Assembly: GCA_963826115.1 (NCBI GenBank)
Contig: CAWGVS010000012.1
Coordinates: 1-64,000, forward strand
Source of the DNA: an uncultured Candidatus Rokubacteria bacterium
GTDB taxonomy: Bacteria > Methylomirabilota > Methylomirabilia > Rokubacteriales > DASRDR01
DNA length: 64,000 nt
Reading direction: 5' to 3'
Below are positions 1 to 64,000 of this stretch, piece by piece (the stretch's first letter is position 1; the number at the start of each line of letters is the position of its first letter). A program made the translations under genes and the position numbers. The notes below the pieces were generated by a model. That model was not told the origin of the DNA. It worked only from the letters and a program-made list of their open reading frames with translations, and ran no database searches.

Positions 1-2
1 AC

Positions 3-464
3 CATCTCTGTGTCGGACGCGATGGTGATCCTTTCACCGTCCATTCGCTGTATGCCACCTGTGGCATCGCCCACGATCATCTTGCCAAGTTTGCGCACCT
101 GCCAGGCTCCGTGACGAGGGGGCCGGATCGCGACAAATGCGTCGTCCTCCTGTCGCCCGAGGCACTGCCGCGCCTCGTTCGCTCGGCGACGATCGGAGCG
201 ATCGTCGTGCCCGTTATCCGTCCCGACGGGCCGACGCGGGTCCGGGAGGCGAGCCGTGGCGAGGCGATGCGGGCGCTCATGCCTGGCTCGATCTCGCCCC
301 GACTCCTCACGGCGGAGGCCTCACGCTACCGGCAATTCGAGAGTATGGCCGTGCTCGCCGCGCAACTCCCCACGTTCCGGCTCGAGCTCGGACCGGACCT
401 CGACACCATTGCCCCGGCCCTCCGTGAATTGGCTGCAGGCCTGCCGGGGTCCGCGGCCGGGTAA
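3..464 (+). CDS. HPr kinase-related P-loop kinase, C-terminal part (5' truncated by window edge)
   Basis: Frame is open from position 3 (HLCVGRDGDPFTVHSLYAT...DKCVVLL...IGAIVVP...LPTFRLELGPDL). The C-terminus resembles HprK-like kinases found beside NTP_transf_5 genes; the Walker A motif would lie outside the window. Confidence 0.5.
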   Translation, partial: HLCVGRDGDPFTVHSLYATCGIAHDHLAKFAHLPGSVTRGPDRDKCVVLLSPEALPRLVRSATIGAIVVPVIRPDGPTRVREASRGEAMRALMPGSISPRLLTAEASRYRQFESMAVLAAQLPTFRLELGPDLDTIAPALRELAAGLPGSAAG

Positions 465-468
465 CGCG

Positions 469-1692
469 GTGCGGAGCCTGCCCGCCGGGCTGCCCGATCT
501 CGCCGCGTATGGCTGCGTGCCCGACCGCGACACGATCGAGCTATTGCGTGCGCTGGTTCTCGGCGAGCCCCTGAGCGATTCGGCGCGCGCCGTCGTCGAA
601 GTCGCCTGCGCCGACGGTGTCGATCGCGGCCTGGTCCGTCTGCTACCCCTGTTGCATGGCCATCCCGGTGTCGCCGAGCTCGATCCGCGACTTCGCCGAC
701 GCATCGAACAGGAACATCGCCTGGCCAGCCTGCGCTTTGTCGTCCTGGACCGCACCGCGCGCCGCCTGGTCGAGACGCTGCGGCCCGCAGGTATCGTGCC
801 TCTGTTCCTCAAGGGTTATCCGCTGGCGTGCCGAGTCTATGCCTCACCGGCGCTGAGGCCGATGCGCGATCTCGATCTGGCGGTCGGCGTTGGGCAGTTC
901 GAGCCGGCTTGCGACCTGCTGCGCGAGCTGGGATTTCGGGAGAAGGTCGACCGGCCGATGAGTTTGGGGCCCGGCCGGCATGCGGCAACCTTCAGTCATG
1001 AGGTGGGCGCGCAGATCGTCGACCTCCACCAATTCGTCCTTGCCTCCTCGCGCTGGGCCGGGGCGGACGAGGGATTCTGGGCGCGGAGCGAGACCCTGCC
1101 GATGGGTGACGCTCGCGCTCTGACGTTGGCCGCCGAGGACCACGTGCTGCTCAGCTGCCTGCACGGCTATGCGCGCCACCCCGCGCAATCGCCGTTCCGC
1201 TGGATCGTCGATGCCTGCTCACTGCTTGCGCGCGCCGGCGAGGGCTTCCGCTGGGAGGCCCTGCTCGCCGAATCCGAACGGCAGCGTTGCGAGGGCGTGC
1301 TCGCGGCCGCACTGGGCTTCCTGTCTCGTCATCTCGACGCGCCGGTGCCTGTCGCAGTTCTGACGCGACTGGCGGCGGCGCCGCCTCGGCCCCACGACGA
1401 GGCGTATTTCCGGATACATGGGCGGCTCGAATCGCCCTCGCTGGCAATGCGCATGCGCGCCCTCTGGGCGGGCTACCGCCGCCACGAGAACGGGGCTCCG
1501 CCCGGGCCTCTGGCGATCGCGCGCTGGCTCGGCCGGCGCTGGGGGAGCCGGTCAATTCCGGAGACTCTACTGGAGGGCCTGCGGCGCTTCCCCCGCGCCA
1601 AGACGGATCGCGCCAAGCAGAAGCGAGGCGCCGAGGTCACCGCGCACACCCGACGTCTCGGGAAGGCCCTGGCGGCGAAGCGCCCGCCGTGA
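469..1692 (+). CDS. Nucleotidyltransferase family protein (NTP_transf_5-like)
   Basis: LFLKGYPLA...YASPALRPMRDLDLAV, VDLH and WIVD motifs; GTG at 469 lies 4 nt after the upstream TAA. Confidence 0.8.
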   Translation: MRSLPAGLPDLAAYGCVPDRDTIELLRALVLGEPLSDSARAVVEVACADGVDRGLVRLLPLLHGHPGVAELDPRLRRRIEQEHRLASLRFVVLDRTARRLVETLRPAGIVPLFLKGYPLACRVYASPALRPMRDLDLAVGVGQFEPACDLLRELGFREKVDRPMSLGPGRHAATFSHEVGAQIVDLHQFVLASSRWAGADEGFWARSETLPMGDARALTLAAEDHVLLSCLHGYARHPAQSPFRWIVDACSLLARAGEGFRWEALLAESERQRCEGVLAAALGFLSRHLDAPVPVAVLTRLAAAPPRPHDEAYFRIHGRLESPSLAMRMRALWAGYRRHENGAPPGPLAIARWLGRRWGSRSIPETLLEGLRRFPRAKTDRAKQKRGAEVTAHTRRLGKALAAKRPP

Positions 1693-2831
1693 TCCCCACC
1701 GGCCCCTCGATTCATCTCCGGGACGTGCTGGCCCACGAGTTCCGGCCGCCGGAGGTCTCGAGCGAGGAAGCCGACCTCCTGCGCGCCTGCGTGGCGCTGC
1801 CCGTCGAAGCCGACGAAGCATGGCGCCGCTGCGTCGACCGCCTGATCCTCAAGTCCCAACGGGCTTCGAGCGACGAGCCCGCCTTTCCGCCAACGGTCCG
1901 CGCGCTTCTGCCGCTGCTCGTCGACCGTAGGACGCCGTCCGAGACCCCTCTGCCGGCCGGGCTCGCCAGTCGGCTGCGCGCCGCCCGCACCATCGAGCTC
2001 CACCGCAACGAGGCATTGCGAGCGATCGCCGCCGCCGTTCTCGGGCATCCGGACGTCGCCCGTGGTCGACCCGTGTTGCTGGGTGGCGTGGCCCTGGCAG
2101 ATGGCGTCTGGCCCGAGCCGAGGCTGCGCCACACCAGCCGGCTTGACGTGCTTCTACCGTCGGCGCGCGCGGCCCGGCGAGCGGGGATGGCCCTCGCGGA
2201 GGCCGGGCTGGTCGGCGCCCCACGCCGCGGCGATTGGGTCGGCGCCGCAATGCGGTTGCGCCACCCGAGCGGCATGGCGGTCATCCTCCATGGAGGTGTC
2301 TACTCGGCGCTGGTGTTCCGCCTGAGCTATGACCGGCTGATGGCTCACGCGGTGGCCGGCGTGGTGAACGGCGTCGAGGTCTTGCGGTGTGGTCCGTCCG
2401 CTTGCTTCACGCTGACCACCATCGCCGCGTTGCGCCATTCCGCCGGAGCCAGCTTGCTCTGGCTGGCCGACGCGGTCTTCCTGCTCCGCCGCGCGGCCGA
2501 TGAGATCGCCGATGGCGAGCTCGCGTCCGGGGGGCCGCTGGTGGCGCGGCTCGCCGCCAGGCAAGTCGTGTGCCGGGCTGCCGAGATCGATTCGGCCTTG
2601 ACCACTGATCCCGCGGTTGCCCGCCTAGCGAACCCGTCTTTGGCGGCCGAGACGCCGGAGAGTCTCATGGCGGCGTTGCGCCGCTTGCGCCAGGCCGTGG
2701 CCGCCGTCCCCGGTCGCCGCGCGCGGCTCGGCTGGCTCTACCGGCTCGTACCGCCTCACCTGGCAACTCGGCTTCGTCGACGGCTCGCGTCCGGTCGAGT
2801 CACCGCGCGACCGCCCTATCAGGGCATGTAG
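1689..2831 (+). CDS. Second, degenerate NTP_transf_5-like nucleotidyltransferase
   Basis: GTGA overlap with the upstream gene; PVLLGGVALA...WPEPRLRHTSRLDVLL, VILH and WLAD are recognisable but altered motifs. Confidence 0.65.
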   Translation: MIPTGPSIHLRDVLAHEFRPPEVSSEEADLLRACVALPVEADEAWRRCVDRLILKSQRASSDEPAFPPTVRALLPLLVDRRTPSETPLPAGLASRLRAARTIELHRNEALRAIAAAVLGHPDVARGRPVLLGGVALADGVWPEPRLRHTSRLDVLLPSARAARRAGMALAEAGLVGAPRRGDWVGAAMRLRHPSGMAVILHGGVYSALVFRLSYDRLMAHAVAGVVNGVEVLRCGPSACFTLTTIAALRHSAGASLLWLADAVFLLRRAADEIADGELASGGPLVARLAARQVVCRAAEIDSALTTDPAVARLANPSLAAETPESLMAALRRLRQAVAAVPGRRARLGWLYRLVPPHLATRLRRRLASGRVTARPPYQGM

Positions 2832-3526
2832 CGGGCAATCCAGGGCGCCTGCTGACGTACCAGTGCCATGTGCGGCTTGTAGACGCCGGGGAAAAAGACG
2901 ATGCGGCTGTCGAGGGGCAGATCAAGCGCGCAGTCCAGCGTGAAGTGCAGCACGCCGTCGACCCTGGTCCAGACCGGCTCCGCGCCCCCGAGAACATGGG
3001 CGATCCACGACTGGTCAGTTCCCTTGTAGCCGGCGGCGCGCGCCAACGCGGGGCTCCGCGCGGGGTCGAAGCTGGTCCAGACCTCCGCCCGGGCGCCGGC
3101 GTCCATCATCACCATGGATCCGTTGTAGGGCGTGCCCACGACCGAGTCCGAACGGTAGAAAACCGCAGGTTCGGCGCGCTCGAAGAGCGGGTCGAGCGGC
3201 CCGACGACGATGCTGTCAAGATCGATCCAGACGAAGCGTGGGCCAATCAGCTCGCGCATCTCGGGCGCGAAGGCCTTCAGCCGGCACCAGCACCCGCCGA
3301 GCTCGCGCCCTTCGGGCCAGAGCGGGACGACGCGAATCGCGCTCGAAAGGCCCCGACCATCGTCCGTGATACAGACGACGTCATGCGGGATCGAAAGATA
3401 GCGCTGCAGCTCGACCACCTTGCGGTTCACCGCCTCCGCGGAGTAATCGAACAGGATGTGGCGCTTGCGTTGGTCCCGCCATTTCCACAACACGACTTGC
3501 AGACGATCGGCGCCACTGCCCGCCAC
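2819..3526 (-). CDS. GT-A fold glycosyltransferase (small DxD type)
   Basis: VVLWKW...VCITDD...CWCRLKAF...WIDLDSIVVG...YNGSMVMM...GTDQSWI...FFPG; GGAGGG RBS precedes GTG at 3526. Confidence 0.7.
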   Translation of the reverse strand: MAGSGADRLQVVLWKWRDQRKRHILFDYSAEAVNRKVVELQRYLSIPHDVVCITDDGRGLSSAIRVVPLWPEGRELGGCWCRLKAFAPEMRELIGPRFVWIDLDSIVVGPLDPLFERAEPAVFYRSDSVVGTPYNGSMVMMDAGARAEVWTSFDPARSPALARAAGYKGTDQSWIAHVLGGAEPVWTRVDGVLHFTLDCALDLPLDSRIVFFPGVYKPHMALVRQQAPWIARYMP

Positions 3527-4129
3527 ACCCGTCCCTCCCGTCGAGCCGCCCGGCTCACAGCTTGAGGGCAGGGCCTGTTCGGCACAAGGAGGCGCCGGCG
3601 GCGCCGTGAGAAGCCGCGACTGGTCACGCCCTGCGACGTCTCCGACTCGGTGCGCAACGCCGGGCGCTCCAGGCCCGATGGCGGGAGACAAGAAACACGC
3701 TGTGGGGCGCTGCCTTCCTTCACCTTCCCAGCCCGAGCACTCCGGAGACTCCTGGGCGACCTGCTTCCACGGCTCGAGCTCCGATCCCGGCATCCTTCCT
3801 GGGCGTGGCGCTCGTCGCTGTCAGGAATACTGGTGATGTCGACGGCGTCTTGTCCCATGTCGCCGGTGACACAACTTTGATTCGTCTTGCTGGCACGAAG
3901 ACGACAAGGCGGAGCATAGGGAGGCGGTGACGACGAACCTGGCGCGCACCTATCACGTCATGGAGATGACCTTCCCAGATGCGACAACGACCGTGCGCCA
4001 TTGCGCTGACATGCCGGCACTGGCACGGGCCGGGGCCGCGCGAGGCGTGGCCTCGGTGGGTCCCGCGCGGGACAGGACACGCTCGGCGCTGGACACGGAG
4101 GTGACCTCCTCGGCTGACCGGCGGGCCGG

Positions 4130-4135
4130 TATACT
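4130..4135 (+). promoter_or_regulatory. -10 element TATACT, probable leaderless promoter of the aminotransferase
   Basis: TATACT ends 6 nt before ATG 4142; no Shine-Dalgarno. Confidence 0.55.
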
Positions 4136-4141
4136 CGCGCC

Positions 4142-5488
4142 ATGACAACCAGCGCGGCCGCCATCCGGCACCTGTGGACGCACAAGACCCAGGACCACCC
4201 CTGGCTCCCGGACGAAGCCCTGGTCGTCGACCACGCCGAGGGGGTGTGGGTGTGGACCGAGCAGGGGACTCGCCTGCTGGACAGCTTCGCCGGCCTGGCG
4301 GTGGTGAACGTCGGGCACGGCCGGCGGGAGATCGTCGAGGCGGTCGCCGAGCAGACGATGCGGCTGGCCTACTACCCGACGACCCGCCAGTTCGTGAACC
4401 GCCCGGCCGCCGAGCTGGCCACCCGTCTGGCCGCCCTGACCCCGGGAGACCTCGACTACACGCTGTTCGCGGTCAGCGGCTCGGAGGCCAACGAGCGGGC
4501 CATGCAGATGGCCCGGCACTACTGGCTGGCCCGGGGCCGGCCGGCCAAGTACAAGGTGCTGTCGCTGGTGGGCGGGTACCACGGCGCGACCATGGGCACC
4601 TACGCCGTGTGCGGATTGCCCGCGCTGGCCGCCCCCTACGCGCCGCTCCAGCCGGCCGGTTTCGTGAAGGTCACGCCGCCGTACCCCTTCCGCGACCGCG
4701 GGATCGGCACCGACGCGGAGCTCGTGGAGCGGCGGGCCCGGGAGTTGCGCGCGGCCATCGAGGCGGAAGGACCCGACACGGTCTCGGCGGTCATCATGGA
4801 GCCGGTCCTGTCGGCGGGTGGGTTCATCATGCCGCCCGTGGGCTGGCTCCGGTGGGTGCGCCGGATCTGCGACGACCTCGACGTCCTGATGATCGCCGAC
4901 GAGGTGATCACGGGCTTCGGCCGCTCCGGCCGGTGGTTCGCCGTCGAGCACGACGGCGTGGTTCCCGACATCCTGTCGGTGGCCAAGGGGATCACCTCGG
5001 GCTACGTGCCCCTGTCGGCCGCCATCGCCCGCCGGTCCATCGCCGACGCCTTCTCCGAGACGACCACGCAGGAGAACGTCCACCCCAACACGTACGCCGC
5101 CCATCCGGTGGCCTGCGCCGCCGGGTTGGCCAACCTGCGCATCATGGAGCAGGACGGCCTGGTGGCCAACGCGGCGGCCAAGGGAACCCGGCTGGTCGAG
5201 GGCCTCGTCCAGGCGGTCGGCAAGCGCCGGATCGTCGGAGAGGTCCGGGGCCGCGGGCTCATGGTGGCGCTGGAGTTCGTGGCGCCGGACGGGTCGGGCC
5301 GCCCGCTGGACGCCGACCTCGTGGCGAGCCTGGACCGCAGGGGCTGGGAGCGGGGCGCGATCCTGTACGCCCGCGGCTCGGTCCTCCGCCTGGCGCCTCC
5401 TCTCTGCATCAGCGATCCGGAGGTCGACCGCCTGGTGGACATCGTGGCGGACAGCGTTGCGGAGCTGGACGAGGAGCTGACGCCCTAG
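4142..5488 (+). CDS. Class III PLP-dependent aminotransferase (omega-amine/BioA-like)
   Basis: SGSEANE, YHGAT, IADEVITGFGRSG, SVAKGITSGY (PLP Lys), RLAPPL. Confidence 0.92.
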   Translation: MTTSAAAIRHLWTHKTQDHPWLPDEALVVDHAEGVWVWTEQGTRLLDSFAGLAVVNVGHGRREIVEAVAEQTMRLAYYPTTRQFVNRPAAELATRLAALTPGDLDYTLFAVSGSEANERAMQMARHYWLARGRPAKYKVLSLVGGYHGATMGTYAVCGLPALAAPYAPLQPAGFVKVTPPYPFRDRGIGTDAELVERRARELRAAIEAEGPDTVSAVIMEPVLSAGGFIMPPVGWLRWVRRICDDLDVLMIADEVITGFGRSGRWFAVEHDGVVPDILSVAKGITSGYVPLSAAIARRSIADAFSETTTQENVHPNTYAAHPVACAAGLANLRIMEQDGLVANAAAKGTRLVEGLVQAVGKRRIVGEVRGRGLMVALEFVAPDGSGRPLDADLVASLDRRGWERGAILYARGSVLRLAPPLCISDPEVDRLVDIVADSVAELDEELTP

Positions 5489-5542
5489 CCACCCGGACGC
5501 TGATCGGCGGCGAGGGAGCGCCGGATAGCAAGCGTCCGGCCG

Positions 5543-6649
5543 TCAGCCGCCGAAGAGCTTCTTGAGCGACTCCAGGAAGCCGCCGACGAGCGGGCCCTGC
5601 TCCTCGCCGGAGGACACGCGCTGGTACTCCTCGAGGAGCTCCTTCTGCCTGCCGGTCAACTTGCGCGGGACCTCCACCACCACCGAGTAGCAGGCGTCGC
5701 CGCGCCCGCGGCCGTGGAGCGAGGGCATCCCCTTCCCGCGGAGCCGGAGGACGTCCCCGTTCTGGGCGCCGGCCGGCACCTTGAGCTGGGCGACGCCGTC
5801 GAGGATCGGGACGTCCACCTCGGCGCCGAGCGCCGCCTGGGGGAACGTGAGCGGGAGCGCGCAGTAGAGCTCGTTGCCCTGCCGGGTGAAGAAGGCGTGC
5901 TGCTTCACGTGGAGGACGACGTAGAGGTCACCCGGGGGGCCGCCGCCCACGCCGCCCTCGCCCTCCCCGGCGACGCGCATCTGCGCGCCCTCGTCGACGC
6001 CGGGCGGGATGCGCACCTTGAGCGTCCGCTCCTGCTGGACGCGGCCCTCGCCCGAGCAGGTCTTGCAGGGGTTCTTGACGATCTGCCCCTCGCCGCCGCA
6101 CTGGCCGCACGTCCGGGCCACCGTGAGGAAGCCCTGCTGGTAGCGGAGCTGCCCGCGCCCCTTGCAGGTCGGACACTGGGTCCGCCCCGATCCCGGCTCG
6201 GCGCCGCTCCCCTTGCACGTCTCGCAGGTCTCGAGCCGCGGGATCTGGAGCTTCGTCTCGAGCCCCTTGGCCGCCTCCTCGAGCGTGAGCTCGAGGTCGT
6301 ACCGGAGATCGTCGCCGGCCCGTCCACGGCCGCCCCGGCGGCCCCCGCGCCCGCCCCCGAAGAACCCCTCGAAGAGATCGCCGAAGAGGTCCTCGAGCCC
6401 GCCGAGGTCCGGGCCGCCCGGCGGCAGATCCACGCGGCCGTAGCGGTCGTACTGGGCGCGGCGCTGGCCGTCCGACAGGACAGCGTAGGCCTCGTTGATG
6501 ACCTTGAACCGCTCCTCGGCGTGGGCGTCGTCGGGGTTGCGGTCCGGATGGTGCTTCAACGCGAGCTGCCGGAAGGCCTTCTTGATCTCGACGTCGCTCG
6601 CGTCCCGCGAGACGCCGAGGATCTCGTAGTAGTCGCGCTGAGCGGCCAT
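5543..6649 (-). CDS. dnaJ: Chaperone DnaJ
   Basis: J domain with HPD, G/F region, four CxxCxGxG repeats, C-terminal domain; downstream of grpE. Confidence 0.97.
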
Positions 6650-6692
6650 GGCTATCGGGTTCGCGGCGCGCCGGGCGGTCGGCCCCGGCCGG

Positions 6693-7265
6693 TCAGTTCG
6701 CGTCCTCGCCGCCGGCCGGGTGGACGGCGACGACGACCTGCGCGGGGCGCAGCACGCGGTCCTGGAAGAGGTAGCCTCGGAGCGCCTCGGTCACGACCGT
6801 CTGGTCCGCGAGGTCGGCGCGCTCGACCCGCCCCACGGCCTCGTGGCGCGTCGGATCGAAGGGCTGCCCGACGGCGACGAACGGCCGGACCCCGAGGCGC
6901 TCCAGCGCGGCGAGGAAGTCCCGGTGGATCAGCTCCACGCCGGTCCGCAGGCCCGGGTCGGCGCCGCGCGCCGGCGGCGCGGCCAGGGCCCGATCGAAGT
7001 TGTCGATTGTCGGAAGGATCTCCCGGAGCAGCGTCTCCTGCGCCTGGCGCCGCCAGTCGTCGCGATCCCGGTTGGTCCGGCGCCGGAAGTTCTCGAACTC
7101 GGCGAGCGTGCGGAGATAGCGGTCCTGGGCCTCGGCGGCCTCGCGCGCCCGGGCGTCCCGCTCGGCCCGGACCGTTTCGAGGCTCTCTTCCGGCGCGCCG
7201 GCGGCATCCACCGCGTCGGGGTCGCTCCAGGCGTCGTCCGGTCCGCGCCAGCGATCGTTCGCCAT
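6693..7265 (-). CDS. grpE: Nucleotide exchange factor GrpE
   Basis: [41 protein letters not shown]. Confidence 0.97.
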
Positions 7266-7268
7266 GGC

Positions 7269-8321
7269 CTAGCCGAGCGGCGCCGCGCCGCCGAGGCGGG
7301 TGAGGCGCCGGGAGACGAGCCGCGCCGTGTACTCGACCAGCGGCACGATCTTCGCGTAGGGCATCCGCCGCGGCCCCACGATGCCGAGGACGCCCAGCAC
7401 GCGGTCGTGGAACCGGTAGGACGCCGCGACCAGGCTGGTCTCCTGCATCTCCTGGTAGGGCATCTCGGATCCGATCACCACCTGCACCGCGCCCGAGGCC
7501 TGCGCGCGCGTCGTGAGGAGCTCGATCAGCTGGCGCTTCTCCTCGAAGGTCTTGAGGAGAGCCCGCATCGTGCCGATGCCGAACTCGGGCTGGTCCAGCA
7601 TGTTCATCGCCCCGCCGACGTAGAGGTTCCGGTCCCAGAGCGACTGGAAGACCTTGCGCGCCACGTAGGCGGCCGTGCGCAGCACGCGCTCGGGGCCCGG
7701 GGCCACGCCCCCCTCGGCCACCTGGGTCCGGATCTCCTGGAACGTGAGCCCGGCGTAGCGCTCGGTGAGGAGCCGCGCGACCTCGGGCACCTCGCTCCGC
7801 GGCACCGGCTCCTCGAAGGCGAGGATGCGGCTCATCCCCCAGCCCGTCTCCGTCGCCAGCACGACGATCGCCCGGTCGCCCTCGACCGGGATGAGGTCGA
7901 CGCGCTCGAGCCGCGTGTGCTGGAGCGGCGGCGCGAGGATGACCGCCGCGTAGTGCGAGAGCTCCGACAGCTGGGCCGACGTCGCCTCCATGAGGTCGTC
8001 GATCTCGCTCCGGGTCCCCGAGACCTGGCGCTGGAGCCGGTGCGCGTCCGGGCGGCCGATCTCCGTGCGCCCCATCAGGCTGTCGACGTAATACCGGTAG
8101 GCCTTGTCGGTCGGCACCCGCCCGGCCGAGGTATGCGGCTGGGCGAGGTAACCCATCTCCTCGAGGTCTGCCATCGTGTTGCGGATGGTGGCCGGGGACA
8201 GGCCGAGCGCGTGCTTCTTCGCCAGCTGACGGGACCCGACGGGCTCCGCCGTGACGGTGTACTCGAAGAGCAGCGCCTGCAGGACCTGACGGGCGCGCTC
8301 GCTCAGCTCGCTGGTGCTCAT
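7269..8321 (-). CDS. hrcA: Heat-inducible transcription repressor HrcA
   Basis: EPVGSRQL, SPATIRNTMADLEEMGYLAQPHTSAGRVPTDKAYRYYVD, GIVGPRRMPY. Confidence 0.97.
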   Translation of the reverse strand: MSTSELSERARQVLQALLFEYTVTAEPVGSRQLAKKHALGLSPATIRNTMADLEEMGYLAQPHTSAGRVPTDKAYRYYVDSLMGRTEIGRPDAHRLQRQVSGTRSEIDDLMEATSAQLSELSHYAAVILAPPLQHTRLERVDLIPVEGDRAIVVLATETGWGMSRILAFEEPVPRSEVPEVARLLTERYAGLTFQEIRTQVAEGGVAPGPERVLRTAAYVARKVFQSLWDRNLYVGGAMNMLDQPEFGIGTMRALLKTFEEKRQLIELLTTRAQASGAVQVVIGSEMPYQEMQETSLVAASYRFHDRVLGVLGIVGPRRMPYAKIVPLVEYTARLVSRRLTRLGGAAPLG

Positions 8322-8384
8322 GGACTCCCTGTCCGTGTCAATGGACGGACGCCCGCCCCCGTTCCGGGTGGGCTCGCAATGGCA

Positions 8385-8413
8385 AATATCCAGGCAGGAC
8401 GCGGGGTTGTCAA
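8385..8413 (-). promoter_or_regulatory. Sigma70-type promoter of the hrcA operon
   Basis: Minus strand TTGACA-17 nt-GATATT. Confidence 0.6.
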
Positions 8414-8445
8414 GGTTGCGAGCCCGCCCCGTGGATGGGCAGCGA

Positions 8446-8474
8446 TTGACAGGGCCACGGGCCTCCCCTACAAC
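8446..8474 (+). promoter_or_regulatory. Sigma70-type promoter of the LLM oxidoreductase
   Basis: TTGACA-17 nt-TACAAC, followed by GGAGGAG RBS. Confidence 0.6.
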
Positions 8475-8494
8475 GGCGGGCGGGAGGAGCCCCC

Positions 8495-9448
8495 ATGACC
8501 GTCCAGTTCGGGTTCTCGCTCACTGGCCGCGGAGCCCTGGCGGACCGCGAGACGATCACGATGCTCGCGCAGCGCGCCGAGGCGCTCGGCTACGACTCGA
8601 TCTTCGTCACGGACCGGATGCTGATCCCCGTGGCCGCGACGACGGCGTACCCCTACTCCGCCACGGGCGCGTTCCCGCTCGGGCCCGACGAGCCGTGGCT
8701 CGAATGCCTCACCGCGGTGACCTACCTCGCGACGATCACGCGGCGGATCCGCGTGGGCACGAGCGTGCTCGTGATCCCGTACCGGAACCCCGTCGCCACG
8801 GCGCGCGCGCTCGCCACCGCGGACTACCTCTCGGGCGGGCGCGTGATCCTGGGCGCCGGCATCGGCTGGTGGCGCGAGGAGTTCGCGGCCCTCGGCGTCC
8901 CGTTCGAGGAGCGGGCCGCCCGCACCGTCGAGGCGCTCCGCCTCATGCGCGAGATCTGGACGGCGCCGCGCGTCCGGTTCGAGGGCCGCTTCTGGCAGGT
9001 CCGCGAGGCCGGCGGCGTGCGGCCTCACCCCGCCCAGCGGCCCTCGATCCCCATCTGGATCGGCGGCCACGGCGACGCGGCCCTCCGGCGCGTGGTGGAG
9101 GTCGCCGACGGCTGGCATCCCCTCGGGCTGCGCCCCCCGGTCACGCTCCATCCCCCGGAGCTCGGCGCGCGCGTCCGGCGGCTTCACGAGCTGGCCGCCG
9201 CGGCGGGACGCGACCCGAGCAGCATCGTGGTCGCCTTCAAGGGCCCGATCGCGTTCCGGGACGGCGCGGGCCGCGACCGCGCGCCGCTCACCGGATCCCC
9301 GGCCCAGATCGTCGAGGACCTCCAGGCCTACGTGGCGGCGGGCGCGCGACACTTCGTGCTCGACTTCTCGGTGCCGACGCCGCCCGAGATGCTGGACGTC
9401 CTCGCGCGCTTCGCGGGAGACGTGCGCCCGCGCGTCGGCGCGGGCTAG
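8495..9448 (+). CDS. Luciferase-like (LLM class, possibly F420-dependent) oxidoreductase
   Basis: AEALGYDSIFVTD, IRVGTSVLVIPYRNP, LSGGRVILGAGIGW, PIWIGG, ADGW. Confidence 0.9.
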   Translation: MTVQFGFSLTGRGALADRETITMLAQRAEALGYDSIFVTDRMLIPVAATTAYPYSATGAFPLGPDEPWLECLTAVTYLATITRRIRVGTSVLVIPYRNPVATARALATADYLSGGRVILGAGIGWWREEFAALGVPFEERAARTVEALRLMREIWTAPRVRFEGRFWQVREAGGVRPHPAQRPSIPIWIGGHGDAALRRVVEVADGWHPLGLRPPVTLHPPELGARVRRLHELAAAAGRDPSSIVVAFKGPIAFRDGAGRDRAPLTGSPAQIVEDLQAYVAAGARHFVLDFSVPTPPEMLDVLARFAGDVRPRVGAG

Positions 9449-9457
9449 CGTCCTCGC

Positions 9458-10588
9458 CTAGACCAGCTCGGCGAAGATCGCGTCCGAGACCAGGACGCCG
9501 CGGTCGGTGAGCGCGATGCGCCCGTCTCGGGTCGCCATCACGCCCGCGGCCAGGTAGCGCTCGACGGTCGGCGCGCCGGGGCGCAGCTCGACGGCTAAAT
9601 GCCGCTCGAGCCACTCGAGCGGCACGCCCTCCGCGAGGCGAAGCCCGAGGACCAGGCGCTCGGCTCGGATCTGGGCGTCCGACAGCCGCTCCCAGCCCTC
9701 GAGGGTCCAGCTTCCGGCGAGCGCGGCCGCGCGCCAGCGGGGCTCCGAGCGCCGCGTCCAGTAGCGGACCGGGCCGACGGCGCCGTGCGCCCCCGGGCCG
9801 AGACCCACGTAGTCCTCACGCCGCCAGTAGCCGAGGTTGTGGCGCGAGCGCCGGCCCGGCCGCGCGAAGTTCGAGATCTCGTAGCGCGGAAGCCCCGCGC
9901 GCGCCGCGCGCTCGACCAGCGTCTCGAACTGGGCGACCTGGACGTCCTCGTCGGGCAGCCCGGCGGGCGCGCGCCGCCCGAAGGGCGTCGCCGGCTCGAG
10001 CGTGAGCGCGTAGGCGGAGAGGTGGTCCGGCTCCCAGGCGAGGACGGCCTCGAGCGTCCGGATCCACGCGGCCAGATCCTGGTCGGGACACGCGTACAGG
10101 AGGTCGACGCTCACGTCGTCGAACCCCGCCGCGCGCGCCGCGCGGTAGGCCGCCCCCGCGTCGGCCGCGGAGTGCGTGCGCCCGAGCCGCCGCAGGAGCG
10201 CGTCGTCCAGCGCCTGGACGCCGAGCGAGAGCCGCGTCACCCCGGCCGCCCGGAACGCGCGGAGGCGATCCCGGTCGAGCCCCTCGGGATTGGCTTCGAG
10301 GGTGACCTCCGCGTCCGGCGCGAGCCCGAGCCCGTCGCGGGCGTCGGCCAGGACGGCGGCGACCGCCTCGGGCGGGAGGAGCGACGGCGTGCCCCCGCCG
10401 AAGAAGAGGCTCCCCGCCGGCAGACGGCCGGCCCAGGGCAGCGCGGCGTAGCGCGCGAGCTCGGCGCGGAGGCCGGCGATGTAGGGCGCGATCCGGTCCT
10501 CGCGGTGGATGGCGACGTTGAAGTCGCAGTAGGGACACTTCGTCCGGCAGTACGGGCAGTGAACGTAGATGCCGAACCGCGCGCCCAC
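9458..10588 (-). CDS. hemW: Radical SAM heme chaperone HemW
   Basis: YVHCPYCRTKCPYCDF, GGGTPS, EANP, YEISNFA, HNLGYW; follows lepA-lepB; start approximate. Confidence 0.9.
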   Translation of the reverse strand: MGARFGIYVHCPYCRTKCPYCDFNVAIHREDRIAPYIAGLRAELARYAALPWAGRLPAGSLFFGGGTPSLLPPEAVAAVLADARDGLGLAPDAEVTLEANPEGLDRDRLRAFRAAGVTRLSLGVQALDDALLRRLGRTHSAADAGAAYRAARAAGFDDVSVDLLYACPDQDLAAWIRTLEAVLAWEPDHLSAYALTLEPATPFGRRAPAGLPDEDVQVAQFETLVERAARAGLPRYEISNFARPGRRSRHNLGYWRREDYVGLGPGAHGAVGPVRYWTRRSEPRWRAAALAGSWTLEGWERLSDAQIRAERLVLGLRLAEGVPLEWLERHLAVELRPGAPTVERYLAAGVMATRDGRIALTDRGVLVSDAIFAELV

Positions 10589-10638
10589 CGGGCCCGCCCG
10601 GAGCTCGGCGTCCGGGACGGGGCCGGGCCCGGCCGGGG

Positions 10639-11280
10639 CTAGTAGATCAGCTTGCCCAGCCGGCTCCACCTGACGCGCTCCTGGACGGCGTCCTTGTCCG
10701 AGTCCCAGGACCAGTAGATGAGGAACGCCCGGCCCTTGATCTTCTCGCGCTTGACGAAGCCCCAGTAGCGGCTGTCCTGGCTGTTGTTCCGGTTGTCGCC
10801 CATCACGAAGTAGGAGTTCGACGGCACCTTCACCGACGTGCTCTCGCTGATGCCGAACCGGTCCTCCCACTTGCCCCACGGGTCCTCGATCGGCCGGCAG
10901 CTCGCGTCGGGCGGCTTGCAGTTGATGTAGATCTTCTGGTCCTTGATGAAGAGGTCTTCTCCCCCGACCGCGATGATCCGCTTGATGAAGTCGCGCGACT
11001 CGTCGACTGGGTACTTGAAGACGACGACGTCGCCCCGCTTCGGGTCCACGAAGCGGTAGACGAACTTGTTCACCAGGATGTGGTCCCCGACCAGGAGGGT
11101 CGGGATCATCGAGCCGGACGGGATCTTGAAGGCCTGGACGACGAAGGTGCGGATGAGCAGCGCGAGCAGGATCGCGACGAGGATCGCCTCGGTGTACTCG
11201 CGGACGACGGACTTCTTCCGGACCTTGACGCTCTCCTGCGGGACATCCTCCGGCGACGTGTGGTTGAAGGGTTGCGTCAT
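10639..11280 (-). CDS. lepB: Signal peptidase I
   Basis: IPSGSMIPTL, FIKRII, GDNRNNSQDSRYWG. Confidence 0.96.
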   Translation of the reverse strand: MTQPFNHTSPEDVPQESVKVRKKSVVREYTEAILVAILLALLIRTFVVQAFKIPSGSMIPTLLVGDHILVNKFVYRFVDPKRGDVVVFKYPVDESRDFIKRIIAVGGEDLFIKDQKIYINCKPPDASCRPIEDPWGKWEDRFGISESTSVKVPSNSYFVMGDNRNNSQDSRYWGFVKREKIKGRAFLIYWSWDSDKDAVQERVRWSRLGKLIY

Positions 11281-11291
11281 CCCGGGGCGCC

Positions 11292-13085
<1,794 letters not shown>

Positions 13086-13104
13086 GGCCGGCCCCTCGCG
13101 CCCA

Positions 13105-14532
13105 TCACGCCGTGTAGCGGCCCACCAGGGCCTCGGCGGCCGCGTGCAGCTGATCGACGTCCACCGCTGTCTCCGCCTCCACGTACACGCGCAGCACCGG
13201 CTCCGTCCCCGACGGCCGGATCAGCACCCACGCCCCGTCCCCGAGCCAGTACTTGAGCCCATCCAGCGACTCCCGGCGAGACACCGATCGGCTGCCGATC
13301 CGGTCCGGCGGCGCGGCATCGAGCTTCGCCACGAGGGCCCGACCGCGGTCCGGAGAGAGGGTGTAGTCGCGCCGCCGGTAGAACGCCGTGCCGGCCTCGC
13401 CTTCGACCTCCCGCAGGAGGGCGTCGAGGGAGCCGCCCGAGGCCACGACCGCTTCCAGGACGAGCAACGCCGAGAGGAGACCGTCGCGCTCGGGCAGGTG
13501 GTCCCGAAAGCCCATACCGCCCGATTCCTCGCCACCGATGAGGATATCACGGGTCCGCATGAGCCCCGCGATGTGCTTGAACCCGATGGGCGTCACGTGA
13601 AGCGTGAGGCCGAGCTTCCGGCACAGGTGATCGACCTGCACGCCCATCGCGAAGCCCTTCGCGACCTCGCCGCGCCAGCCGCGGACCTGGACGAGGTGGC
13701 GCACGAGAAGCGTCAGCACCTCGTGCGGCGTCACGTAGCGGCCGGATCCGGTCACCGCGCCGAGTCGATCGCCGTCGCCGTCCATCGCGACCCCGAGGTC
13801 GGCGCCGGTGGCGCGCACCTCGGCGGCGAGCTGGTCGAGGTGCGGCGGGATCGGCTCGGGATGGAGGCCGCCGAAGAGCGGATCGGGCGCCCCGTGGAGG
13901 ATCCGCACCTCGCCCCACGCGGGCGGCACGAGCGCGGCGAGGAGCCCGTTCGTCGCGCCGTGGAGCGCGTCGCCGACGATCCGGAGCGGCCGCGCGGGCC
14001 GGCGGTCGGCGGCGATGCGACTCCGGAGTCGGTCGAGATACACGGGCAGGAGATCGACCGTCTCCACCCGGCCGCCACCGGCCGGCGTCCGCCGCGGCGC
14101 GGTCCGCCCGAGGGCCGCCTCCACGCGCCCGGTGAACTCCGGCGTCGCCGACCCGCCGAACGGGCCCTTCAGCTTGATGCCGTTGAAGCGGGCGGGGTTG
14201 TGGCTCGCCGTCACCACGAGGCCGCCGGCTGCGCCCTCGACGGTCACCGCGTAGGAGACGACCGGCGTCGGCACCGGGCGGTCGGCGAGGAGGACCCGCC
14301 AGCCGTTGCCCGCGAGGATGTCCGCGGCGAGGCGGGCCACGGGGCGCGAGTTGAACCGCGTGTCGTAGCCGACCACGATCGGCCGGCCGGGCGCGTCCCG
14401 CTCCTCGGCCCACGCCGTCGCCGCGGCCTGGACGACCGCGGCGGCGTTCGCCTCCGTGAAGTCGTCCGCGATGACGCCTCGCCACCCGTCCGTGCCGAAT
14501 CGGATGGCGGACGCCGCGCCCTCCGGCGGCAC
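13105..14532 (-). CDS. Phosphoglucomutase/phosphomannomutase
   Basis: [34 protein letters not shown]. Confidence 0.95.
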
Positions 14533-15609
14533 TCAGGGATCCCCGGCCAGGCGGGAGTAATCGCCGAGGCGCGTGCCGTCGCCCAGCACGGCGCCCGGCG
14601 TGACGCGGGCGTGGGCGCCGACCGACACGCCCCGCCCCAGGAGACATCCCGTGAGCCGCGCCGCCGCGCCGACCTCGACGTCTTCCCAGAGCACCGCCGT
14701 GTCGAGCTGCGCTCCGGCGCCGACGCGAGACCCGGCCCCGAGGACCACGCTCGGGCCCACCGCGGCCCCGGCCTCGATCCGGCACTCCGGGCCGATGGCC
14801 ACGGGCCCGCGGATCCGCGCGGTGGCGGCGATGGTCGCCGTGGGATGGATCCAGCCCTCGGGCCCCTCGCGCCCGAGCGGCGCCACGTGAGCGCGGAACC
14901 GGCGCGCCAGGAGGTCCTGCTGCGCCTGGAAGTACTTCGTCGGCGTGCCGATGTCGAGCCAGTAGCCCGGCGACACGAAGCCGAAGAAGCGCACGCCCCG
15001 CTCGAGGAGCAGCGGGAAGAACTCGCGCTCCATCGAGAACGCTTCGCCCTTCGGGATCCACTCGAGGAGCTCGCGCTCGAGCACGTAGACCCCTGCGTTG
15101 ACCGTGTTCGTCGTGACCTCCTCCCAGCCGGGCTTCTCCAGGAAGCGGTGCACGCGGCCGTCGGGCTCGAGCTCGACGAGACCGTACGCCGTGGGATTGT
15201 CGACCGGCATGAGATAGATGGTCGCCGCCGCGTCCCGCTCCTCGTGCGCCCGGAGCATCGCGGTGAGATCGAGGTCGGTGAGCACGTCTCCGTTCATGAC
15301 GACCACGCGCCCCGCGACGAGGTCGGCGGCGTTCCGCACGCCGCCCGCCGTGCCGAGCGGCTCCCGCTCGACCACGTCGCGCAGCCGCACCTGACCGAGA
15401 TCTTCCTTGGCCATGATCGCCCGGATCGCTTCGGACCGGTGCGAGATGGAGAGGATCACGTCCCGCACCCCGTGTGCGCCCAGCATCCCGAGCTGGTAGG
15501 AGAGAAACGGCACGTTCAGCAGCGGGACGACCGGCTTCGGCCGCTCGAGGGTCAGCGGCCGGAGCCGGGTCCCCAGTCCCCCGGCCAGGATCACCGCCTG
15601 ATCGGTCAC
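14533..15609 (-). CDS. NDP-sugar pyrophosphorylase (mannose-1-phosphate guanylyltransferase-like) with hexapeptide tail
   Basis: AVILAGGLGTRLRPLT..RPKP, EPLGTAG, NGD, FLEKP, WLDIGT, C-terminal hexapeptide repeats. Confidence 0.9.
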   Translation of the reverse strand: MTDQAVILAGGLGTRLRPLTLERPKPVVPLLNVPFLSYQLGMLGAHGVRDVILSISHRSEAIRAIMAKEDLGQVRLRDVVEREPLGTAGGVRNAADLVAGRVVVMNGDVLTDLDLTAMLRAHEERDAAATIYLMPVDNPTAYGLVELEPDGRVHRFLEKPGWEEVTTNTVNAGVYVLERELLEWIPKGEAFSMEREFFPLLLERGVRFFGFVSPGYWLDIGTPTKYFQAQQDLLARRFRAHVAPLGREGPEGWIHPTATIAATARIRGPVAIGPECRIEAGAAVGPSVVLGAGSRVGAGAQLDTAVLWEDVEVGAAARLTGCLLGRGVSVGAHARVTPGAVLGDGTRLGDYSRLAGDP

Positions 15610-15625
15610 GGAGGCGTCCCGGCGG

Positions 15626-15811
15626 TCAGGGCCGCGCCGGGCCGGCCGGCGGCGCCCAGTCGGCCGCCTCGGTGACCAGCATCACCGGGATGTCGTCGCG
15701 GATGGGATAGGCCTTCCGGCACGCCGGGCAGATGATGCGCGTCTCCTCGAACAGGAGGTCGCCCTTGCACGCGGGACAGACCAAGATGGCCTTGAGCTCG
15801 TCGTCGATCAT
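15626..15811 (-). CDS. Trm112-family small protein
   Basis: [14 protein letters not shown]...[18 protein letters not shown]. Confidence 0.9.
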
Positions 15812-15841
15812 CGCGCCACCTCCCCCGGTCGGCCCGCCGGG

Positions 15842-16774
15842 CTACCGGTCGAGCGCCTGGCGGAACCACTCGATGGTCTGGCGAAGACCCTCATCCACGT
15901 CCACGCGCGGCTCCCACCCGAGGAGTGTCCGCGCGCGGGTGATGTCGGGCTGCCGGATCTTGGGATCGTCCACCGGCAGCGGCTGGAAGACGATCGAGCT
16001 CGAGCTCCCGGACAGGCGGATGACCCGTTTCGCCAGCTCGAGGAGCGTCATCTCCTGCGGGTTCCCGAGGTTGACGGGATCGTGGACGGCGGACTCCATC
16101 ATGCGCCAGATGCCCTCCACCAGGTCCGACACGTACTGGAAGGAGCGCGTCTGGGAGCCGTCGCCGTACACCGTGATGGGCTCTCCGCGGAGCGCCTGGC
16201 CGATGAAGTTCGGGATCGCGCGGCCGTCCTCCCGCCGCATGCGGGGACCGAACGTGTTGAAGATCCGCACGATCCGCGTGTCGAGACCGTGATAGCGGTG
16301 GTAGGCCATCGTCATGGCCTCGGCGAAGCGCTTGGCCTCGTCGTAGACGCCGCGGGGCCCCACGGGGTTGACGTTGCCCCAGTAGTCCTCGCGCTGGGGA
16401 TGGACCAGCGGGTCGCCGTACACCTCCGAGGTCGACGCGAGCAGGAAGCGCGCGCGCTTGGCCTTGGCGAGCCCGAGCGCCTTGTGCGTCCCGAGGGCCC
16501 CCACCTTGAGGGTCGGGATCGGCAGCTGCTGGTAGTCCACCGGGCTCGCGGGGCTCGCGAAGTGCAGCACGTGGTCGACGGGGCCCGCGACGTAGATGTA
16601 GTTCGTGACGTCGAGCTTGATGAAGGTGAACCGCTCGGAGCGCAGCCGGTCGATGTTGTCGCTGGACCCGGTCGACAGGTTGTCGAGGCAGACCACCTCG
16701 GCGCCGCGATCGAGCAGGAACTGGCACAGGTGGGAGCCGATGAAGCCCGCGCCCCCGGTCACCAGCACGCGCAT
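15842..16774 (-). CDS. UDP-glucuronate decarboxylase-family NAD-dependent epimerase/dehydratase
   Basis: [62 protein letters not shown]. Confidence 0.92.
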
Positions 16775-16785
16775 CGGGGCGGGGC

Positions 16786-18096
16786 TCAGCCGGGGAAGAC
16801 CGGCTTCCGGCCGATCGAGTGGTACTCGAACCCGAGGCGGCGCATCCGCTCGGGCTCGTAGATGTTCCGCCCGTCGAACACGAGCGGGCGCCGCATCACC
16901 TGGCGCAGCCGCTCGAGGTTCAGGAGCTTGAACTCGTTCCACTCCGTCACGATCACCACCGCGTCCGCCCCCTCGGCGGCCTCGTAGGAGGACGGGCAAT
17001 ACTCGACGCCCGCCGGCAGGGTGCGCCGGGCGTTGTCCATCGCGACCGGGTCGTAGGCCCGCACGTGGGCGCCCGCCTCGGCCAGGCGCGCGATCAGCTC
17101 GACGCTCCGCGCCTCACGCATGTCGTCGGTCTTGGGCTTGAAGGCGAGCCCCAGCACCGCGATGACGCGGCCCTCCAGGGGATCGAGGGTCTTCCGGACG
17201 AGCGCGACCAGCCGCTGGACCCGCTCGCGGTTGACCTCGACCACCGACCGGAGCGTGCGGAGCTCGTACCCGAGCGCGGACGCGGTCTGGATGAGGGCGT
17301 CGGTGTCCTTCGGGAAGCACGAGCCGCCGTACCCGAGACCCGCGTTGAGGAACGCGGCCCCGATCCGCGGGTCGAGGCCCATCCCCTTCATGACCTGGGT
17401 CACGTCGCCCCCCGCGAGCTCGCAGACGTTCGCGATCTCGTTGATGAAGGAGATCTTGGTCGCGAGGAAGGCGTTCGACGCGTACTTGATGATCTCGGCG
17501 GAGTAGACGTCGGTGATGATCATCGGCCGCTCGAGGGGCGCGTAGAGCTCGAGCAGCGTCATCGCCACCTGCTGGCTGGGCGCGCCGATTACGATCCGGT
17601 CGGGGCGGAGCGTGTCCTCGATCGCCGAGCCCTCCCGCAGGAACTCGGGGTTCGACACGACATCGAAGTTGACGGGGCGGCGACGGTTCCGCTCGATGAT
17701 GGTCCGCACGAGGTCCCCGGTCCCGACCGGCACCGTGGACTTGTTGACGATGACCTTGTAGCGGTCGAGGGACTCGGCGATCCCGTGCGCCACCTCCTCG
17801 ACCGCGGTGAGGTCCGACTCCCCGGTGGCCTTGGGCGGCGTGCCGACGGCGATGAAGATGATGTCCGACCGGCGCACGGCGTCGGCCAGGTCGGTGCTGA
17901 ACGTGAGCCGGCCGTCGCCGACGTTGCGGGCGACCAGCTCCTCGAGGCCCGGCTCGTAGATCGGCATCCGCCCGGCCCGGAGCCCCGCGATCTTGGCGGC
18001 GTCCTTGTCCACGCAGACGACGTCGTTCCCGAGGTCGGCGAAGACCGCCCCCGTCACCAGCCCCACGTATCCGGTCCCGACCACCGCGACGTTCAT
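16786..18096 (-). CDS. ugd: UDP-glucose 6-dehydrogenase
   Basis: [58 protein letters not shown]. Confidence 0.95.
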
Positions 18097-18202
18097 CCTG
18101 ACCGCCTCGCACCGGGCGTGCCGCCCGGGAGTGTCTTTGGCCTCGCTATGTTACCGGACCCCCTCCGGGGGGGCAAGCGAACGGGGCTTTCGGCAGCGCA
18201 GA

Positions 18203-18238
18203 CAGACCCCGCTGTCGCGACGGGCGGGGTCTGACCCC
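18203..18238. terminator. GC-rich hairpin overlapping a GGGGTCTGACCCC palindrome
   Basis: CAGACCCCGC (18203-18212) pairs with GCGGGGTCTG (18224-18233), just downstream of the 18254 stop. Confidence 0.5.
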
Positions 18239-18253
18239 GCCGACCAGCCGCCG

Positions 18254-19489
18254 CTAGCTCGCCAGGCGGAGCAACGTGCCGAGCAGCACGTTCGCGCCCT
18301 GCTCGAGGGCCGGCCAGTCGGTCCACTCGTCGGGGCGGTGGCTCCGCCCGCCCTGGCTCGGGACGAAGATCATGCCGGCCTCCGTCACCGCCGCCAGGAT
18401 CTGGGCGTCGTGGCCGGCGCCCGAGGGCATGCGCCGGGTCGGGAGCCGGAGATCGGCGGCCGCGGCCTCGATCACGCCCTGGATCCGCCCCGACATCCGG
18501 ACGGGCTCGGCCCGCATCAGATGCTCCACCTCGAGGACGAGCCCGCGCTGGCGTGCCACCCGGCGGGCGGCCTGGAGGGTGCGGCTCGCGAGGCTCTCGA
18601 GGAGCGCCGGGTCGGGATCGCGGAGCTCCTGGAGGAGCGCCGCGCGCTCGGGCACGATGTTCGGCACGCCGGGGCGGACGTCCACGACGCCGATCGTGGT
18701 GACGGCGCGGCCCTGGCCGCCCTTCACCACGAGCTCTCGGCTCTTCGTCGCGTACTCGGCCGCGGTGAGGAACGCGTCCTTCCGCCGGTCCATCGGCGTC
18801 GTGCCGGCGTGGTCAGGTTGCCCCACGAAGTTCAGGCGGAAGCGGCGGATGCCCACGATGCCCTCGACGACGCCGATCGGCACGTCGTCGGCCTCGAGCC
18901 AGGGGCCCTGCTCGATGTGGAGCTCGACGTACGCGGCGATCTCCCGCGGATCGCGGCGGGCCTCGGGCGCCCGGGCGAGGTCGAACCCGGCGCGCCGCAT
19001 CGCCTCGGGGAGCGGCAGGCCCGTCGGGTCCGTGAGGCGCTCCGCCAGCATGCGATCGAGGGTCCCCGTGAGGGCGCGCGAGCCGAAGAACCCGTAGAAG
19101 CGCCCCTCCTCGTCCGTGAACGCCGCGACCTCGAGGGCGCGCGACGGCCGGACCCCCGACGCCGTGACCGCGCGGAGGCACTCGAGCCCGGCGAGCACGC
19201 CGAGCGCGCCGTCGAGCGGCCCGCCGCGGGGCACCGTGTCGATGTGGGACCCGGTCAGGACCACGGGCGTCCCCTCGCCGAGGCGGCCGAAGATGTTGCC
19301 CGCCGCGTCGACGCGGGGGCTGAGCCCCGCCGCGCGCAGGCGCTCGACGAGCCACCTGCGCGCTTCCTCGTGAGCCGGGCTCCACGCGGGCCGTGAGAGA
19401 CCGCCGGTCGGATCGCGCCCGATCGCGCCCAGGGCCTCGATGTCGGCGCGGAGGCGTCCGAGGTCGATCCGCAGATCGGTGCCGCTCAT
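18254..19489 (-). CDS. Zn-dependent M20 hydrolase (allantoate amidohydrolase/N-carbamoylase family)
   Basis: GSHIDTVP..GPLDGALGV, DEEG, ELHIEQGP, HAGTTPM, SGAGHDA, SHRPDE. Confidence 0.92.
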   Translation of the reverse strand: MSGTDLRIDLGRLRADIEALGAIGRDPTGGLSRPAWSPAHEEARRWLVERLRAAGLSPRVDAAGNIFGRLGEGTPVVLTGSHIDTVPRGGPLDGALGVLAGLECLRAVTASGVRPSRALEVAAFTDEEGRFYGFFGSRALTGTLDRMLAERLTDPTGLPLPEAMRRAGFDLARAPEARRDPREIAAYVELHIEQGPWLEADDVPIGVVEGIVGIRRFRLNFVGQPDHAGTTPMDRRKDAFLTAAEYATKSRELVVKGGQGRAVTTIGVVDVRPGVPNIVPERAALLQELRDPDPALLESLASRTLQAARRVARQRGLVLEVEHLMRAEPVRMSGRIQGVIEAAAADLRLPTRRMPSGAGHDAQILAAVTEAGMIFVPSQGGRSHRPDEWTDWPALEQGANVLLGTLLRLAS

Positions 19490-20940
19490 CCCAGCGCCTC
19501 CCCGGCCGCGGTCGCCGTGGCCGACCGGGGCGTGCCGTCCGGCAGGAACCACGTCGCGGCCAGCGTCAGCACGGTCGCGCCGACGCCGAGCCAGAAGACC
19601 ACGCCGATCGCCGACACGAGGGCCGGGACCAGGTCCGCCGGCAGGTGCCGCGCCCCCTCCTCGAGCCCCGCCAGCCGGACGCCGAGCCGGCTCGTCAGCG
19701 TCGCGCCCATCACGGCCACGCCCAGGGTCGCGCCGATGTTGCGGAAGAAGAGGACGCCCGACGTCGCCACCCCGCGCCGGGCCGGCTCGATGGCCGTCTG
19801 GACGCCGACGACGAGCGTGATCGAGAGGAGGCCCATGCCCATGCCGATCGCGCCCCCGACAACCATGAGCCCGAGCCACCCGACGTCGGGGCGGAGCGCG
19901 AGCGCGACGTAGCCCACGACCATGAGGGCGGCCCCCGCGAGCGCGAGCACGCGGAAGCCGAGCCGGTTCAGCCCCTGCCCGGCCACGAGACCCCCGACGG
20001 ACCAGCCGGTGCTCATCGTCATCAGCGAGAGCCCGGCGGTCGTGGCGTCCGTCCCGCGCCCCCACTGGACCAGGAGCGGCACGTGGACCAGCGCGCCGAA
20101 CATCGCGGCCCCCGAGAAGAACGCCGCCGCGGAGCCCGCGGTGAAGGGCATCTCCCCGAAGAGGCTGAACGGCAGGAGGGGATCGGCGGAGCGGCGCTCG
20201 GCCCAGACGAATCCCGCGAGCCCGAGGACCGCGACCGCGAGCGCGCCGAATCGGCTCGGACCGAATCCGGAGGCCCCGGGCGCGCCGGGCTGGAGAACGA
20301 CCAGCATCAGGCCGGTGACGCCGCCGAGGAACGTGAGCGCGCCCGCCACGTCGAGCGTCCGGCCGGTCACGTGCTCGCCCGTCTCCCGGAGGCCGCCCAC
20401 CGCCAGGCCGACCACGACCGCGCCGAGCGGCAGGTTCAGCAGGAAGACCCAGCGCCAGCTCCAGCCGTCGACGATGATTCCCCCGAGGAGCGGGCCCACG
20501 ATGCTCGCCAGGCCCCACACGGCCGTGATCAATCCCTGCATCTGGCCGCGGCGCGGGCCGTGGAAGAGGTCGCCGAAGATGATGAGGGAGAGCGCCAGGA
20601 TGCCGCCCGCCCCCACGCCCTGGACGCCGCGTCCCGCCACCATCACCGGCATGCTGGTCGCCACGCCGGCCATCAAGGAGCCCGCGCAGAAGATGACGAT
20701 GGCGGCCACGAACGGGCCGCGGCGCCCCAGCCGGTCCGAAAGGCCGCCGAACACGGGCATCACCACGGTGGAGGCGAGCATGTAGATGGAGAACACCCAC
20801 GGATAGAGGTGGGCGCCGCCGAGGGCCGCGATCACGGTCGGCATGGCGGTGCCGACGATCGTCGCGTCGAGCGCGGCCAGGAGCACGCCGAGCTGCACGG
20901 CGAGGACGACGGGCCAGACGCGGAAGCGGCGCGACGCCAC
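19486..20940 (-). CDS. MFS transporter, DHA2 (EmrB/QacA-like)
   Basis: AALDATIVGTAMP, GGLSDRLGRR, WRWVFLLNLP; many hydrophobic segments. Confidence 0.9.
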   Translation of the reverse strand: MASRRFRVWPVVLAVQLGVLLAALDATIVGTAMPTVIAALGGAHLYPWVFSIYMLASTVVMPVFGGLSDRLGRRGPFVAAIVIFCAGSLMAGVATSMPVMVAGRGVQGVGAGGILALSLIIFGDLFHGPRRGQMQGLITAVWGLASIVGPLLGGIIVDGWSWRWVFLLNLPLGAVVVGLAVGGLRETGEHVTGRTLDVAGALTFLGGVTGLMLVVLQPGAPGASGFGPSRFGALAVAVLGLAGFVWAERRSADPLLPFSLFGEMPFTAGSAAAFFSGAAMFGALVHVPLLVQWGRGTDATTAGLSLMTMSTGWSVGGLVAGQGLNRLGFRVLALAGAALMVVGYVALALRPDVGWLGLMVVGGAIGMGMGLLSITLVVGVQTAIEPARRGVATSGVLFFRNIGATLGVAVMGATLTSRLGVRLAGLEEGARHLPADLVPALVSAIGVVFWLGVGATVLTLAATWFLPDGTPRSATATAAGEALG

Positions 20941-20942
20941 GG

Positions 20943-22322
20943 TCAGACGATGGGCCAGCGGGACCGCGGCAGATCCACGCCGGTCCGCGCGAGCAGGCGC
21001 TCGCCGATTTCCTGGACGCGCGCGAAGAGCCGCGCCTCGTCCACGAAGGACTGGCGGTGGGCGTCGACGACGACGCGGCCGTCCACGATCACGGTGTGGA
21101 CGCTCCCGCCGTCGGCGTTGTAGACGAGGTTGTTGATCGGGTTCCACAGCGCCTGCCACTCCGGCCGCGCGGTGTCGAAGAGGACGAGGTCGGCGCGCTT
21201 GCCGGGCTCGAGCGAGCCGATCTCGTCCCCGAGCCCGAGCGCCCGCGCCCCGAGGCGCGTCCCCATCTCCAGCGCCCGCTCGGCGGGGATCTGGCGCGTG
21301 TCCTGGCGGGCGTCCTTGTACTGGAGGGCCGCCATGTTCATCGTCCGCACCATGTCGAGGTGGTTCGAGTTGTTCGGAGAGTCGGAGCCGAGCGCCACCC
21401 GGACGCCGGCGTCGAGCAGCTCCGGCATCCGGCCGTGCTGCGCCGTCCCGCCGCCGCGCTTGGCGTTCATCACCGGACAGATCGCCACGGCCGTGCCGGT
21501 GCGGACCAGGCACGCGATCTCGTCCCCGTCCAGGCCGGGCGCGTGCGACAGGAGGACCCTCGGCCCGAGGACGCCGAGCGATTCGAGGTACTGGGTGGGG
21601 CCGAGCCCGTGCCGGGCCAGGGACTCCCGTCGCGGCTCGGGGCCGCTCAGGTGATGCAGCGTGAGCCCGGTGCCGTGCTCGTCGGCCGCGCGCTTCACGC
21701 CTCGCAGCAGAGGCGCGCTGCACGACTCCGGCGAGAACGGCATCGCCCAGGCCCGGATCCGCCCCTCGAGCCGCCCGTCCCACTTTCGGAGAAAGGCCGC
21801 GGTGCGCGCGATCCCCTCCTCCGTCGGGTAGCGCGGCAGCGGGAACGGCGCGTCCAGATCCGACACGCCCTCGCCGAGGATCACGCGGATGCCGGCATCC
21901 GCGTAGGCCTGGAGACACGCGTCCGGGAACTTGGTGCTGCCCGGGTCGACGAAGGCGACGGTGCCCCCCCGCAGCAGCTCGACGAGACCGAGGAGCGTCG
22001 TGTGGTACTCCTCGTCCTCCGTCATCGCCATCTGGAGCCGGAACACGTAGGGCAGCGGGCTCCCCAGGTCGTCCAGGAAGATGCCGCGTACGGGGTGGGC
22101 GTAGCTCACGTGCATGTGGCCGTTGACGAAGCCCGGCGTCACGAGGAACTGACGGGCGTCGATCGTGCGGTCGGCGGGGACGTCCCGGAGCTCGGCCGCC
22201 TTGCCGACCCGGCGGATCCGCGAGCCCTCGATCAGGATGGAGCCGTCCTGGATGATCCGCCGCGTGTCGTCCAGGGTGACCACGTAGCGGGCGTGCTCGA
22301 TCTTGAGCGTCGGGGTTGGCAC
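20943..22322 (-). CDS. Amidohydrolase superfamily protein (MtaD/AtzA-like subgroup)
   Basis: PGFVNGHMH, SHA, ALGSD, IGSLEPGKRADLV. Confidence 0.88.
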   Translation of the reverse strand: MPTPTLKIEHARYVVTLDDTRRIIQDGSILIEGSRIRRVGKAAELRDVPADRTIDARQFLVTPGFVNGHMHVSYAHPVRGIFLDDLGSPLPYVFRLQMAMTEDEEYHTTLLGLVELLRGGTVAFVDPGSTKFPDACLQAYADAGIRVILGEGVSDLDAPFPLPRYPTEEGIARTAAFLRKWDGRLEGRIRAWAMPFSPESCSAPLLRGVKRAADEHGTGLTLHHLSGPEPRRESLARHGLGPTQYLESLGVLGPRVLLSHAPGLDGDEIACLVRTGTAVAICPVMNAKRGGGTAQHGRMPELLDAGVRVALGSDSPNNSNHLDMVRTMNMAALQYKDARQDTRQIPAERALEMGTRLGARALGLGDEIGSLEPGKRADLVLFDTARPEWQALWNPINNLVYNADGGSVHTVIVDGRVVVDAHRQSFVDEARLFARVQEIGERLLARTGVDLPRSRWPIV

Positions 22323-22490
22323 GAGTCGGCGGCTCCCTCCGGCGAGCTACGGCGAGGATGGCATCCGCGCTGCGGCGGCGCAAGCTGCCCGGGCCGTCCG
22401 GGCGCGCTCCCGGCGGGCCGGCGCGTTCGTCGCGGCCGATGGCCCGGGTACTATATACTGGCGGCGCCGATTTCAGGCCGCGGAGGATCG

Positions 22491-23690
22491 ATGGACTTCA
22501 GGTTGACTCCCGAGCAGGAGACATTTCGCGCCGAGGTGCGCGCCTGGCTCTCGGCCAACCTGCCGCCGGACTGGTCCGCACGGGCCGTCGTCACCGAGGT
22601 GCCGCGCGCGGAGCTCTACGATTTCGGCCGCCACTGGCAGCGGAAGCTCCACGAGGCCGGGCTCCTCGGGCTCACCTGGCCGAAGGAGTACGGGGGCCGC
22701 GGGCTCACGTGGATGGAGGAACTCCTGCTCCACGAGGAGCTGATCCAGCACCGGGCGCCGCCGCCCCTCAACGTCCTCGGACTCGGCATGGCCGGCCCGA
22801 CCATCATCGCGTACGGCACCGACGCCCAGAAGCAGCGCTACCTCCAGAAGATCCTGACGTGCGAGGAGATCTGGTGCCAGGGCTACTCCGAGCCCAACGC
22901 GGGCTCCGACCTGGCGTCGCTCCAGACCCGGGCCGTGCGGGACGGCGACCACTACGTCGTCAACGGCCAGAAGGTCTGGACGAGCCTCGCGCAGATCTCG
23001 GACTGGATGATGCTGCTCGCCCGCACCGACCCGAGCGCGCCGAAGCACAAGGGCCTCACGTACTTCCTCCTCGACATGCACTCCCCCGGCATCACCGTGC
23101 GGCCGCTCCGCCAGATCACCGGCGACGCCGAGTTCAACGAGGTGTTCTTCGAGAACGTGCGGGTGCCCGCGGAGAACATCCTCGGCGTCGAGGGCCAGGG
23201 CTGGCAGGTCGGGATCACGACGCTCATGTACGAGCGCCTCGCGCTCGGGTTCGGGCTCCAGGCCCGATTCGAGATCGCCACCGGCGCGACGCTCGACCTG
23301 GCCCGCCGGATGTCGCGCGAGGGCGAGCCCGCCGCGAAGAGCCCGGTCATGCGCCAGCGACTGGCGCAGCTGGTCATCGACAACGCGGTGTTCAAGTACA
23401 CCGCCAAGCGGGCCATCACCAAGCTCCTCCGGGGCGAGATGCCCGGCTCCGAGGCCTCGGCCGGCAAGATCTGGTGGTGCGACCGCCACCAGGCCCTCCA
23501 GGATCTCGCCCAGGACCTCCTGGGCTCGTACGGGCAGCTCGCGAAGGGCTCGCCCTGGGCCGTCGACCGTGGCAGCTGGCACTACACGTTCCTCCGGTCG
23601 CGCGCCAACTCGATCGAGGGCGGCACGACGGAGATCCAGCGCAACATCCTGGCCGAGCGCGTCCTCGGTCTGCCGAAGGACTCGGCCTGA
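22491..23690 (+). CDS. Acyl-CoA dehydrogenase (catalytic subunit type)
   Basis: WCQGYSEPNAGSDLASL, NGQKVWTS, FNEVFF, IEGGTTEIQRNI; GGAGG RBS. Confidence 0.93.
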   Translation: MDFRLTPEQETFRAEVRAWLSANLPPDWSARAVVTEVPRAELYDFGRHWQRKLHEAGLLGLTWPKEYGGRGLTWMEELLLHEELIQHRAPPPLNVLGLGMAGPTIIAYGTDAQKQRYLQKILTCEEIWCQGYSEPNAGSDLASLQTRAVRDGDHYVVNGQKVWTSLAQISDWMMLLARTDPSAPKHKGLTYFLLDMHSPGITVRPLRQITGDAEFNEVFFENVRVPAENILGVEGQGWQVGITTLMYERLALGFGLQARFEIATGATLDLARRMSREGEPAAKSPVMRQRLAQLVIDNAVFKYTAKRAITKLLRGEMPGSEASAGKIWWCDRHQALQDLAQDLLGSYGQLAKGSPWAVDRGSWHYTFLRSRANSIEGGTTEIQRNILAERVLGLPKDSA

Positions 23691-24838
23691 TGGACTTCGG
23701 CTTCAGCCAGGAACAGGACCTCCTCCGCCAGACGGCGCGGACCTTCCTCGAGAAGGAGTGCCCGTCCGGGTTCGTCCGCCGGATGATGGACGACGAGACC
23801 GGCACGACCGACGAGTTCTGGGCGAAGCTCGCGGAGCTCGGGTGGCTCGGCCTGGTCACGCCCGAGGCGGACGGCGGGATGGGCCTCGGGCTCGTCGACC
23901 TCACCGTCGTGCTGGAAGAGATGGGGCGGGCCGTGATGCCGGGGCCGTTCTTCTCGACGGTGCTCCTCGGCGGCCTCGCGATCCGGGATGCGGGCTCGGA
24001 GGCGCAGCGGACGGCGTGGCTTCCCCGGATCGCCACGGGAGAGGCCCGGGTGACCTTCGCCCTCCTCGAGGAAAGCGCCCGGTGGGATGCCGCCGGCGTG
24101 GAGCTCTCCGCGAAGCCCGGCAAGAACGGGGGCTTCGTCCTGTCGGGCACGAAGCTCTTCGTCCTCGATGGGCACTCGGCGGACCTCCTGATCGTGGCCG
24201 CCCGGACCGCCCGCGCGACGAAGGACGATCCGAGCCACGGCGTCAGCCTCTTCCTGGTCCCGACAGACCGGAAGGGCGTCCGGACCACGCTCCTCCCGAC
24301 GATGGACCAGACGCGGAAGCTCGCCGAGGTCGCGCTCTCGCGAGTCGAGGTCGGCGCCGACGCGCTCCTGGGCCCCGTCCACCAGGGCTGGCCGATCGCG
24401 GCCCGGGTGCTGGACCGCGCGGCCGTCGCGCTCTGCGCCGAGATGTGCGGCGGGGCCCAGCGGGTGCTGGATCTCTCGACCGACTACGCCAAGATGCGCG
24501 TCGCCTTCGGAAAGCCGATCGGCACCTACCAGGCCGTGAAGCACCGGTGCGCCGACATGCTGGTGGCGATCGAGAACGCGAAGTCCATCACCTACTACGC
24601 CGCGTGGGCCGCCGACCAGGACGCGCCCGACGCCGCGCTGGCCGCCTCGATGGCCAAGGCCTTCGTGTCCGACGCGTACCGGAAGGTCGCCGGCGACGGG
24701 ATCCAGGTCCACGGCGGGATCGGCTTCACCTGGGAGCACGATCTGCACCTTTACTTCAAGCGCGCCAAGGGCTCCGAGGTCGCGTTCGGGGACGCGACGC
24801 TCCACCGGGAGCGCGTGGCGCGCCTCCTGGAGCTCTAG
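23690..24838 (+). CDS. Acyl-CoA dehydrogenase (partner subunit, probable alpha2beta2 pair)
   Basis: TGATG coupling with the upstream gene; EEMGRAVMPGP, FGKPIGTYQAVKH, IQVHGGIGFTWEHDLHLYFKRA. Confidence 0.92.
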   Translation: MDFGFSQEQDLLRQTARTFLEKECPSGFVRRMMDDETGTTDEFWAKLAELGWLGLVTPEADGGMGLGLVDLTVVLEEMGRAVMPGPFFSTVLLGGLAIRDAGSEAQRTAWLPRIATGEARVTFALLEESARWDAAGVELSAKPGKNGGFVLSGTKLFVLDGHSADLLIVAARTARATKDDPSHGVSLFLVPTDRKGVRTTLLPTMDQTRKLAEVALSRVEVGADALLGPVHQGWPIAARVLDRAAVALCAEMCGGAQRVLDLSTDYAKMRVAFGKPIGTYQAVKHRCADMLVAIENAKSITYYAAWAADQDAPDAALAASMAKAFVSDAYRKVAGDGIQVHGGIGFTWEHDLHLYFKRAKGSEVAFGDATLHRERVARLLEL

Positions 24839-24848
24839 TCCGGGCCGG

Positions 24849-25844
24849 GTGATGGCGGCGCCACCCGACAAGCTCAAGCTCAAGCGCCAGGTCCTCCGGG
24901 GGGCCGTCCGGGAGAACGTCGAGACGATCCGCGGGCTCCCGCCGGCGCCGCTCCGCGCCGGCACGCGTCTCCGCCGGGGCGCGATCCAGGCGACGCTTCT
25001 CGTGGCCCTCCCCGCCCTCGGACTCCTCGCCTACAACCCCCTCTCGGGTAGCGCGCCGGACCGCGCAGCCGTGCTCGCCACGGCCCCGGCGGTCCTGACC
25101 TTCCGAGCGCCGAAGGCGATCGGGCCCGTCACCGCCTCCCTGACGGTCAAGAAGCTCGTCCTGGACCCCGGGCACGGCGGCAACGACTCCGGCGCCCGCG
25201 CCCAGGGGGTGTGGGAGAAGGAGATCACGCTCCACATCGCGCGCGAGCTGCGCGGCCTCCTCAAGCGGGCGAACTACGACGTCGCGATGACCCGGGACGC
25301 CGACAGCTTCGTCTCGCTCCGCCAGCGGGCGCAGATGGCCAACCTAGAGCACGCCGACCTCTTCGTGTCGATCCACGTCAACTCGGTCCCGTCGCGGGAG
25401 TGCCACGCGGTCGAGACCTATTACCTCGGGCCGGCCGACGACCCGCGGGCCGAGCAGCTCGCCGGCAAGGAGAACCACGAGTCGGGCTATCATCTGGCGG
25501 ACTTCCGCCGGCTCCTCGAGGGCGTGTACGTCCACGTCCGGCAGGCGGAGTCGCGGAAGCTGGCCCAGGTCGTCCAGCAGGAGCTGGTCTCGGCCCTGGG
25601 CGACACGAATCCCGCGATCCGGGACAAGGGGGTGCGCAGCGCGCCGTTCCTGGTCCTCGTGGCCAGCGAGAGCCCCGGCATCCTCGCCGAGGTCTCGTGC
25701 CTGTCGAACGACGAGGAGGCGGGGCGGCTCGCCGACCCGTCCTATCGCCAGCGCATCGCGCGCGCGCTCTTCCACGGCATCCACGCGTACGCGGAGGCTC
25801 GCAACCGCGTCGCCAAGCTGGGCCAGGCCCCAGGGAGCCCGTAG
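24849..25844 (+). CDS. N-acetylmuramoyl-L-alanine amidase (Amidase_3) with N-terminal membrane anchor
   Basis: LVLDPGHGG, EKEITL, LFVSIHVNS and ILAEVSCLSN carry the Zn ligands and catalytic Glu; hydrophobic AIQATLLVALPALGLLAY follows a basic N-terminus; no AMIN domain recognised. Confidence 0.92.
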   Translation: MMAAPPDKLKLKRQVLRGAVRENVETIRGLPPAPLRAGTRLRRGAIQATLLVALPALGLLAYNPLSGSAPDRAAVLATAPAVLTFRAPKAIGPVTASLTVKKLVLDPGHGGNDSGARAQGVWEKEITLHIARELRGLLKRANYDVAMTRDADSFVSLRQRAQMANLEHADLFVSIHVNSVPSRECHAVETYYLGPADDPRAEQLAGKENHESGYHLADFRRLLEGVYVHVRQAESRKLAQVVQQELVSALGDTNPAIRDKGVRSAPFLVLVASESPGILAEVSCLSNDEEAGRLADPSYRQRIARALFHGIHAYAEARNRVAKLGQAPGSP

Positions 25845-26864
25845 ATGACCAAGAAGACCGATGTCCTCCACGTCGGCATCGATCTCGGCACCTCCCGCAG
25901 CTCGATCTCCGCGTCGAACGGCGGCCGGCACGTCGTGGAGAGCTACGTCGGCTGGCCGGTCGACATGGTGGCCCGGCGCCTCGTGAAGAAGCCCATCCTG
26001 TTCGGCCGGGAGGCGCTCGACAGCCGGCCGATGCTCGACCTCCGCCGTCCGCTCGAGCGGGGCCTCATCAAGGAGGGGTCGGAACGGGACGAGCTGGCGG
26101 TGCGGGAGCTCCTGCGGCACCTCATCTCGCTCGCGGGCGGGCGCGAGGGTCAGCCGATCCGCGCGGTGGTGGGCGTGCCCGCCGAGGCGCTGCGCGTGAG
26201 CCGGCAGAACCTCCGGAGTGCCGTCAAGGGTGTCGCCGACGGGCTCATGATCGTGTCCGAGCCCTTCGCCGTGTCCTACGGGATGGACGCCCTCCTCCAC
26301 ACGATGATCGTCGACATCGGCGCCGGGACGACCGACTTCTGCGTCATGCGCGGGCGCTACCCGACCGAGGAGGACCAGCGGACGCTCACGAACGCGGGCG
26401 ACTCCATCGACGAGCAGCTGATGACCCTCGTCCGGGCGAAGCACCCCGACGCCCAGTTCTCCATCTACATGGTCCGCGAGTGGAAGGAGAAGTGGAGCTT
26501 CGTCGGCGAACCGCCGGCCCCGGTGGTCGTCACCGTCATGAAGGCCGCCAAGGCGACGCCGATCGACGTCACCAGCGAGATGCGACGGGCGTGCGAGAGC
26601 GTGGTGGCGCCGATCACGGAGACGATGGCCGACCTCCTGGCGCGGGTCGAGCCCGAGTACCAGGAGCGCGTCCGCCACAACATCATCCTGGCGGGGGGGG
26701 GCTCCCAGATCCCCGGGCTCGCCGGGGCGATGGAGAAGGCCCTCGGCGACTACGGCGGCGGCGCCGTGCGCGTGGTGGAGGACCCGGTCTTCGCCGGCTC
26801 GAACGGGAGCCTCGCGATCGCGCTCGACGCCTCCGAGGGCGACTGGGAGTCCCTCGCCGGCTAG
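25845..26864 (+). CDS. MamK-like bacterial actin
   Basis: Actin motifs GIDLGTS, VSEPF, IVDIGAGTTD and ILAGGGS, plus MamK-type segments VGWPVD, PLERG, PTEEDQRTLTNAG, KEKWSFVG, EPEYQ, VEDPVFAG and a C-terminal WxxL. Confidence 0.88.
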   Translation: MTKKTDVLHVGIDLGTSRSSISASNGGRHVVESYVGWPVDMVARRLVKKPILFGREALDSRPMLDLRRPLERGLIKEGSERDELAVRELLRHLISLAGGREGQPIRAVVGVPAEALRVSRQNLRSAVKGVADGLMIVSEPFAVSYGMDALLHTMIVDIGAGTTDFCVMRGRYPTEEDQRTLTNAGDSIDEQLMTLVRAKHPDAQFSIYMVREWKEKWSFVGEPPAPVVVTVMKAAKATPIDVTSEMRRACESVVAPITETMADLLARVEPEYQERVRHNIILAGGGSQIPGLAGAMEKALGDYGGGAVRVVEDPVFAGSNGSLAIALDASEGDWESLAG

Positions 26865-26888
26865 CGCCGGGCCTGGCCGCGCCCCGGG

Positions 26889-26897
26889 TGCTACACT
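26889..26897 (+). promoter_or_regulatory. Extended -10 (TGCTACACT), probable leaderless promoter of the NUDIX-MBL pair
   Basis: TGn-TACACT ends 7 nt before GTG 26905; no SD. Confidence 0.55.
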
Positions 26898-26904
26898 CGC
26901 GGTC

Positions 26905-27702
26905 GTGCCCGTCGAGCCCCGGCCCGCGGCCTCCGTCCTCCTGATCCGGCCCGGCCAGGCGGCGCCCATCGAGGTCTTCCTGATCCGCCGGGCGCGCGAC
27001 ATGCGCTTCCTCGGCGGCTACTACGCCTTCCCCGGCGGCAAGGTCGACCTCGCGGACCGGAGTCACGAGGCCCTCGTCCGGACCCACGGTCTGTCCCCCG
27101 AGGCCGCGGCCCGCGCGATCGGCGACCCGGGCGACGAGGTCCCCGCCCTCGCGTACTGGCTCGCCGGCGTCCGCGAGGTCTTCGAGGAGACCGGCGTGCT
27201 GCTGGCCCGCGACGCCGACGGCCGGCCCGTCGCCGCCGGCGAGCCGCACGTCGCACATCGACTCGAGGGCCACCGGCGGGCGCTCGTCCGCGGGGATCGG
27301 TCGTTCACCGCGGTCCTGGCGGCGGAGGACTGGACGGCCGACGTCGGGCCGCTCCGCTACCTCTCCCACTTCGTGACGCCGCCGGCGAGCCCGATCCGCT
27401 TCTCCGCCCGCTTCTTCCTGTGCCCCGTGCCGGCCGGCCAGGGGCCGCGGCTGATCGCCGAGGAAGCCTCCGAGGGCTTCTGGGTCGATCCGGCCGAGGC
27501 GCACCGGCGCTTCCGGGCCCACGAGTGGCCGATGGCGGAACCGGCGGAGTACGGCACCCAGTACCTCGCCCAGTTCGAGTCGTGCGAGGCGGTGTGGCGC
27601 CACCACGCCGACGGCCGGCCGAAGTTCGACGGCATCATCGACCGCCTCGACGCCGCGCGGTACTACCTCTTCGACTGGTCGACAGTGGTGCGGCCCGCGT
27701 GA
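26905..27702 (+). CDS. NUDIX hydrolase (NUDT19-like)
   Basis: PRPAASVLL, FPGGKVD, GVREVFEETG, FVTP...RFSARFF. Confidence 0.88.
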   Translation: MPVEPRPAASVLLIRPGQAAPIEVFLIRRARDMRFLGGYYAFPGGKVDLADRSHEALVRTHGLSPEAAARAIGDPGDEVPALAYWLAGVREVFEETGVLLARDADGRPVAAGEPHVAHRLEGHRRALVRGDRSFTAVLAAEDWTADVGPLRYLSHFVTPPASPIRFSARFFLCPVPAGQGPRLIAEEASEGFWVDPAEAHRRFRAHEWPMAEPAEYGTQYLAQFESCEAVWRHHADGRPKFDGIIDRLDAARYYLFDWSTVVRPA

Positions 27703-28547
27703 GCGCGCCGCGGCCGCCGGGTATTCCCGAGACGGCGCGGCTCACGCCGCTGGTGGGGCGCGTCCTCGGGCTGAACCCCGGGCTCATGACGGGGCCCGGC
27801 ACCAACACGTACCTGGTCGGCGCGCGCCGGCCCATCCTGCTCGACACCGGCGCCGGGGTCCGCGGGTACATCCGGCTCCTGACCGCGTTCCTCGGCGCGG
27901 AGGGCGAGACCGAGGTGTCGCGGGTGATCCTGACGCACCGGCACGTCGACCACATCGGCGGCGTGCCCGACGTCCGGCGCGCCTTCCCGCGCGTGCCCGT
28001 CGCCAAGCTCGTGAAGAACGACGCGACGCTGCCGGTTCCCATGGAGTCGCTCGGCGACGGCGCGGTGATCCGGGGCGACGGCGTCACCCTCCACGCGATC
28101 TACACGCCCGGCCACGCGTCCGATCACCTCTGCTACTACCTCGAGGAGGAACGGGCGCTCTTCACCGGCGACCTGATCCTGGGCGGCTCGACGACGGTGA
28201 TCCCGCCCGACGACGGCGACCTCGCGGACTACCTCGCGTCCCTCCGGCGGGTGCTCGAGCTCGACGTCCAGCGCATCTACCCGGCCCACGGGCCGGTCCT
28301 CGAGCCGGCGCGGCCGGTGATCGAGGGCTACATCGCCCACCGCCTCGAGCGCGACCGGCAGATCCTCGCCGCCGTCGGGGACGGCGCCGAGACCGTCGCC
28401 GACATCGTGGCCCGCGTCTACCGCGAGGTCGCGCCCGCGCTCCATCCGGTGGCGCGCCTGTCCGTGCTCTCGCACCTCCAGAAGCTCGAGCGCGAGGAAC
28501 GCGTCCGCCGCCTCGCCGGCGACCCGCCGCGCTTCCGCCTCGCCTGA
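27699..28547 (+). CDS. Metallo-beta-lactamase fold hydrolase (LACTB2-like, with winged-helix tail)
   Basis: NPGLMTGPGTNTY, THRHVDHIGG, TPGHASDH, FTGD, YPAHG; GTGA overlap. Confidence 0.9.
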   Translation: MSAPRPPGIPETARLTPLVGRVLGLNPGLMTGPGTNTYLVGARRPILLDTGAGVRGYIRLLTAFLGAEGETEVSRVILTHRHVDHIGGVPDVRRAFPRVPVAKLVKNDATLPVPMESLGDGAVIRGDGVTLHAIYTPGHASDHLCYYLEEERALFTGDLILGGSTTVIPPDDGDLADYLASLRRVLELDVQRIYPAHGPVLEPARPVIEGYIAHRLERDRQILAAVGDGAETVADIVARVYREVAPALHPVARLSVLSHLQKLEREERVRRLAGDPPRFRLA

Positions 28548-28709
28548 CGGGGCCGGCGCCCGCCAGGCCACCCGCATCCTTCCCGATCCACCCCGTCCAC
28601 CGTTCTCGACGGGGGGCCCGACCTCCGGCCGCTGCTCGGCCAATTCCCACGCGCGCTAACTATCCGCCAAATGCGCGCCACGCGCCGGCGGGGGGCGCGC
28701 CGCGTCACC

Positions 28710-28725
28710 TGGCACCACCGTTGCT
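28710..28725 (+). promoter_or_regulatory. Sigma54 (RpoN) -24/-12 promoter
   Basis: TGGCAC-CACCG-TTGCT matches the TGGCAC-N5-TTGC consensus, about 20 nt before the pilin ATG. Confidence 0.8.
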
Positions 28726-28746
28726 CGTGAGTGGGCGGAGGCCGAC

Positions 28747-29196
28747 ATGCGGGATCAAGAGCGCGGGGTCACGCTGGTCGAGGTCGTCGTCGTCCTGCTG
28801 GTGCTCGCCGTCCTCATGGGCGTCGCCGTCCCCACGGTCGGCGCGGCCCTGGAGGGGTACCGGGCCGGCGGCGCGACCGCCGATCTCTACGCGGCGGTCC
28901 ACCTCGCGAAGGCGCGTGCGCGCGCCCGGGGCGTGACGCACGCGCTCGTCCTCGATCCCGACGGACGCGGCTTCCGGATCGTCGCCGACCCCGGCGGCGA
29001 CGCGCAGACGGTCGAGGGGCCGCACCGCCTCGGGGACGGGGCGGTCGCGACCACCAACGTCACGATCCAGTTCTCGTCGAAGGGCTTTGCCGTGCCCGCG
29101 GGGACCATCACGATCCGGAGCGGCGGCGAGACCCGCCGCATCGTGGTGAGCCTCCTCGGCCGGGCGCGCATCGCTGCCGGCGAGGACCCGAGCTGA
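28747..29196 (+). CDS. Type IV pilin-like protein (GspH/FimT family)
   Basis: Prepilin site RG|VTLVE followed by a hydrophobic helix; IQFSSKG and IVVSLLGRARI resemble the FimT/GspH C-terminus. Confidence 0.88.
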   Translation: MRDQERGVTLVEVVVVLLVLAVLMGVAVPTVGAALEGYRAGGATADLYAAVHLAKARARARGVTHALVLDPDGRGFRIVADPGGDAQTVEGPHRLGDGAVATTNVTIQFSSKGFAVPAGTITIRSGGETRRIVVSLLGRARIAAGEDPS

Positions 29197-29207
29197 GGAG
29201 GTGCCTC

Positions 29208-29474
29208 ATGGCCACGACGGACACCCGGCGGGGACGGAACGGGCGGCAGGACGTGGGCGCGGCCTGGCAGAAGAGCGGCTCGAGCGGGCCGTTCCTCGCC
29301 ATCGAGATCGACGCCGGCGCGGTGATCGCCGACGCGATCGCGGCGCTCCTGCGCGGCGACGAGCGCCTCAGCTACCTCGCCTTCACCAACGAGAAGAAGC
29401 CCGACGGGCGGGAGGGCCAGCCCGACCTGCGCTTCGTCCGCCCGCTCCGGCGCGGCGGCGACGACGCGGCCTGA
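29208..29474 (+). CDS. Small hypothetical protein, DUF736-like motifs
   Basis: GAGGAGG RBS; VGAAWQK...FLAIEID and AFTNEKK...QPDLRF. Confidence 0.55.
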   Translation: MATTDTRRGRNGRQDVGAAWQKSGSSGPFLAIEIDAGAVIADAIAALLRGDERLSYLAFTNEKKPDGREGQPDLRFVRPLRRGGDDAA

Positions 29475-29855
29475 GGGTCCGGCGGCGACGCCGGCCCACC
29501 GAGGACTCGCCCCGACGGGGCGGCGCGTCGATTGCCGGGCCCGGCGCCAGCCCGGTCGGATGGCGGCGCCGCGTCACCCCGAGACGTCGGCGATCTTTCT
29601 CGACGCCGTCGCCCTCCGGATCATCGCGGGCTTCGCGTGGATGGCGTAGCTCACCCGTGACATCGGCCGCATGGTCAAGGCCGTGGCGGGCCAGATGTCC
29701 CCGGAGGCCGAGACGACTCGCGCCACCCGCCCGCCCGCGACCGCTGACCCCGGCCGCAGCCGCGTCATTCCCCGGCCACGCTCCTCTCCACGCCCTTCTG
29801 TGTCAGACTGGGCTCGCCGCACGTGACGCGCTGCTTGCCGAAAGGAGCGACGACG

Positions 29856-30219
29856 ATGGAATGTCGAGCGGGACGTTGCCGGATCGTGTGCCCTCCGGGC
29901 GGGTGCGCCTGCATCTACACGTACGCGACGGACTCCTGCGACTGCGAGTGCTTCGGCGAGGAGCCGAGCGGCTCCGCCGGGGTGCTGAGCCTGGGGACCA
30001 AGGTCGACGTCTGCGTCTCGGGCCTGCCGCTCGGGCCAGGTCGCGGGGAAGTTCGACCGGCTGCTGGCCCGCGATGTGCTGGTCCCAGCGTCGCGCGTCA
30101 AGAAGACGGTGCGGCTCAAGCTGAAGGGCGTGACCGTCTCGGCGGCCATGCGGGCGCTGGGGCTGCGCACTCAGAAGGCCGTGAAGCCACGTCGAGCCAA
30201 GCGTCGCGCGGCGCGGTAG
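29856..30219 (+). CDS. Cys-rich small protein with secretin-N0/STN-like C-terminal domain (apparent +1 frameshift at 30033-30035)
   Basis: AAAGGAG RBS; 8 Cys in the first 32 aa; removing one G gives ...GLPLGQVAGKFDRLLARDVLVPASRVKKTVRLKLKGVTVSAAMRALGL..., 120 aa. Confidence 0.55.
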
Positions 30220-30325
30220 CGCGCGACGCCACCGGACCGCCCCGTCGCCGACGTGACGCCCTGCGGACCGCGTGGCGCCATGAGCTCGCGGTCCGCGGGG
30301 ACGTGAATCTCGTCGTGATCCGTTC

Positions 30326-31543
30326 GTGACCCGCGCCCCGCTCGGCGACGTCCGGATCCTGGTCTGGATGTGCGTCCTCATCGGGATCAACCAGCTCGGG
30401 TTCGGGAGCGTCGTCCCGGTGCTCCCGCTGTATGCCCGATCGTTCGGTGTGTCCCAGGCGGCGATCGGGCTCGCGATCGCCGTCTACGGTCTGGGCCGCT
30501 TCCTCATCGCCGTGCCCGTGGGGCACCTCTCGGACCGGCTCGGCCGGCGCCCCGTGCTCGCGCTCGGCGGCCTCGTGACCGCCGCGGGCAACCTCCTCTG
30601 CGCGTACGCGCCCAACTACCCGACCTTCATCGGCGCCCGGTTCGTGGCCGGCGTCGGGGCCGCGTTCACGCTGACCGCGGGCCAGATCGTGCTCGCCGAC
30701 ATCACCACGCCGGCGGTACGCGGGCGGGCCATGGCCATCTACCAGGGGGCCTTCCTCCTCGCGGTCGGCATCGGCCCCTTCCCGGGCGGCCTCCTCGCCG
30801 AGCACTTCGGGCTACCGGCGCCGTTCGTGGCCTACGCGGTCACCGGCACGCTCGCCGCCCTGGTGGCCTGGCTCTGGGTCCCCGAGACGATGGGCTTCCG
30901 CCGTCCGGACATCGAAGCCTCGGTCTCCCCCGCCCCGCCGTTCAGCGCGCAGCTCCGCCTCCTCGGCCGCCGCGTCGGGTTCCTCCTCGCCTGTCTGGTC
31001 AGCTTCGCCGCCGCCTTCACCCGGACGGGCGCGCTGTTCAACGTGATCCCGGTCCTCGGCCAGGACCGCCTGCGGCTCAGCCCCGACCGGATCGGGCTCG
31101 CCCTCGCGGTCAGCAGCCTCGCGGGCTTCGGCCTCGCGTACCCCGCCGGGGTGCTGGTGGACCGCTACGGCCGCAAGCCCGTCATCGTGCCGGCGACGCT
31201 CCTGACCGCGGCCTCGCTGCTCCTGTTCCTGCTGGCCCCGTCGTACGCGTGGTTCCTGATGGCCTCGCTCCTGTGGAGCGCCGCCCAGGGCGTCGGCGGG
31301 GTCGCGCCGGCCGCGTACGCGGCGGACATGGCGCCGCCGCAGATGAACGCGGCCGCGATGAGCCTCTACCGGACGCTGTCCGACTCGGGCTACGTCATCG
31401 GGCCGATCGTCCTCGGGCTCGTCAGCGACGGCCTCGGCATCGAGGCCGCACTGGCGGCCGGGGCCGGGCTCCTCGCCGTCGTCGGGCTCCTGTTCGCGTG
31501 GGGAGCGCCCGAGACGTATCGCCGCGCGCCCGGCGCGGCATGA
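30326..31543 (+). CDS. MFS transporter (12-TM type)
   Basis: GHLSDRLGRRP and GVLVDRYGRKP motif A repeats. Confidence 0.9.
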   Translation: MTRAPLGDVRILVWMCVLIGINQLGFGSVVPVLPLYARSFGVSQAAIGLAIAVYGLGRFLIAVPVGHLSDRLGRRPVLALGGLVTAAGNLLCAYAPNYPTFIGARFVAGVGAAFTLTAGQIVLADITTPAVRGRAMAIYQGAFLLAVGIGPFPGGLLAEHFGLPAPFVAYAVTGTLAALVAWLWVPETMGFRRPDIEASVSPAPPFSAQLRLLGRRVGFLLACLVSFAAAFTRTGALFNVIPVLGQDRLRLSPDRIGLALAVSSLAGFGLAYPAGVLVDRYGRKPVIVPATLLTAASLLLFLLAPSYAWFLMASLLWSAAQGVGGVAPAAYAADMAPPQMNAAAMSLYRTLSDSGYVIGPIVLGLVSDGLGIEAALAAGAGLLAVVGLLFAWGAPETYRRAPGAA

Positions 31544-32211
31544 CCGGCCCGATGGCCACGCCCGAGACGTTCTCGGTGGTGCGCAGCACGCCCGACATGG
31601 CCGTCGAGCTCGAGTCGATCCAGCGGGCGGCGTTCCCGACCCTCGCCGAGGCGGAGCTGATCACCGCCGCGCACTACCGGGCCCAGATCGCGCGCTTCCC
31701 GGAGGGTCAGCTCGCCGTCGTCACCGGCGCCGGGCGGCCCGTCGCGTGCTCCACGGACTTCCGGACGCGGGTCGACCTCGCGCGCATCGAGCATCGCTAC
31801 ATCGACGCGGTCGACCACAACTGGCTCGGCCGCCACGACCCCGACGGGGACTGGCTCTACGGCGCGGACATCGGCGTCCGGCCCGAGTACCGCCGCCGCG
31901 GGGTCGCCCGGCTCCTCTACGAGGCCCGCCGCGCCCTGGTCCGGAGCCTGAACCTCAGGGGGCACGTCGCGGGCGGGCTGCTCCGGGGCTACGGCGCGTG
32001 GAAGGACCGGCTGTCGGCCGAGGATTACGTGGCGCGGGTGGTCGCCGGGGAGCTCAGCGATCCGACGCTGACGGTCCAGCTCCGCTGCGGCTTCGAGGTC
32101 CACGGGATCATCCAGGACTACGTCACCGACCCCGCGTGCGACCACAAGGCCGCGTTCATCGTGTGGCGCAACCCGGACTACCGCGGCACGCCGGCGCCGG
32201 TCGCCCGGTAG
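31540..32211 (+). CDS. GNAT acetyltransferase (resembles the GNAT module of GNAT-nitrilase fusions)
   Basis: FPEGQ, HDPDGDWLYGADIGVRPEYRRRGVA, DPTLTVQL, WRNPDY; ATGA overlap. Confidence 0.85.
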   Translation: MTGPMATPETFSVVRSTPDMAVELESIQRAAFPTLAEAELITAAHYRAQIARFPEGQLAVVTGAGRPVACSTDFRTRVDLARIEHRYIDAVDHNWLGRHDPDGDWLYGADIGVRPEYRRRGVARLLYEARRALVRSLNLRGHVAGGLLRGYGAWKDRLSAEDYVARVVAGELSDPTLTVQLRCGFEVHGIIQDYVTDPACDHKAAFIVWRNPDYRGTPAPVAR

Positions 32212-32239
32212 CGGGCGGCGCCCGCTCCGGCTCTGGGCG

Positions 32240-32647
32240 TCAGGCCGGCTTCTTGGCGGCCTTCTCCGCGACCGGGTAGCCGGCCGCCTTCCACGCCGCG
32301 AAGCCGCCGTCCATCTCGACGACCCGCCCGAGGCCCATCTGCTGCGCGGTGTCCGTCGCGAGTGCCGATCGCCAGGCCCCGTTGCAATAGAAGACGAACT
32401 CCTTACCAGAGGCGAACACGTCCTTGAAGTAGGGGCTCTCGGGGTCGATCCAGAACTCGAGCATGCCCCGCGGACAGTGGAACGCCCCGGGGATCAAGCC
32501 CTCCCGCTCGAGCTCCCGGACGTCGCGCAGGTCGACGAAGACGACGTCGTCCTTCCCGTGCCGCGCCCGCGCCTCCTCCAGGCTGACGGTGCGGATGCGC
32601 GACTTCGCCTCGTCGACCAGCTGTCGGAACCCCTTCTTGAGCGTCAC
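32240..32647 (-). CDS. Rhodanese-like protein
   Basis: VDLRDVRE, PRGMLEFWIDP, FYCNGAWRS, GGFAAW. Confidence 0.9.
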   Translation of the reverse strand: MTLKKGFRQLVDEAKSRIRTVSLEEARARHGKDDVVFVDLRDVRELEREGLIPGAFHCPRGMLEFWIDPESPYFKDVFASGKEFVFYCNGAWRSALATDTAQQMGLGRVVEMDGGFAAWKAAGYPVAEKAAKKPA

Positions 32648-32765
32648 GGCGTGCCCTCCTCCCTGGATCTTGCCACGGCCGTCCCGCCGACGATACCGGG
32701 CGCGCGCGCCATCCCGCGCCGTCCGGCGGGCCGATCCGCGCGGTCGAGACCTGGCGCGCCATGCA

Positions 32766-32794
32766 TTTACCCCGTCCGGGGTTTGCACTATTGT
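32766..32794 (+). promoter_or_regulatory. Putative promoter with palindromic operator for the ABC operon
   Basis: TTTACC-17 nt-TATTGT; an ACCCCG-TC-CGGGGT dyad overlaps the -35 and spacer. Confidence 0.4.
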
Positions 32795-32833
32795 GAGGAG
32801 GCTTCGGACTCCACAGCGCGAGGAGGAGCTGCC

Positions 32834-34327
32834 ATGTGGCGCATCGCTTGGATCCTGGCTCTCTGGGGCCTCGTCGGATCGTCCCTGCCTGTCGGCGCTC
32901 AGGGCGCCAAGGAAACGCTGTCCGTCGACCTGCCCGGCGAGCCGGCTACGCTCGATCCCCACGTCCAGTGGGACACCGACAGCTACCACGTCTACCGGAA
33001 CATCTTCGACAACCTGGTCACGCGCAATCCCGACGGCCAGATCGTCCCGCAGATCGCCAAGGCGTGGCGCTACGAGAGCGACACCGCGCTGGTCCTCGAC
33101 ATCCGCACCGACGTGAAGTTCCACGACGGGACGCCGCTCACGGTCGACGACGTCGTCTGGAGCGTCCAGCGCATCATCGACCCGGCGTTCAAGAGCCCGC
33201 AGCTCTCGCAGTTCAACAGCATCGTCAAGGCCGAGGCCGTCGGGTCCGACAAGGTGCGGCTGACCACCTCTTCGCCGTATCCCGCGCTCCTGGCCCAGCT
33301 CGTCAAGCTGAGCATCGTGCCCCGCGCGTACGTCCAGAAGGTGGGGAACGAGAAGTTCAACGTCGAGCCGCTCGGGAGCGGGCCATACAAGTTCGTCAGC
33401 TGGCAGAAGGGCGTGCGGGTCACGCTGACCGCCAACGAGGGCTACTGGCGCGGGCGCCCCCCCTTCAAGACCGTCACCTTCCAGATGGTGCCGGACACCG
33501 CGACCCGGATCGCGAACCTGAAGACCGGCCGCGCCGACATCATCCGCCAGCTCAACCCCGACGACGCGGCGAGCCTGAAGGGGGAGTCGCGCCTCCAGAT
33601 CCTCGCGATTCCCACCGAGCGCACCGGCTACCTGTTCGTCAACGCGCTCGCCGGGCCGACCAAGGACGTCCGCGTGCGGCGCGCCATCGCCCACGCCATC
33701 AACCGCCAGCTCCTCATCGACGCGCTCCTCGGCGGGTACGGCCGGCCGGTCACCATCCTGCTCACGCCGGCGAACTTCGGGTACATCGAGGGCATGAAGG
33801 GCTATTCGTTCGACCCGGCGCGGGCGCGCCAGCTTCTCAAGGAGGCCGGGGCGGAGGGCGCCGAGATCTCCTTCTACACCTCACCGGCCTACGACCAGCG
33901 GCTGGTCCAGGCCATCCAGCAGATGCTGCAGGAGGTCGGGCTCAAGGTCGCCATCTCGCAGACAGACCAGCCGACCTTCCTCAAGCGCCGTCAGGGGAAG
34001 CCCGAGGAGGCCGGCAGCATCTCGCTCGGCCGATGGTCGTGCGCGTGCCAGGACGCCGACGGCGTGATCTTCCCCCTGTTCCACAGCCAGAGCCTCTGGG
34101 CGAAGTACGCGAACCCCGCCTTCGACGACGCGGTCACGCGGGCCCGGCAGACCTTGAAGGACGAGGAGCGGCTCAAGCACTATCGCGAGGCCTTCGCCAT
34201 CCTCGAGCAGGACGTGCCGGGTATCGGGCTCTACCAGGACTTCGCCATCTACGGCGCCCGGCGCGAGCTCTCCTGGAAGCCGACGGCGAACGAGGCCTTC
34301 TTCGTGACGGAGATGAAGTGGCAGTAG
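32834..34327 (+). CDS. ABC transporter substrate-binding protein, family 5 (Opp/Dpp)
   Basis: Signal peptide, TLDPH, VKFHDGTPLT..DV, GSGPYKF, VRRAIAHAINR. Confidence 0.93.
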   Translation: MWRIAWILALWGLVGSSLPVGAQGAKETLSVDLPGEPATLDPHVQWDTDSYHVYRNIFDNLVTRNPDGQIVPQIAKAWRYESDTALVLDIRTDVKFHDGTPLTVDDVVWSVQRIIDPAFKSPQLSQFNSIVKAEAVGSDKVRLTTSSPYPALLAQLVKLSIVPRAYVQKVGNEKFNVEPLGSGPYKFVSWQKGVRVTLTANEGYWRGRPPFKTVTFQMVPDTATRIANLKTGRADIIRQLNPDDAASLKGESRLQILAIPTERTGYLFVNALAGPTKDVRVRRAIAHAINRQLLIDALLGGYGRPVTILLTPANFGYIEGMKGYSFDPARARQLLKEAGAEGAEISFYTSPAYDQRLVQAIQQMLQEVGLKVAISQTDQPTFLKRRQGKPEEAGSISLGRWSCACQDADGVIFPLFHSQSLWAKYANPAFDDAVTRARQTLKDEERLKHYREAFAILEQDVPGIGLYQDFAIYGARRELSWKPTANEAFFVTEMKWQ

Positions 34328-34340
34328 CGAGCGGGCGGGC

Positions 34341-35270
34341 ATGGCCCGCTTCCTCGTAAGCCGCGCCGCTCAGGCCCTCGTCTCCACCCTCGGCGTGTCG
34401 ACGATCGTCTTCGTCGTCATGCACCTCTCGGGCGACCCCACGCTGCTCCTGGTCCCGGACGGGGCCTCCCGCGAGGACGTCGAGCGCCTCCGCCACCAGC
34501 TCGGGTTCGACCGCCCCCTCGCCGTCCAGTACGCCGACTACCTGGCCGGCCTCGCGCGCGGCGACCTCGGCACCTCGCTCGTCCAGCGCGTGCCGGTGGC
34601 CAGCATCGTCGCCGCCCGCCTGCCCTACACGCTCCTCCTCGCGGGCGGGGCGCTCGCGGTCGCGCTCGGGATCGGGCTGCCGGTCGGCGTGATCACCGGC
34701 GTCTGGCGAGGGACCCGCGTCGAGGCGCTCCTCATGCCGGTCGTGCTGGTCGGCCAGAGCATGCCCACCTTCTGGAGCGGGATCCTGCTCATCCTCCTCT
34801 GCGCGGTGACGTGGAACGTCCTCCCCGCGTCGGGCGCGGACAGCTGGAGCTCGCTGGTCATGCCCTCGATCACGCTCGGCGCCCTGTCCATGGCGACATT
34901 CGCCCGCATCACGCGAATCGGCGTCGTCGAGGAGCTCGGCAAGGACTACGTGCGGGCCAGCCGGGCCAAAGGCCTCGCGACGACCCCGATCGTCCTCCGG
35001 CACGTGCTCCGCAACGCGTCGATTCCCGTCATCACCGTCGCCGCCCTCGAGATCGCGAACCTCCTGGCCGGCGCGGTCATCGTCGAGACGGTGTTCGCGT
35101 GGCCCGGCCTCGGCCAGCTGGCGGTCCAGTCGATCGCGGGGCGCGACTTCCTGGTCGTGCAGGCGCTCGTGCTGCTCGCCTCGTTCACGTGCGTCGCGCT
35201 CAATCTCCTGGCCGACCTCCTCTACGGCGTCGTCGATCCGCGGATCGCGCGGCTGGCGGGCGCCCGATGA
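34341..35270 (+). CDS. ABC permease (DppB-like)
   Basis: LGFDRPL..QY, GDLGTS, DYVRASRAKG, VETVFAWPGLG. Confidence 0.93.
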   Translation: MARFLVSRAAQALVSTLGVSTIVFVVMHLSGDPTLLLVPDGASREDVERLRHQLGFDRPLAVQYADYLAGLARGDLGTSLVQRVPVASIVAARLPYTLLLAGGALAVALGIGLPVGVITGVWRGTRVEALLMPVVLVGQSMPTFWSGILLILLCAVTWNVLPASGADSWSSLVMPSITLGALSMATFARITRIGVVEELGKDYVRASRAKGLATTPIVLRHVLRNASIPVITVAALEIANLLAGAVIVETVFAWPGLGQLAVQSIAGRDFLVVQALVLLASFTCVALNLLADLLYGVVDPRIARLAGAR

Positions 35271-36133
35271 GCGGCGCGGCGGTCACCGCCGAGCTCGGCG
35301 CTCCCGCCCGGAGCCGGGTGGCGGCGGTTCTTCCGGCGGGCCTGCTGCTCCTGTTCGTCGTCCTGGCGATCGCGGCGCCACTCCTCGCCCCCGCCGATCC
35401 GGCGCGCCAGTCGTTGCTCGCCCGTCTCCGCCCGCCCGGGACGCGCGTCGGCGCGACCACCTACTGGCTCGGCACCGACGAGCTGGGCCGCGACCTCCTG
35501 AGCCGCGTGCTCTACGGCGCGCGGGTCTCCCTGCTGGTCGCGTTCCTTTCCGTGTGCGTCTCCGGCGTCGTCGGGACGATGCTCGGAATGCTCGCCGGGT
35601 TCCGCCGCGGCCTCATGGAGGGCCTCATCATGCGCGCCGTCGACATGGTGCTCTCGATCCCGCCCATCCTGCTCGCCATCATCACCGTCGCGGTCCTCGG
35701 GCCCGGCCTCCAGAACCTCGTCCTGGTCCTCGGGTTCACCCGGTGGCCGCGCTACACGCGCGTCGCCTACGGCCAGACCCTCCGGGTCGCGACGCTGCCG
35801 TTCATCACCGCGTCCCGACTGGGCGGCGCCCGGAGCGGACGCCTCCTCGCCCGCCACGTGCTCCCGAACATCCTGGCCGCGCTCGTCGTGGTCGCCACGC
35901 TCGAGTTCGGTCTCATGGTGCTCTTCGAGGCGGGCTTGTCGTTCCTCGGCCTCGGGATCCAGCCGCCGACGCCGAGCTGGGGGGCGATCCTCGCCGTCGG
36001 GCGCAACTACATCGCCTCCGCGTGGTGGATCGCGACGCTCCCGGGCCTCTGCCTGTTCGGGCTGGTCCTGACCGTGAACCTCCTGGGCGACCAGCTCCGG
36101 GACCGCCTCGATCCCCGGTCGGTCGTCCGGTGA
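35267..36133 (+). CDS. ABC permease (DppC-like)
   Basis: WLGTDELGRD..SR..YGAR.S, HVLPN, LSFLGLG, PSWG. Confidence 0.93.
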   Translation: MSGAAVTAELGAPARSRVAAVLPAGLLLLFVVLAIAAPLLAPADPARQSLLARLRPPGTRVGATTYWLGTDELGRDLLSRVLYGARVSLLVAFLSVCVSGVVGTMLGMLAGFRRGLMEGLIMRAVDMVLSIPPILLAIITVAVLGPGLQNLVLVLGFTRWPRYTRVAYGQTLRVATLPFITASRLGGARSGRLLARHVLPNILAALVVVATLEFGLMVLFEAGLSFLGLGIQPPTPSWGAILAVGRNYIASAWWIATLPGLCLFGLVLTVNLLGDQLRDRLDPRSVVR

Positions 36134-36942
36134 CCGCGATGGACGCGGCTCGCCCGTTCGCCGACGCGCGCGTGGTGATCACCGGCGCCGGGGGCATCTT
36201 CGGCCGGCGGATCGCCGGGGCCTTCGCGACGGCCGGCGCGCGCCTCTGCCTGTCCGACCCCCGGCCCGACGTCCTCGATCGTCTCCCCGCGGAGCTGGGG
36301 CTCCCCCGCGACGCGACGCTCCGCCATGCGACGGAGCTCCGCGAGGAGGCCTCGATCCTGGAGCTGGTCCGGCTCGTCGCGGACGCATGGCGCGCGCCCG
36401 ACATCCTCGTCAACAACGCGGGAGTCTACCCGCGGGGCCACCTCCTCGACGTGGCCGTCGACGAGTGGGACCGGATCATGGACGTCAACCTGCGGGCGCC
36501 GTTCATCCTGACCCGGGAGATGGCGCGCCTGATGATCGGGGCCGGCGTCCCCGGCTCGGTGGTCAACATCACGTCGGGCGCGGCGCAGCGCGTGCGGACG
36601 GGCTCCGTGCCGTACAGCGCGTCGAAGCTGGCGCTCGAGCGCCTGACCGCCGGGCTCGCGCTCGAGCTGGCGCCCCACCGGATCCGGGTGAACGCGGTGT
36701 CGCCCGGCTTCGCGCCGGGAAGCGTCGTGAGCCCGCTGTCGCCCGAGTACGTCGAGGCCATGCTGGCGCGCATCCCGCTCGGCCGCGCATCCGGGCCGGA
36801 CGACGCCCCGAACGCGATCCTGTTCCTGTGCTCGCCCCAGGCGTCCTTCATCACGGGCGCCACGCTCGCCGTGGACGGCGGGAACGCCCTCGGCACGGTC
36901 GACCCCACGGCCGCCCCGCCCGAGGCTCCCCCGGCGCGATGA
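36130..36942 (+). CDS. SDR oxidoreductase
   Basis: ITGAGGIFG, LVNNAG, YSASK, IRVNAVSPG, VDGG. Confidence 0.9.
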   Translation: MTAMDAARPFADARVVITGAGGIFGRRIAGAFATAGARLCLSDPRPDVLDRLPAELGLPRDATLRHATELREEASILELVRLVADAWRAPDILVNNAGVYPRGHLLDVAVDEWDRIMDVNLRAPFILTREMARLMIGAGVPGSVVNITSGAAQRVRTGSVPYSASKLALERLTAGLALELAPHRIRVNAVSPGFAPGSVVSPLSPEYVEAMLARIPLGRASGPDDAPNAILFLCSPQASFITGATLAVDGGNALGTVDPTAAPPEAPPAR

Positions 36943-36956
36943 GCTGATCCCCGCCC

Positions 36957-37930
36957 GTGGCCCGCGGCCCCGTCCTCGCGGTCGAGCGTCTGGAGGTCGC
37001 CATCGGGGCGACGCGCGTGGTCGACGGCGTGACGTTCGAGCTCGCCGCCGGGGAGATCCACGCGCTCGTCGGCGAGAGCGGCTCCGGGAAATCGATGACC
37101 GCGCTCGCGATCATGCGGCTCTTGCCGCCCGCCGCGCGGGCCGTGTCGGGTCGCGTCGTGCTCGAGGGCACCGACCTGCTCGCGCTCCCCGAGACCGAGA
37201 TGCGCGCCGTTCGCGGGGGGCGCGTCTCGATCATCTTCCAGGAGCCCGCCAGCTCGCTCGATCCGGTCATGACCGTCGGCGACCAGCTGGTCGAGGCGCT
37301 CCGGGCGCACCGGCCGGTCCGCAAGGACGAGGCGCGCCGCCAGGCCGCCACCCTGCTCGGCGCCGTCGGCATCGCGGACCCTGCCCGGCGGCTCCGGCAG
37401 TATCCGTTCGAGCTCTCGGGCGGGATGTGCCAGCGCGTGATGATCGCCACCGCGCTCGCCGGGAAGCCCGCGGTCCTCCTCGCCGACGAGCCGACCACCG
37501 CCCTCGACGTCACCATCCAGGCGCAGATCCTCGGGCTCATCAAGCAGATCCGGACGGAGACGGGCGCCGCGGTGCTCCTCATCACCCACGACATGGGCGT
37601 GGTGGCCGACGTCGCCGATCGGGTGCTCGTGATGTATGCCGGCCGGATCGTGGAGGCGGCGCCGGTCGAGGCGCTGTTCGCGGCCCCCCGTCATCCGTAT
37701 ACGTGGCTCCTCCTGCGGAGCCTGCCGCGGCTCGACGGCGCGCCAAAGGCCCGCTTGCCGATCATCGAGGGCACGGTCCCCGCGGCCGGCGGCTGGCCCA
37801 CCGGCTGTCGCTTCGCGCCGCGCTGTCCGCTCGCCACCGACCGCTGCGGCGAGGCCGATCCAACGCTGACGCCGATCGGTGAGGACCGGACGGTCGCGTG
37901 CTGGCACGCCGATCGGGTCGGGCTCTCCCC

Positions 37931-37934
<4 letters not shown>
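36957..37934 (+). CDS. ABC ATPase (DppD/OppD-like)
   Basis: GESGSGKS, LSGGMCQR, ADEPTTALD, HPYT, Cys-rich tail. Confidence 0.93.
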
Positions 37935-38902
<968 letters not shown>

Positions 38903-38937
38903 TCGTCCGGGACGGCGCGCGCCCCGCGGGCGCGGGC

Positions 38938-40208
38938 CTAGTCGAAGAACAGGCGCGGCAGGAAGAGGATCAGGCTCGGCCAGACGTGACGATCACCTGC
39001 ACGATCAGGAGCGGGCCCAGGAACGGCAGGATGGCGCGAGCGAGGAGGTGGAACGGGATGTTGCCCACCTTCGCGACCACGAACAGCGCGACCCCGAACG
39101 GCGGCGTCAGGATCCCGATCATGAGGTTCATCACGACGATCACGCCGAAGTGGACCGGGTCGATCCCGACCGCCTGCGTCACGGGCAGGAGGACGGGCAC
39201 CAGCAGGATCATGATCGCCAGCCCTTCCATGATGCAGCCCAGGAAGAGCAGCAGGAGGTTGATGATCATGAGGATCACCAGCGGGTCCTGGGAGAAGTTC
39301 AGGAACAAGGCCGCCACCTTCTGCGGCACCTGCTCCCGCGCCAGCACCCAGCCGAAGAGGCTCGCCCCCGCCACGATGAGCCCGACGACGGCCGACGTGC
39401 TGACGGCCTCCTTGAAGATCCGCGGCAGGTCGCGCCAGGACATCTCGCGGTAGATGAACAGGCCGAGCGCCAGCGAGTAGATCGCGGCGACCGCCGCCGC
39501 CTCGGTCGGGGTGAAGATACCGCCGAAGATCCCGCCCATGATGATCAGCGGAGTCACCAGGGCCAGGGAGGCGCGCCTGAACGACGCCCAGAGCTCGCCC
39601 AGGCTCGCCCGCGGATGGCGCGGCATGTTCCGCTTCCGGGCCCAGAAGTACACCTGGATCATGAGGACGCCCGCCGTCAGGAGCCCCGGGACGATCCCGG
39701 CCAGGAACAGCGAGCCCACTGACGTGTTGGCGATGACGCCGTAGATCACCATGGGGATCGACGGCGGGACGAGCGGCCCGATGATGCAGGACGCGCACGT
39801 GAGCGCGCCGGCGTACTCGACCGGGAAGCCGTCCTCCTTCATCGCCTTGATCTCGAGGACGCCGAGGCCGCCGGCGTCCGCGATGGCCGACCCGGACATG
39901 CCGGAGAAGATCAGGCTCCCGAGGACGTTCACGTGGGCGAGCCCGCCGGTGAAGTGGCCGACCAGCGCCTTCGCGAACCCGTAGATGCGATCGGTCACCC
40001 CGCCGCTGTTCATGGCCACGCCGGCGAGGATGAAGCAGGGCACCGCGAGGAGCGGGAAGGAATCGATACCCCCGATCAGACGCTGGGGCGCGCTGACCAT
40101 GGACCCGCCCTCGATGAGGAGCCAGGCCATCCCCATGAAGATCAGGGAGAACGAGACCGGCATGCTCGCCGCTACCAGCGTCAGCCAGGCGACGAAGTAG
40201 CCGACCAT
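38938..40208 (-). CDS. TRAP transporter large permease DctM (apparent 1-nt deletion near 38985)
   Basis: FSGMSGSAIAD, PPSIP, TPTEAA, GIDPVHFG, TPPFG; the natural C-terminus VWPSLILFLPRLFFD is in the adjacent frame. Confidence 0.9.
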
Positions 40209-40715
40209 CTAGACCACGCCCCGGATCTCGGGCTCGAGCGCGTCCCCACCCCGGTAGCGGCGGACGTCCTCGCTCATCACCGCCAGCGTCCGGATCGTCA
40301 TGAGGACCGCGGTCACCGGCACGATCACGTAGACCCACGCGTACGGGATGTCGAGGACGACCAGCGGGATGTTGAGCTGCCGCAGCGTCGCGCGGATGCC
40401 CCAGTAGAAGAGGTTCGCCAGCACGAACAGCACGCACACGTTGACCAGGAGGCCGATCGCCAGCCGCAGCGGCCGTGACAGCTTGAGGACAAGGAAGTCG
40501 ATCGCCACGTGGGTCCGCTCGGTGACGGCCGCGCTCGACCCCAGGAAGACGACGTACACGTAGAGATACCGGGCGGCCTCCTCCGTCCACGACAGGGGGT
40601 CGCGCGTGATGAAGCGCGTGAAGACCTGGAGGAACAGGGTCACGAGGAGGCCGCCAAGGCAGAGTGCGGCGAGGTTCTCCTCGAACCGCAGGAAGAAGCG
40701 CTTGACGTGGGTCAC
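40209..40715 (-). CDS. TRAP transporter small permease DctQ
   Basis: QVFTRF, SWTEEAARY, HVAID; 4 TM segments. Confidence 0.92.
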   Translation of the reverse strand: MTHVKRFFLRFEENLAALCLGGLLVTLFLQVFTRFITRDPLSWTEEAARYLYVYVVFLGSSAAVTERTHVAIDFLVLKLSRPLRLAIGLLVNVCVLFVLANLFYWGIRATLRQLNIPLVVLDIPYAWVYVIVPVTAVLMTIRTLAVMSEDVRRYRGGDALEPEIRGVV

Positions 40716-40812
40716 GCGAGAGGGATCCGGACGGGCGAAACGGGCGCGGTGCGCACAGGAGCGCGAGGCGCGGCCAGCGACGCGCTCCCGCCGGCCGCGC
40801 CCCTCACTCGAA

Positions 40813-41820
40813 CTACCGGATGGCCTGCATCTGGTCGAAGATGCCCTTCGGCCAGCCCATGTCCTTCTCGCCCACCTCGATGACCGAGCTCATCCGCTTG
40901 CGGAACGACTCCCGGTCCGAGTTGACGATCGTCATGCCTTTGGTCTTGAAGAAGTCGGTGAGCCGCGCCTCGTTGGCGCGCGTCAGCTCGTCGTTGACCT
41001 TGGCCCCCTCGGTGAACGCCGCGCGGAGGGCTTGCTGGTCCGCGGGGGTCATCGCGTCGTAGGCCTTCTTGTTCACCATGATGAGGATCGGCACGATGAC
41101 GTGGCCGGTCAGGTTCAGGTACTTCTGGACCTCGAAGAACTTCTGGTCGTTGATGGTGCCGACCGGGTTCTCCTGGCCGTCCGCCACGCCGGTCTGGAGG
41201 CTCAGGTACACCTCGCCGAGACTCATCGGGGTCGGCGTCGCCTCGAGCGCCCGGATCATCGCCAGGAACAGCGGCGCCTCCGGCACCCGGATCTTGAGCC
41301 CCTTCACGTCCGCCGCCGTCTGGAGCGGCTTGTTCTTGGTCGTGAAGTGGCGGACGCCGTAATAGAAGGTCCCGACGTGGACCATGTTGCGGTCGTGGGC
41401 GAGCTTGCCGAGCTGCTCCTGTCCGAACGGGGACGCCAGCATCTTCTGGACGTGATCCCAGTCCCGCGACACGAAGGGCGCCTCGAAGAGCGACAGCGCC
41501 TTGTTGAGGTTCGACAGGGAGCCCGGGCCCTCCGAGATGAAGTCGAGCGTCCCGTCGATCACCTGGGCGACCATCTCGCGAGCCGCGCCGAGCTGGCTCG
41601 ACGGGAAGACGTTGACCTTGTAGCGGCCGTTCGTCGACTTGGCGAACTCCTCCGCGGCCTTGGTGACCCCCTTGTGGATCGGGCTCTCGGCCGAGTGGAG
41701 ATGGCCGAAACGGAGCTCCTTGGTCTGCGCGAGCGCGGGGGCGGCGGCCAGCGTGATCGCCGCGAGCGCCGTCAGCGCCCACGCGGCAAGCCGGATCGGC
41801 TGGACTCCCTTGTCCGTCAT
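40813..41820 (-). CDS. TRAP substrate-binding protein DctP
   Basis: VFPSSQLG, GLKIRVP, EVYLSLQTGVADGQENP, EVQKYL; GGAGG RBS. Confidence 0.93.
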   Translation of the reverse strand: MTDKGVQPIRLAAWALTALAAITLAAAPALAQTKELRFGHLHSAESPIHKGVTKAAEEFAKSTNGRYKVNVFPSSQLGAAREMVAQVIDGTLDFISEGPGSLSNLNKALSLFEAPFVSRDWDHVQKMLASPFGQEQLGKLAHDRNMVHVGTFYYGVRHFTTKNKPLQTAADVKGLKIRVPEAPLFLAMIRALEATPTPMSLGEVYLSLQTGVADGQENPVGTINDQKFFEVQKYLNLTGHVIVPILIMVNKKAYDAMTPADQQALRAAFTEGAKVNDELTRANEARLTDFFKTKGMTIVNSDRESFRKRMSSVIEVGEKDMGWPKGIFDQMQAIR

Positions 41821-41929
41821 CAACGACCTCCTCGAGGTGCCTCGGGGTGCTCGAATGCCGTGGTTCGCGTGAAAGCGTACGGCTCCGGCGAGTCTAGTGG
41901 ATCTGTCTTGACGGCGCAACGTGACCGGG

Positions 41930-42757
41930 CTAGCCCTTGAGGCCGCCCGCGGCGAGGCTGGCGACGATGTGCCGCTGCACGGTCAGCGTCAGCAAGAGGA
42001 CGGGCGCGGTGATGAGGAGGGCGGCGGCGGCCAGCGGTCCCCAGTTGATCTGCTCGAAGCTCATCACGTTGAACACCGCGACCGGCAGGGTCTGGAGCCG
42101 CGGGCCCGCCAGCACGACGGCGAAGATCAGGTTGTTCCACGAGAAGATGAACGCGAGGATCCCCGACACCACGATCCCGGGCCGGGTGAGCGGGAGCGCC
42201 ACTCGCAGGAAGCTCCCGAAGCGGGAGCACCCGTCGATCAGCGCGGCGTCCTCCAGGTCCGGATGCACGCCCTCGAAGAACCCCATCATGATCCACATGA
42301 CGAGCGGCAGCCCGATGATCAGGTGCGAGATGATCAGCGCGTGGTAGGTGTTCGACAGCCCGAGCTGCTGGAACAGGAGGAACCAGGGAATCAGGTAGCT
42401 GAGCGCCGGCGTGATCCGCGCCACCAGGATGAGGAGCGCCAGGCCGTAGCGGCGGGACCGGGCGATGCCGTAGCCCGCGGGCACGCCCAGGAGCAGCGCC
42501 AGGGCGGTCGAGCCGACTCCCACCACGATGCTGTTCACGGCGAAGCGCGGAAGCGGACTGCTCTGGAACACGTAGACGTAGTTCTTCAGCGTCAGGCTGT
42601 GCGGAATGAGGACCGGCGGGTTCGCCAGGTTGTCGACGTCCGTCTTGAGCGACAGCGAGATCATCCAGTAGAAGAAGAACAGCGTGGGCGCCATGAGCAG
42701 GAACAGGAAGCCCGCGAACGCCAGCCGGCTCCCGAGCCGACGCGCCGTCACTGCCAT
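41930..42757 (-). CDS. Carbohydrate ABC permease (MalG-like)
   Basis: LEDAALIDG EAA loop, FIFSWN, TLPV. Confidence 0.92.
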   Translation of the reverse strand: MAVTARRLGSRLAFAGFLFLLMAPTLFFFYWMISLSLKTDVDNLANPPVLIPHSLTLKNYVYVFQSSPLPRFAVNSIVVGVGSTALALLLGVPAGYGIARSRRYGLALLILVARITPALSYLIPWFLLFQQLGLSNTYHALIISHLIIGLPLVMWIMMGFFEGVHPDLEDAALIDGCSRFGSFLRVALPLTRPGIVVSGILAFIFSWNNLIFAVVLAGPRLQTLPVAVFNVMSFEQINWGPLAAAALLITAPVLLLTLTVQRHIVASLAAGGLKG

Positions 42758-43662
42758 GACGTCTTCTGCCGGGTGATCATCAGGCCCACGCTCATGACCA
42801 TGAGGATCAGGAAGTACACGACGACCACCGCCGAGGCGAAGCCGATGTTGAAGAAGGCGAAGGCCTGGAGGTACAGGAAGATGTTGAGCGTCTCCGTCGC
42901 GGTGCCCGGCCCCCCCTGCGTCATCACGTAGATGATGTCGAAGGTCTTGAGCGCGTCGATGGCCCGCAGGATGATCGCCACCATGATGTAGGGCCACACC
43001 AGCGGGATCGTCACGTACCGGATGACCTGCCAGCGGCTGGCCCCGTCGATCCGCGCGGCCTCGTAGGGCTCCGTGGGCAGGGCGGCCAGACCGCCGAGGA
43101 CGATCAGCATCACGAAGGGCGTCCACTGCCAGGTCTCGACCAGCGCGAGGCTCGGCAGCGCCGAGGTCCGCGAGAAGATCCACGGCTGCGGTCCGATCCC
43201 CACGAGGCTCAGGAGGTAGTTCAGGATCCCGAGCTGCGGGTGGAACATCATCTGCCAGATGAGGGCGATGGAGACCGGCGTCGCCATCATGGGAAGCGAG
43301 AAGATCGTCCGGATCAGCCCGCGGCCCGGGAACGGGCGCGCGAACGCGAGCGCCGCCGCCGTGCCCAGGACGGTCGGCCCCAGCACGCCGATCGCCGTGA
43401 AGAGGAACGTGCGCGGGATCGCCTCGAGGAAGCGCTGGTTCCCGAGGAGCTGGCGGTAGTTGGCGAGGCCGATGAACGGCGGCGGGCCGGCCGCCCCCAT
43501 CGAGTACTCGTGGACCGCCATCCACAAGGTGTAGACGAGCGGGTACGCGATGATGAGCAGGATGGTGACCACGGCGGGCAGGATCATCAGCGTGTACACG
43601 TGACGGCCCAGCCCGCGGCGAGCCCGCCGCGGGCTGGGGAGGGTACGCGCGCCGACGGCCAC
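42748..43662 (-). CDS. Carbohydrate ABC permease (MalF-like)
   Basis: FIGLANY, WQWTPF, YEAARIDGA, TQGGPGTATE. Confidence 0.92.
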   Translation of the reverse strand: MAVGARTLPSPRRARRGLGRHVYTLMILPAVVTILLIIAYPLVYTLWMAVHEYSMGAAGPPPFIGLANYRQLLGNQRFLEAIPRTFLFTAIGVLGPTVLGTAAALAFARPFPGRGLIRTIFSLPMMATPVSIALIWQMMFHPQLGILNYLLSLVGIGPQPWIFSRTSALPSLALVETWQWTPFVMLIVLGGLAALPTEPYEAARIDGASRWQVIRYVTIPLVWPYIMVAIILRAIDALKTFDIIYVMTQGGPGTATETLNIFLYLQAFAFFNIGFASAVVVVYFLILMVMSVGLMITRQKTSWQ

Positions 43663-43694
43663 GGTGCGGTGGTCCTCGGAGCCGGCGATGAGGA

Positions 43695-45034
43695 CTAGCT
43701 CTTGAGCCCCTTCTGGAAGGTCGGCTCGAACTCCTTGGTCGCCGCCTCGAGGAGCGTCTTCGGGTCGCCGCCCTCGATCATCTTCGTGAGGGCGACGCCG
43801 AAGGTATCGCGGAACAGGCTCACGTCCCGCAGCTCCGGCAGCTGGGGCCGGGGGTTCTTCAGCGCTTCCGCCACCGCGTCGATCCAGGCCTTCGGCATCT
43901 TGTGCGCCTTGACGAACTCGGGATCGGCGTAGATCGAGGTCCGCGTGCCGATCATGGCGCCCTCGGACATCATGTGGAAATGGACGGGCCGGCTGCTGAC
44001 CCACGCCGCGAAGAGCCAGGACGCTTCCTTGTTCTTGCCGAAGGGGTTGAGCGCGATCGCGTCCATGGCCGTGCCCGCCGAAGGGCTTCATCTTGGCGCT
44101 CCCGGGGTGCGGGGCGTAGCCGACCTTGCCGACGACCTTGGACTTCGACGGATCCTCGAACGGCGCCGCGAACTGGATGCTGTCGGGCCAGCAGGCCACG
44201 AGCCCCTGGGTGAAGGCACCCTGGGCCTCCATCCAGTTGAAGCCGATCGAGCCGGTCGGGCGCGTAGGTCCGCATGAGGTCGGCGTAGATCTTCGCCGCC
44301 TCGACGGCCTCCGGCGTCGTGGTCATGAGCTGGGTCTTCGTCTTGTCGAGGTAGTCGCCGCCCAGCGCGATCGTGAGGCAGCCCCACACCGGGATGTTGG
44401 CGTTCTTGAGCCCGCGTCCCGCGTAGCCGTACACCGCGGGCGGCTTATGGAGCGCCTTCACCGCGGCGATCAGCTCGTCGACCGTCGTCGTCGGCTTGAG
44501 CCCCTTCTCGGCGTAGAGGTCCTTCCGGTACATGTACGCGCCGAGCCCGACGCCCATCGGGATCGCCACGATGGTCCCGTCGCCCTTGAGCCCCCAGTAG
44601 GTTCCCGCCGGGCCGAAGTCCTTCCAGTTGTAGTCCGGGGGCGTGAGGTTCGCGTTGTCCAGGTACTTGTTCAGCGGCTCGTACCAGCCGGCCGCCGAGA
44701 AGAGGATCTTCTCGACGTGCATCGAGCTGGCGAAGACGTCGATGCCGGGGGACTTCGCGTTCATCTCGATCGGGAGCTTCTGGCGAAGCTGCTGCTCCGG
44801 GACGACCTGGTACTCGACCTGGATGCCGGTCATCTTGGTGAAGTCGGGGACCATCTTCTGGAGCACCGTGTAGTAGGGCGACAGCGGGGCCGTCACGACG
44901 ATCGACTTCCCCTTCTGCTGCATCCAGTCGAAGTTCGCCGCCTGCGCCCAGGGACGGCGGGCGAGCGAGCCGGCGGCGAGCCCCAGCCCCATCCCGAGCA
45001 CCTGACGGCGAGACGGCGCGTACGAACCCTGCAT
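43695..45034 (-). CDS. Sugar ABC substrate-binding protein with Tat signal, split by two apparent +1 frameshifts (44258-44260, 44074-44076)
   Basis: SRRQVL twin-arginine signal, YRKDL; the frames rejoin as YAPTGSIGFNWMEAQG and PFGGTAMDAIALN once one base is removed from each G/C triplet. Confidence 0.85.
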
Positions 45035-45250
45035 ATGCCCTCCTTGGTCGATCTTTCGGTTCGGAACCGGCACGGGAGAATCCACGAGCCTCCGGTGGCC
45101 GCCACGAGGATACTCCAGGGCGCACGCGCGAACCAGGCACCGGCCCGGCATGCCGGCGCCGACGCCCCGAGACCGCGATGGCTCCTCGGTTGCCGGGACA
45201 TCGCGCCACGGGTAAGGTGGGCCGGTCACTCTCACAAACAAGGAGCCATC

Positions 45251-46249
45251 ATGGCGATCGGGAGTCATCGGCTGGAGTACGAAGTCGTGCAGGGCTGGGA
45301 GCGCCTTCCGGAGGGCTGGGCGTTCACCGAGGTGGTCGGCGTCGCGGTCGACTCCCGCGAGCGCGTGTTCGTCTTCTGCCGCGGGGCGCACCCGCTCATC
45401 GTCTTCGACAAGGACGGCCGGTTCGTCGACGCGTGGGGTGCCGGCGCCTTCGTGCGCCCCCACGGGATCTTCATCAGCCCCGACGACCGCGTGTTCCTCG
45501 TCGACGACGAGGGCCACACGGTCTACGAGTACACGACCCAGGGCGCCCTGCGCCGGCGACTCGGCGACGGCCGGCCCTCGGACACGGGTTACGTCCCCGG
45601 GCGGTCGCCCGTCGCGCGGGGCGCGGCGCCGTTCAACACGGTGACGAACGTGGCGCTCGCCCCCGACGGCGAGCTCTACGCGGCCGACGGCTACGGCAAC
45701 GCGCGCGTCCACCGCTTCGCGGCCGACGGCCGGCTGCTCCAGTCGTGGGGCGAGCCGGGCAGCGCGCCCGGTCAGTTCAACCTTCCGCACGGGATCGCGA
45801 TCGACCGGCGCGGGCGCGTCTACGTCGCGGACCGCGAGAACAGCCGGATCCAGGTGTTCTCGCGCGACGGAAGTCTCCTCGAGATCTGGGACTGGCCCAA
45901 CCGGCCGTGCGACCTGTTCATCGACGCCGAGGAGCGGATCCACGTCGCCGAGCTCGGCTTCGTCGTCGGCAACGAGCCGGTCCCGCACCTCCGGCTCATG
46001 CAGCACCCACCCGCCGGCCACACGCCGATCGCGCGCGTCTCCATCTGCACCCCGGACGGCGCGCTGATCGGCCAGGTGGGCGGCGCGGAGTCGATCCTGC
46101 CCGGGAACTTCTTCGCGCCCCACGGACTCTGCGCGAGCGCGCGCGGCGACCTCTACGTCGGCGAGGTCGTGGCGGCGACCGGCGTGGTCCGGCGCCTCGC
46201 GCCGCTCACGCCCCACTGCTTCCAGAAGTTCGTGCGGCGGGCCGGCTGA
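45251..46249 (+). CDS. NHL-repeat beta-propeller (peptidyl-alpha-hydroxyglycine lyase-like)
   Basis: GVAVDS, RPHGI, YAADGYGNARVHRF, FNLPHGI, YVADRENSRIQVF; AGGAG RBS. Confidence 0.88.
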   Translation: MAIGSHRLEYEVVQGWERLPEGWAFTEVVGVAVDSRERVFVFCRGAHPLIVFDKDGRFVDAWGAGAFVRPHGIFISPDDRVFLVDDEGHTVYEYTTQGALRRRLGDGRPSDTGYVPGRSPVARGAAPFNTVTNVALAPDGELYAADGYGNARVHRFAADGRLLQSWGEPGSAPGQFNLPHGIAIDRRGRVYVADRENSRIQVFSRDGSLLEIWDWPNRPCDLFIDAEERIHVAELGFVVGNEPVPHLRLMQHPPAGHTPIARVSICTPDGALIGQVGGAESILPGNFFAPHGLCASARGDLYVGEVVAATGVVRRLAPLTPHCFQKFVRRAG

Positions 46250-46427
46250 GTCCGGGCCGACGCGCGGCGACCGAGACGCGCGCGGTTGCTGCCTCCGCGG
46301 GTCCGCGCTACACTCCGGCAGCCCTGAGGACGACGCACGTCCGTGGCGATCGGCAGGATCCCCGGACGCCGGAGGCGGCGATCAGCGTGGTGACCTCTCG
46401 CGGTTCCGACCGCTCCCGCGGGATCTC

Positions 46428-47027
46428 GTGACGTCGGGCCCGCCGTCGGCCGAGGATCCGGCCGACGCGATCCGGCGGCAGGTCCGCCTGGTGCCGGGCT
46501 TGGGCACCGGCCGCCTTCACCTGCTCCACCCCTTCAACGGCCGCTTCCACCCGATCGATCACGCGGCGCTCGACTCGCTCGTCGGAGCGATGGCCAGGCG
46601 GATCGACATCGCCGCCATCGATTGCGTCCTGGGATTCCCCGAGGGCGGATCGATTCCCGCCTATGCGTTCGGTCGCGCCGTCGGCCGGCCGGTCCTCCTC
46701 GCGTCGCGAATGCCTCTCGACATCCCGGGCGCGATCACCTTCGAACAACCGCAGGCCGGGCTCGGCAAGACCCATCACCTCTTCGGGCTCCGGCGCGGCG
46801 ATCGCGTCCTGATCTTCGAGGACGAGATCACCAACGGCCGGACCGCCGTCAACGCCGCGCGGGCGCTCCGGGAGGCCGGGCTCCTGATCGACCAGATCGC
46901 GACCTTGTTCGCCATCGACCATCCGACCCTGTGGAAGCGGATGGAGGCCGCCGAGCTCACCCTGCACGTCGGTGTGCGGCTGCCGCCGACGCTCGCACCG
47001 CGCCCGCTGGACCCGGACGTCGAGTGA
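46428..47027 (+). CDS. Type I phosphoribosyltransferase (Apt/Xpt-like)
   Basis: GFPEGG and the PRPP-binding loop VLIFEDEITNGRT. Confidence 0.8.
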   Translation: MTSGPPSAEDPADAIRRQVRLVPGLGTGRLHLLHPFNGRFHPIDHAALDSLVGAMARRIDIAAIDCVLGFPEGGSIPAYAFGRAVGRPVLLASRMPLDIPGAITFEQPQAGLGKTHHLFGLRRGDRVLIFEDEITNGRTAVNAARALREAGLLIDQIATLFAIDHPTLWKRMEAAELTLHVGVRLPPTLAPRPLDPDVE

Positions 47028-47061
47028 GCGTTCGGGGACGGCCGGGCGCGTCGCGCCACCC

Positions 47062-47733
47062 GTGGTGAGCGAGGCGGCCGGCATCGACGCAATCGTCCTG
47101 GCCGCGGGGCGCGGGGAGCGTCTCGGTCTCGGCCCCAAGGCCTGGTTGATCCTGGGCGGCCGCACGCTGCTGGAGCGCGCGGTCGAGACTCTCCGGGACC
47201 TCCCGGCCCGGGTGTTCGTGGGGGTCGCGCCCGAGGACCTCGGCCGGGCGCGCGGGGCGCGCGACGCCGGCGCGGTGGTCGTGCCCGGGGGCGCGACGCA
47301 CCGGGAGACGATGCTCGCCGCCTTCCGGGCCGGCGACGCGCCCCTGGTCCTCGTCCACGACGTCGCGCATCCCTTCGTGACCCGCGCGCTCGCCCTCGAG
47401 GTGGTGGCGGCCGCCCGCGCGAGGGGCGCCGCGGTGGCGGCGGTCCGCACGACCTCGACGGCCTACCACCAGGTCGGCGACGCGCCCGGGGCGAGGTTCG
47501 ACGCCGGCACGATCTGGACGGTGCGCCGGCCCTTCGCGTTCCACCGCGCGGACTTCATGCGCGGCCTCGAGCCGGGCTCGGGGCGGGAGGGGCTCAGCGT
47601 CATCCTGGCGCGGGCCGGGGTCCGCACCGCGCTCGTCCCGTCGCCGGCCTGGAACATCAAGATCACGACGGCCGACGACTGGGCGCTGGCACAGGCCATC
47701 GATCAGGGGCTCCGCCCGCCGGCGCCGGGATGA
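47062..47733 (+). CDS. IspD/TarI-family cytidylyltransferase, divergent
   Basis: AIVLAAGRGERLG..PKA, VPGGATHRET, VLVHDVAHPF, NIKITTADD. Confidence 0.8.
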   Translation: MVSEAAGIDAIVLAAGRGERLGLGPKAWLILGGRTLLERAVETLRDLPARVFVGVAPEDLGRARGARDAGAVVVPGGATHRETMLAAFRAGDAPLVLVHDVAHPFVTRALALEVVAAARARGAAVAAVRTTSTAYHQVGDAPGARFDAGTIWTVRRPFAFHRADFMRGLEPGSGREGLSVILARAGVRTALVPSPAWNIKITTADDWALAQAIDQGLRPPAPG

Positions 47734-48902
47734 CGCCCGCCCGCGTCGCGTTCTTCGCGTATCTCCCCTTCCTGGCCCCGATCCTCCGGCCCATCCACGA
47801 CGCCCTCGGCGGACGAGCGGCGTGCCTGCTCACCGGGAGCCGCCGCGCGGTCCGCGACTTCCGGCCGCACGTGGTCGTGATGGCCCACCACGCGCACCTC
47901 GAGTACTTCCGGTACCACCTCCCGGGCGCCGTCATCGTGAACGTCCGCCACGGGATGATCAGCAAGCGGAACCTCCAGCGGCTGCCGGCGCGCCGCTCGG
48001 CGCGGACCTTCGACTTCGTCTGCATCGGCGACGCGAACAGCCTCGCCAATCACGCGCGCGCCGGCATCGTCCCCCGCGGCTTCTGGCTCACCGGCTACCC
48101 GCAGCTCGACCCGCTGTTCCGGGGCGACCCGCCGGCCGCGCTGCCGTTCGGCCGATCGGGGCCCACCGTTCTCTACGCGCCCACGTGGAACCTCGGGCTG
48201 ACCTCCGCGTCGCTCTTCGGCCCCCGGCTGGTCGCGCTCCTGCGCGCCCGGGTGCCGGCGCTGAACGTGGTGATCAAGCCCCATCCCGTGATCGGCGACT
48301 GGCGGCCCGGCTGGATGACCTGGTGGCGTGAGCTGGCCCGGCGCGAGCCCGGCGTGCACCTCGTCGAGGACACCCACGCCGACGTGACGCCGTACATGCT
48401 GGCGGCCGACGCCCTGGTCTCGGACGCCTCGAGCGTGGTGTTCGAGTTCCTGGCGCTGGATCGCCCGATCGTGCTGGTGACGAACCCGCGCCACCGGGCC
48501 GATCCCGCGTACGACCCCGAGAGCATCATCTGGCGCTGGCGGGACGTCGGCGAGGAGATCCACGACGTCGCGGAGGTCGGGCCGGCGGTGGAGCGCGCCC
48601 TTCGCGAGCCCGGCCGGCACGCCGAGCGCCGGACCCACTACGCGCGGCAGCTGTTCGGGCCACGCGCGGACGGCAAGAGCCACGAGCGCATCGCGGAGCG
48701 CGTGGCCGAGGTCGCGCAGCAGGTGGCCGGCGGGACGGGACCCGCCGATCCGGCGCCCGTCAGCTCACCGGGCCGCGTCGCCTGGCGGTGGAAGGACCTC
48801 CGGTACCTCGTCGCGAGCCAGCCGTGGTTCGGGGCGATCCTGCGGCACCGGGAGGCGGCCCGGTTCCGCCGCCGCGCGTGGGCCCTCCGCCGGCCCGACT
48901 GA
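47730..48902 (+). CDS. CDP-glycerol/ribitol:polymer phosphotransferase (TagB/TagF family)
   Basis: HG, TGYPQLD, VLYAPTW, IKPHP, ADALVSDASSVVFEFLALDRPIV; ATGA overlap. Confidence 0.85.
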   Translation: MTPARVAFFAYLPFLAPILRPIHDALGGRAACLLTGSRRAVRDFRPHVVVMAHHAHLEYFRYHLPGAVIVNVRHGMISKRNLQRLPARRSARTFDFVCIGDANSLANHARAGIVPRGFWLTGYPQLDPLFRGDPPAALPFGRSGPTVLYAPTWNLGLTSASLFGPRLVALLRARVPALNVVIKPHPVIGDWRPGWMTWWRELARREPGVHLVEDTHADVTPYMLAADALVSDASSVVFEFLALDRPIVLVTNPRHRADPAYDPESIIWRWRDVGEEIHDVAEVGPAVERALREPGRHAERRTHYARQLFGPRADGKSHERIAERVAEVAQQVAGGTGPADPAPVSSPGRVAWRWKDLRYLVASQPWFGAILRHREAARFRRRAWALRRPD

Positions 48903-48918
48903 CCCGAACCCACGCGCG

Positions 48919-50304
48919 CTAGCCGCGGGCGGGAGTCGGGCCGGGGTCAGCTCCCCGCGCGGCGCGCACGTACTGCTGGATCTGCGTGTAGTAGTGCTCG
49001 GGGACGTCGAAGGGCGGGCGGCCGCCGTACACCAGCATCTCGATGACCCGGTCGATCTCAGCCTGCGGCACCGGACTGGGCTCGCCGCGCGCCAAGCCGT
49101 CCAGGAACCGATGAATGTCTGTCGGATCCGCGGCCCGGAGGCACCCTCCCTCGTCGTCGAAGATCAGCCGGTTCGTGTGGAGGTACACGGGGTAGATCAG
49201 CGGCTTCCGTTTGATCAGGAGCTCCAGCGATACTCCCGATCCAAGGAGCAGAGCGGCGTCCGTCCCATCGATCAAGGCTGGCGTGTGGGCATCGGTCCCG
49301 AGCCAGACGTCCGGACGTCCGAGCAGTCGCCGCATCTCCTCGCCGCCAGCTTCGGATTCCACGCGGGGATGGGGCTTCAGGACCACGTCCACGTCTCCCC
49401 GGTCGAGGATGCTGCGCACGAGCGAGGCGAAGCCCGGCCCGTCGACGAACGGGCTCGCCTTGGGCACCAGCACGAGGAGGCGGACGCGACCCGTCGTCCC
49501 AGACGGGCCCTGCCATGGCGGGCAGATCTCCTGGACGATCCGCATCCAGGGCGCGGAATAGCGCAGACTGCCCCAGGTTCTCGTCATTGCCGGGCGGATC
49601 ATGCCGCGGTGGATGTCCAGCAGACGCTGCGACTCGGACGGATACACGTACGCGGAGAACGCGTTGCGCCCATAGAGATCGGCCGGTGACAAGCCGGCCT
49701 GAGCCCGCCGCAGGCGCGCCGCCGACCGCGCGCTGTCGTCGGGCTTCATGATGGTCAGGACCCCGTGAGGCAGACACAGGGTCGGGAGTCCCAGGGCGCG
49801 CGCCGCCTCGAGCACGGACGTCCGGAGGGGCGCCGGACCGAGGAGTCGAAGCGCTAGGCCGACGCACTCGCACAAGGATTCGCCGCTCGCCGCCGCGCGC
49901 GCCGCCTTGCGAAGGCGATCCCATCCCCGCCCGGGCAGGATGCTCCGGCCCCAGTCCGTGCAACACGCGGCAACCTGATGCCGCCGGAGCAGCGCGACCC
50001 AGCGGCGGCGGGTCCACAGGAACCGCGCGGCCAAGCGAACGAGGCGCCAGCGGGATGTCGCCCCCAGGGGGGCGAAGACGTCGAAGCCCGGGTATCGCGT
50101 CAGGAACTCGATCCGATAGTCGGTCTCGTACGGGAAAGGCCGCCAGAAGACGGCGAGCACCCGGTGCCCCTTCTCGAGGCACTTCCACATGAGCGGCGCC
50201 AGATGGTCGACGTCGGGATAGGCCCGCAGGAGGAACAGGATCGTCGAGGCGCCGGGGGCCGGCGACACGGGCGCCGGCGCGCCTTCGGAGGCTCCGGCGG
50301 TCAT
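48919..50304 (-). CDS. Hypothetical GT-B-like surface polysaccharide protein
   Basis: LPHG, GSLRY, VLKPHPR and GSGVSLELL resemble TagF/sialyltransferase-type motifs; GGGAGG RBS. Confidence 0.55.
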   Translation of the reverse strand: MTAGASEGAPAPVSPAPGASTILFLLRAYPDVDHLAPLMWKCLEKGHRVLAVFWRPFPYETDYRIEFLTRYPGFDVFAPLGATSRWRLVRLAARFLWTRRRWVALLRRHQVAACCTDWGRSILPGRGWDRLRKAARAAASGESLCECVGLALRLLGPAPLRTSVLEAARALGLPTLCLPHGVLTIMKPDDSARSAARLRRAQAGLSPADLYGRNAFSAYVYPSESQRLLDIHRGMIRPAMTRTWGSLRYSAPWMRIVQEICPPWQGPSGTTGRVRLLVLVPKASPFVDGPGFASLVRSILDRGDVDVVLKPHPRVESEAGGEEMRRLLGRPDVWLGTDAHTPALIDGTDAALLLGSGVSLELLIKRKPLIYPVYLHTNRLIFDDEGGCLRAADPTDIHRFLDGLARGEPSPVPQAEIDRVIEMLVYGGRPPFDVPEHYYTQIQQYVRAARGADPGPTPARG

Positions 50305-50600
50305 CCTCCCGCTCCGTTCGCGAGATGCGACCGGACCGCGCGCTGCCACTCGAGACACTCCGGGCCCAGGGGATCGCGAAGCCGCGGGAGCGGGATCGCG
50401 AGCTCGGCCATCACCCGCCCCGGCGAGGCCGACAGGACGACGACGCGATCCGCGAGGTAGACCGCCTCCGCCACGTCGTGCGTCACGTACACCACGGTCT
50501 TCCGCGTCGCCTGCCAGACCTCGACCAGGAGACGCTGCATCTCCGCCCGGGTGACGGCGGCGAGCGCCACGAGCCGGCGGTCGGAGGCTCGGCGATCCGT
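50301..50600 (-). pseudogene. 3' remnant of an SsuB/TauB-type ABC ATPase
   Basis: ALAAVTRAEMQ...KTVVYVTHDVAEAVYLADRVVVLSASPGR is intact; Walker B is decayed; Walker A and start are absent. Confidence 0.75.
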
Positions 50601-50650
50601 TGCCAGGACGAGTGGCCCCCCGTCACGGGACCGGCGGCCCCGAGGTGAGG

Positions 50651-51406
50651 CTAGCGGACGGCGCGCTTCGCGGCAGCGGCGACGAAGCGCTCGAAGAGCC
50701 GGCGGGACGGCGCGTGGCCGCCGCGCGCGAGCTCTTCCGGGTGCCACTGGACGCCGACCAGAAAGCTCCACCGCGCGGCGTCGACCGCCTCGACGCCTTC
50801 CACGAGGCCGTCGGGCGCGTGGGCGACCGCCGTGAGCGGCGGCGCCAGGGCCTTGATCCCCTGGTGGTGCATGCTGTTCACGTCCACCGTCTCCAGACCC
50901 AGGACGTCGGCGAGGCAGCTGCCGGCGTGGACGGTCACCGGATGATGCGGCTCGTGGCGCGGGCGGGGTGAGTCCCCCTGGGCCTGGTCGTGGACCACCT
51001 CCGCGGGGCGGTCGCTGGGCAGATCCTGGTAGAGCGTGCCGCCGAGGCCGACGTTCAGCACCTGGACGCCGCGGCAGATCGCCAGCACGGGCAGGTCGTC
51101 CGCCAGCGCCCACTCGAGGAGCTGGAACTCGAGGGCGTCCCGCTCGGGGACACTCTCGACGCTCGGGTGCTGGACCTCCTCGCCGTAGCGCTCGGGCGCC
51201 ACGTCCTCCCCGCCGGTCAGGACGAGCCCGTCGAGGAGGTCGTAGAGCGCGCGGAGCGCGGGGCCGCCGTGCGCCGGCGTCAGGACGAGCGGGATCCCGC
51301 CCGCTTCCTGGATGGCCACGATGTAGGGCTCGTTGAGGAAGGTCCGCCGGGTGCCGAGCTTCGTCGGCACGACCGACGCCGTCAGGCCGATGCGGGGCAG
51401 TCGCAC
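50651..51406 (-). CDS. Gamma-glutamyl-gamma-aminobutyrate hydrolase family (peptidase C26, PuuD-like)
   Basis: LTGGEDV, AICRGVQ, VNSMHHQG, GVQWHPE; start placed at GTG 51406, 7 nt after the -10 element. Confidence 0.9.
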   Translation of the reverse strand: MRLPRIGLTASVVPTKLGTRRTFLNEPYIVAIQEAGGIPLVLTPAHGGPALRALYDLLDGLVLTGGEDVAPERYGEEVQHPSVESVPERDALEFQLLEWALADDLPVLAICRGVQVLNVGLGGTLYQDLPSDRPAEVVHDQAQGDSPRPRHEPHHPVTVHAGSCLADVLGLETVDVNSMHHQGIKALAPPLTAVAHAPDGLVEGVEAVDAARWSFLVGVQWHPEELARGGHAPSRRLFERFVAAAAKRAVR

Positions 51407-51413
51407 GAGCGCC

Positions 51414-51443
51414 ACGCTAGCACCGCCTCACCTCACCTGTCAA
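51414..51443 (-). promoter_or_regulatory. Sigma70 promoter of the PuuD-like gene, probably leaderless
   Basis: Minus strand TTGACA-18 nt-TAGCGT with a TGn extension. Confidence 0.55.
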
Positions 51444-51531
51444 AACACCGATTTGGGATTGACCCCGGGTCCCGTCTGTGGTGGCATGGCGACGTGTCCG
51501 ACGTCGGGGCCTGGTGAGTGATGACCACACG

Positions 51532-53343
51532 ATGACCGTCGACTCGTACCGACCTCCGAGCGAGCGCAGCGCGTCTCACCCCGGCGCGGCCCCGGCGCCG
51601 CCGGAGACGCTCACCGGACCGGCCGCCGCCACCCACGCGCACCGCCCCGACGCTCTCGGGACGCGGCACGCCGTCGCCGCGGGTCACCCGCTGGCGGCGC
51701 TCGCCGCCCATCGCATCCTCGAGGCAGGCGGGAACGCCGTCGACGCGGGCGTGGCGGCCGGGATCTGCCTCGGGGTGGTTCACTCCGACATCGTGAACTT
51801 TGCCGGGGTGGCGCCCCTCATGGTGTACGACGCCGCCCGGCGCGAGGTGCACACCATCTCGGGCCTCGGCGTCTGGCCCAGGGCCGCGACGATCGAGTAC
51901 TTCCGGGACCGCTGCGGCGGGGACATGCCCGACGGCCTTCTCCGGACCGTCGTGCCGGCGGCTCCCGACGCCTGGATCACGGCCCTCGAGCGGTTCGGGA
52001 CGCTCGGCTTCGCGGAGGTCGCCCAGCCCGCCATCGAGCTCGCCCGCGACGGGTTCCCGCTTGGCCGGTTCGTCGCCGGGATCATCCAGGCCAACGAGAG
52101 CGCGTACCGACGGTGGCCCACCTCGGCGCCGATCTACCTGCCGGAGGGCCGCGTGCCCCGGGCCGGCGAGCGCTTCGTGCAAACCGACCTCGCGCGGACC
52201 CTCACCTACCTCGCGGACGAGGACCGGGCCGCCCGGCCGAGCGGCCGGGTTGCCGGGCTCGCGGCGGCGCGCGACGCCTTCTATCGGGGCGACGTCGCAA
52301 CGGCGATCGTGCGCTACCACGAGACCGAGGGCGGGCTCCTCACGCGCGAGGACATGGCCGGCTTCCGGGTCGGCGTGGAGCCGGCGGAGCGTGCCCGGTT
52401 CGGATCCCGCGAGGTGCTGACCTGCGGCTTCTGGTGCCAGGGGCCGGCCTTCCTCCAGATGCTCCAGATCCTCGACGGGATCGGCCTCGCGGGGCTGGGC
52501 CACAACACCCCGGACTACGTCCATACGGTCACCGAGGCGATGAAGCTCGCCTTCGCCGACCGGGAGGCCTACTACGGGGACCCGCGGCACGTCCGCGTCC
52601 CCGGACCCGGGCTCCTCGACCCGGCCTATGCCGAGGGTCGCCGCGGGCTCATCGATCCCGCCCGCGCCTTCCGCGCGCTGCCGCCTCCCGGGGTGCCCGC
52701 CGGCGCGCCAGGCCATCCAGCGGGCCGGGCGCCCGCGGCCACGTCAGGCGCTCCGAGCACGCTCGGGACCTCGTACGCCGCGGTCGTCGACAGGCACGGC
52801 AACGCCTTCTCGGCGACGCCGAGCGACGTCTCGACCGACACCCCGGTCATTCCCGGCACGGGCCTCGCGGTCTCCTCGCGCGGGAGCCAGGGCTGGCTCG
52901 ATCCCGGCCACGCGAGCGCGGTCGCGCCCGGCAAGCGCCCGCGGCTCACGCCCAGTCCCGCCCTCATGTTCGGACCCGGCGGCGAGGTGGCGGCCTTCGG
53001 GACGCCGGGCGGTGACGTCCAGCTCCAGGCGATGCTCCAGTTCCTGCTGAACATGACCGTGTTCGGCATGAGTCCCCAGCGGGCGATCGAGGCGCCGCGC
53101 TTCGCGACCCAGTCCTTCCCCGACTCGTTCTGGCCGCACCGCTACTTCCCGGGACGCGTCACGCTGGAGGGCCGCTTCCCCGAGTCGACCCTCGAGGCGC
53201 TCCGCGCCCGCGGTCACGAGGTCGAGCGCTGGACGGCGTGGGAGTGGCGCGCGGGCGGCGTGTGCCTCGCGCGCATCGACGGGGCCGGGATCCGCTGGGG
53301 CGCCGCGGACCCGCGCCGCGACTCCTACGCGGTGGCCTGGTGA
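51532..53343 (+). CDS. Gamma-glutamyltransferase family protein (no signal peptide)
   Basis: GGNAVDAGVA, LAFADR, GTSYAAVVD (Thr nucleophile), PGKRPRLT, GTPGGDVQ, ADPRR; start approximate. Confidence 0.9.
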   Translation: MTVDSYRPPSERSASHPGAAPAPPETLTGPAAATHAHRPDALGTRHAVAAGHPLAALAAHRILEAGGNAVDAGVAAGICLGVVHSDIVNFAGVAPLMVYDAARREVHTISGLGVWPRAATIEYFRDRCGGDMPDGLLRTVVPAAPDAWITALERFGTLGFAEVAQPAIELARDGFPLGRFVAGIIQANESAYRRWPTSAPIYLPEGRVPRAGERFVQTDLARTLTYLADEDRAARPSGRVAGLAAARDAFYRGDVATAIVRYHETEGGLLTREDMAGFRVGVEPAERARFGSREVLTCGFWCQGPAFLQMLQILDGIGLAGLGHNTPDYVHTVTEAMKLAFADREAYYGDPRHVRVPGPGLLDPAYAEGRRGLIDPARAFRALPPPGVPAGAPGHPAGRAPAATSGAPSTLGTSYAAVVDRHGNAFSATPSDVSTDTPVIPGTGLAVSSRGSQGWLDPGHASAVAPGKRPRLTPSPALMFGPGGEVAAFGTPGGDVQLQAMLQFLLNMTVFGMSPQRAIEAPRFATQSFPDSFWPHRYFPGRVTLEGRFPESTLEALRARGHEVERWTAWEWRAGGVCLARIDGAGIRWGAADPRRDSYAVAW

Positions 53344-54086
53344 GGCGAAGGACGGCGACCGACTGGCGCCGGCGGACCCTGCGGGCCACCGCGCCCCGGC
53401 CCGGGCGACGCCTGGCGCGCGGCGGCCGGATCCTCCTGCTACTCCTGTCGGTAACCGGCTGCGCGATCGAGCCGGCCCGGCCGGCCCTCGTGCCGCCGGC
53501 GGCCGAGCCGCCCGGCGCCGTCGCGCTGATCCCGCCGCCGATCATCTCACGGTTCGGCGAGTGGCGCGGCGAGGGCGGGGCGGCCACGCCGACGCGCCAC
53601 GCGGGCATCGACATCCGGGCGACGACCGGGACGCCGGTCCTGGCGGCCGCCGACGGCGTCGTCCTGCGCACGGGCACCCAGGCCTTCGCCGGGCGGCTCA
53701 TCGTGATCGAGCACGACGTCGATCTCACGACCGCCTACTACCACCTCTCGGCGATCGACGTCCTGGGGGGACAGGTGGTCCGACGAGGCGAGCCCATCGG
53801 GCGGGTGGGCAGCACCGGGAACGCGACGGCGCCGCACCTCCACTTCGGCGTGTGCCGGCGCGAGAACGGCGCCTGCGGCGAGCGGATCGACGGCGGCTGG
53901 GAAGACCCGACGCGGCACTGGATCGCCGCGAACCCGTGCTTCGTGGCGGGCCAGGGCTACGCGCCGCAAGGTCGCCGGCTCACCTACCCGGTGCCGTGCG
54001 CGCCGGCGCCCGCCGCGAACGCCCCGGTCGAGGAGCGGGCGCCCGGCGCCCCGCTCGCCAGCCGGCCGTCGGCCCGGCCCGCCTAG
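53340..54086 (+). CDS. M23 metallopeptidase, probable lipoprotein
   Basis: Lipobox-like LLSVTGC, HAGIDI, YYHLS, GSTGNATAPHLHF. Confidence 0.85.
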   Translation: MRRRTATDWRRRTLRATAPRPGRRLARGGRILLLLLSVTGCAIEPARPALVPPAAEPPGAVALIPPPIISRFGEWRGEGGAATPTRHAGIDIRATTGTPVLAAADGVVLRTGTQAFAGRLIVIEHDVDLTTAYYHLSAIDVLGGQVVRRGEPIGRVGSTGNATAPHLHFGVCRRENGACGERIDGGWEDPTRHWIAANPCFVAGQGYAPQGRRLTYPVPCAPAPAANAPVEERAPGAPLASRPSARPA

Positions 54087-54336
54087 CGCCGCGCCTCGCC
54101 GCGCGCCACCGTCGGATCCGGCGGCGCTGGCACAAGAAGTCCGCCCTCCCGTCACGCGCGTATCCGCGCGGCCCGCGCGCGACATGTTGCGCATCACCCC
54201 GCAACCCGTGGCGCCCCACAGCCGATTAAGGTATGGTGCCCGCTGGCAAGGACGGACCGTGGCCCGCACGTCGCCACGCGCCACCGTCATCGGGACTGTT
54301 GTCACCCTGGGTCGGGGTCGAGAGGCTGACGGGATC

Positions 54337-55950
54337 GTGCTGCGGCAGCTCGGCGATCTGCGGATGTATGGGCGATTCGCGTGGGGATTGCGGGCCTTTC
54401 TCCGCCAGCCCTTGAGCCTTCCGCAGGCGCAGGCCTCCATCCGGACGCGCGTCGCCGAGCGCGAGGCCAACTTCCTGCGTCTGATGGAGCGCGGGGTGTT
54501 CGGCCACCCGCGGAGCCCCTATCGCGCCCTGCTCGGACTGGCGCGCTGCGAGCTCGGGGACCTTCGACAGATGGTCGGATCCCGCGGCCTCGAGAGCACG
54601 CTCCGGGCCCTGCGGGATGCCGGCGTCTACGTGACGTTCGAGGAATTCAAGGGGCGAACCCCCATCGTTCGGGGCGGGCACGTCCTCGACGTCCGCGCCG
54701 AGGACTTCGACAACCCGCATCTCAGCCGCTATTACCAGGCGGAGAGCGGAGGCTCCACCGGCGCGGGCACGCGGGTCATGACCGACCTCGATCACCTCGC
54801 GGTGAAGGCTTCCCAGCTGATGGTGACCGACGAGGCCCACGGTCTCTTGACCGCCCCAACGGCGATCTGGTTCGGCGTCCTTCCGGACGTGGGTCTGAAC
54901 ATCGTGCTGACCCGCGCCCGATACGGCCGGGTGCCCGAGAAGTGGTTCGTGCACGTCACGCCCTCGGAGCTCCGCCCCTCCCTGGTCTACCGGGTGGCCA
55001 CCAACGCGCTCGTCGCCGCCGGACGGCTCTACGGCGTGCAGATCCCGCGGCCGGAGCCGGTCCCGCTGGAAGACGCGGGCGTCGTGGCCCGCTGGGCCGC
55101 CCAGGCAGTCAGGGACCATGGCGTGTGCATGGTACGGACCCAGGTAAGCCGAGCCCTGCGAGTGTGCCTGGCGGCGCGTGAGGAGGGCCTGGATCTCTCC
55201 GGGGTGGCCATCACGGGGGGCGGTGAGCCCCCGACGCCCGGGAAGGTGCGCGAGATCACTCGCGCCGGCGCCCGGTGGATACCCGGCTACTACACCATGG
55301 AAGCGGACGCCGTCGGCATGGGCTGCGGTCACCCGCTGGATGGGAACGACCTCCACCTGCTGAAGGACCACCTGGCGCTCATTCAGTGGCCACGGTCGGT
55401 CCCCGGGTGGGACGTCGAGGTCGACGCGTTCAACTTCACGACCCTCCTGCCCACCGCGCCCAAGATCATGCTGAACGCCGAGAGCGACGACTACGGGGTG
55501 GTCGAGAGCCGCTCATGCGGCTGTCCGCTGGAGGGCTACGGGTTCACCGACCACATCCGTCACGTCCACAGCTTCCGCAAGCTGACCGGTGAGGGTGTCA
55601 CGCTCGTGGGCACGGACATGCTCCGCATCTTGGACGAGGTCCTACCGGCCCGCTTCGGGGGCACGCCGCTCGACTACCAGGTCCTGGAGGAAGAGGATTC
55701 CGACGGGTTCACGCGCCTGAGTCTCGTCGTCAGCCCGCACATCGCGCTTCCCGATGACCGGAGCGTAGTCGAGACCGTCCTGGAGAGCCTCCGGCAGCGC
55801 GGGGACGCGGCCGACCTGGCCCGGGCGACCTGGCGTCAAGCCGGCACCTGGCGCGTCAAGCGCATGGAGCCGATCTGGACCGCGCGCGGGAAGCTGATGC
55901 CCCTCCATCTGGCCGAGCGCGCCCGGCCTGCGGTCAGCGCCGAACGATGA
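54337..55950 (+). CDS. Divergent PaaK/CapK-like adenylate-forming protein
   Basis: ESGGSTG P-loop, ITGGGEP, YYTMEA, NAESDDYG, CGCPL, TARGK; start uncertain (54259-54364). Confidence 0.6.
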   Translation: MLRQLGDLRMYGRFAWGLRAFLRQPLSLPQAQASIRTRVAEREANFLRLMERGVFGHPRSPYRALLGLARCELGDLRQMVGSRGLESTLRALRDAGVYVTFEEFKGRTPIVRGGHVLDVRAEDFDNPHLSRYYQAESGGSTGAGTRVMTDLDHLAVKASQLMVTDEAHGLLTAPTAIWFGVLPDVGLNIVLTRARYGRVPEKWFVHVTPSELRPSLVYRVATNALVAAGRLYGVQIPRPEPVPLEDAGVVARWAAQAVRDHGVCMVRTQVSRALRVCLAAREEGLDLSGVAITGGGEPPTPGKVREITRAGARWIPGYYTMEADAVGMGCGHPLDGNDLHLLKDHLALIQWPRSVPGWDVEVDAFNFTTLLPTAPKIMLNAESDDYGVVESRSCGCPLEGYGFTDHIRHVHSFRKLTGEGVTLVGTDMLRILDEVLPARFGGTPLDYQVLEEEDSDGFTRLSLVVSPHIALPDDRSVVETVLESLRQRGDAADLARATWRQAGTWRVKRMEPIWTARGKLMPLHLAERARPAVSAER

Positions 55951-56987
55951 GCGCGTCACCTCGGGAGCCGTGGAGCGGACCTGGGCGCCGCTTGGCCCGC
56001 GCGCTCGTCCTGGTGGCCGTCGTGGCGGGCTGGGTCGGCCAGGCCGCGTCGGCCGCGACGACGGTGCGCGTCGTGGTCGCCCCGTACCTGTCGAACGCCC
56101 CCCTGTTCATCGCCGAAGAGGAGGGCTACTTCGCCGCCGAGGGCCTCCGGCTCGAACTGGTCTCCATGGCGCGCGGGGCCGCTGCCGTCCCGGCGCTGAT
56201 CACCGGCGACCTCGACGTGCTGGCCGGCGTGATCAACGCAGGCGTCCTGAACGCCGTGGCGCGAGGCGGTACCCTGCGGCTGGTCGCCAACAAGGGTTAT
56301 GTTGCGGCCGATGGGTGCGCGTCCACGGCCCTCCTGGCCCGGCGCGGGCTGCTCGACCCCCCGGGCGACCACCCGCCGATCGCTCTCAAGGGCCGGCGGC
56401 TGGTCATGCCCAATCGCGCCTCCTTCGAGGGCTACGTCGCCGAGCGGTTCCTGAGCGGGGGGGGCCTCACCATCGATGCCGTCGAGCGGGTGGACATTCC
56501 CGGCCCGGCCGAGCTCGACGCCTTCAGGACCGGCGCCATCGACGCCACGGTCTCCGGGGAGCCCTGGCTGACGCGCATCCTGATGAGCGGACATGCCACC
56601 GTGTGGAAGCGCGCCCAGGAGCTGATCCCCGACTTCGACTACGCGTTCGTCTTCTACGGCGCCTCCCTGCTCAAGCAGCATCCTGACGTGGGTCGACGGT
56701 TCGCGACCGCCTACCTCAGGGGCGTCCGCCAGTATGGCCAGGGGAAGACGGAGCGGAACCTGGACATTCTCGCCAAGCACACCGGGTTGGATCGAGAACT
56801 CCTCAGGCAGGTCTGCTGGCCGGCGGTTCGTCGCGACGGTCGAGTGGACGTCAAGAGCGTGCTCGAATTCCAGGCCTGGGCCGCCGAGCGGAAGTTCGTG
56901 GACCGGAGCCTCGCGTCGAGCCAGCTCGTGGACGCGAGCTTCATCGAGCACGCCACCCGAGTGCTGAGCGCTCGGGGTGTCCCGTGA
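55947..56987 (+). CDS. ABC substrate-binding protein (SsuA/NMT1 family)
   Basis: Signal peptide, APLFIAEEEGYFAAEGL, GAIDA...EP. Confidence 0.88.
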   Translation: MSASPREPWSGPGRRLARALVLVAVVAGWVGQAASAATTVRVVVAPYLSNAPLFIAEEEGYFAAEGLRLELVSMARGAAAVPALITGDLDVLAGVINAGVLNAVARGGTLRLVANKGYVAADGCASTALLARRGLLDPPGDHPPIALKGRRLVMPNRASFEGYVAERFLSGGGLTIDAVERVDIPGPAELDAFRTGAIDATVSGEPWLTRILMSGHATVWKRAQELIPDFDYAFVFYGASLLKQHPDVGRRFATAYLRGVRQYGQGKTERNLDILAKHTGLDRELLRQVCWPAVRRDGRVDVKSVLEFQAWAAERKFVDRSLASSQLVDASFIEHATRVLSARGVP

Positions 56988-57040
56988 GGGGCCCGAGGAG
57001 GCGTCGCACGCGCTCGCGGCCCGCCTGAGCGGCGCCCACC

Positions 57041-57817
57041 ATGCGCCTCACGTGCCGGGCGGTCGGCAAGGTGTACGAGACTCCCGCGGGGCGCGTGGAC
57101 GCGCTGGAGGACGTCTCCTTCACTGCGCGGGAGCGTGAGCTCGTCTGTGTGGTCGGTCCCAGCGGCTGCGGCAAGACCACGCTCCTCAAGCTCATCACGG
57201 GACTCCTGTCACCGACCTCGGGCGAGATCAGCTTCGACACGCCTTCGGATAACGGGCGCCTCCGCAGCGCCCTCGTGTTCCAGGGCGACGGGCTGTTCCC
57301 ATGGATGTCGGTGCTGGACAATGTGGCCTTCGGCCTGGAGGCGCGCGGCGTCCCCAAGGAGCCGCGGCGCGGGCGCGCCCGCTCGGTGCTCGATAGCATC
57401 GGGCTGGGAGCGTGCGCCGACTACTATCCCCACCAGCTGTCGGCGGGAATGCGCCAGCGCGCCGGTCTCGCCCGGGCCCTCTTGATCGATCCCCACGTGC
57501 TGCTGATGGACGAGCCGCTCGGCTCTCTGGATGCGCAGACGAAGCTCGTGCTGCGAGAGGAGATCCTCAGAGTCTGGGGGAGTCGACCCACGCTCCTCGT
57601 CTACGTCACGCACGACATCGACGAGGCGGTGCTCATGGGGGACCGGGTGCTGGTGATGACCGGACCGCCCGGCCGCATCCGCGAGGAGATCCACATCCCC
57701 GGGCCGCGCCCGCCGGAGGGGTCGGTGGCCGCGCGCCCTGATCTCGCCGCCATCCGGGAGCACATCTGGGAGATGCTGCGGGACGGCGTGCGGAAGCACC
57801 TGGGCTTCCCCGCATGA
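57041..57817 (+). CDS. ABC ATPase (SsuB/TauB family)
   Basis: GPSGCGKTT, LFPW, LSAGMRQR, MDEPLGSLD, VTHDIDEA. Confidence 0.92.
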   Translation: MRLTCRAVGKVYETPAGRVDALEDVSFTARERELVCVVGPSGCGKTTLLKLITGLLSPTSGEISFDTPSDNGRLRSALVFQGDGLFPWMSVLDNVAFGLEARGVPKEPRRGRARSVLDSIGLGACADYYPHQLSAGMRQRAGLARALLIDPHVLLMDEPLGSLDAQTKLVLREEILRVWGSRPTLLVYVTHDIDEAVLMGDRVLVMTGPPGRIREEIHIPGPRPPEGSVAARPDLAAIREHIWEMLRDGVRKHLGFPA

Positions 57818-58596
57818 GATCCGGGCGCGGGGGGTCGGCGGCGGCGGATCGGTGGCTGATGCTGGGACTCGGCGCGCTGGTGCTGGTCGGCTGGGAAGGG
57901 CTGTCCCGCCACGGCCAGGCGGCCGTCTTCTTCCCGCCACCGTCGGCGATCGCGTGGACCCTCGTGCGCCTGGGGAGCGACGGCTCGCTGGGGGCCCATG
58001 TGGGGGCGACCCTCTTCCGCCTCACTCTCGGTCTCGCCCTCGGCGGCACAGCGGGGCTCGGACTCGGCCTGGTCATGGGGTGGTCCCGCCGGGCGCGGGC
58101 CCTGTTGGACCCGCTGGTCGCCGCTGGTCACCCGGTGCCTAAGATCGCCCTGCTGCCGATCGTGATGATCCTCTTCGGCATCGGGGAGGCGTCCAAGGTG
58201 GTCGTCGTCGCGGTATCCGCCTTCTTCCCGATGGTCATCAACGCGATGGCCGGGGTGCAGAAGATCGACCCGATCCGATTCGATGTCGCCGAGAACTACG
58301 GGGCGCGCTGGAGCACGGTGCTCCGGCGGGTCGTGATCCCCGGCAGCCTCCCCCTGATCATGGCCGGTGCCCGGCAAGCGCTCAACACTGCGCTGCTGGT
58401 GAGCGTCGCCATCGAGACCGTCGCCGCGCAATGGGGGATCGGCGCCATGATCTGGTTCGCCTGGCAGACCCTCCGCGTCGAGGAGCTCTACGCCTGCGTC
58501 CTGGTGACGGCCGTGCTGGGGGTGGCCGCGAACCTCCTTCTCCAGCGCACGACGGCGCGCTTGACGCCCTGGCAGGCGGACGACGACGGGCGATGA
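57814..58596 (+). CDS. ABC permease (SsuC/TauC family)
   Basis: FFPPPS, PVPKIALLP, FGIGE, VVIPGSLP. Confidence 0.9.
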   Translation: MRSGRGGSAAADRWLMLGLGALVLVGWEGLSRHGQAAVFFPPPSAIAWTLVRLGSDGSLGAHVGATLFRLTLGLALGGTAGLGLGLVMGWSRRARALLDPLVAAGHPVPKIALLPIVMILFGIGEASKVVVVAVSAFFPMVINAMAGVQKIDPIRFDVAENYGARWSTVLRRVVIPGSLPLIMAGARQALNTALLVSVAIETVAAQWGIGAMIWFAWQTLRVEELYACVLVTAVLGVAANLLLQRTTARLTPWQADDDGR

Positions 58597-59954
58597 GTCT
58601 TGCCGGGCGACCAGTCGAGGCCGGTCGCCCGGCAAGCCGGGCCCAGCCGCCTCTCGCCTGGGACGAGCTCTGGTTCGGCAGCGTCATCCGGCCGCTCTGG
58701 GAGCTCAGCCGACATCAATGGTGGCCGAGCGATCGGCTGCGCGAGCTCCAAGACCGGCGACTCCAGGCTCTGATCCGCCACGCCTGCGCCCGAGTGCCCT
58801 ATTACCGGCAGCTGTTCGCGGCGCAGGGGCTATCGCCAGGCGACATCACGTCGGTCGACGATCTGGCCCGGGTGCCCGTCCTGACCCGGCAGACGGTTCT
58901 CGAGCGTCGAGCGGAGCTCCTGGCGGAGGGAGTCCAGACGGAGCGCTGCCGCCTGACACAGACCAACGGGACGGGCGGACAACGGCTGGTGATGTACCGC
59001 ACGCCGGCCGAAGTGACGCACGGTACCCTGACGTACCTCCGAGTGCTCCTGGCCAACGGGTTTCGTTTTTGGGACAAGCAGCTGTTCATCACGGGCGCGG
59101 CCAGTGACGTGCTGCCGGAGGCTCGACACTGGCTCGATCGGCTGCGACGCCTCCGGAAGCGCCACATCCACACGGCCGTGGAGGTCGAGGAGCAGATCCG
59201 CCTCCTGCGGGCCTTCCGCCCCGACGTGGTCACGGGCTTCAACCAGGCGCTCCGCACCCTCGCCCGGGGGCTCATCAAGGCCGACGCTGGAGGGGTCGCA
59301 CCCCGTCTCGTGTTCGGGGGCGGCGACCAGGCCGACGGTCCGACTCGCGCCGACATCAAGGCGGCCTTCGGAGTGGAGCTCATCGACAAGTACGGGACGT
59401 CGGAGGCCGACTGCCTCGGCTGGGAGTGCCCGGCGCACGCCGGGTACCACCTGAGCGCGGACTGCGTCGTCGTCGAGTTCCTCCACGACGGACGACCGGC
59501 GCGACCGGGCGAGCCAGGTCACGTGGTCGTGACCCCCCTCCACCTGCGGGCGATGCCTCTCATTCGCTACGACCTCGGCGACATCGCCACGCCCATGGCG
59601 GGGGCATGCCCCTGTGGGCGGGCGCTGCCCCTGATGCGGCTGATCGAGGGTCGAACGGACAGCTTCATCACGCTCCCGAGCGGCGCGGTCCTTCCCGGGA
59701 CCGGCACGTTCTCGCGGGCGCTCAACATCGAGGCGGTCCTGGACTGGCAGGTGGTGCAGGAGGACTACGACCGCATCGAGGTGCGAATGATGGTCCAGGG
59801 CGACGTGCCGGACACGGTGGCGCGCGTACGGCGAAGCCTCGAGGAGCTGCTGCGGCACGAGGCGACCGTGCGGATCGAGGTCGTCGATCGCCTCCGCGAG
59901 AGCCCCGGCGCCAAGATGCGGCGGGTGATCTCCCGGGTGCCCGTGAACTTCTGA
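58593..59954 (+). CDS. Phenylacetate-CoA ligase/CapK family protein
   Basis: VPYYRQLF, TNGTGG, YGTSEA, MPLIRYDLGD, CPCGR, EGRTD; ATGA overlap. Confidence 0.85.
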   Translation: MSLAGRPVEAGRPASRAQPPLAWDELWFGSVIRPLWELSRHQWWPSDRLRELQDRRLQALIRHACARVPYYRQLFAAQGLSPGDITSVDDLARVPVLTRQTVLERRAELLAEGVQTERCRLTQTNGTGGQRLVMYRTPAEVTHGTLTYLRVLLANGFRFWDKQLFITGAASDVLPEARHWLDRLRRLRKRHIHTAVEVEEQIRLLRAFRPDVVTGFNQALRTLARGLIKADAGGVAPRLVFGGGDQADGPTRADIKAAFGVELIDKYGTSEADCLGWECPAHAGYHLSADCVVVEFLHDGRPARPGEPGHVVVTPLHLRAMPLIRYDLGDIATPMAGACPCGRALPLMRLIEGRTDSFITLPSGAVLPGTGTFSRALNIEAVLDWQVVQEDYDRIEVRMMVQGDVPDTVARVRRSLEELLRHEATVRIEVVDRLRESPGAKMRRVISRVPVNF

Positions 59955-60019
59955 TCGCGCGCCGGGACCTCCTCGCGGGCCGGGTCCCCGGTGCCGTCGG
60001 AGGTCGCGGGCGCCCCGCT

Positions 60020-60046
60020 CGCGGCCCGGGTGTCACCCGGGCCGCG
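60020..60046. terminator. Perfect palindrome between convergent genes, probable bidirectional terminator
   Basis: CGCGGCCCGGGTG-T-CACCCGGGCCGCG (13-bp arms). Confidence 0.6.
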
Positions 60047-60059
60047 TCGCGCACCCCCG

Positions 60060-62663
60060 TCAGACCGCGGCGGTCTCGACGACCCGCGTGAAGCTGAGCT
60101 CGTCCCCGCGCGCGTCGACCCGCACTGTGTCACCCGGCTGGATCTCGCCCTCCAGGAGCTTGAGCGCGAGCGGGTCCTGCACCCGCCGCTGAAGTGTGCG
60201 CTTGAGCGGACGCGCCCCGAAGACCGGGTCGAAGCCTTCCTTCGCGAGGAGCGCCTTCGCGCCGTCCGTCAGCTCGAGGCCGATCCGCTTGTCCGCGAGC
60301 CGCTTCCGGAGGTGCGCCGACTGGATGTCCACGACCCGCTTGATCTCGTCGAGCCCGAGCGCGTGGAAGACGATCACCTCGTCGATGCGGTTCAGGAACT
60401 CCGGCCGGAGATGCTGGCGGAGCTCCTCCAGCACGAGGGCGCGCACCTTGTCCGGGTCGGCGACCTCCCGGAAGTGGTGGCTGCCGAGGTTCGAGGTCAT
60501 GATCACGACCGTGTTGCGGAAGTCCACCGTGCGGCCGTGGCCGTCGGTCAGCCGGCCGTCGTCGAGGAGCTGGAGGAGCGCGTTCCAGACGTCGGGATGC
60601 GCCTTCTCGACCTCGTCGAAGAGCACCACGGAGTAGGGGCGCCGGCGCACCGCCTCGGTCAGCTGCCCGCCCTCCTCGAAGCCGACGTAGCCGGGCGGGG
60701 CGCCGAGAAGCCGCGCCACCGTGTGCTTCTCCATGTACTCGGACATGTCGATCCGCACCATCGCGCGCTCGTCGTCGAACAGGAACTCCGCCAGCGCCCG
60801 GGCGAGCTCGGTCTTGCCGACCCCCGTCGGGCCCAGGAAGAGGAACGAGCCGATGGGGCGGTTGGGGTCGGAGAGCCCCGAGCGCGCCCGCCGGACGGCG
60901 TTCGAGACCGCGCGGATCGCCTCGGGCTGGCCGACCACCCGCTGGCCGAGGCGCTCCTCCATCTGGACGAGCTTCTGGACCTCGCCCTCGAGGAGCCGCG
61001 TCACCGGGATGCCGGTCCACTTGCCCACGACCTCGGCGACGTCCTCCTCGTCGACCTCCTCCTTGAGGAGGCGGCTCTGCCCCTGCTGCGCGGCGAGGCG
61101 CGCGTTCTCGGCCTCGAGCCGCTGCTGGAGCTGGTGGAGGGTCCCGAAGCGGAGCTCGGCCGCCCGCGCGAGGTCGCCGCGTCGCTCGGCGTCGGCCATG
61201 GCCGTCCGCGCGGCGTCGATCTCCTCCGTGATCTTGCTGAGGCGCCCGATGGCCTCCTTCTCGCCCTGCCAGCGGGCCTTGAACGCCGCGGCGCGCTCCT
61301 TCAGGTCCGCGAGCTCGCGGTCCAGGCGCTCGAGGCGCTCCTTCGACGGCTCGTCGGTCTCCTTGGCCAGCGACACCCGCTCGATCTCGAGCTGCATGAT
61401 GCGGCGCTGGATCTCGTCGAGCTCGGCCGGCACGGAGTCGATCTCGATGCGGAGCCGCGACGCGGCCTCGTCCACGAGGTCGATGGCCTTGTCGGGCAGG
61501 AACCGGTCGGCGATGTACCGGTGGGAGAGGACCGCCGCCGCCACCAGCGCCGAGTCCTTGATCCGGACCTTGTGGTGGACCTCGTACTTGTCCTTGAGGC
61601 CGCGGAGGATCGCGATGGTGTCCTCGACGGAGGGCTCCTTCACGAAGATCGGCTGGAAACGCCGCTCGAGGGCCGCGTCCTTCTCGATGTGCTTCCGGTA
61701 CTCGTCGAGCGTCGTCGCGCCGACGCAGCGGAGCTCGCCGCGCGCGAGCGCCGGCTTCAGCATGTTCGAGGCGTCCATCGCGCCCTCGGCGCCGCCGGCG
61801 CCGACCAGCGTGTGGAGCTCGTCGATGAAGCAGACGACCTCGCCGCCCGCCTCGGTGATCTCGCGCAGCACGGCCTTCAGACGATCCTCGAACTCGCCGC
61901 GGTACTTGGTCCCGGCGATGAGGGCGCCGAGGTCGAGGGCGACCAGGCGCTTGCCCTTGAGCCCCTCAGGCACGTCCCCCGCGATGATGCGCTGGGCCAG
62001 GCCCTCGACGATCGCGGTCTTGCCGACGCCCGGCTCGCCGATGAGCACGGGGTTGTTCTTCGTCCGGCGCGAGAGCACCTGGACGACCCGGCGGATCTCG
62101 TCGTCGCGGCCGATGACGGGGTCGAGCTTGCCCTTCCGCGCCAGCTCCGTCAGGTCCCGGCTGTAGCGCTCGAGGGCCTGGTACTTCGCTTCGGGGTTCT
62201 GGTCGGTCACGCGCTGGGAGCCACGGACATCCACCAGCGCCCGGTAGAGGGCGTCCTTGGTCACGCCAGCCTGTCGGAGGATGCGGCCTGCTGCGCCGTC
62301 GGCCTCCTGGGCGATCGCGACGAGGAGGTGCTCCGCCGAGCAGTAGTCGTCCTTGAGCCGCTCCATCTCGGCCCAGGCGGCGTCGAAGACGGCCTTGAGC
62401 CGCGGGCCCATGTACTGGCCGCTCGCGCCGCTGACCTTGGGAAGCCGGCGGATCTCCGCCTGGATCTCCCGGCGGATCGCCTCCGGCCGGGCGCCGAGCT
62501 TGGAGAGGAGCGCGCCGACGACGCCCTCCTCCTGCTCGACCAGGGCGAGCAAGAGATGCTCGGGCTCGATCTGCTGGTGGCCCTCGCGATCCGCGAGACC
62601 CTGAGCGGACTGGACCGCCTCCTGGGCCTTCACGGTGAGCTTGTCGAACCGGAACGGCGCCAT
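60060..62663 (-). CDS. clpB: ATP-dependent chaperone ClpB
   Basis: Clp N-domain, GEPGVGKT, middle coiled coil (RAAELRFG), [16 protein letters not shown]; AGGAGG RBS. Confidence 0.97.
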
Positions 62664-62730
62664 GCGCTCGTGACCCTCCTTGGTCCTTCGTAGACGACCC
62701 CGCGCCACTCGTCGCGCGGGATCACTGAGG

Positions 62731-62758
62731 AGTCTAGCAGCCGGTCGGACGGTGTCAA
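62731..62758 (-). promoter_or_regulatory. Sigma70-type promoter of clpB
   Basis: Minus strand TTGACA-16 nt-TAGACT with a TGn extension. Confidence 0.55.
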
Positions 62759-62782
62759 AAGACGCCGTCCGTCGGCGGACGG
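62757..62782 (-). terminator. Hairpin after the cbpA-like gene
   Basis: CCGTCCG-TCGG-CGGACGG stem, followed on the minus strand by CGTCTTTT. Confidence 0.4.
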
Positions 62783-62818
62783 TCTCGCGCCGGCTCGCGG
62801 CGCGCGGGGCGGGCGGAG

Positions 62819-63871
62819 CTAGGCCGGGTCGCGGGGCAGCGCGGGACGGAGGCCGCGGAGCTCCTCGAAGAGCTCTCGCTCCCGCGCCGAGAGGCCGGTG
62901 GGCATCACGATTCGGACCCGCACCAGCTGATCCCCCTTCCCGCCCTTGAGGTGCGGGACCCCGTAGCCGGGCAGGCGGAACGTGCGCCCGCTGCTGGTCT
63001 CGGGCGGGATCTTCATCGAAACCTTGCCGCGGAGCGTGGGCACCTCCACCTCGGCGCCGAGGGCCGCTTCCCACGGGGCGATCGGGAGCTCCAGGTGGAC
63101 GTCGTCCTCGCGACGCTCGAACAGCGGGTGCGACTGGATGTGGACCCGGAGGTAGAGATCACCGCGACCCCCGCCGGCGGTGCCGGAGCCGCCCTCACCG
63201 GCCGCGCGAACGCGGGAACCGTCCCGGACGCCGGCAGGGATGCTCACCTCCACGCGGTTCGTCCGGGGAACGCGGCCAGAGCCGCCGCACGTGGGACACG
63301 GTGACTTGCCCTGCCGCCCCGAGCCCCCGCAGGTCCCGCACGGCGCGAGCTCCTGGAACTCGACGGCCCGGCGGGTCCCGGCAAACGCCTCCTCCAGCGA
63401 GATCTCGACCTCGGTCTCGAGGTCGCCGCCCCGGCGCGCCCGCGCCCCGGCCCGGAACCGGCCCTGATCCTCGAACTCGACGCCCTGGAACGGGCCCTGG
63501 CGCGCGCCGAGGTCGCCGAAGATGGTGCGGAAGAACTCGGAGAAGTCCCCGAGGTTGCCCGACGGGTCCACGTGGACGCGGTAGCCGCCCGGCCCCGGGC
63601 CCCCCGCCTGCCCCCCGTGTCCGGCGCCGGCGTCCGCGTAGCGCGCCCAGTCCGGCCCGAGGGTGTCGTAGCGCTGGCGCTTCTCGGGGTCGGACAGGAC
63701 CTCGTTCGCCTCGTTGATCTCCTTGAAGCGCTCGGCGGCGGCCTTGTTGTCCGGGTTCTGGTCGGGGTGGTACTTGCGGGCGAGCTTCCGGTAGGCGGAC
63801 TTGATCGCCTTCGCGTCCGCGGACTTCGGGACGCCGAGGATCTGGTAGTAGTCCTTGTAGGTGACCGCCAC
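62819..63871 (-). CDS. J-domain protein, CbpA/DnaJ2-like
   Basis: YKDYY, YHPD, FSEFF, only two CxxCxGxG repeats, PWEAALG. Confidence 0.92.
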
Positions 63872-63877
63872 GCAGGA

Positions 63878-63886
63878 ATTCTAGCA
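63878..63886 (-). promoter_or_regulatory. Extended -10 (TGCTAGAAT), probable leaderless promoter of the cbpA-like gene
   Basis: Ends 6 nt before GTG 63871; no SD. Confidence 0.6.
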
Positions 63887-63903
63887 GGTGGGGCGGCGCC
63901 CGC

Positions 63904-63999
63904 TCAGGCGCCGGCGCGGACCGGGTCGCCGGCCAGCAGCCGGTGGAGCTCCTCCCCCTGGAGGGTCTCGCGCACCTTCAAAATCTCCGCGGCGCGGAG
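63904..63999 (-). CDS. ftsH: 3' end of probable FtsH protease (partial)
   Basis: LRAAEILKVRETLQGEELHRLL* resembles the FtsH M41 C-terminal ETLxGEE segment; only 31 codons are visible. Confidence 0.5.
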   Translation of the reverse strand, partial: LRAAEILKVRETLQGEELHRLLAGDPVRAGA

Positions 64000-64000
64000 C

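Follow-up and report, generated by a model that had tools for sequence, protein, structure and literature searches.

We analyzed a window of 64,000 nucleotides, the whole stretch taken from contig CAWGVS010000012.1 of an uncultured Candidatus Rokubacteria bacterium (GCA_963826115.1). Two adjoining genes on its forward strand encode a probably bitopic N-acetylmuramoyl-L-alanine amidase and an actin-like ATPase of the MamK family. The features are listed below in window coordinates, with residue numbers counted from the ATG of each gene.

24852..25844, + strand: amidase gene, 330 aa from ATG 24852, probably bitopic (open reading frame, translation, Amidase_3 match)
24870..24935, + strand: conserved, probably cytoplasmic tail helix, residues 7–28, core ...LRxAVRENV..., predicted actin-docking motif (alignment, model)
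24981..25034, + strand: single hydrophobic helix, residues 44–61, read as an N-in signal anchor (hydropathy, charge, model)
25158..25784, + strand: Amidase_3 catalytic domain with conserved metal-binding and catalytic residues (Pfam match)
25443..25517, + strand: insertion in the catalytic domain matching the regulatory (autoinhibitory) helix region of AmiA/AmiB/AmiC (alignment)
25842..25847, + strand: stop/start junction TAG|ATG, 0-nt spacer (sequence)
25845..26864, + strand: MamK-family actin-like ATPase gene, 339 aa (NCBIfam MamK match)

The amidase reading frame (GC3 = 0.96) comprises 331 aa if counted from an alternative GTG start at 24849; an alignment with 63 orthologues favors the ATG at 24852. 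Amidase_3 (PF01520) is the single Pfam domain of the protein (residues 104–312 counted from the GTG, E = 4.5e-46; 157.5 bits, cut-off 27), and the 331-aa frame gave no Pfam match to AMIN or SPOR. H108, E122, H175, and E280, which from family knowledge we take to be the zinc ligands and the catalytic glutamate, are invariant in 64/64 aligned sequences. Among solved structures, the closest relatives are Bartonella AmiB (3ne8) and Escherichia coli AmiA (8c2o) and AmiC (4bin). The stretch AEQLAGKENHES of the insertion aligns with its counterparts in AmiB and AmiA, and in the 64-sequence alignment N208 is invariant and E207 nearly so. In AmiB and AmiA, the regulatory helix is known to act as an autoinhibitor. 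The amidase of the window may be autoinhibited in the same way; helices 198–208 and 215–222 of this region have lower pLDDT in the amidase model. The protein missed the equivalog cut-offs of AmiC (101.5 vs 700 bits), AmiA (99.4 vs 400), and AmiB (85.4 vs 532), as well as that of CwlD (TIGR02883; 125.5 bits, in two stretches, vs 221.55).

The best family match of the actin is NCBIfam MamK (NF040964), with 367.1 bits, below the curated cut-off of 400; BeeR (214 bits, cut-off 530) and MreB (65.5 bits, cut-off 293) scored lower. The MamK-type assignment of the initial annotation is thus upheld at the level of best match. The window's actin aligns with MamK over its full length, and its solved relatives are MamK (5ljw/5jyg/5ljv, E = 3e-76, residues 8–337), BeeR (8r2n, 150 bits), and MreB (52 bits). 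Scored with the MamK model, the nearest representative (P0123) gave 392.7 bits, a representative of the sister clade (P0125) 425.2, and one of the presumed true MamK clade (P0156) 508.2; this last clade is a separate branch of the actin tree. The motifs DLGTS (D13–S17), DIGAGTTD (D157–D164), and GGGS (G284–S287) and the glutamate of SEPF (E139), presumably the phosphate-1, phosphate-2, and adenosine motifs and the catalytic residue of the ATPase, are invariant in 64/64 sequences. Mean column identity across phyla is 82% for the actin and 53% for the amidase. Given this conservation and the homology to the filament formers MamK and BeeR, we infer that the window's actin polymerizes. Public sources label close relatives of this actin "rod shape-determining protein". 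Long MamK-like representatives (700–1232 aa) were considered as possible amidase fusions and rejected; in 10/10 scanned, the N-terminal extension had no Pfam domain, so none of the ten is such a fusion.

The amidase stop codon (TAG, 25842–25844) directly abuts the actin ATG at 25845, as the initial annotation had stated. Contigs from the RNA libraries of three studies span this junction, which proves neither transcription nor a single transcript; the 8 RNA runs with matches each shared less than a tenth of the sequence words, and the four whose contigs were compared consist of sequences of relatives, 90–99% alike, from which no RNA start, end, strand, or level can be read and in which uncovered parts carry no meaning. 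The flanks (±5 kb) hold two acyl-CoA dehydrogenase genes, a NUDIX-like reading frame, a metallo-beta-lactamase-fold reading frame, and a GspH-like pseudopilin gene. No mreC, mreD, rodA, or pbp2 was found within them, in agreement with the absence of such neighbors noted before; a canonical mreB-mreC-mreD set, with an mreB of 557.8 bits, lies about 283 kb from the cassette on the same contig. The separate promoter claimed for the next gene went unconfirmed: a consensus scan of 22000–29500, which is uninformative at 72% G+C, returned no promoter-like and no terminator-like site (0 of each); yet a conserved TAnACT hexamer lies just 5′ of the NUDIX start and is kept in a relative lacking the cassette.

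Conservation and distribution of the gene pair

Conservation of the pair across genomes had been proposed as a check, and its outcome was positive far beyond the lineage of the window: the amidase gene lies directly upstream of the actin gene in 188/188 testable loci, which belong to two sister actin clades and to many phyla. Chance therefore does not explain the adjacency. In clade A, which includes the window, the arrangement was seen at 78/80 loci, the remaining 2 having no upstream DNA. The same numbers were obtained for clade B, where 5 of the 78 are alignments reaching 1–13 nt into the actin gene. A further 32/32 new loci, left after 45 duplicates had been dropped from 77 additional loci fetched, also carry the amidase upstream. 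The 0-nt spacing recurs in same-genus loci, and a 1-nt gap or a 4-nt overlap is found in other lineages. In the next clade, from Planctomycetota, the amidase was upstream of the actin in 0/74 loci; there, the actin is paired with a different, Pfam-less upstream protein.

Among close genomes, the actin was matched in 19/20 of the same family vs 1/17 of the sister family, and the amidase adjoins it in all 21 genomes of this survey that have the actin. Only the actin and amidase clusters are conserved at the loci, the next real cluster being present at 31/80 clade-A and 8/80 clade-B loci. Moreover, in one genome of the same genus (95% complete), only about 210 nt separate the same acyl-CoA dehydrogenase and NUDIX genes, and the cassette is missing from this interval; this empty site indicates that the cassette is dispensable there. 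The amidase and the actin are thus a conserved two-gene cassette that is lost or gained as a unit.

Related loci among species-representative genomes number at least 452 and 141, and the carrier lineages include Methylomirabilota, Acidobacteriota, Binatia, Desulfobulbaceae, Nitrospirota, Aminicenantes, and Gammaproteobacteria. A search for cultured clade-A carriers turned up metagenome-assembled genomes only. At some Acidobacteriota loci, a gene for a SPOR-domain protein is added downstream; a tblastn search of the window's genome (E ≤ 1e-3) found no homologue of this third gene.

The amidase tail and its predicted contact with the actin

The N-terminal part of the amidase consists of a basic tail and a hydrophobic segment. 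The tail contains a conserved motif in which Asn22 is invariant in 64/64 aligned amidases, and a pattern search recovered a related motif, ..ILxGVYE[ED]NL, in 55/78 clade-B upstream reading frames. In the structure model, a helix spans residues 5–26. A motif HMM found no second carrier among the 50,674 six-frame reading frames of the genome (amidase E = 3.2e-6, next 3.6). A region-limited homologue search with residues 1–46, in which exact 5-residue words were needed, returned 10 matches, all of them close amidases; no other type of domain bore the tail.

The best 19-residue Kyte-Doolittle value of the N-terminal part is 1.72, and residues 43–69 are an uncharged stretch. Eleven lysines and arginines precede the hydrophobic helix vs three in the 20 residues that follow it. 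The hydrophobic region was modeled as a helix of residues 32–59, followed by a low-confidence linker (59–95) of about 40 residues before the catalytic domain. The positive-inside charge pattern and an uncharged segment (median 23–25 residues) were present in 119/119 tails analyzed. These features suggest that the N-terminus of the amidase is most likely in the cytoplasm and that the hydrophobic helix serves as a bitopic anchor. The architecture described in the initial annotation, in which a basic N-terminal segment and one hydrophobic helix precede an Amidase_3 domain without AMIN or SPOR, is borne out by Pfam, the charge profile, and the model.

A predicted complex of tail and actin, a check that had also been suggested, came out positive, with a score of 0.83 (runs 0.84, 0.83, and 0.83) vs 0.00 for the best control; this score is the model's own confidence and may echo its memory of helix-in-groove complexes such as ParM–ParR and actin–WH2. 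The pLDDT of the partners was at least 64, and at least 86% of contacts were common to the runs. In calibration, the mark was reached by 58/80 solved complexes and 2/110 mismatched pairs, counts that are only rough here because our own alignments were used for the complex prediction. The predicted interface comprises tail residues 7, 10–11, 13–23, 25–26, and 28 and actin residues 120–121, 124, 134–137, 141, 145, 148, 150–151, 170–172, 325, 328–329, 333, 336–337, and 339. Read from alignment position, these actin residues would line the IA/IIA groove, and the model suggests that the tail helix may bind this hydrophobic groove.

The IA/IIA groove is known as a hot spot for the binding of partners, used by ParR on ParM and by arcadin-2 on crenactin, according to the accessible part of PMC5173319. 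The same text describes that in the crenactin filament a neighboring subunit fills this groove. On this account, the tail might bind monomers or one filament end only, rather than filament sides.

Where interface positions differ between clades A and B, the tail positions in predicted contact with them differ too: tail position 19 varies together with actin position 333 (V/I with D/E in one clade vs Y/F with Y/F in the other), and tail position 18 with actin position 329 (A with A vs V/I with M), which is essentially one between-clade event. Clade C, which is without the amidase, has the groove residues of clade B. Interface positions are no better conserved between clades than the remaining protein (9/22 vs 61%).

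Proposed mechanism and alternative explanations

We consider it probable, at roughly 60%, that the filament uses the tail to hold, position, or move the periplasmic amidase, so that the two genes would constitute a self-contained cytoskeleton-to-wall cassette. The amidase would insert N-in: its basic tail would be followed by one transmembrane helix, then by a flexible linker in the periplasm and an AmiA/B/C-type catalytic domain that retains the regulatory-helix region. The first 25 or so residues of the tail would form an amphipathic helix with the invariant asparagine, and this helix would fit into an actin groove formed by the hinge helix after SEPF, the following hairpin, and the C-terminal helix. 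A cytoplasmic, ATP-dependent filament could then hold, concentrate, or move the periplasmic peptidoglycan amidase and, by placing it, set where stem peptides leave the glycan strands. The cellular role could be cell separation, local wall remodeling, or shape; that the complex patterns the hydrolysis of the wall in shape determination, division, or the insertion of appendages, as envisaged in the initial annotation, is conjecture.

A bolder form of this mechanism is conceivable, though doubtful. The tail would sit in the IA/IIA groove at the growing filament end in a ParR-like manner, and insertional polymerization would push or drag the amidase within the plane of the membrane; the result would be a cytomotive machine for wall cutting, drawing lines of denuded glycan that the added SPOR protein of some Acidobacteriota would read. 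Tethering of a membrane protein by an N-terminal groove-binding helix would be the ancestral function of the MamK family and magnetosome positioning derived from it.

Control might also run in the opposite direction, which we regard as unlikely: the amidase tail would regulate or anchor the actin, as a membrane and peptidoglycan anchor, nucleator, end-capper, or monomer sequesterer, and the filament would serve some other task. The predicted site, the IA/IIA groove, fits such a role, since in the accessible part of PMC5173319 arcadin-2 depolymerizes crenactin via this groove and the adaptor ParR uses it in ParM. The actin is far better conserved than the amidase (82% vs 53% mean column identity), and the Planctomycetota clade keeps another, Pfam-less protein beside it. 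However, the invariance of the catalytic and metal-binding residues in 64/64 amidases indicates that amidase activity is under selection beyond anchoring. Furthermore, the flanks hold no second conserved cargo gene for the filament, and no other reading frame of the genome carries the tail motif.

The topology bears on a further possibility. The tail and hydrophobic helix (the N-terminal 60–70 residues) could be a long, cleaved Tat-type signal peptide, with the actin binding only the precursor, thereby gating or siting export, or binding nothing. In E. coli, AmiA and AmiC are exported by the Tat pathway. In the window's protein, a Tat-like twin-arginine motif (TRLRRGAI, core RLRRGAI) precedes the hydrophobic helix; RRxhh occurs in 40/64 clade-A tails and an RR pair within 12 residues in 57/64. 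N-terminal cleavage is conceivable on these grounds, and the small residues after the helix (LLA|YN) could provide a site. Yet twin arginines are not a module-wide feature, with RRxhh in only 5/55 clade-B tails, and the alignment has no conserved cleavage motif after the helix. The median of 23–25 residues for the uncharged segment is typical for membrane anchors. A conserved helix motif with an invariant asparagine is, moreover, a feature not expected of the n-region of an ordinary signal peptide. We judge this explanation quite unlikely. Tat export itself would be compatible with tethering, as some Tat signal anchors, such as those of Rieske proteins, stay uncleaved.

It is very unlikely, in our estimation, that the two genes are merely co-regulated, to be made at the same time or in matching amounts, with no physical contact between the products. 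Adjacency alone is no proof of binding, and neighboring genes picked blind seldom pass the complex prediction, which leaves room for this explanation. This pair, however, scored 0.83 vs 0.00 for the best control. In addition, the predicted interface coincides with the sole conserved part of the tail, and the pair persists in many phyla in which the genes around it have turned over completely.

Finally, although MamK is the best family match and best solved relative and close relatives carry the rod-shape label, there is hardly any likelihood that the actin is a true magnetosome MamK or the rod-shape MreB of the organism, and we rejected both readings, given a score of 367 bits below the MamK cut-off of 400, the separate branch of the 508-bit clade, the lack of magnetosome gene context in the ±5 kb flanks, the amidase as the only conserved neighbor across 160 loci, and a separate operon of the genome in which mreC and mreD accompany a canonical mreB (558 bits).

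Relation to known systems and significance

The partner of MamK is the acidic protein MamJ. The Magnetospirillum protein (5LJW, 5LJV, 5JYG) belongs to the same actin subfamily as the window's actin and has the nucleotide-binding motifs and the C-terminal Trp/Leu in common with it; unlike MamK, the window's actin has no magnetosome context in its flanks and pairs with a wall hydrolase as its sole conserved partner. The catalytic domains of AmiA, AmiB, and AmiC (8C2O, 3NE8, 4BIN) align end to end with that of the window's amidase, including the regulatory-helix insertion, whereas the window's protein has no AMIN domain and carries a conserved tail and a probable anchor instead of a simple export signal. 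AmiA, AmiB, and AmiC have LytM-type activators, and five M23/LytM-domain proteins of the window's genome could be activators of the amidase; the genome also has a second amidase (585 aa, weak AMIN match) that looks like a conventional one.

BeeR of Verrucomicrobiota (8R2N) is another MamK-related actin of non-magnetotactic bacteria; in the accessible part of PMC11929497 it is a three-stranded tubular actin of unknown function, with a disordered N-terminal domain that the window's actin does not have, and neither a partner nor a gene context is named for it in that text. In ParM–ParR and crenactin–arcadin-2 (4A62, 5LY3), the short terminal helix of a neighboring gene's product occupies the same groove as in our prediction. 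ParR is a DNA-binding adaptor and arcadin-2 a depolymerizer, both of them cytoplasmic as far as the accessible text of PMC5173319 describes them, whereas the helix predicted here belongs to a membrane-bound wall enzyme.

The closest analogue is BacA–LmdC of Hyphomonas neptunium and Rhodospirillum rubrum, in which a polymer gene likewise lies beside that of a bitopic wall hydrolase. According to the accessible part of PMC10945521, the bactofilin gene adjoins that of a bitopic M23 endopeptidase, the short N-terminal cytoplasmic tail of LmdC is the binding determinant, with a measured KD of about 15 μM, and the adjacency is kept in many phyla (226 species). The window's pair has the same layout, with adjacent genes and a tail, a probable transmembrane segment, and a catalytic domain presumably placed in the periplasm; here, the binding of tail to polymer is predicted. 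The families differ, being bactofilin and M23 endopeptidase there and actin-fold ATPase and Amidase_3 here, and the tail motif of LmdC is a beta-hairpin in that source, while that of the window's amidase is modeled as an amphipathic helix.

A literature search found no paper on a pairing of an amidase with a MamK-family actin, in keeping with the earlier statement that no such system had been described; BacA–LmdC is analogous, with another filament and another hydrolase. To our knowledge, MamK-family actins are known for one task, the alignment of magnetosomes. In a large non-magnetic portion of the family, the actin is firmly tied to a peptidoglycan amidase, and the predicted contact points to a not yet described mechanism that would steer wall cleavage from the cell interior. 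If the tail docks on the filament, it would connect an ATP-driven actin filament directly, across the membrane, with a wall hydrolase, without AMIN or SPOR targeting, and would be a second case, built from unrelated parts, of the bactofilin/LmdC principle. It would also offer a testable function for orphan annotations of the MamK-like and "rod shape-determining protein" type, together with a defined 25-residue peptide.

The amidase–actin locus and its host genome

The first base of the MamK-family actin gene directly follows the TAG stop of the Amidase_3 gene, confirming the abutment described in the initial annotation. Third-position G+C of both genes was as in real genes (0.96 for the amidase and 0.98 for the actin; ~72% G+C for the window).

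Features of the locus
Two acyl-CoA dehydrogenase genes, upstream, same strand as the cassette; the second ends at 24838, ~10 nt ahead of the amidase
24849 (GTG) or 24852 (ATG) to 25844, + strand, amidase ORF with TAG stop
25845-26864, + strand, actin ORF with ATG start
26905-27702, NUDIX-like ORF (longest ORF), downstream of the actin
27420-28547, metallo-beta-lactamase-fold ORF (longest ORF), downstream
28660-29196, GspH-like pseudopilin whose N-terminus carries a methylation motif, 1.8 kb downstream of the cassette
53595-53861, M23/LytM-domain ORF, 27 kb downstream of the cassette

The longest NUDIX-like and metallo-beta-lactamase-fold ORFs share 283 nt, read in different frames, which may reflect other true starts, a frameshift, or a fusion.

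The 6.24-Mb genome (99% complete, 5% contamination) whose contig C12 carries the window encodes one MamK-like gene. A true mreB (558 bits) with mreC and mreD lies ~283 kb from the cassette, and the genome also holds a second amidase (585 aa, weak AMIN match), five M23/LytM-domain ORFs including the one listed, and four SPOR matches. Therefore, the cassette adds to the ordinary elongation and separation genes rather than replacing them.

A 95% complete genome of the same genus (G004) had no actin match. Its orthologues of the acyl-CoA dehydrogenase (87% identical) and NUDIX genes (85% identical) are ~210 nt apart, and an unrelated spacer (L357, G004:C26:446000-455000, at about 3150-3362; counterpart of window 24839-26904) replaces the two cassette genes, with homology returning ~30 nt ahead of the NUDIX start. 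Gain or loss of the cassette thus involves both genes together. The same joint, 24844 to 26904, occurs in an RNA-library contig of run X2; being a single contig at 90% likeness, it adds weak evidence. The ~30 nt before the NUDIX start are kept in this cassette-free relative (window 26880-26905; L357:3120-3180) and contain a TAnACT hexamer ending ~8 nt before the GTG. This region could be the promoter of a leaderless or short-leader NUDIX transcript, in line with the suspicion of the initial annotation.

Four RNA libraries from soil or rhizosphere contained contigs that came from relatives and were 90-99% alike. Three of them, from three studies, ran across the amidase–actin junction and covered >31 bases to either side of it (records 7, 19, and 31; 2 differences in 175 nt for record 31). 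Support for co-transcription of the two genes is weak, as a contig cannot prove that one transcript spans both and such libraries may contain DNA.

Conservation and phylogenetic reach of the pair

Among NCBIfam models, the actin matched "MamK family actin-like protein" best, its 367 bits falling slightly short of the cut-off of 400; BeeR (214 bits) and MreB (65 bits) followed. Among solved structures, MamK was the closest relative (E 3e-76), then BeeR, with MreB far behind. A search of 1.84 billion representatives returned 185 proteins at E <= 1e-30, and a tree of 78 full-length representatives, labelled by NCBIfam scores, separated presumed true MamK (508 bits), BeeR (506 bits), the clade of the window's actin (clade A), and others. 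One clade (P0136, P0138, P0143, P0144, P0146, P0149, P0153, P0157, P0139, and P0168) comprises MamK-like proteins of 520-1232 aa, in which the actin domain is C-terminal and the 190-900 residues of the N-terminal extension match no Pfam family.

The actin was matched at E <= 1e-30 in 21 of 41 related genomes, counting the window's own (19/20 in the same family and 1/17 in the sister family), and the amidase adjoined it in all 21. One 70% complete genome of the same genus (G013:C15:~323400-325400; L025, L026, and L028) has the actin broken by frameshifts into three pieces and the amidase into two, reflecting either a decaying copy or assembly errors.

Species-representative genomes yielded 452 stretches encoding clade-A actin relatives. 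The best 80 of these 452 (69-98% identical) came from Methylomirabilota, Thermoanaerobaculia, Holophagales, Binatia, and "delta" bins; the amidase was immediately upstream in 78, and the remaining two lacked upstream DNA. A scan centred on a Holophagales copy gave 77 loci, of which 45 were duplicates, and the amidase was present in 32/32 new loci. When ORFs flanking the 80 clade-A loci were clustered all against all, the only widely shared real genes were the actin (80/80) and the amidase (79/80); the next cluster reached 31/80 loci, and one large cluster was read as antisense shadow ORFs.

The sister clade (clade B, P0125; 141 relatives) spans Desulfobulbaceae, Nitrospirota, Aminicenantes, Gammaproteobacteria, Rhodospirillaceae, Methylomirabilales, and Chrysiogenales. 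The amidase was upstream in 78 of the 80 loci examined, the other two being without upstream DNA, and these flanks held no further conserved neighbour, the next cluster occurring in only 8 loci. However, in the next clade (clade C, P0130, Planctomycetota; 107 relatives), an amidase lay within 4 kb in 0/74 loci, leaving out 6 too short to judge, and a conserved upstream gene with no Pfam match takes its place. The pairing is therefore specific to clades A and B rather than general to MamK-like genes, which marks it as a real evolutionary unit. These data bear out the adjacency of the two genes across genomes, on which the proposal of a module depended.

The Planctomycetota gene (L189:2973-3893, and at the corresponding position in L191-L268; 62 listed loci) encodes a conserved, coiled-coil-looking protein of ~270-340 aa that is not an amidase.

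The window's actin was ~75-78% identical to those of other genera within the family and no more distant, at 72-78%, from Acidobacteriota copies; identity of the amidase falls to 45-57%. The genomic context of the cassette differed in every lineage. Either extreme constraint on the actin or transfer of the cassette between phyla would account for this pattern.

The amidase, a third gene at some loci, and the N-terminal tail

The amidase has a single Pfam domain, Amidase_3 (residues 104-312, E 4.5e-46), and its solved relatives are Bartonella AmiB and E. coli AmiA and AmiC, with end-to-end alignment that includes the regulatory-helix insertion. H108, E122, H175, and E280, which we take to be the zinc ligands and catalytic glutamate, were invariant among 64 aligned amidases, and the insertion, with a conserved E-N pair, aligned to AmiA and AmiB. 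From these features, the protein is most likely an active but regulated cell-separation-type amidase without the customary AMIN domain.

A further gene overlaps or abuts the actin stop in no fewer than 14 of the 80 clade-A loci, several from Acidobacteriota; the product of the one in L084 (L084:7017-8429) shares a common N-terminal sequence with those of L041, L043, L049, L058, L063, L071, L079, L082, L085, L086, L088, L094, and L096. In the L084 protein, the one scanned, this conserved N-terminus is followed by a Pro-rich stretch and, at the C-terminus, a SPOR domain (30.3 bits). Since SPOR domains recognise glycans denuded by amidases, the gene fits real amidase activity. The window's genome had no homologue of it.

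N-terminal tails, numbered from the ATG at 24852, were aligned for the window's protein and for 63 of 78 loci, those in which a start codon could be set; truncation at contig ends or ambiguity excluded the other 15. The aligned clade-A amidases share a helix motif of ~20 residues (KLKLKRQVLRGAVRENVETIRG in the window), in which Asn22 was invariant (64/64); no other position ahead of residue 87 was. In clade B, 55/78 upstream ORFs matched a pattern for a related motif, ..ILxGVYE[ED]NL... A profile of the tail motif matched only the amidase ORF in the window's genome. The AlphaFold2 model (mean pLDDT 79) comprised a helix at 5-26, a second at 32-59 spanning the basic stretch and hydrophobic segment, a low-confidence linker to ~100, and the catalytic domain.

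All 119 tails analysed contained a 19-residue hydrophobic window (Kyte-Doolittle >= 1.4). The uncharged segment had a median of 23-25 residues, and median Lys+Arg counts were 10-11 before the hydrophobic segment versus 1-2 in the 20 residues after it. Segment and charge asymmetry together point to an N-in signal anchor. The chief doubt about tethering comes from a Tat-like sequence: TRLRRGAI precedes the hydrophobic segment in the window's tail, and the RRxhh pattern occurred in 40/64 clade-A tails versus only 5/55 in clade B. Tat-dependent export is thus plausible in this lineage; E. coli AmiA and AmiC are Tat-exported. Such export by itself implies no cleavage of the N-terminus. Were the N-terminus cleaved, the tethering model would fail, and any action of the actin would be confined to the precursor.

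Predicted docking of the tail and comparison with known systems

The actin was folded with tail residues 1-43, each with an alignment of 64 sequences. Complex scores were 0.84, 0.83, and 0.83 in three runs, whereas the highest-scoring of three controls reached 0.00. The runs agreed in >= 86% of contacts, with a partner pLDDT of >= 64. In calibration the mark was reached by 58/80 solved complexes and 2/110 mismatched pairs, counts only roughly valid here because we supplied our own alignments. The model supports, but does not demonstrate, binding of the tail to the actin. In the predicted interface, tail residues 7-28, exactly the conserved motif, contact actin residues 134-151, 170-172, and 325-339, with Asn22 against 134-137. 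Judged from the alignment, these segments correspond to the hinge helix that follows SEPF, the hairpin behind it, and the C-terminal helix, which presumably form the hydrophobic IA/IIA subdomain groove known from actin structures.

According to the crenactin/arcadin-2 paper (PMC5173319), this groove is a hot spot for partner helices (ParR on ParM, arcadin-2 on crenactin) and is filled by the next subunit in crenactin filaments. The predictor's familiarity with complexes of this kind may therefore account for part of the score, and the modelled tail could bind filament sides, filament ends, or monomers. Groove positions differing between clades A and B covaried with the contacting tail positions; as the change amounts to little more than a single event, and clade B's groove residues also occur in clade C, which has no amidase, the pattern is consistent with co-evolution but no proof of it. 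Taken together, conservation of the pair and the modelled docking partly support the initial interpretation: they favour docking of the putatively cytoplasmic tail on the actin, by which the pair might then pattern wall hydrolysis.

The open-access literature searched yielded no paper on a pair of MamK-like actin and amidase, and for that literature the earlier statement that no such system had been described holds. BeeR, another MamK relative, is of unknown function according to its description (PMC11929497). In the literature searched, the closest working analogue pairs bactofilin BacA with LmdC, a bitopic M23 peptidase. Their genes are adjacent in 226 species; the cytoplasmic N-terminal tail of LmdC binds the BacA polymer, and the pair shapes cells (PMC10945521). 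The cassette would likewise join a polymer to a bitopic wall hydrolase through a predicted tail contact, with an actin-fold ATPase in place of the bactofilin and, in place of the M23 peptidase, an amidase whose tail is helical. The module would thus be a variant on a known principle rather than categorically new.

The Planctomycetota upstream protein again begins with a short amphipathic helix (e.g. ..SLFRMFRENSD..). Such N-terminal helices of neighbouring gene products may be a general docking device of the MamK family.

What the first reader, a model, noticed from the sequence alone, without database searches (positions are those of the whole stretch)
25845..26864. MamK-clade actin outside any magnetosome island
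Seen: a 339-aa actin that is colinear, from my recollection of Magnetospirillum MamK, with MamK-specific segments (VGWPVD vs VGYPKD, VSEPF, PTEEDQRTLTNAG vs PGPEDQVTLTKAG, KEKWSFVG vs KEQFSFVG, EPEYQ vs QPEYQ, terminal WxxL). It lacks MreB hallmarks such as GTANT, NEPS and RPL.DGVI. No mamA/B/E/I/M/Q, feoB or magnetochrome genes were recognised in the 64 kb. Inference: a non-magnetotactic MamK relative, relevant to the ancestral role of MamK and a false-positive risk when mamK is used as a magnetotaxis marker.
Basis: partly seen in the sequence, partly recalled or inferred. Interest (0 to 1): 0.72.

Follow-up and report, generated by a model that had tools for sequence, protein, structure and literature searches.

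The report
MamK-like actin paired with wall amidase
This gene encodes a close relative of the magnetosome actin MamK in a soil bacterium with no magnetosome genes, and it always sits directly behind a membrane-anchored cell-wall-cutting enzyme whose inner tail is predicted to dock on it, which suggests an undescribed way of steering wall cleavage from inside the cell.

Summary
Window 25845..26864(+) is a 339-aa actin whose best family and best solved structure are MamK (NCBIfam MamK 367 bits against a cut-off of 400; PDB 5LJW, E 3e-76). MreB is far weaker (65 bits), and the genome has its own MreB.

The genome is a Rokubacteria/Methylomirabilota MAG, 99% complete. None of the signature genes mamA, B, I, M, P or Q reaches its family cut-off, and 17 proteins from real mamAB operons find only generic domains scattered over several contigs.

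An AmiA/B/C-type N-acetylmuramoyl-L-alanine amidase with an N-terminal membrane anchor lies directly upstream (TAG then ATG, no gap). The same pair occurs in 76 of 80 related loci from Rokubacteria, Acidobacteriota and Binatia.

All 22 amidase-linked actins form one clade (SH-aLRT 99), separate from the 9 MamKs that sit in magnetosome clusters.

The amidase's conserved cytoplasmic helix is predicted to bind the actin's IA/IIA cleft (ipSAE 0.83, best control 0.02).

Most likely this is a cytoskeletal filament that positions or regulates a peptidoglycan amidase. None of this has been tested at the bench.

MamK homologues outside magnetotactic bacteria are already in print. I found no paper on the amidase pairing. 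This scan noted the same module six times before on other genomes.

The parts
24849..25844 (+). Bitopic N-acetylmuramoyl-L-alanine amidase, 331 aa from GTG 24849 (330 aa from ATG 24852). It has a cytoplasmic N-terminal helix (aa 5-26), a transmembrane helix (about aa 32-60), a disordered linker (aa 62-91) and an AmiA/B/C-type catalytic domain (aa about 100-325).
   Evidence: Pfam Amidase_3 scores 157.5 bits against a cut-off of 27, and no AMIN domain is found. The AF2 model has pLDDT 77.5 with the secondary structure listed. The best folds are E. coli AmiA 8C2O, Bartonella AmiB 3NE8 and E. coli AmiC 4BIN. The sequence aligns at full length, including the insert at residues 193-236, to 3NE8 and 8C2O. 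H108, E122, H175 and E280 are invariant in 30 sequences.
24852..24983 (+). Cytoplasmic tail of the amidase (aa 1-44). It holds the conserved amphipathic helix, consensus RLKxxxLRxAVRENVD, with N22 invariant. This is the predicted docking peptide for the actin.
   Evidence: Alignment A2 of 30 sequences from three phyla. In complex prediction, tail residues 7, 10-23, 25-26 and 28 form the interface.
25832..25847 (+). Gene junction: a GGGAG Shine-Dalgarno-like motif lies inside the amidase 3' end, and the amidase stop TAG (25842-25844) is followed at once by the actin ATG (25845).
   Evidence: Read directly from the sequence. By an automatic pick, the stop-to-start distance is -4 to +28 nt in 72 of 76 related loci.
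25845..26864 (+). MamK-superfamily actin-like ATPase, 339 aa, a member of the amidase-linked clade.
   Evidence: NCBIfam MamK 367.1 bits (cut-off 400), BeeR 214, MreB 65.5. PDB MamK 5LJW/5JYG/5LJV at E about 1e-76. D13, G15, T16, E139, D157, G159, G161, T162, G284 and G285 are invariant in the 22 amidase-linked actins. Mean column identity is 80% over 30 sequences. Clade support is 99-100.

Best explanation
The gene encodes an ATP-binding actin of the MamK superfamily, probably filament-forming, that has nothing to do with magnetosomes. It belongs to a distinct clade that is always encoded directly behind a membrane-anchored AmiA/B/C-type peptidoglycan amidase and is translationally coupled to it. 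Shown here: the family assignment, the absence of magnetosome genes, the conserved gene pair, the separate clade, and the conserved catalytic and ATPase residues. Predicted: the amidase's short cytoplasmic N-terminal helix docks in the hydrophobic cleft between actin subdomains IA and IIA and against the C-terminal helix. Inferred: the cytoplasmic filament positions, clusters or moves the amidase in the membrane, and perhaps gates it. That would decide from inside the cell where peptide stems are stripped from the wall, for example during septum splitting. In this scheme the amidase tail plays the part that MamJ plays for MamK or ParR for ParM. The amidase keeps the AmiA/B/C-type regulatory insert, so it probably also needs a periplasmic activator. 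The module is an extra system: the genome also has MreB and a second amidase with an AMIN domain.
For: Family: MamK 367 bits against MreB 65 bits; PDB MamK at E 3e-76 over residues 8-337.

No magnetosome cluster in a 99%-complete genome. Best scores against cut-offs: MamI no hit; MamP 35/300; MamQ 100/250; MamB 122/350; MamM 113/350; MamA 88.5/200. The same models score real mamAB operons L103 and L102 near or above their cut-offs (MamI 94.5, MamP 301/324, MamB 455/448, MamM 435; MamQ 230, below its 250). tblastn of 17 Mam proteins gives no hit for 8 and only scattered generic-domain hits for the rest.

Gene pair: the amidase lies directly upstream on the same strand in 76 of 80 loci; the 4 misses are at contig edges. 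No other neighbour is shared across phyla. The stop abuts the start.

Tree of 120 rows: all 22 amidase-context actins plus P0123 form one clade (SH-aLRT 99). The 9 magnetosome-cluster MamKs lie elsewhere, 8 of them in a 29-row clade with support 99.

Tail helix conserved across three phyla, N22 invariant.

Complex prediction: ipSAE 0.83/0.83/0.82 against a best control of 0.02. That mark was reached by 116 of 157 solved complexes and 2 of 215 mismatched pairs; because my own alignments were used, these counts hold only roughly. Runs agree in at least 87% of contacts and the partner's pLDDT is at least 63.

The amidase resembles AmiA/AmiB/AmiC, including the regulatory insert.

Weak support: contigs from four soil or rhizosphere RNA libraries cover both genes at 88-99% likeness, and three contigs bridge the junction (X16 record 14, X17 record 22, X19 record 28).

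There is no relative on plasmids or phages at E <= 1e-20.
Against: Nothing has been tested at the bench: not polymerisation, binding, amidase activity or localisation.

The complex score is a model's confidence, not a measurement. Helix-in-cleft complexes of other actins are solved (ParM-ParR, recalled), so some of the score may reflect likeness to them.

The predicted interface residues on the actin are no more conserved than the rest of the protein (9 of 23 against 37% of 316 are at least 90% conserved). Only 4 of 23 are clade-specific relative to magnetosome-cluster MamK.

The predicted cleft is the site used for longitudinal contacts in actin-type polymers (recalled). The tail might therefore bind only filament ends or monomers, not the filament side.

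The RNA libraries can contain DNA, and the contigs come from relatives, not from this organism.

Distribution is patchy: 18 of 201 genomes in the phylum sample and 4 of 121 in the Binatia-class sample. The system is therefore dispensable for most relatives.

The tree used a quick search, one MreB as outgroup, and has weak deep nodes (84-91).
Confidence: 0.6

Rival explanations
1. The amidase tail mainly regulates the polymer instead of being its cargo. By occupying the IA/IIA cleft it would cap, nucleate or sequester the actin, as ParR does at ParM filament ends. Filament growth would then push or separate amidase molecules, or the membrane protein would simply anchor a filament whose real job lies elsewhere (polarity, shape, segregation).
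For: The predicted site is the inter-subdomain cleft plus the C-terminal helix: actin residues 134-151, 168-172 and 325-339. The cleft residues F141, Y145, L150 and G170 are shared with magnetosome-cluster MamK. The actin is far more conserved than the amidase (80% against 53% mean column identity), as expected if the polymer has further partners.
Against: The amidase's zinc ligands and catalytic Glu are invariant, so it is kept as an enzyme and not merely as an anchor. No other conserved partner gene is shared across phyla.
Confidence: 0.2
2. The gene is a leftover of a lost magnetosome cluster, or part of a cryptic one: a true MamK without its partners.
For: The MamK model scores 367 bits, close to the cut-off of 400. 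Silent or horizontally acquired magnetosome clusters exist in non-magnetotactic bacteria (PMC9938234, seen only in the search listing and abstract).
Against: No mamA/B/I/M/P/Q-level hit occurs anywhere in a 99%-complete genome. The clade is separate from magnetosome-cluster MamKs. It is very strongly conserved with a different fixed partner in 76 of 80 loci. It is present in 76 of 121 genomes sampled from one acidobacterial class (the count includes the unpublished genome G307).
Confidence: 0.02
3. It is a second MreB-type rod-shape protein, as public annotation says, and the adjacency to the amidase reflects only shared cell-wall regulation without physical contact.
For: Most database names for this family are 'rod shape-determining protein MreB'. 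Pfam's best hit is MreB_Mbl at 71.5 bits.
Against: NCBIfam MreB models score 52-65 bits against cut-offs of 293-366, while MamK scores 367. A canonical MreB lies elsewhere on the contig. The tree places MreB as the distant outgroup. The N terminus is too short to form an amphipathic membrane helix; the first ATP motif starts at residue 11. The predicted tail-actin interface passes its controls.
Confidence: 0.08
4. It is a DNA-segregation actin of ParM or Alp type, carried on an integrated mobile element.
For: Distribution is patchy within phyla and identity between phyla is high (66-78%), which suggests horizontal spread.
Against: There are no plasmid or phage relatives at E <= 1e-20. The neighbours are housekeeping genes and include no ParR-like, integrase or replication gene. 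ParM-type families do not appear among the hits; only PRTRC_D at 23.7 bits.
Confidence: 0.03

Closest known systems
MamK, the magnetosome actin of Magnetospirillum (PDB 5LJW, 5JYG, 5LJV), with its adaptor MamJ or the MamJ-like Mg-1g50
   Same: It is the closest family and the closest solved structure, colinear over residues 8-337. All ATP-binding motifs are conserved. In magnetotactic bacteria the adaptor gene also lies immediately upstream of mamK (PMC10653835, passages read). Here the amidase with its docking tail holds that position.
   Different: There is no magnetosome cluster. The score is below NCBI's MamK cut-off. The clade is separate. Identity to magnetosome-cluster MamKs is 33-40%. 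The proposed cargo is a peptidoglycan hydrolase in the cell membrane, not an organelle. The partner is a short basic amphipathic helix, not an acidic repetitive protein.
BeeR, the three-stranded tubular actin of Verrucomicrobiota (PDB 8R2N; PMC11929497)
   Same: It is another MamK relative in non-magnetotactic bacteria whose cellular function is unknown (passages read).
   Different: BeeR is more distant: E 8e-43 in PDB and 214 bits against a cut-off of 530. It branches outside the MamK superfamily clade in my tree. BeeR has a disordered N-terminal extension of 30-50 aa, which this protein lacks.
E. coli AmiA/AmiB/AmiC division amidases with their targeting and activation by AMIN domains, EnvC-FtsEX and NlpD
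   Same: The catalytic domain is of the same type, including the insert that holds the autoinhibitory helix in AmiA/AmiB (the role of the helix is recalled). The idea is the same: a cytoplasmic machine controls a periplasmic amidase.
   Different: Those enzymes are soluble periplasmic proteins targeted by AMIN domains or activators. This one is bitopic, lacks AMIN, and is predicted to touch a cytoplasmic actin directly.
ParM-ParR and MreB-RodZ (a bacterial actin bound by a short helix or domain of an adaptor)
   Same: An adaptor helix is predicted to sit in the actin's inter-subdomain cleft, and the adaptor is encoded next to the actin.
   Different: The actin family differs, there is no DNA cargo, and there is no RodZ-like helix-turn-helix domain. 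The likeness to ParM-ParR is recalled and was not tested here.

Membership tests
MamK (NCBIfam NF040964, 'MamK family actin-like protein') | Score at or above the curated cut-off of 400 bits | tested here: not met
   The score is 367.1 bits, matched at full length (profile positions 1-330 of 335). MamKs from real mamAB operons score 493 and 527.
MamK (functional sense) | Encoded in a magnetosome gene cluster with the signature genes mamA, B, I, M and Q | tested here: not met
   MamI has no hit. MamA scores 88.5/200, MamB 122/350, MamM 113/350, MamQ 100/250 and MamP 35/300. tblastn of 17 Mam proteins finds only scattered generic hits. The genome is 99.09% complete in 12 contigs.
MamK (phylogenetic sense) | Branches within the clade of MamKs from magnetosome clusters | tested here: not met
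   The amidase-linked clade (23 rows, support 99) is separate from the clade that holds 8 of the 9 magnetosome-cluster MamKs (29 rows, support 99). The tree is a quick search with SH-aLRT support only and a single MreB outgroup.
Actin/MreB/MamK ATPase superfamily | Phosphate-1, connect-1, phosphate-2 and adenosine motifs intact | tested here: met
   D13, G15, T16, E139, D157, G159, G161, T162, G284 and G285 are invariant in 22 clade members and shared with magnetosome-cluster MamK. The equivalence to MamK E143 and D161 follows the alignment; the role of those residues is recalled.
Actin/MreB/MamK ATPase superfamily | ATP-dependent polymerisation into filaments | not testable with these tools
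   This needs pelleting assays and electron microscopy.
MreB | Score above the MreB model cut-offs, with the GTANT and NEPS motifs | tested here: not met
   Scores are 65.5/293 and 52.1/366. The motifs are absent here and present in the genome's own MreB.
BeeR (NF053558) | Score at or above 530 bits, with a disordered N-terminal extension of 30-50 aa | tested here: not met
   The score is 214.2 bits. Only 7 residues precede the first match position. The extension is described in PMC11929497.
AmiA/B/C-type Amidase_3 (the partner gene) | Amidase_3 domain with conserved zinc ligands and catalytic Glu | tested here: met
   Pfam scores 157.5 bits against 27. H108, E122, H175 and E280 are invariant in 30 sequences. 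Their assignment as zinc ligands and catalytic residue is by spacing and recall.
AmiA/B/C-type Amidase_3 (the partner gene) | Regulatory (autoinhibitory) insert in the catalytic domain | tested here: inconclusive
   Residues 193-236 align with 3NE8 and 8C2O but are skipped in the alignment to the short AmiC2 5EMI; the hits to 4RN7 and CwlV 1JWQ stop at residues 196-200. The top fold matches are AmiA, AmiB and AmiC. I did not check whether the helix blocks the active site in the model.
AmiA/B/C-type Amidase_3 (the partner gene) | AMIN or other wall-targeting domain | tested here: not met
   Amidase_3 is the only domain found. The genome's second amidase (C12:697203-697847) does have a weak AMIN match.
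Actin-plus-adaptor systems (MamK-MamJ, ParM-ParR) | The adaptor binds the actin directly | tested here: inconclusive
   The structure model supports binding: ipSAE 0.83 against a best control of 0.02. That mark was reached by 116 of 157 solved complexes and 2 of 215 mismatched pairs. A prediction does not show binding.

The most novel reading that the evidence does not exclude
A cytoplasmic actin filament directly holds a periplasmic peptidoglycan amidase by its transmembrane tail and steers it. This would be a new inside-out route for deciding where the wall is cut, and it replaces AMIN-type targeting. The module has spread between soil phyla. Magnetosome MamK is one specialised offshoot of a broad family of non-magnetosome MamK-type actins.
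Probability: 0.4. Interest if true: 0.8.

Novelty: new variant of a known kind. Interest (0 to 1): 0.65.

Why it matters
Bacterial actins are known to organise wall synthesis (MreB), division (FtsA), plasmids (ParM) and magnetosomes (MamK). None is known to hold a wall hydrolase directly. If the prediction is right, this is a compact two-gene system for studying how cells control dangerous autolysins from the cytoplasm. The test is simple: one actin and one 30-residue peptide.

It also bears on the origin of MamK. In my tree, magnetosome MamK is one clade among many non-magnetosome clades.

It is also a practical warning. Members of this clade are named 'MreB' in most databases. At least one is named 'MamK family' by NCBI's model, so mamK alone is an unsafe marker of magnetotaxis in soil metagenomes.

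Tried and rejected
- **Guessed accessions.** I guessed NCBIfam accession numbers next to MamK to find the Mam models. NF040962 turned out to be unrelated (near_HgcAB). The full list came later from scanning real mamAB operons.
- **Rosetta-stone fusion.** I looked for an actin fused to an amidase among 19 long proteins with a MamK-like C-terminal domain. None has an Amidase_3 domain. One is an FtsZ fusion; 17 of the other 18 have long N-terminal parts with no Pfam match, and P0133 matched only a partial actin domain at its N terminus.
- **Interface conservation.** The predicted interface residues on the actin are not more conserved than the rest of the protein, so this gives no support either way.
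- **Plasmid and phage collections.** No relatives were found.
- **Other conserved partners.** No other gene is shared across phyla. The downstream NUDIX and MBL genes are conserved only within Rokubacteria/Methylomirabilota loci (11 loci). I do not count them as part of the module.
- **Papers.** Searches for the pairing (MamK + amidase + peptidoglycan + homolog; MamK-like + Acidobacteria; actin-like protein + N-acetylmuramoyl-L-alanine amidase + filament + operon; MamK + Rokubacteria) returned nothing relevant. The one amidase mention in PMC12270681 is a sporulation amidase near a clostridial ParM.
- **Papers not held.** The MamK structure and biochemistry papers (PMC5127371, PMC3567678) are not in the library. 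What I say about filament contacts and about E143/D161 is therefore recalled.
- **RNA depth.** The depth figures from the RNA contigs are not used as a measure of expression. The peaks at 24700-24776 and 26240-26393 probably (not checked) come from conserved stretches of other organisms.
Full report
**1. The observation**

Window 25845..26864(+) is an open frame of 339 aa with the codon bias of a real gene in this 72% G+C DNA (GC3 0.97).

- NCBIfam's best model is MamK (NF040964): 367.1 bits, matched end to end, just under the curated cut-off of 400. BeeR follows at 214 bits. The MreB models reach only 52-65 bits against cut-offs near 300.
- Among solved structures, the three Magnetospirillum MamK entries (5LJW, 5JYG, 5LJV) lead at E about 1e-76 over residues 8-337. 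BeeR (8R2N) follows at 8e-43 and MreB at 4e-13 or weaker.
- The genome has a separate canonical MreB at C12:309182-310132, and it carries the GTANT and NEPS motifs.

**2. Organism and magnetosome genes**

Near-identical loci (88-98% protein identity) come from MAGs labelled Candidatus Rokubacteria / Methylomirabilota. The window's genome has 6.24 Mb in 12 contigs and is 99.09% complete.

I searched it with NCBI's curated models for the signature genes:

| Model | Best score | Cut-off |
|---|---|---|
| MamI | no hit | 80 |
| MamP | 35 | 300 |
| MamQ | 100 | 250 |
| MamB | 122 | 350 |
| MamM | 113 | 350 |
| MamA | 88.5 | 200 |

Hits of this generic kind (PDZ, LemA, CDF, TPR) also ring in 6 to 13 of the 14 non-magnetotactic control genomes, depending on the model.

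As a positive control I fetched real mamAB operons from metagenomes (L103, L102). There the same models give MamH 641, MamI 94.5, MamE 594-823, MamK 493-527, MamM 435, MamO 736, MamP 301-324, MamA 203, MamQ 230 and MamB 448-455.

I then ran tblastn with 17 proteins of those operons against the whole genome. Eight found nothing: MamH, MamI, MamR, MamS, MamT, the Mms6-like protein, and the genes in the MamJ and MamL positions. The rest found only generic-domain hits scattered over contigs C3, C4, C5, C6, C9, C11 and C12. MamK hit only the gene in question, at 37% identity.

The 64-kb window itself holds ordinary genes: hrcA-grpE-dnaJ, lepA, sugar-nucleotide enzymes, acyl-CoA dehydrogenases, transporters and clpB. 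There is no magnetosome cluster.

**3.

The gene just upstream (24849..25844, +) is an N-acetylmuramoyl-L-alanine amidase (Pfam Amidase_3, 157.5 bits). Its stop codon TAG is followed at once by the actin's ATG, and a GGGAG motif lies 8-9 nt upstream.

In the 80 best related loci from genome contigs (Rokubacteria/Methylomirabilota, Acidobacteriota mostly labelled Thermoanaerobaculia, and Binatia; actin identity 66-98%), the amidase lies directly upstream on the same strand in 76. The four misses have less than 400 nt of contig upstream. No other neighbour is shared across phyla. By an automatic pick, the stop-to-start distance is -4 to +28 nt in 72 of the 76.

I reached this before consulting the scan's earlier notes. 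Those notes report the same amidase-actin module on six other genomes. Some add a SPOR or a PilZ-AMIN partner in Acidobacteria. Neither is a neighbour in this window.

**4. Phylogeny**

The 50%-identity representative library holds 185 representatives at E <= 1e-30. Their MamK-model scores run continuously from about 210 to 508 bits, so the cut-off of 400 does not mark a natural boundary.

I labelled sequences by their genomic context:
- 22 actins with an amidase upstream: the window, 16 genome loci and 5 metagenome loci.
- 9 MamKs with mam genes around them: L101-L105, L117, L119, L126 and L130.

The tree has 120 rows (IQ-TREE quick search, LG+G4) and is rooted on the genome's own MreB.
- All 22 amidase-context actins plus representative P0123 form one clade (SH-aLRT 99).
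- Eight of the nine magnetosome-cluster MamKs lie in another clade of 29 rows (99). That clade also holds the AMB-1 MamK-like protein and an FtsZ-MamK fusion from a magnetotactic fosmid. L126 lies beside it.
- The BeeR-like representatives fall outside a 111-row MamK superfamily (99) (an 86-row tree agrees).

Deep nodes are weak (84-91), and there is one outgroup. I therefore claim only that the amidase-linked clade is monophyletic and does not interleave with magnetosome MamK.

P0123 scores 425 bits and is named 'MamK family actin-like protein [Nitrospira sp.]' by a source. Most other members are named 'rod shape-determining protein MreB'.

**5. Anatomy of the pair**

The actin is unusually conserved, with 80% mean column identity over 30 sequences from three phyla. 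All nucleotide-binding motifs are intact: D13, G15, T16, E139, D157, G159, G161, T162 and G284-G285. Its N terminus is too short for an amphipathic membrane helix.

The amidase is less conserved (53%). Its AlphaFold model (pLDDT 77.5) shows:
- an N-terminal helix at residues 5-26;
- a transmembrane helix at about 32-60;
- a disordered linker at 62-91;
- a catalytic domain at about 100-325.

The N-terminal helix carries a motif conserved across phyla (consensus RLKxxxLRxAVRENVD), with N22 invariant. H108, E122, H175 and E280 are invariant. Their spacing fits the zinc ligands and catalytic Glu of Amidase_3 enzymes (recalled).

The best fold matches are E. coli AmiA (8C2O), Bartonella AmiB (3NE8) and E. 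coli AmiC (4BIN). Residues 193-236 align with the insert of AmiA/AmiB, which the short AmiC2 structure (5EMI) skips in its alignment; the CwlV hit (1JWQ) stops at residue 196. In AmiA/B/C that insert holds the autoinhibitory helix (recalled).

The amidase has no AMIN domain. The genome has a second Amidase_3 gene with a weak AMIN match. Four other carrier genomes also have two or more Amidase_3 genes. The actin-linked amidase is therefore an extra paralogue.

**6. Does the tail touch the actin?**

I folded the actin (alignment A3) with amidase residues 1-44 (alignment A2).
- The score (ipSAE) was 0.83, 0.83 and 0.82 in three runs. The best of three controls scored 0.02.
- The tool's mark was reached by 116 of 157 solved complexes and 2 of 215 mismatched pairs. 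The counts hold only roughly because I supplied my own alignments.
- The runs agree in at least 87% of contacts, and the partner's pLDDT is at least 63.
- Tail residues 7-28 lie on actin residues 120-124, 134-151, 168-172 and 325-339. By homology this is the cleft between subdomains IA and IIA plus the C-terminal helix.

This supports binding but does not show it. Two cautions apply.
- The interface residues are not more conserved than the rest of the protein, and only 4 of 23 are clade-specific relative to magnetosome MamK.
- In actin-type polymers this cleft also takes part in longitudinal contacts, and ParR binds the same site only at ParM filament ends (recalled). Side binding and end binding both remain open.

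**7. Distribution and expression**

With a profile of the clade at E <= 1e-60:
- 18 of 201 genomes sampled from the window's phylum have the gene. It is nearly universal in the window's own family (14 of 15, plus G000), but present in only 1 of 126 genomes of the neighbouring family.
- 76 of 121 genomes sampled from the class of the acidobacterial locus L017 have it. This count includes the unpublished genome G307; without it the count is 75 of 120.
- 4 of 121 genomes sampled from the class of the Binatia locus L068 have it.

In the 86-row tree the Rokubacteria sequences sit in an 11-row clade with the Acidobacteriota ones (support 99). This points to horizontal spread of the two-gene module, with Acidobacteriota as a likely home. 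I have not tested the direction.

No relatives occur on plasmids or phages.

Contigs from four soil or rhizosphere RNA libraries cover both genes at 88-99% likeness, and three bridge the gene junction. That is weak evidence of co-transcription in relatives, because such libraries can hold DNA.

**8. Comparison with what is known**

- Non-magnetotactic MamK homologues are in print. 10.1101/682252 states that some non-magnetotactic genomes contain MamK homologues, citing Lefevre 2013, and warns about this when mamK is used as a marker (passages read).
- BeeR is a MamK relative of Verrucomicrobiota with 25-30% identity to MamK and no known function (PMC11929497, passages read).
- In magnetotactic bacteria MamK works through adaptors (MamJ, Mg-1g50) that are encoded immediately upstream of mamK (PMC10653835, passages read). 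That is the position the amidase holds here.
- Four full-text searches found no paper on an actin paired with an amidase.

**9. Verdict**

That part is not new.

What is new in print, as far as my searches reach, is the fixed pairing with a bitopic AmiA/B/C-type amidase and the predicted tail-in-cleft contact.

I rate it a new variant of a known kind (a bacterial actin with an adaptor), with a wall hydrolase as the proposed cargo. Interest is 0.65.

Noticed in passing
P0191 (representative protein, 768 aa): FtsZ (Tubulin + FtsZ_C; TIGR00065 at 351 bits) is fused to a C-terminal MamK domain (446 bits). A source names it 'Magnetosome protein MamK (MreB-actin-like) [uncultured bacterium]'. This is a tubulin-actin fusion from a magnetotactic fosmid.
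   Followed up: partly
P0134, P0136, P0137, P0141-P0144, P0147, P0148, P0151, P0155, P0157, P0159, P0166: A well-supported clade (14 rows, support 100) of long proteins (523-1232 aa) has a MamK-like domain at the C terminus. The N-terminal 190-900 residues have no Pfam match.
   Followed up: partly
L174:7494-10984 and the related marine loci L166-L177: A MamK-like actin clade from marine metagenomes has no mam or amidase neighbour. In L174 the actin lies behind a subtilase and near a gene for ribosomal protein L18Ae, which is an archaeal/eukaryotic protein. These carriers may therefore be archaea.
   Followed up: partly
L110:8358-9389 and L110:10001-11014: Two MamK-like actin genes lie about 600 nt apart on an 87-kb metagenome contig. 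The second branches inside the clade that holds magnetosome-cluster MamKs, but no mam gene was found within 10 kb by tblastn with alphaproteobacterial-type queries.
   Followed up: partly
window 26905..27702 and about 27720..28547: A NUDIX-like gene and a metallo-beta-lactamase-fold gene with a BLACT_WH domain follow the actin here and in 11 Rokubacteria/Methylomirabilota loci. They do not follow it in Acidobacteriota or Binatia loci.
   Followed up: partly
window 22316..24838 and 24849: Two acyl-CoA dehydrogenase genes lie upstream. The second ends only 10 nt before the amidase start, so the amidase-actin pair may be transcribed with metabolic genes in this lineage.
   Followed up: no
G000:C12:697203-697847 (L099): A second Amidase_3 gene (585-aa ORF) has a weak AMIN match. 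It is probably the conventional septal amidase.
   Followed up: partly
P0123: A Nitrospira sp. MAG protein named 'MamK family actin-like protein' (425 bits, over the cut-off) falls inside the amidase-linked clade. Its own gene neighbourhood could not be fetched.
   Followed up: partly
window 5546..8321 and 60063..63871: A heat-shock set: hrcA-grpE-dnaJ on the minus strand, and clpB with a second dnaJ-like gene near the window's end. This is ordinary.
   Followed up: no
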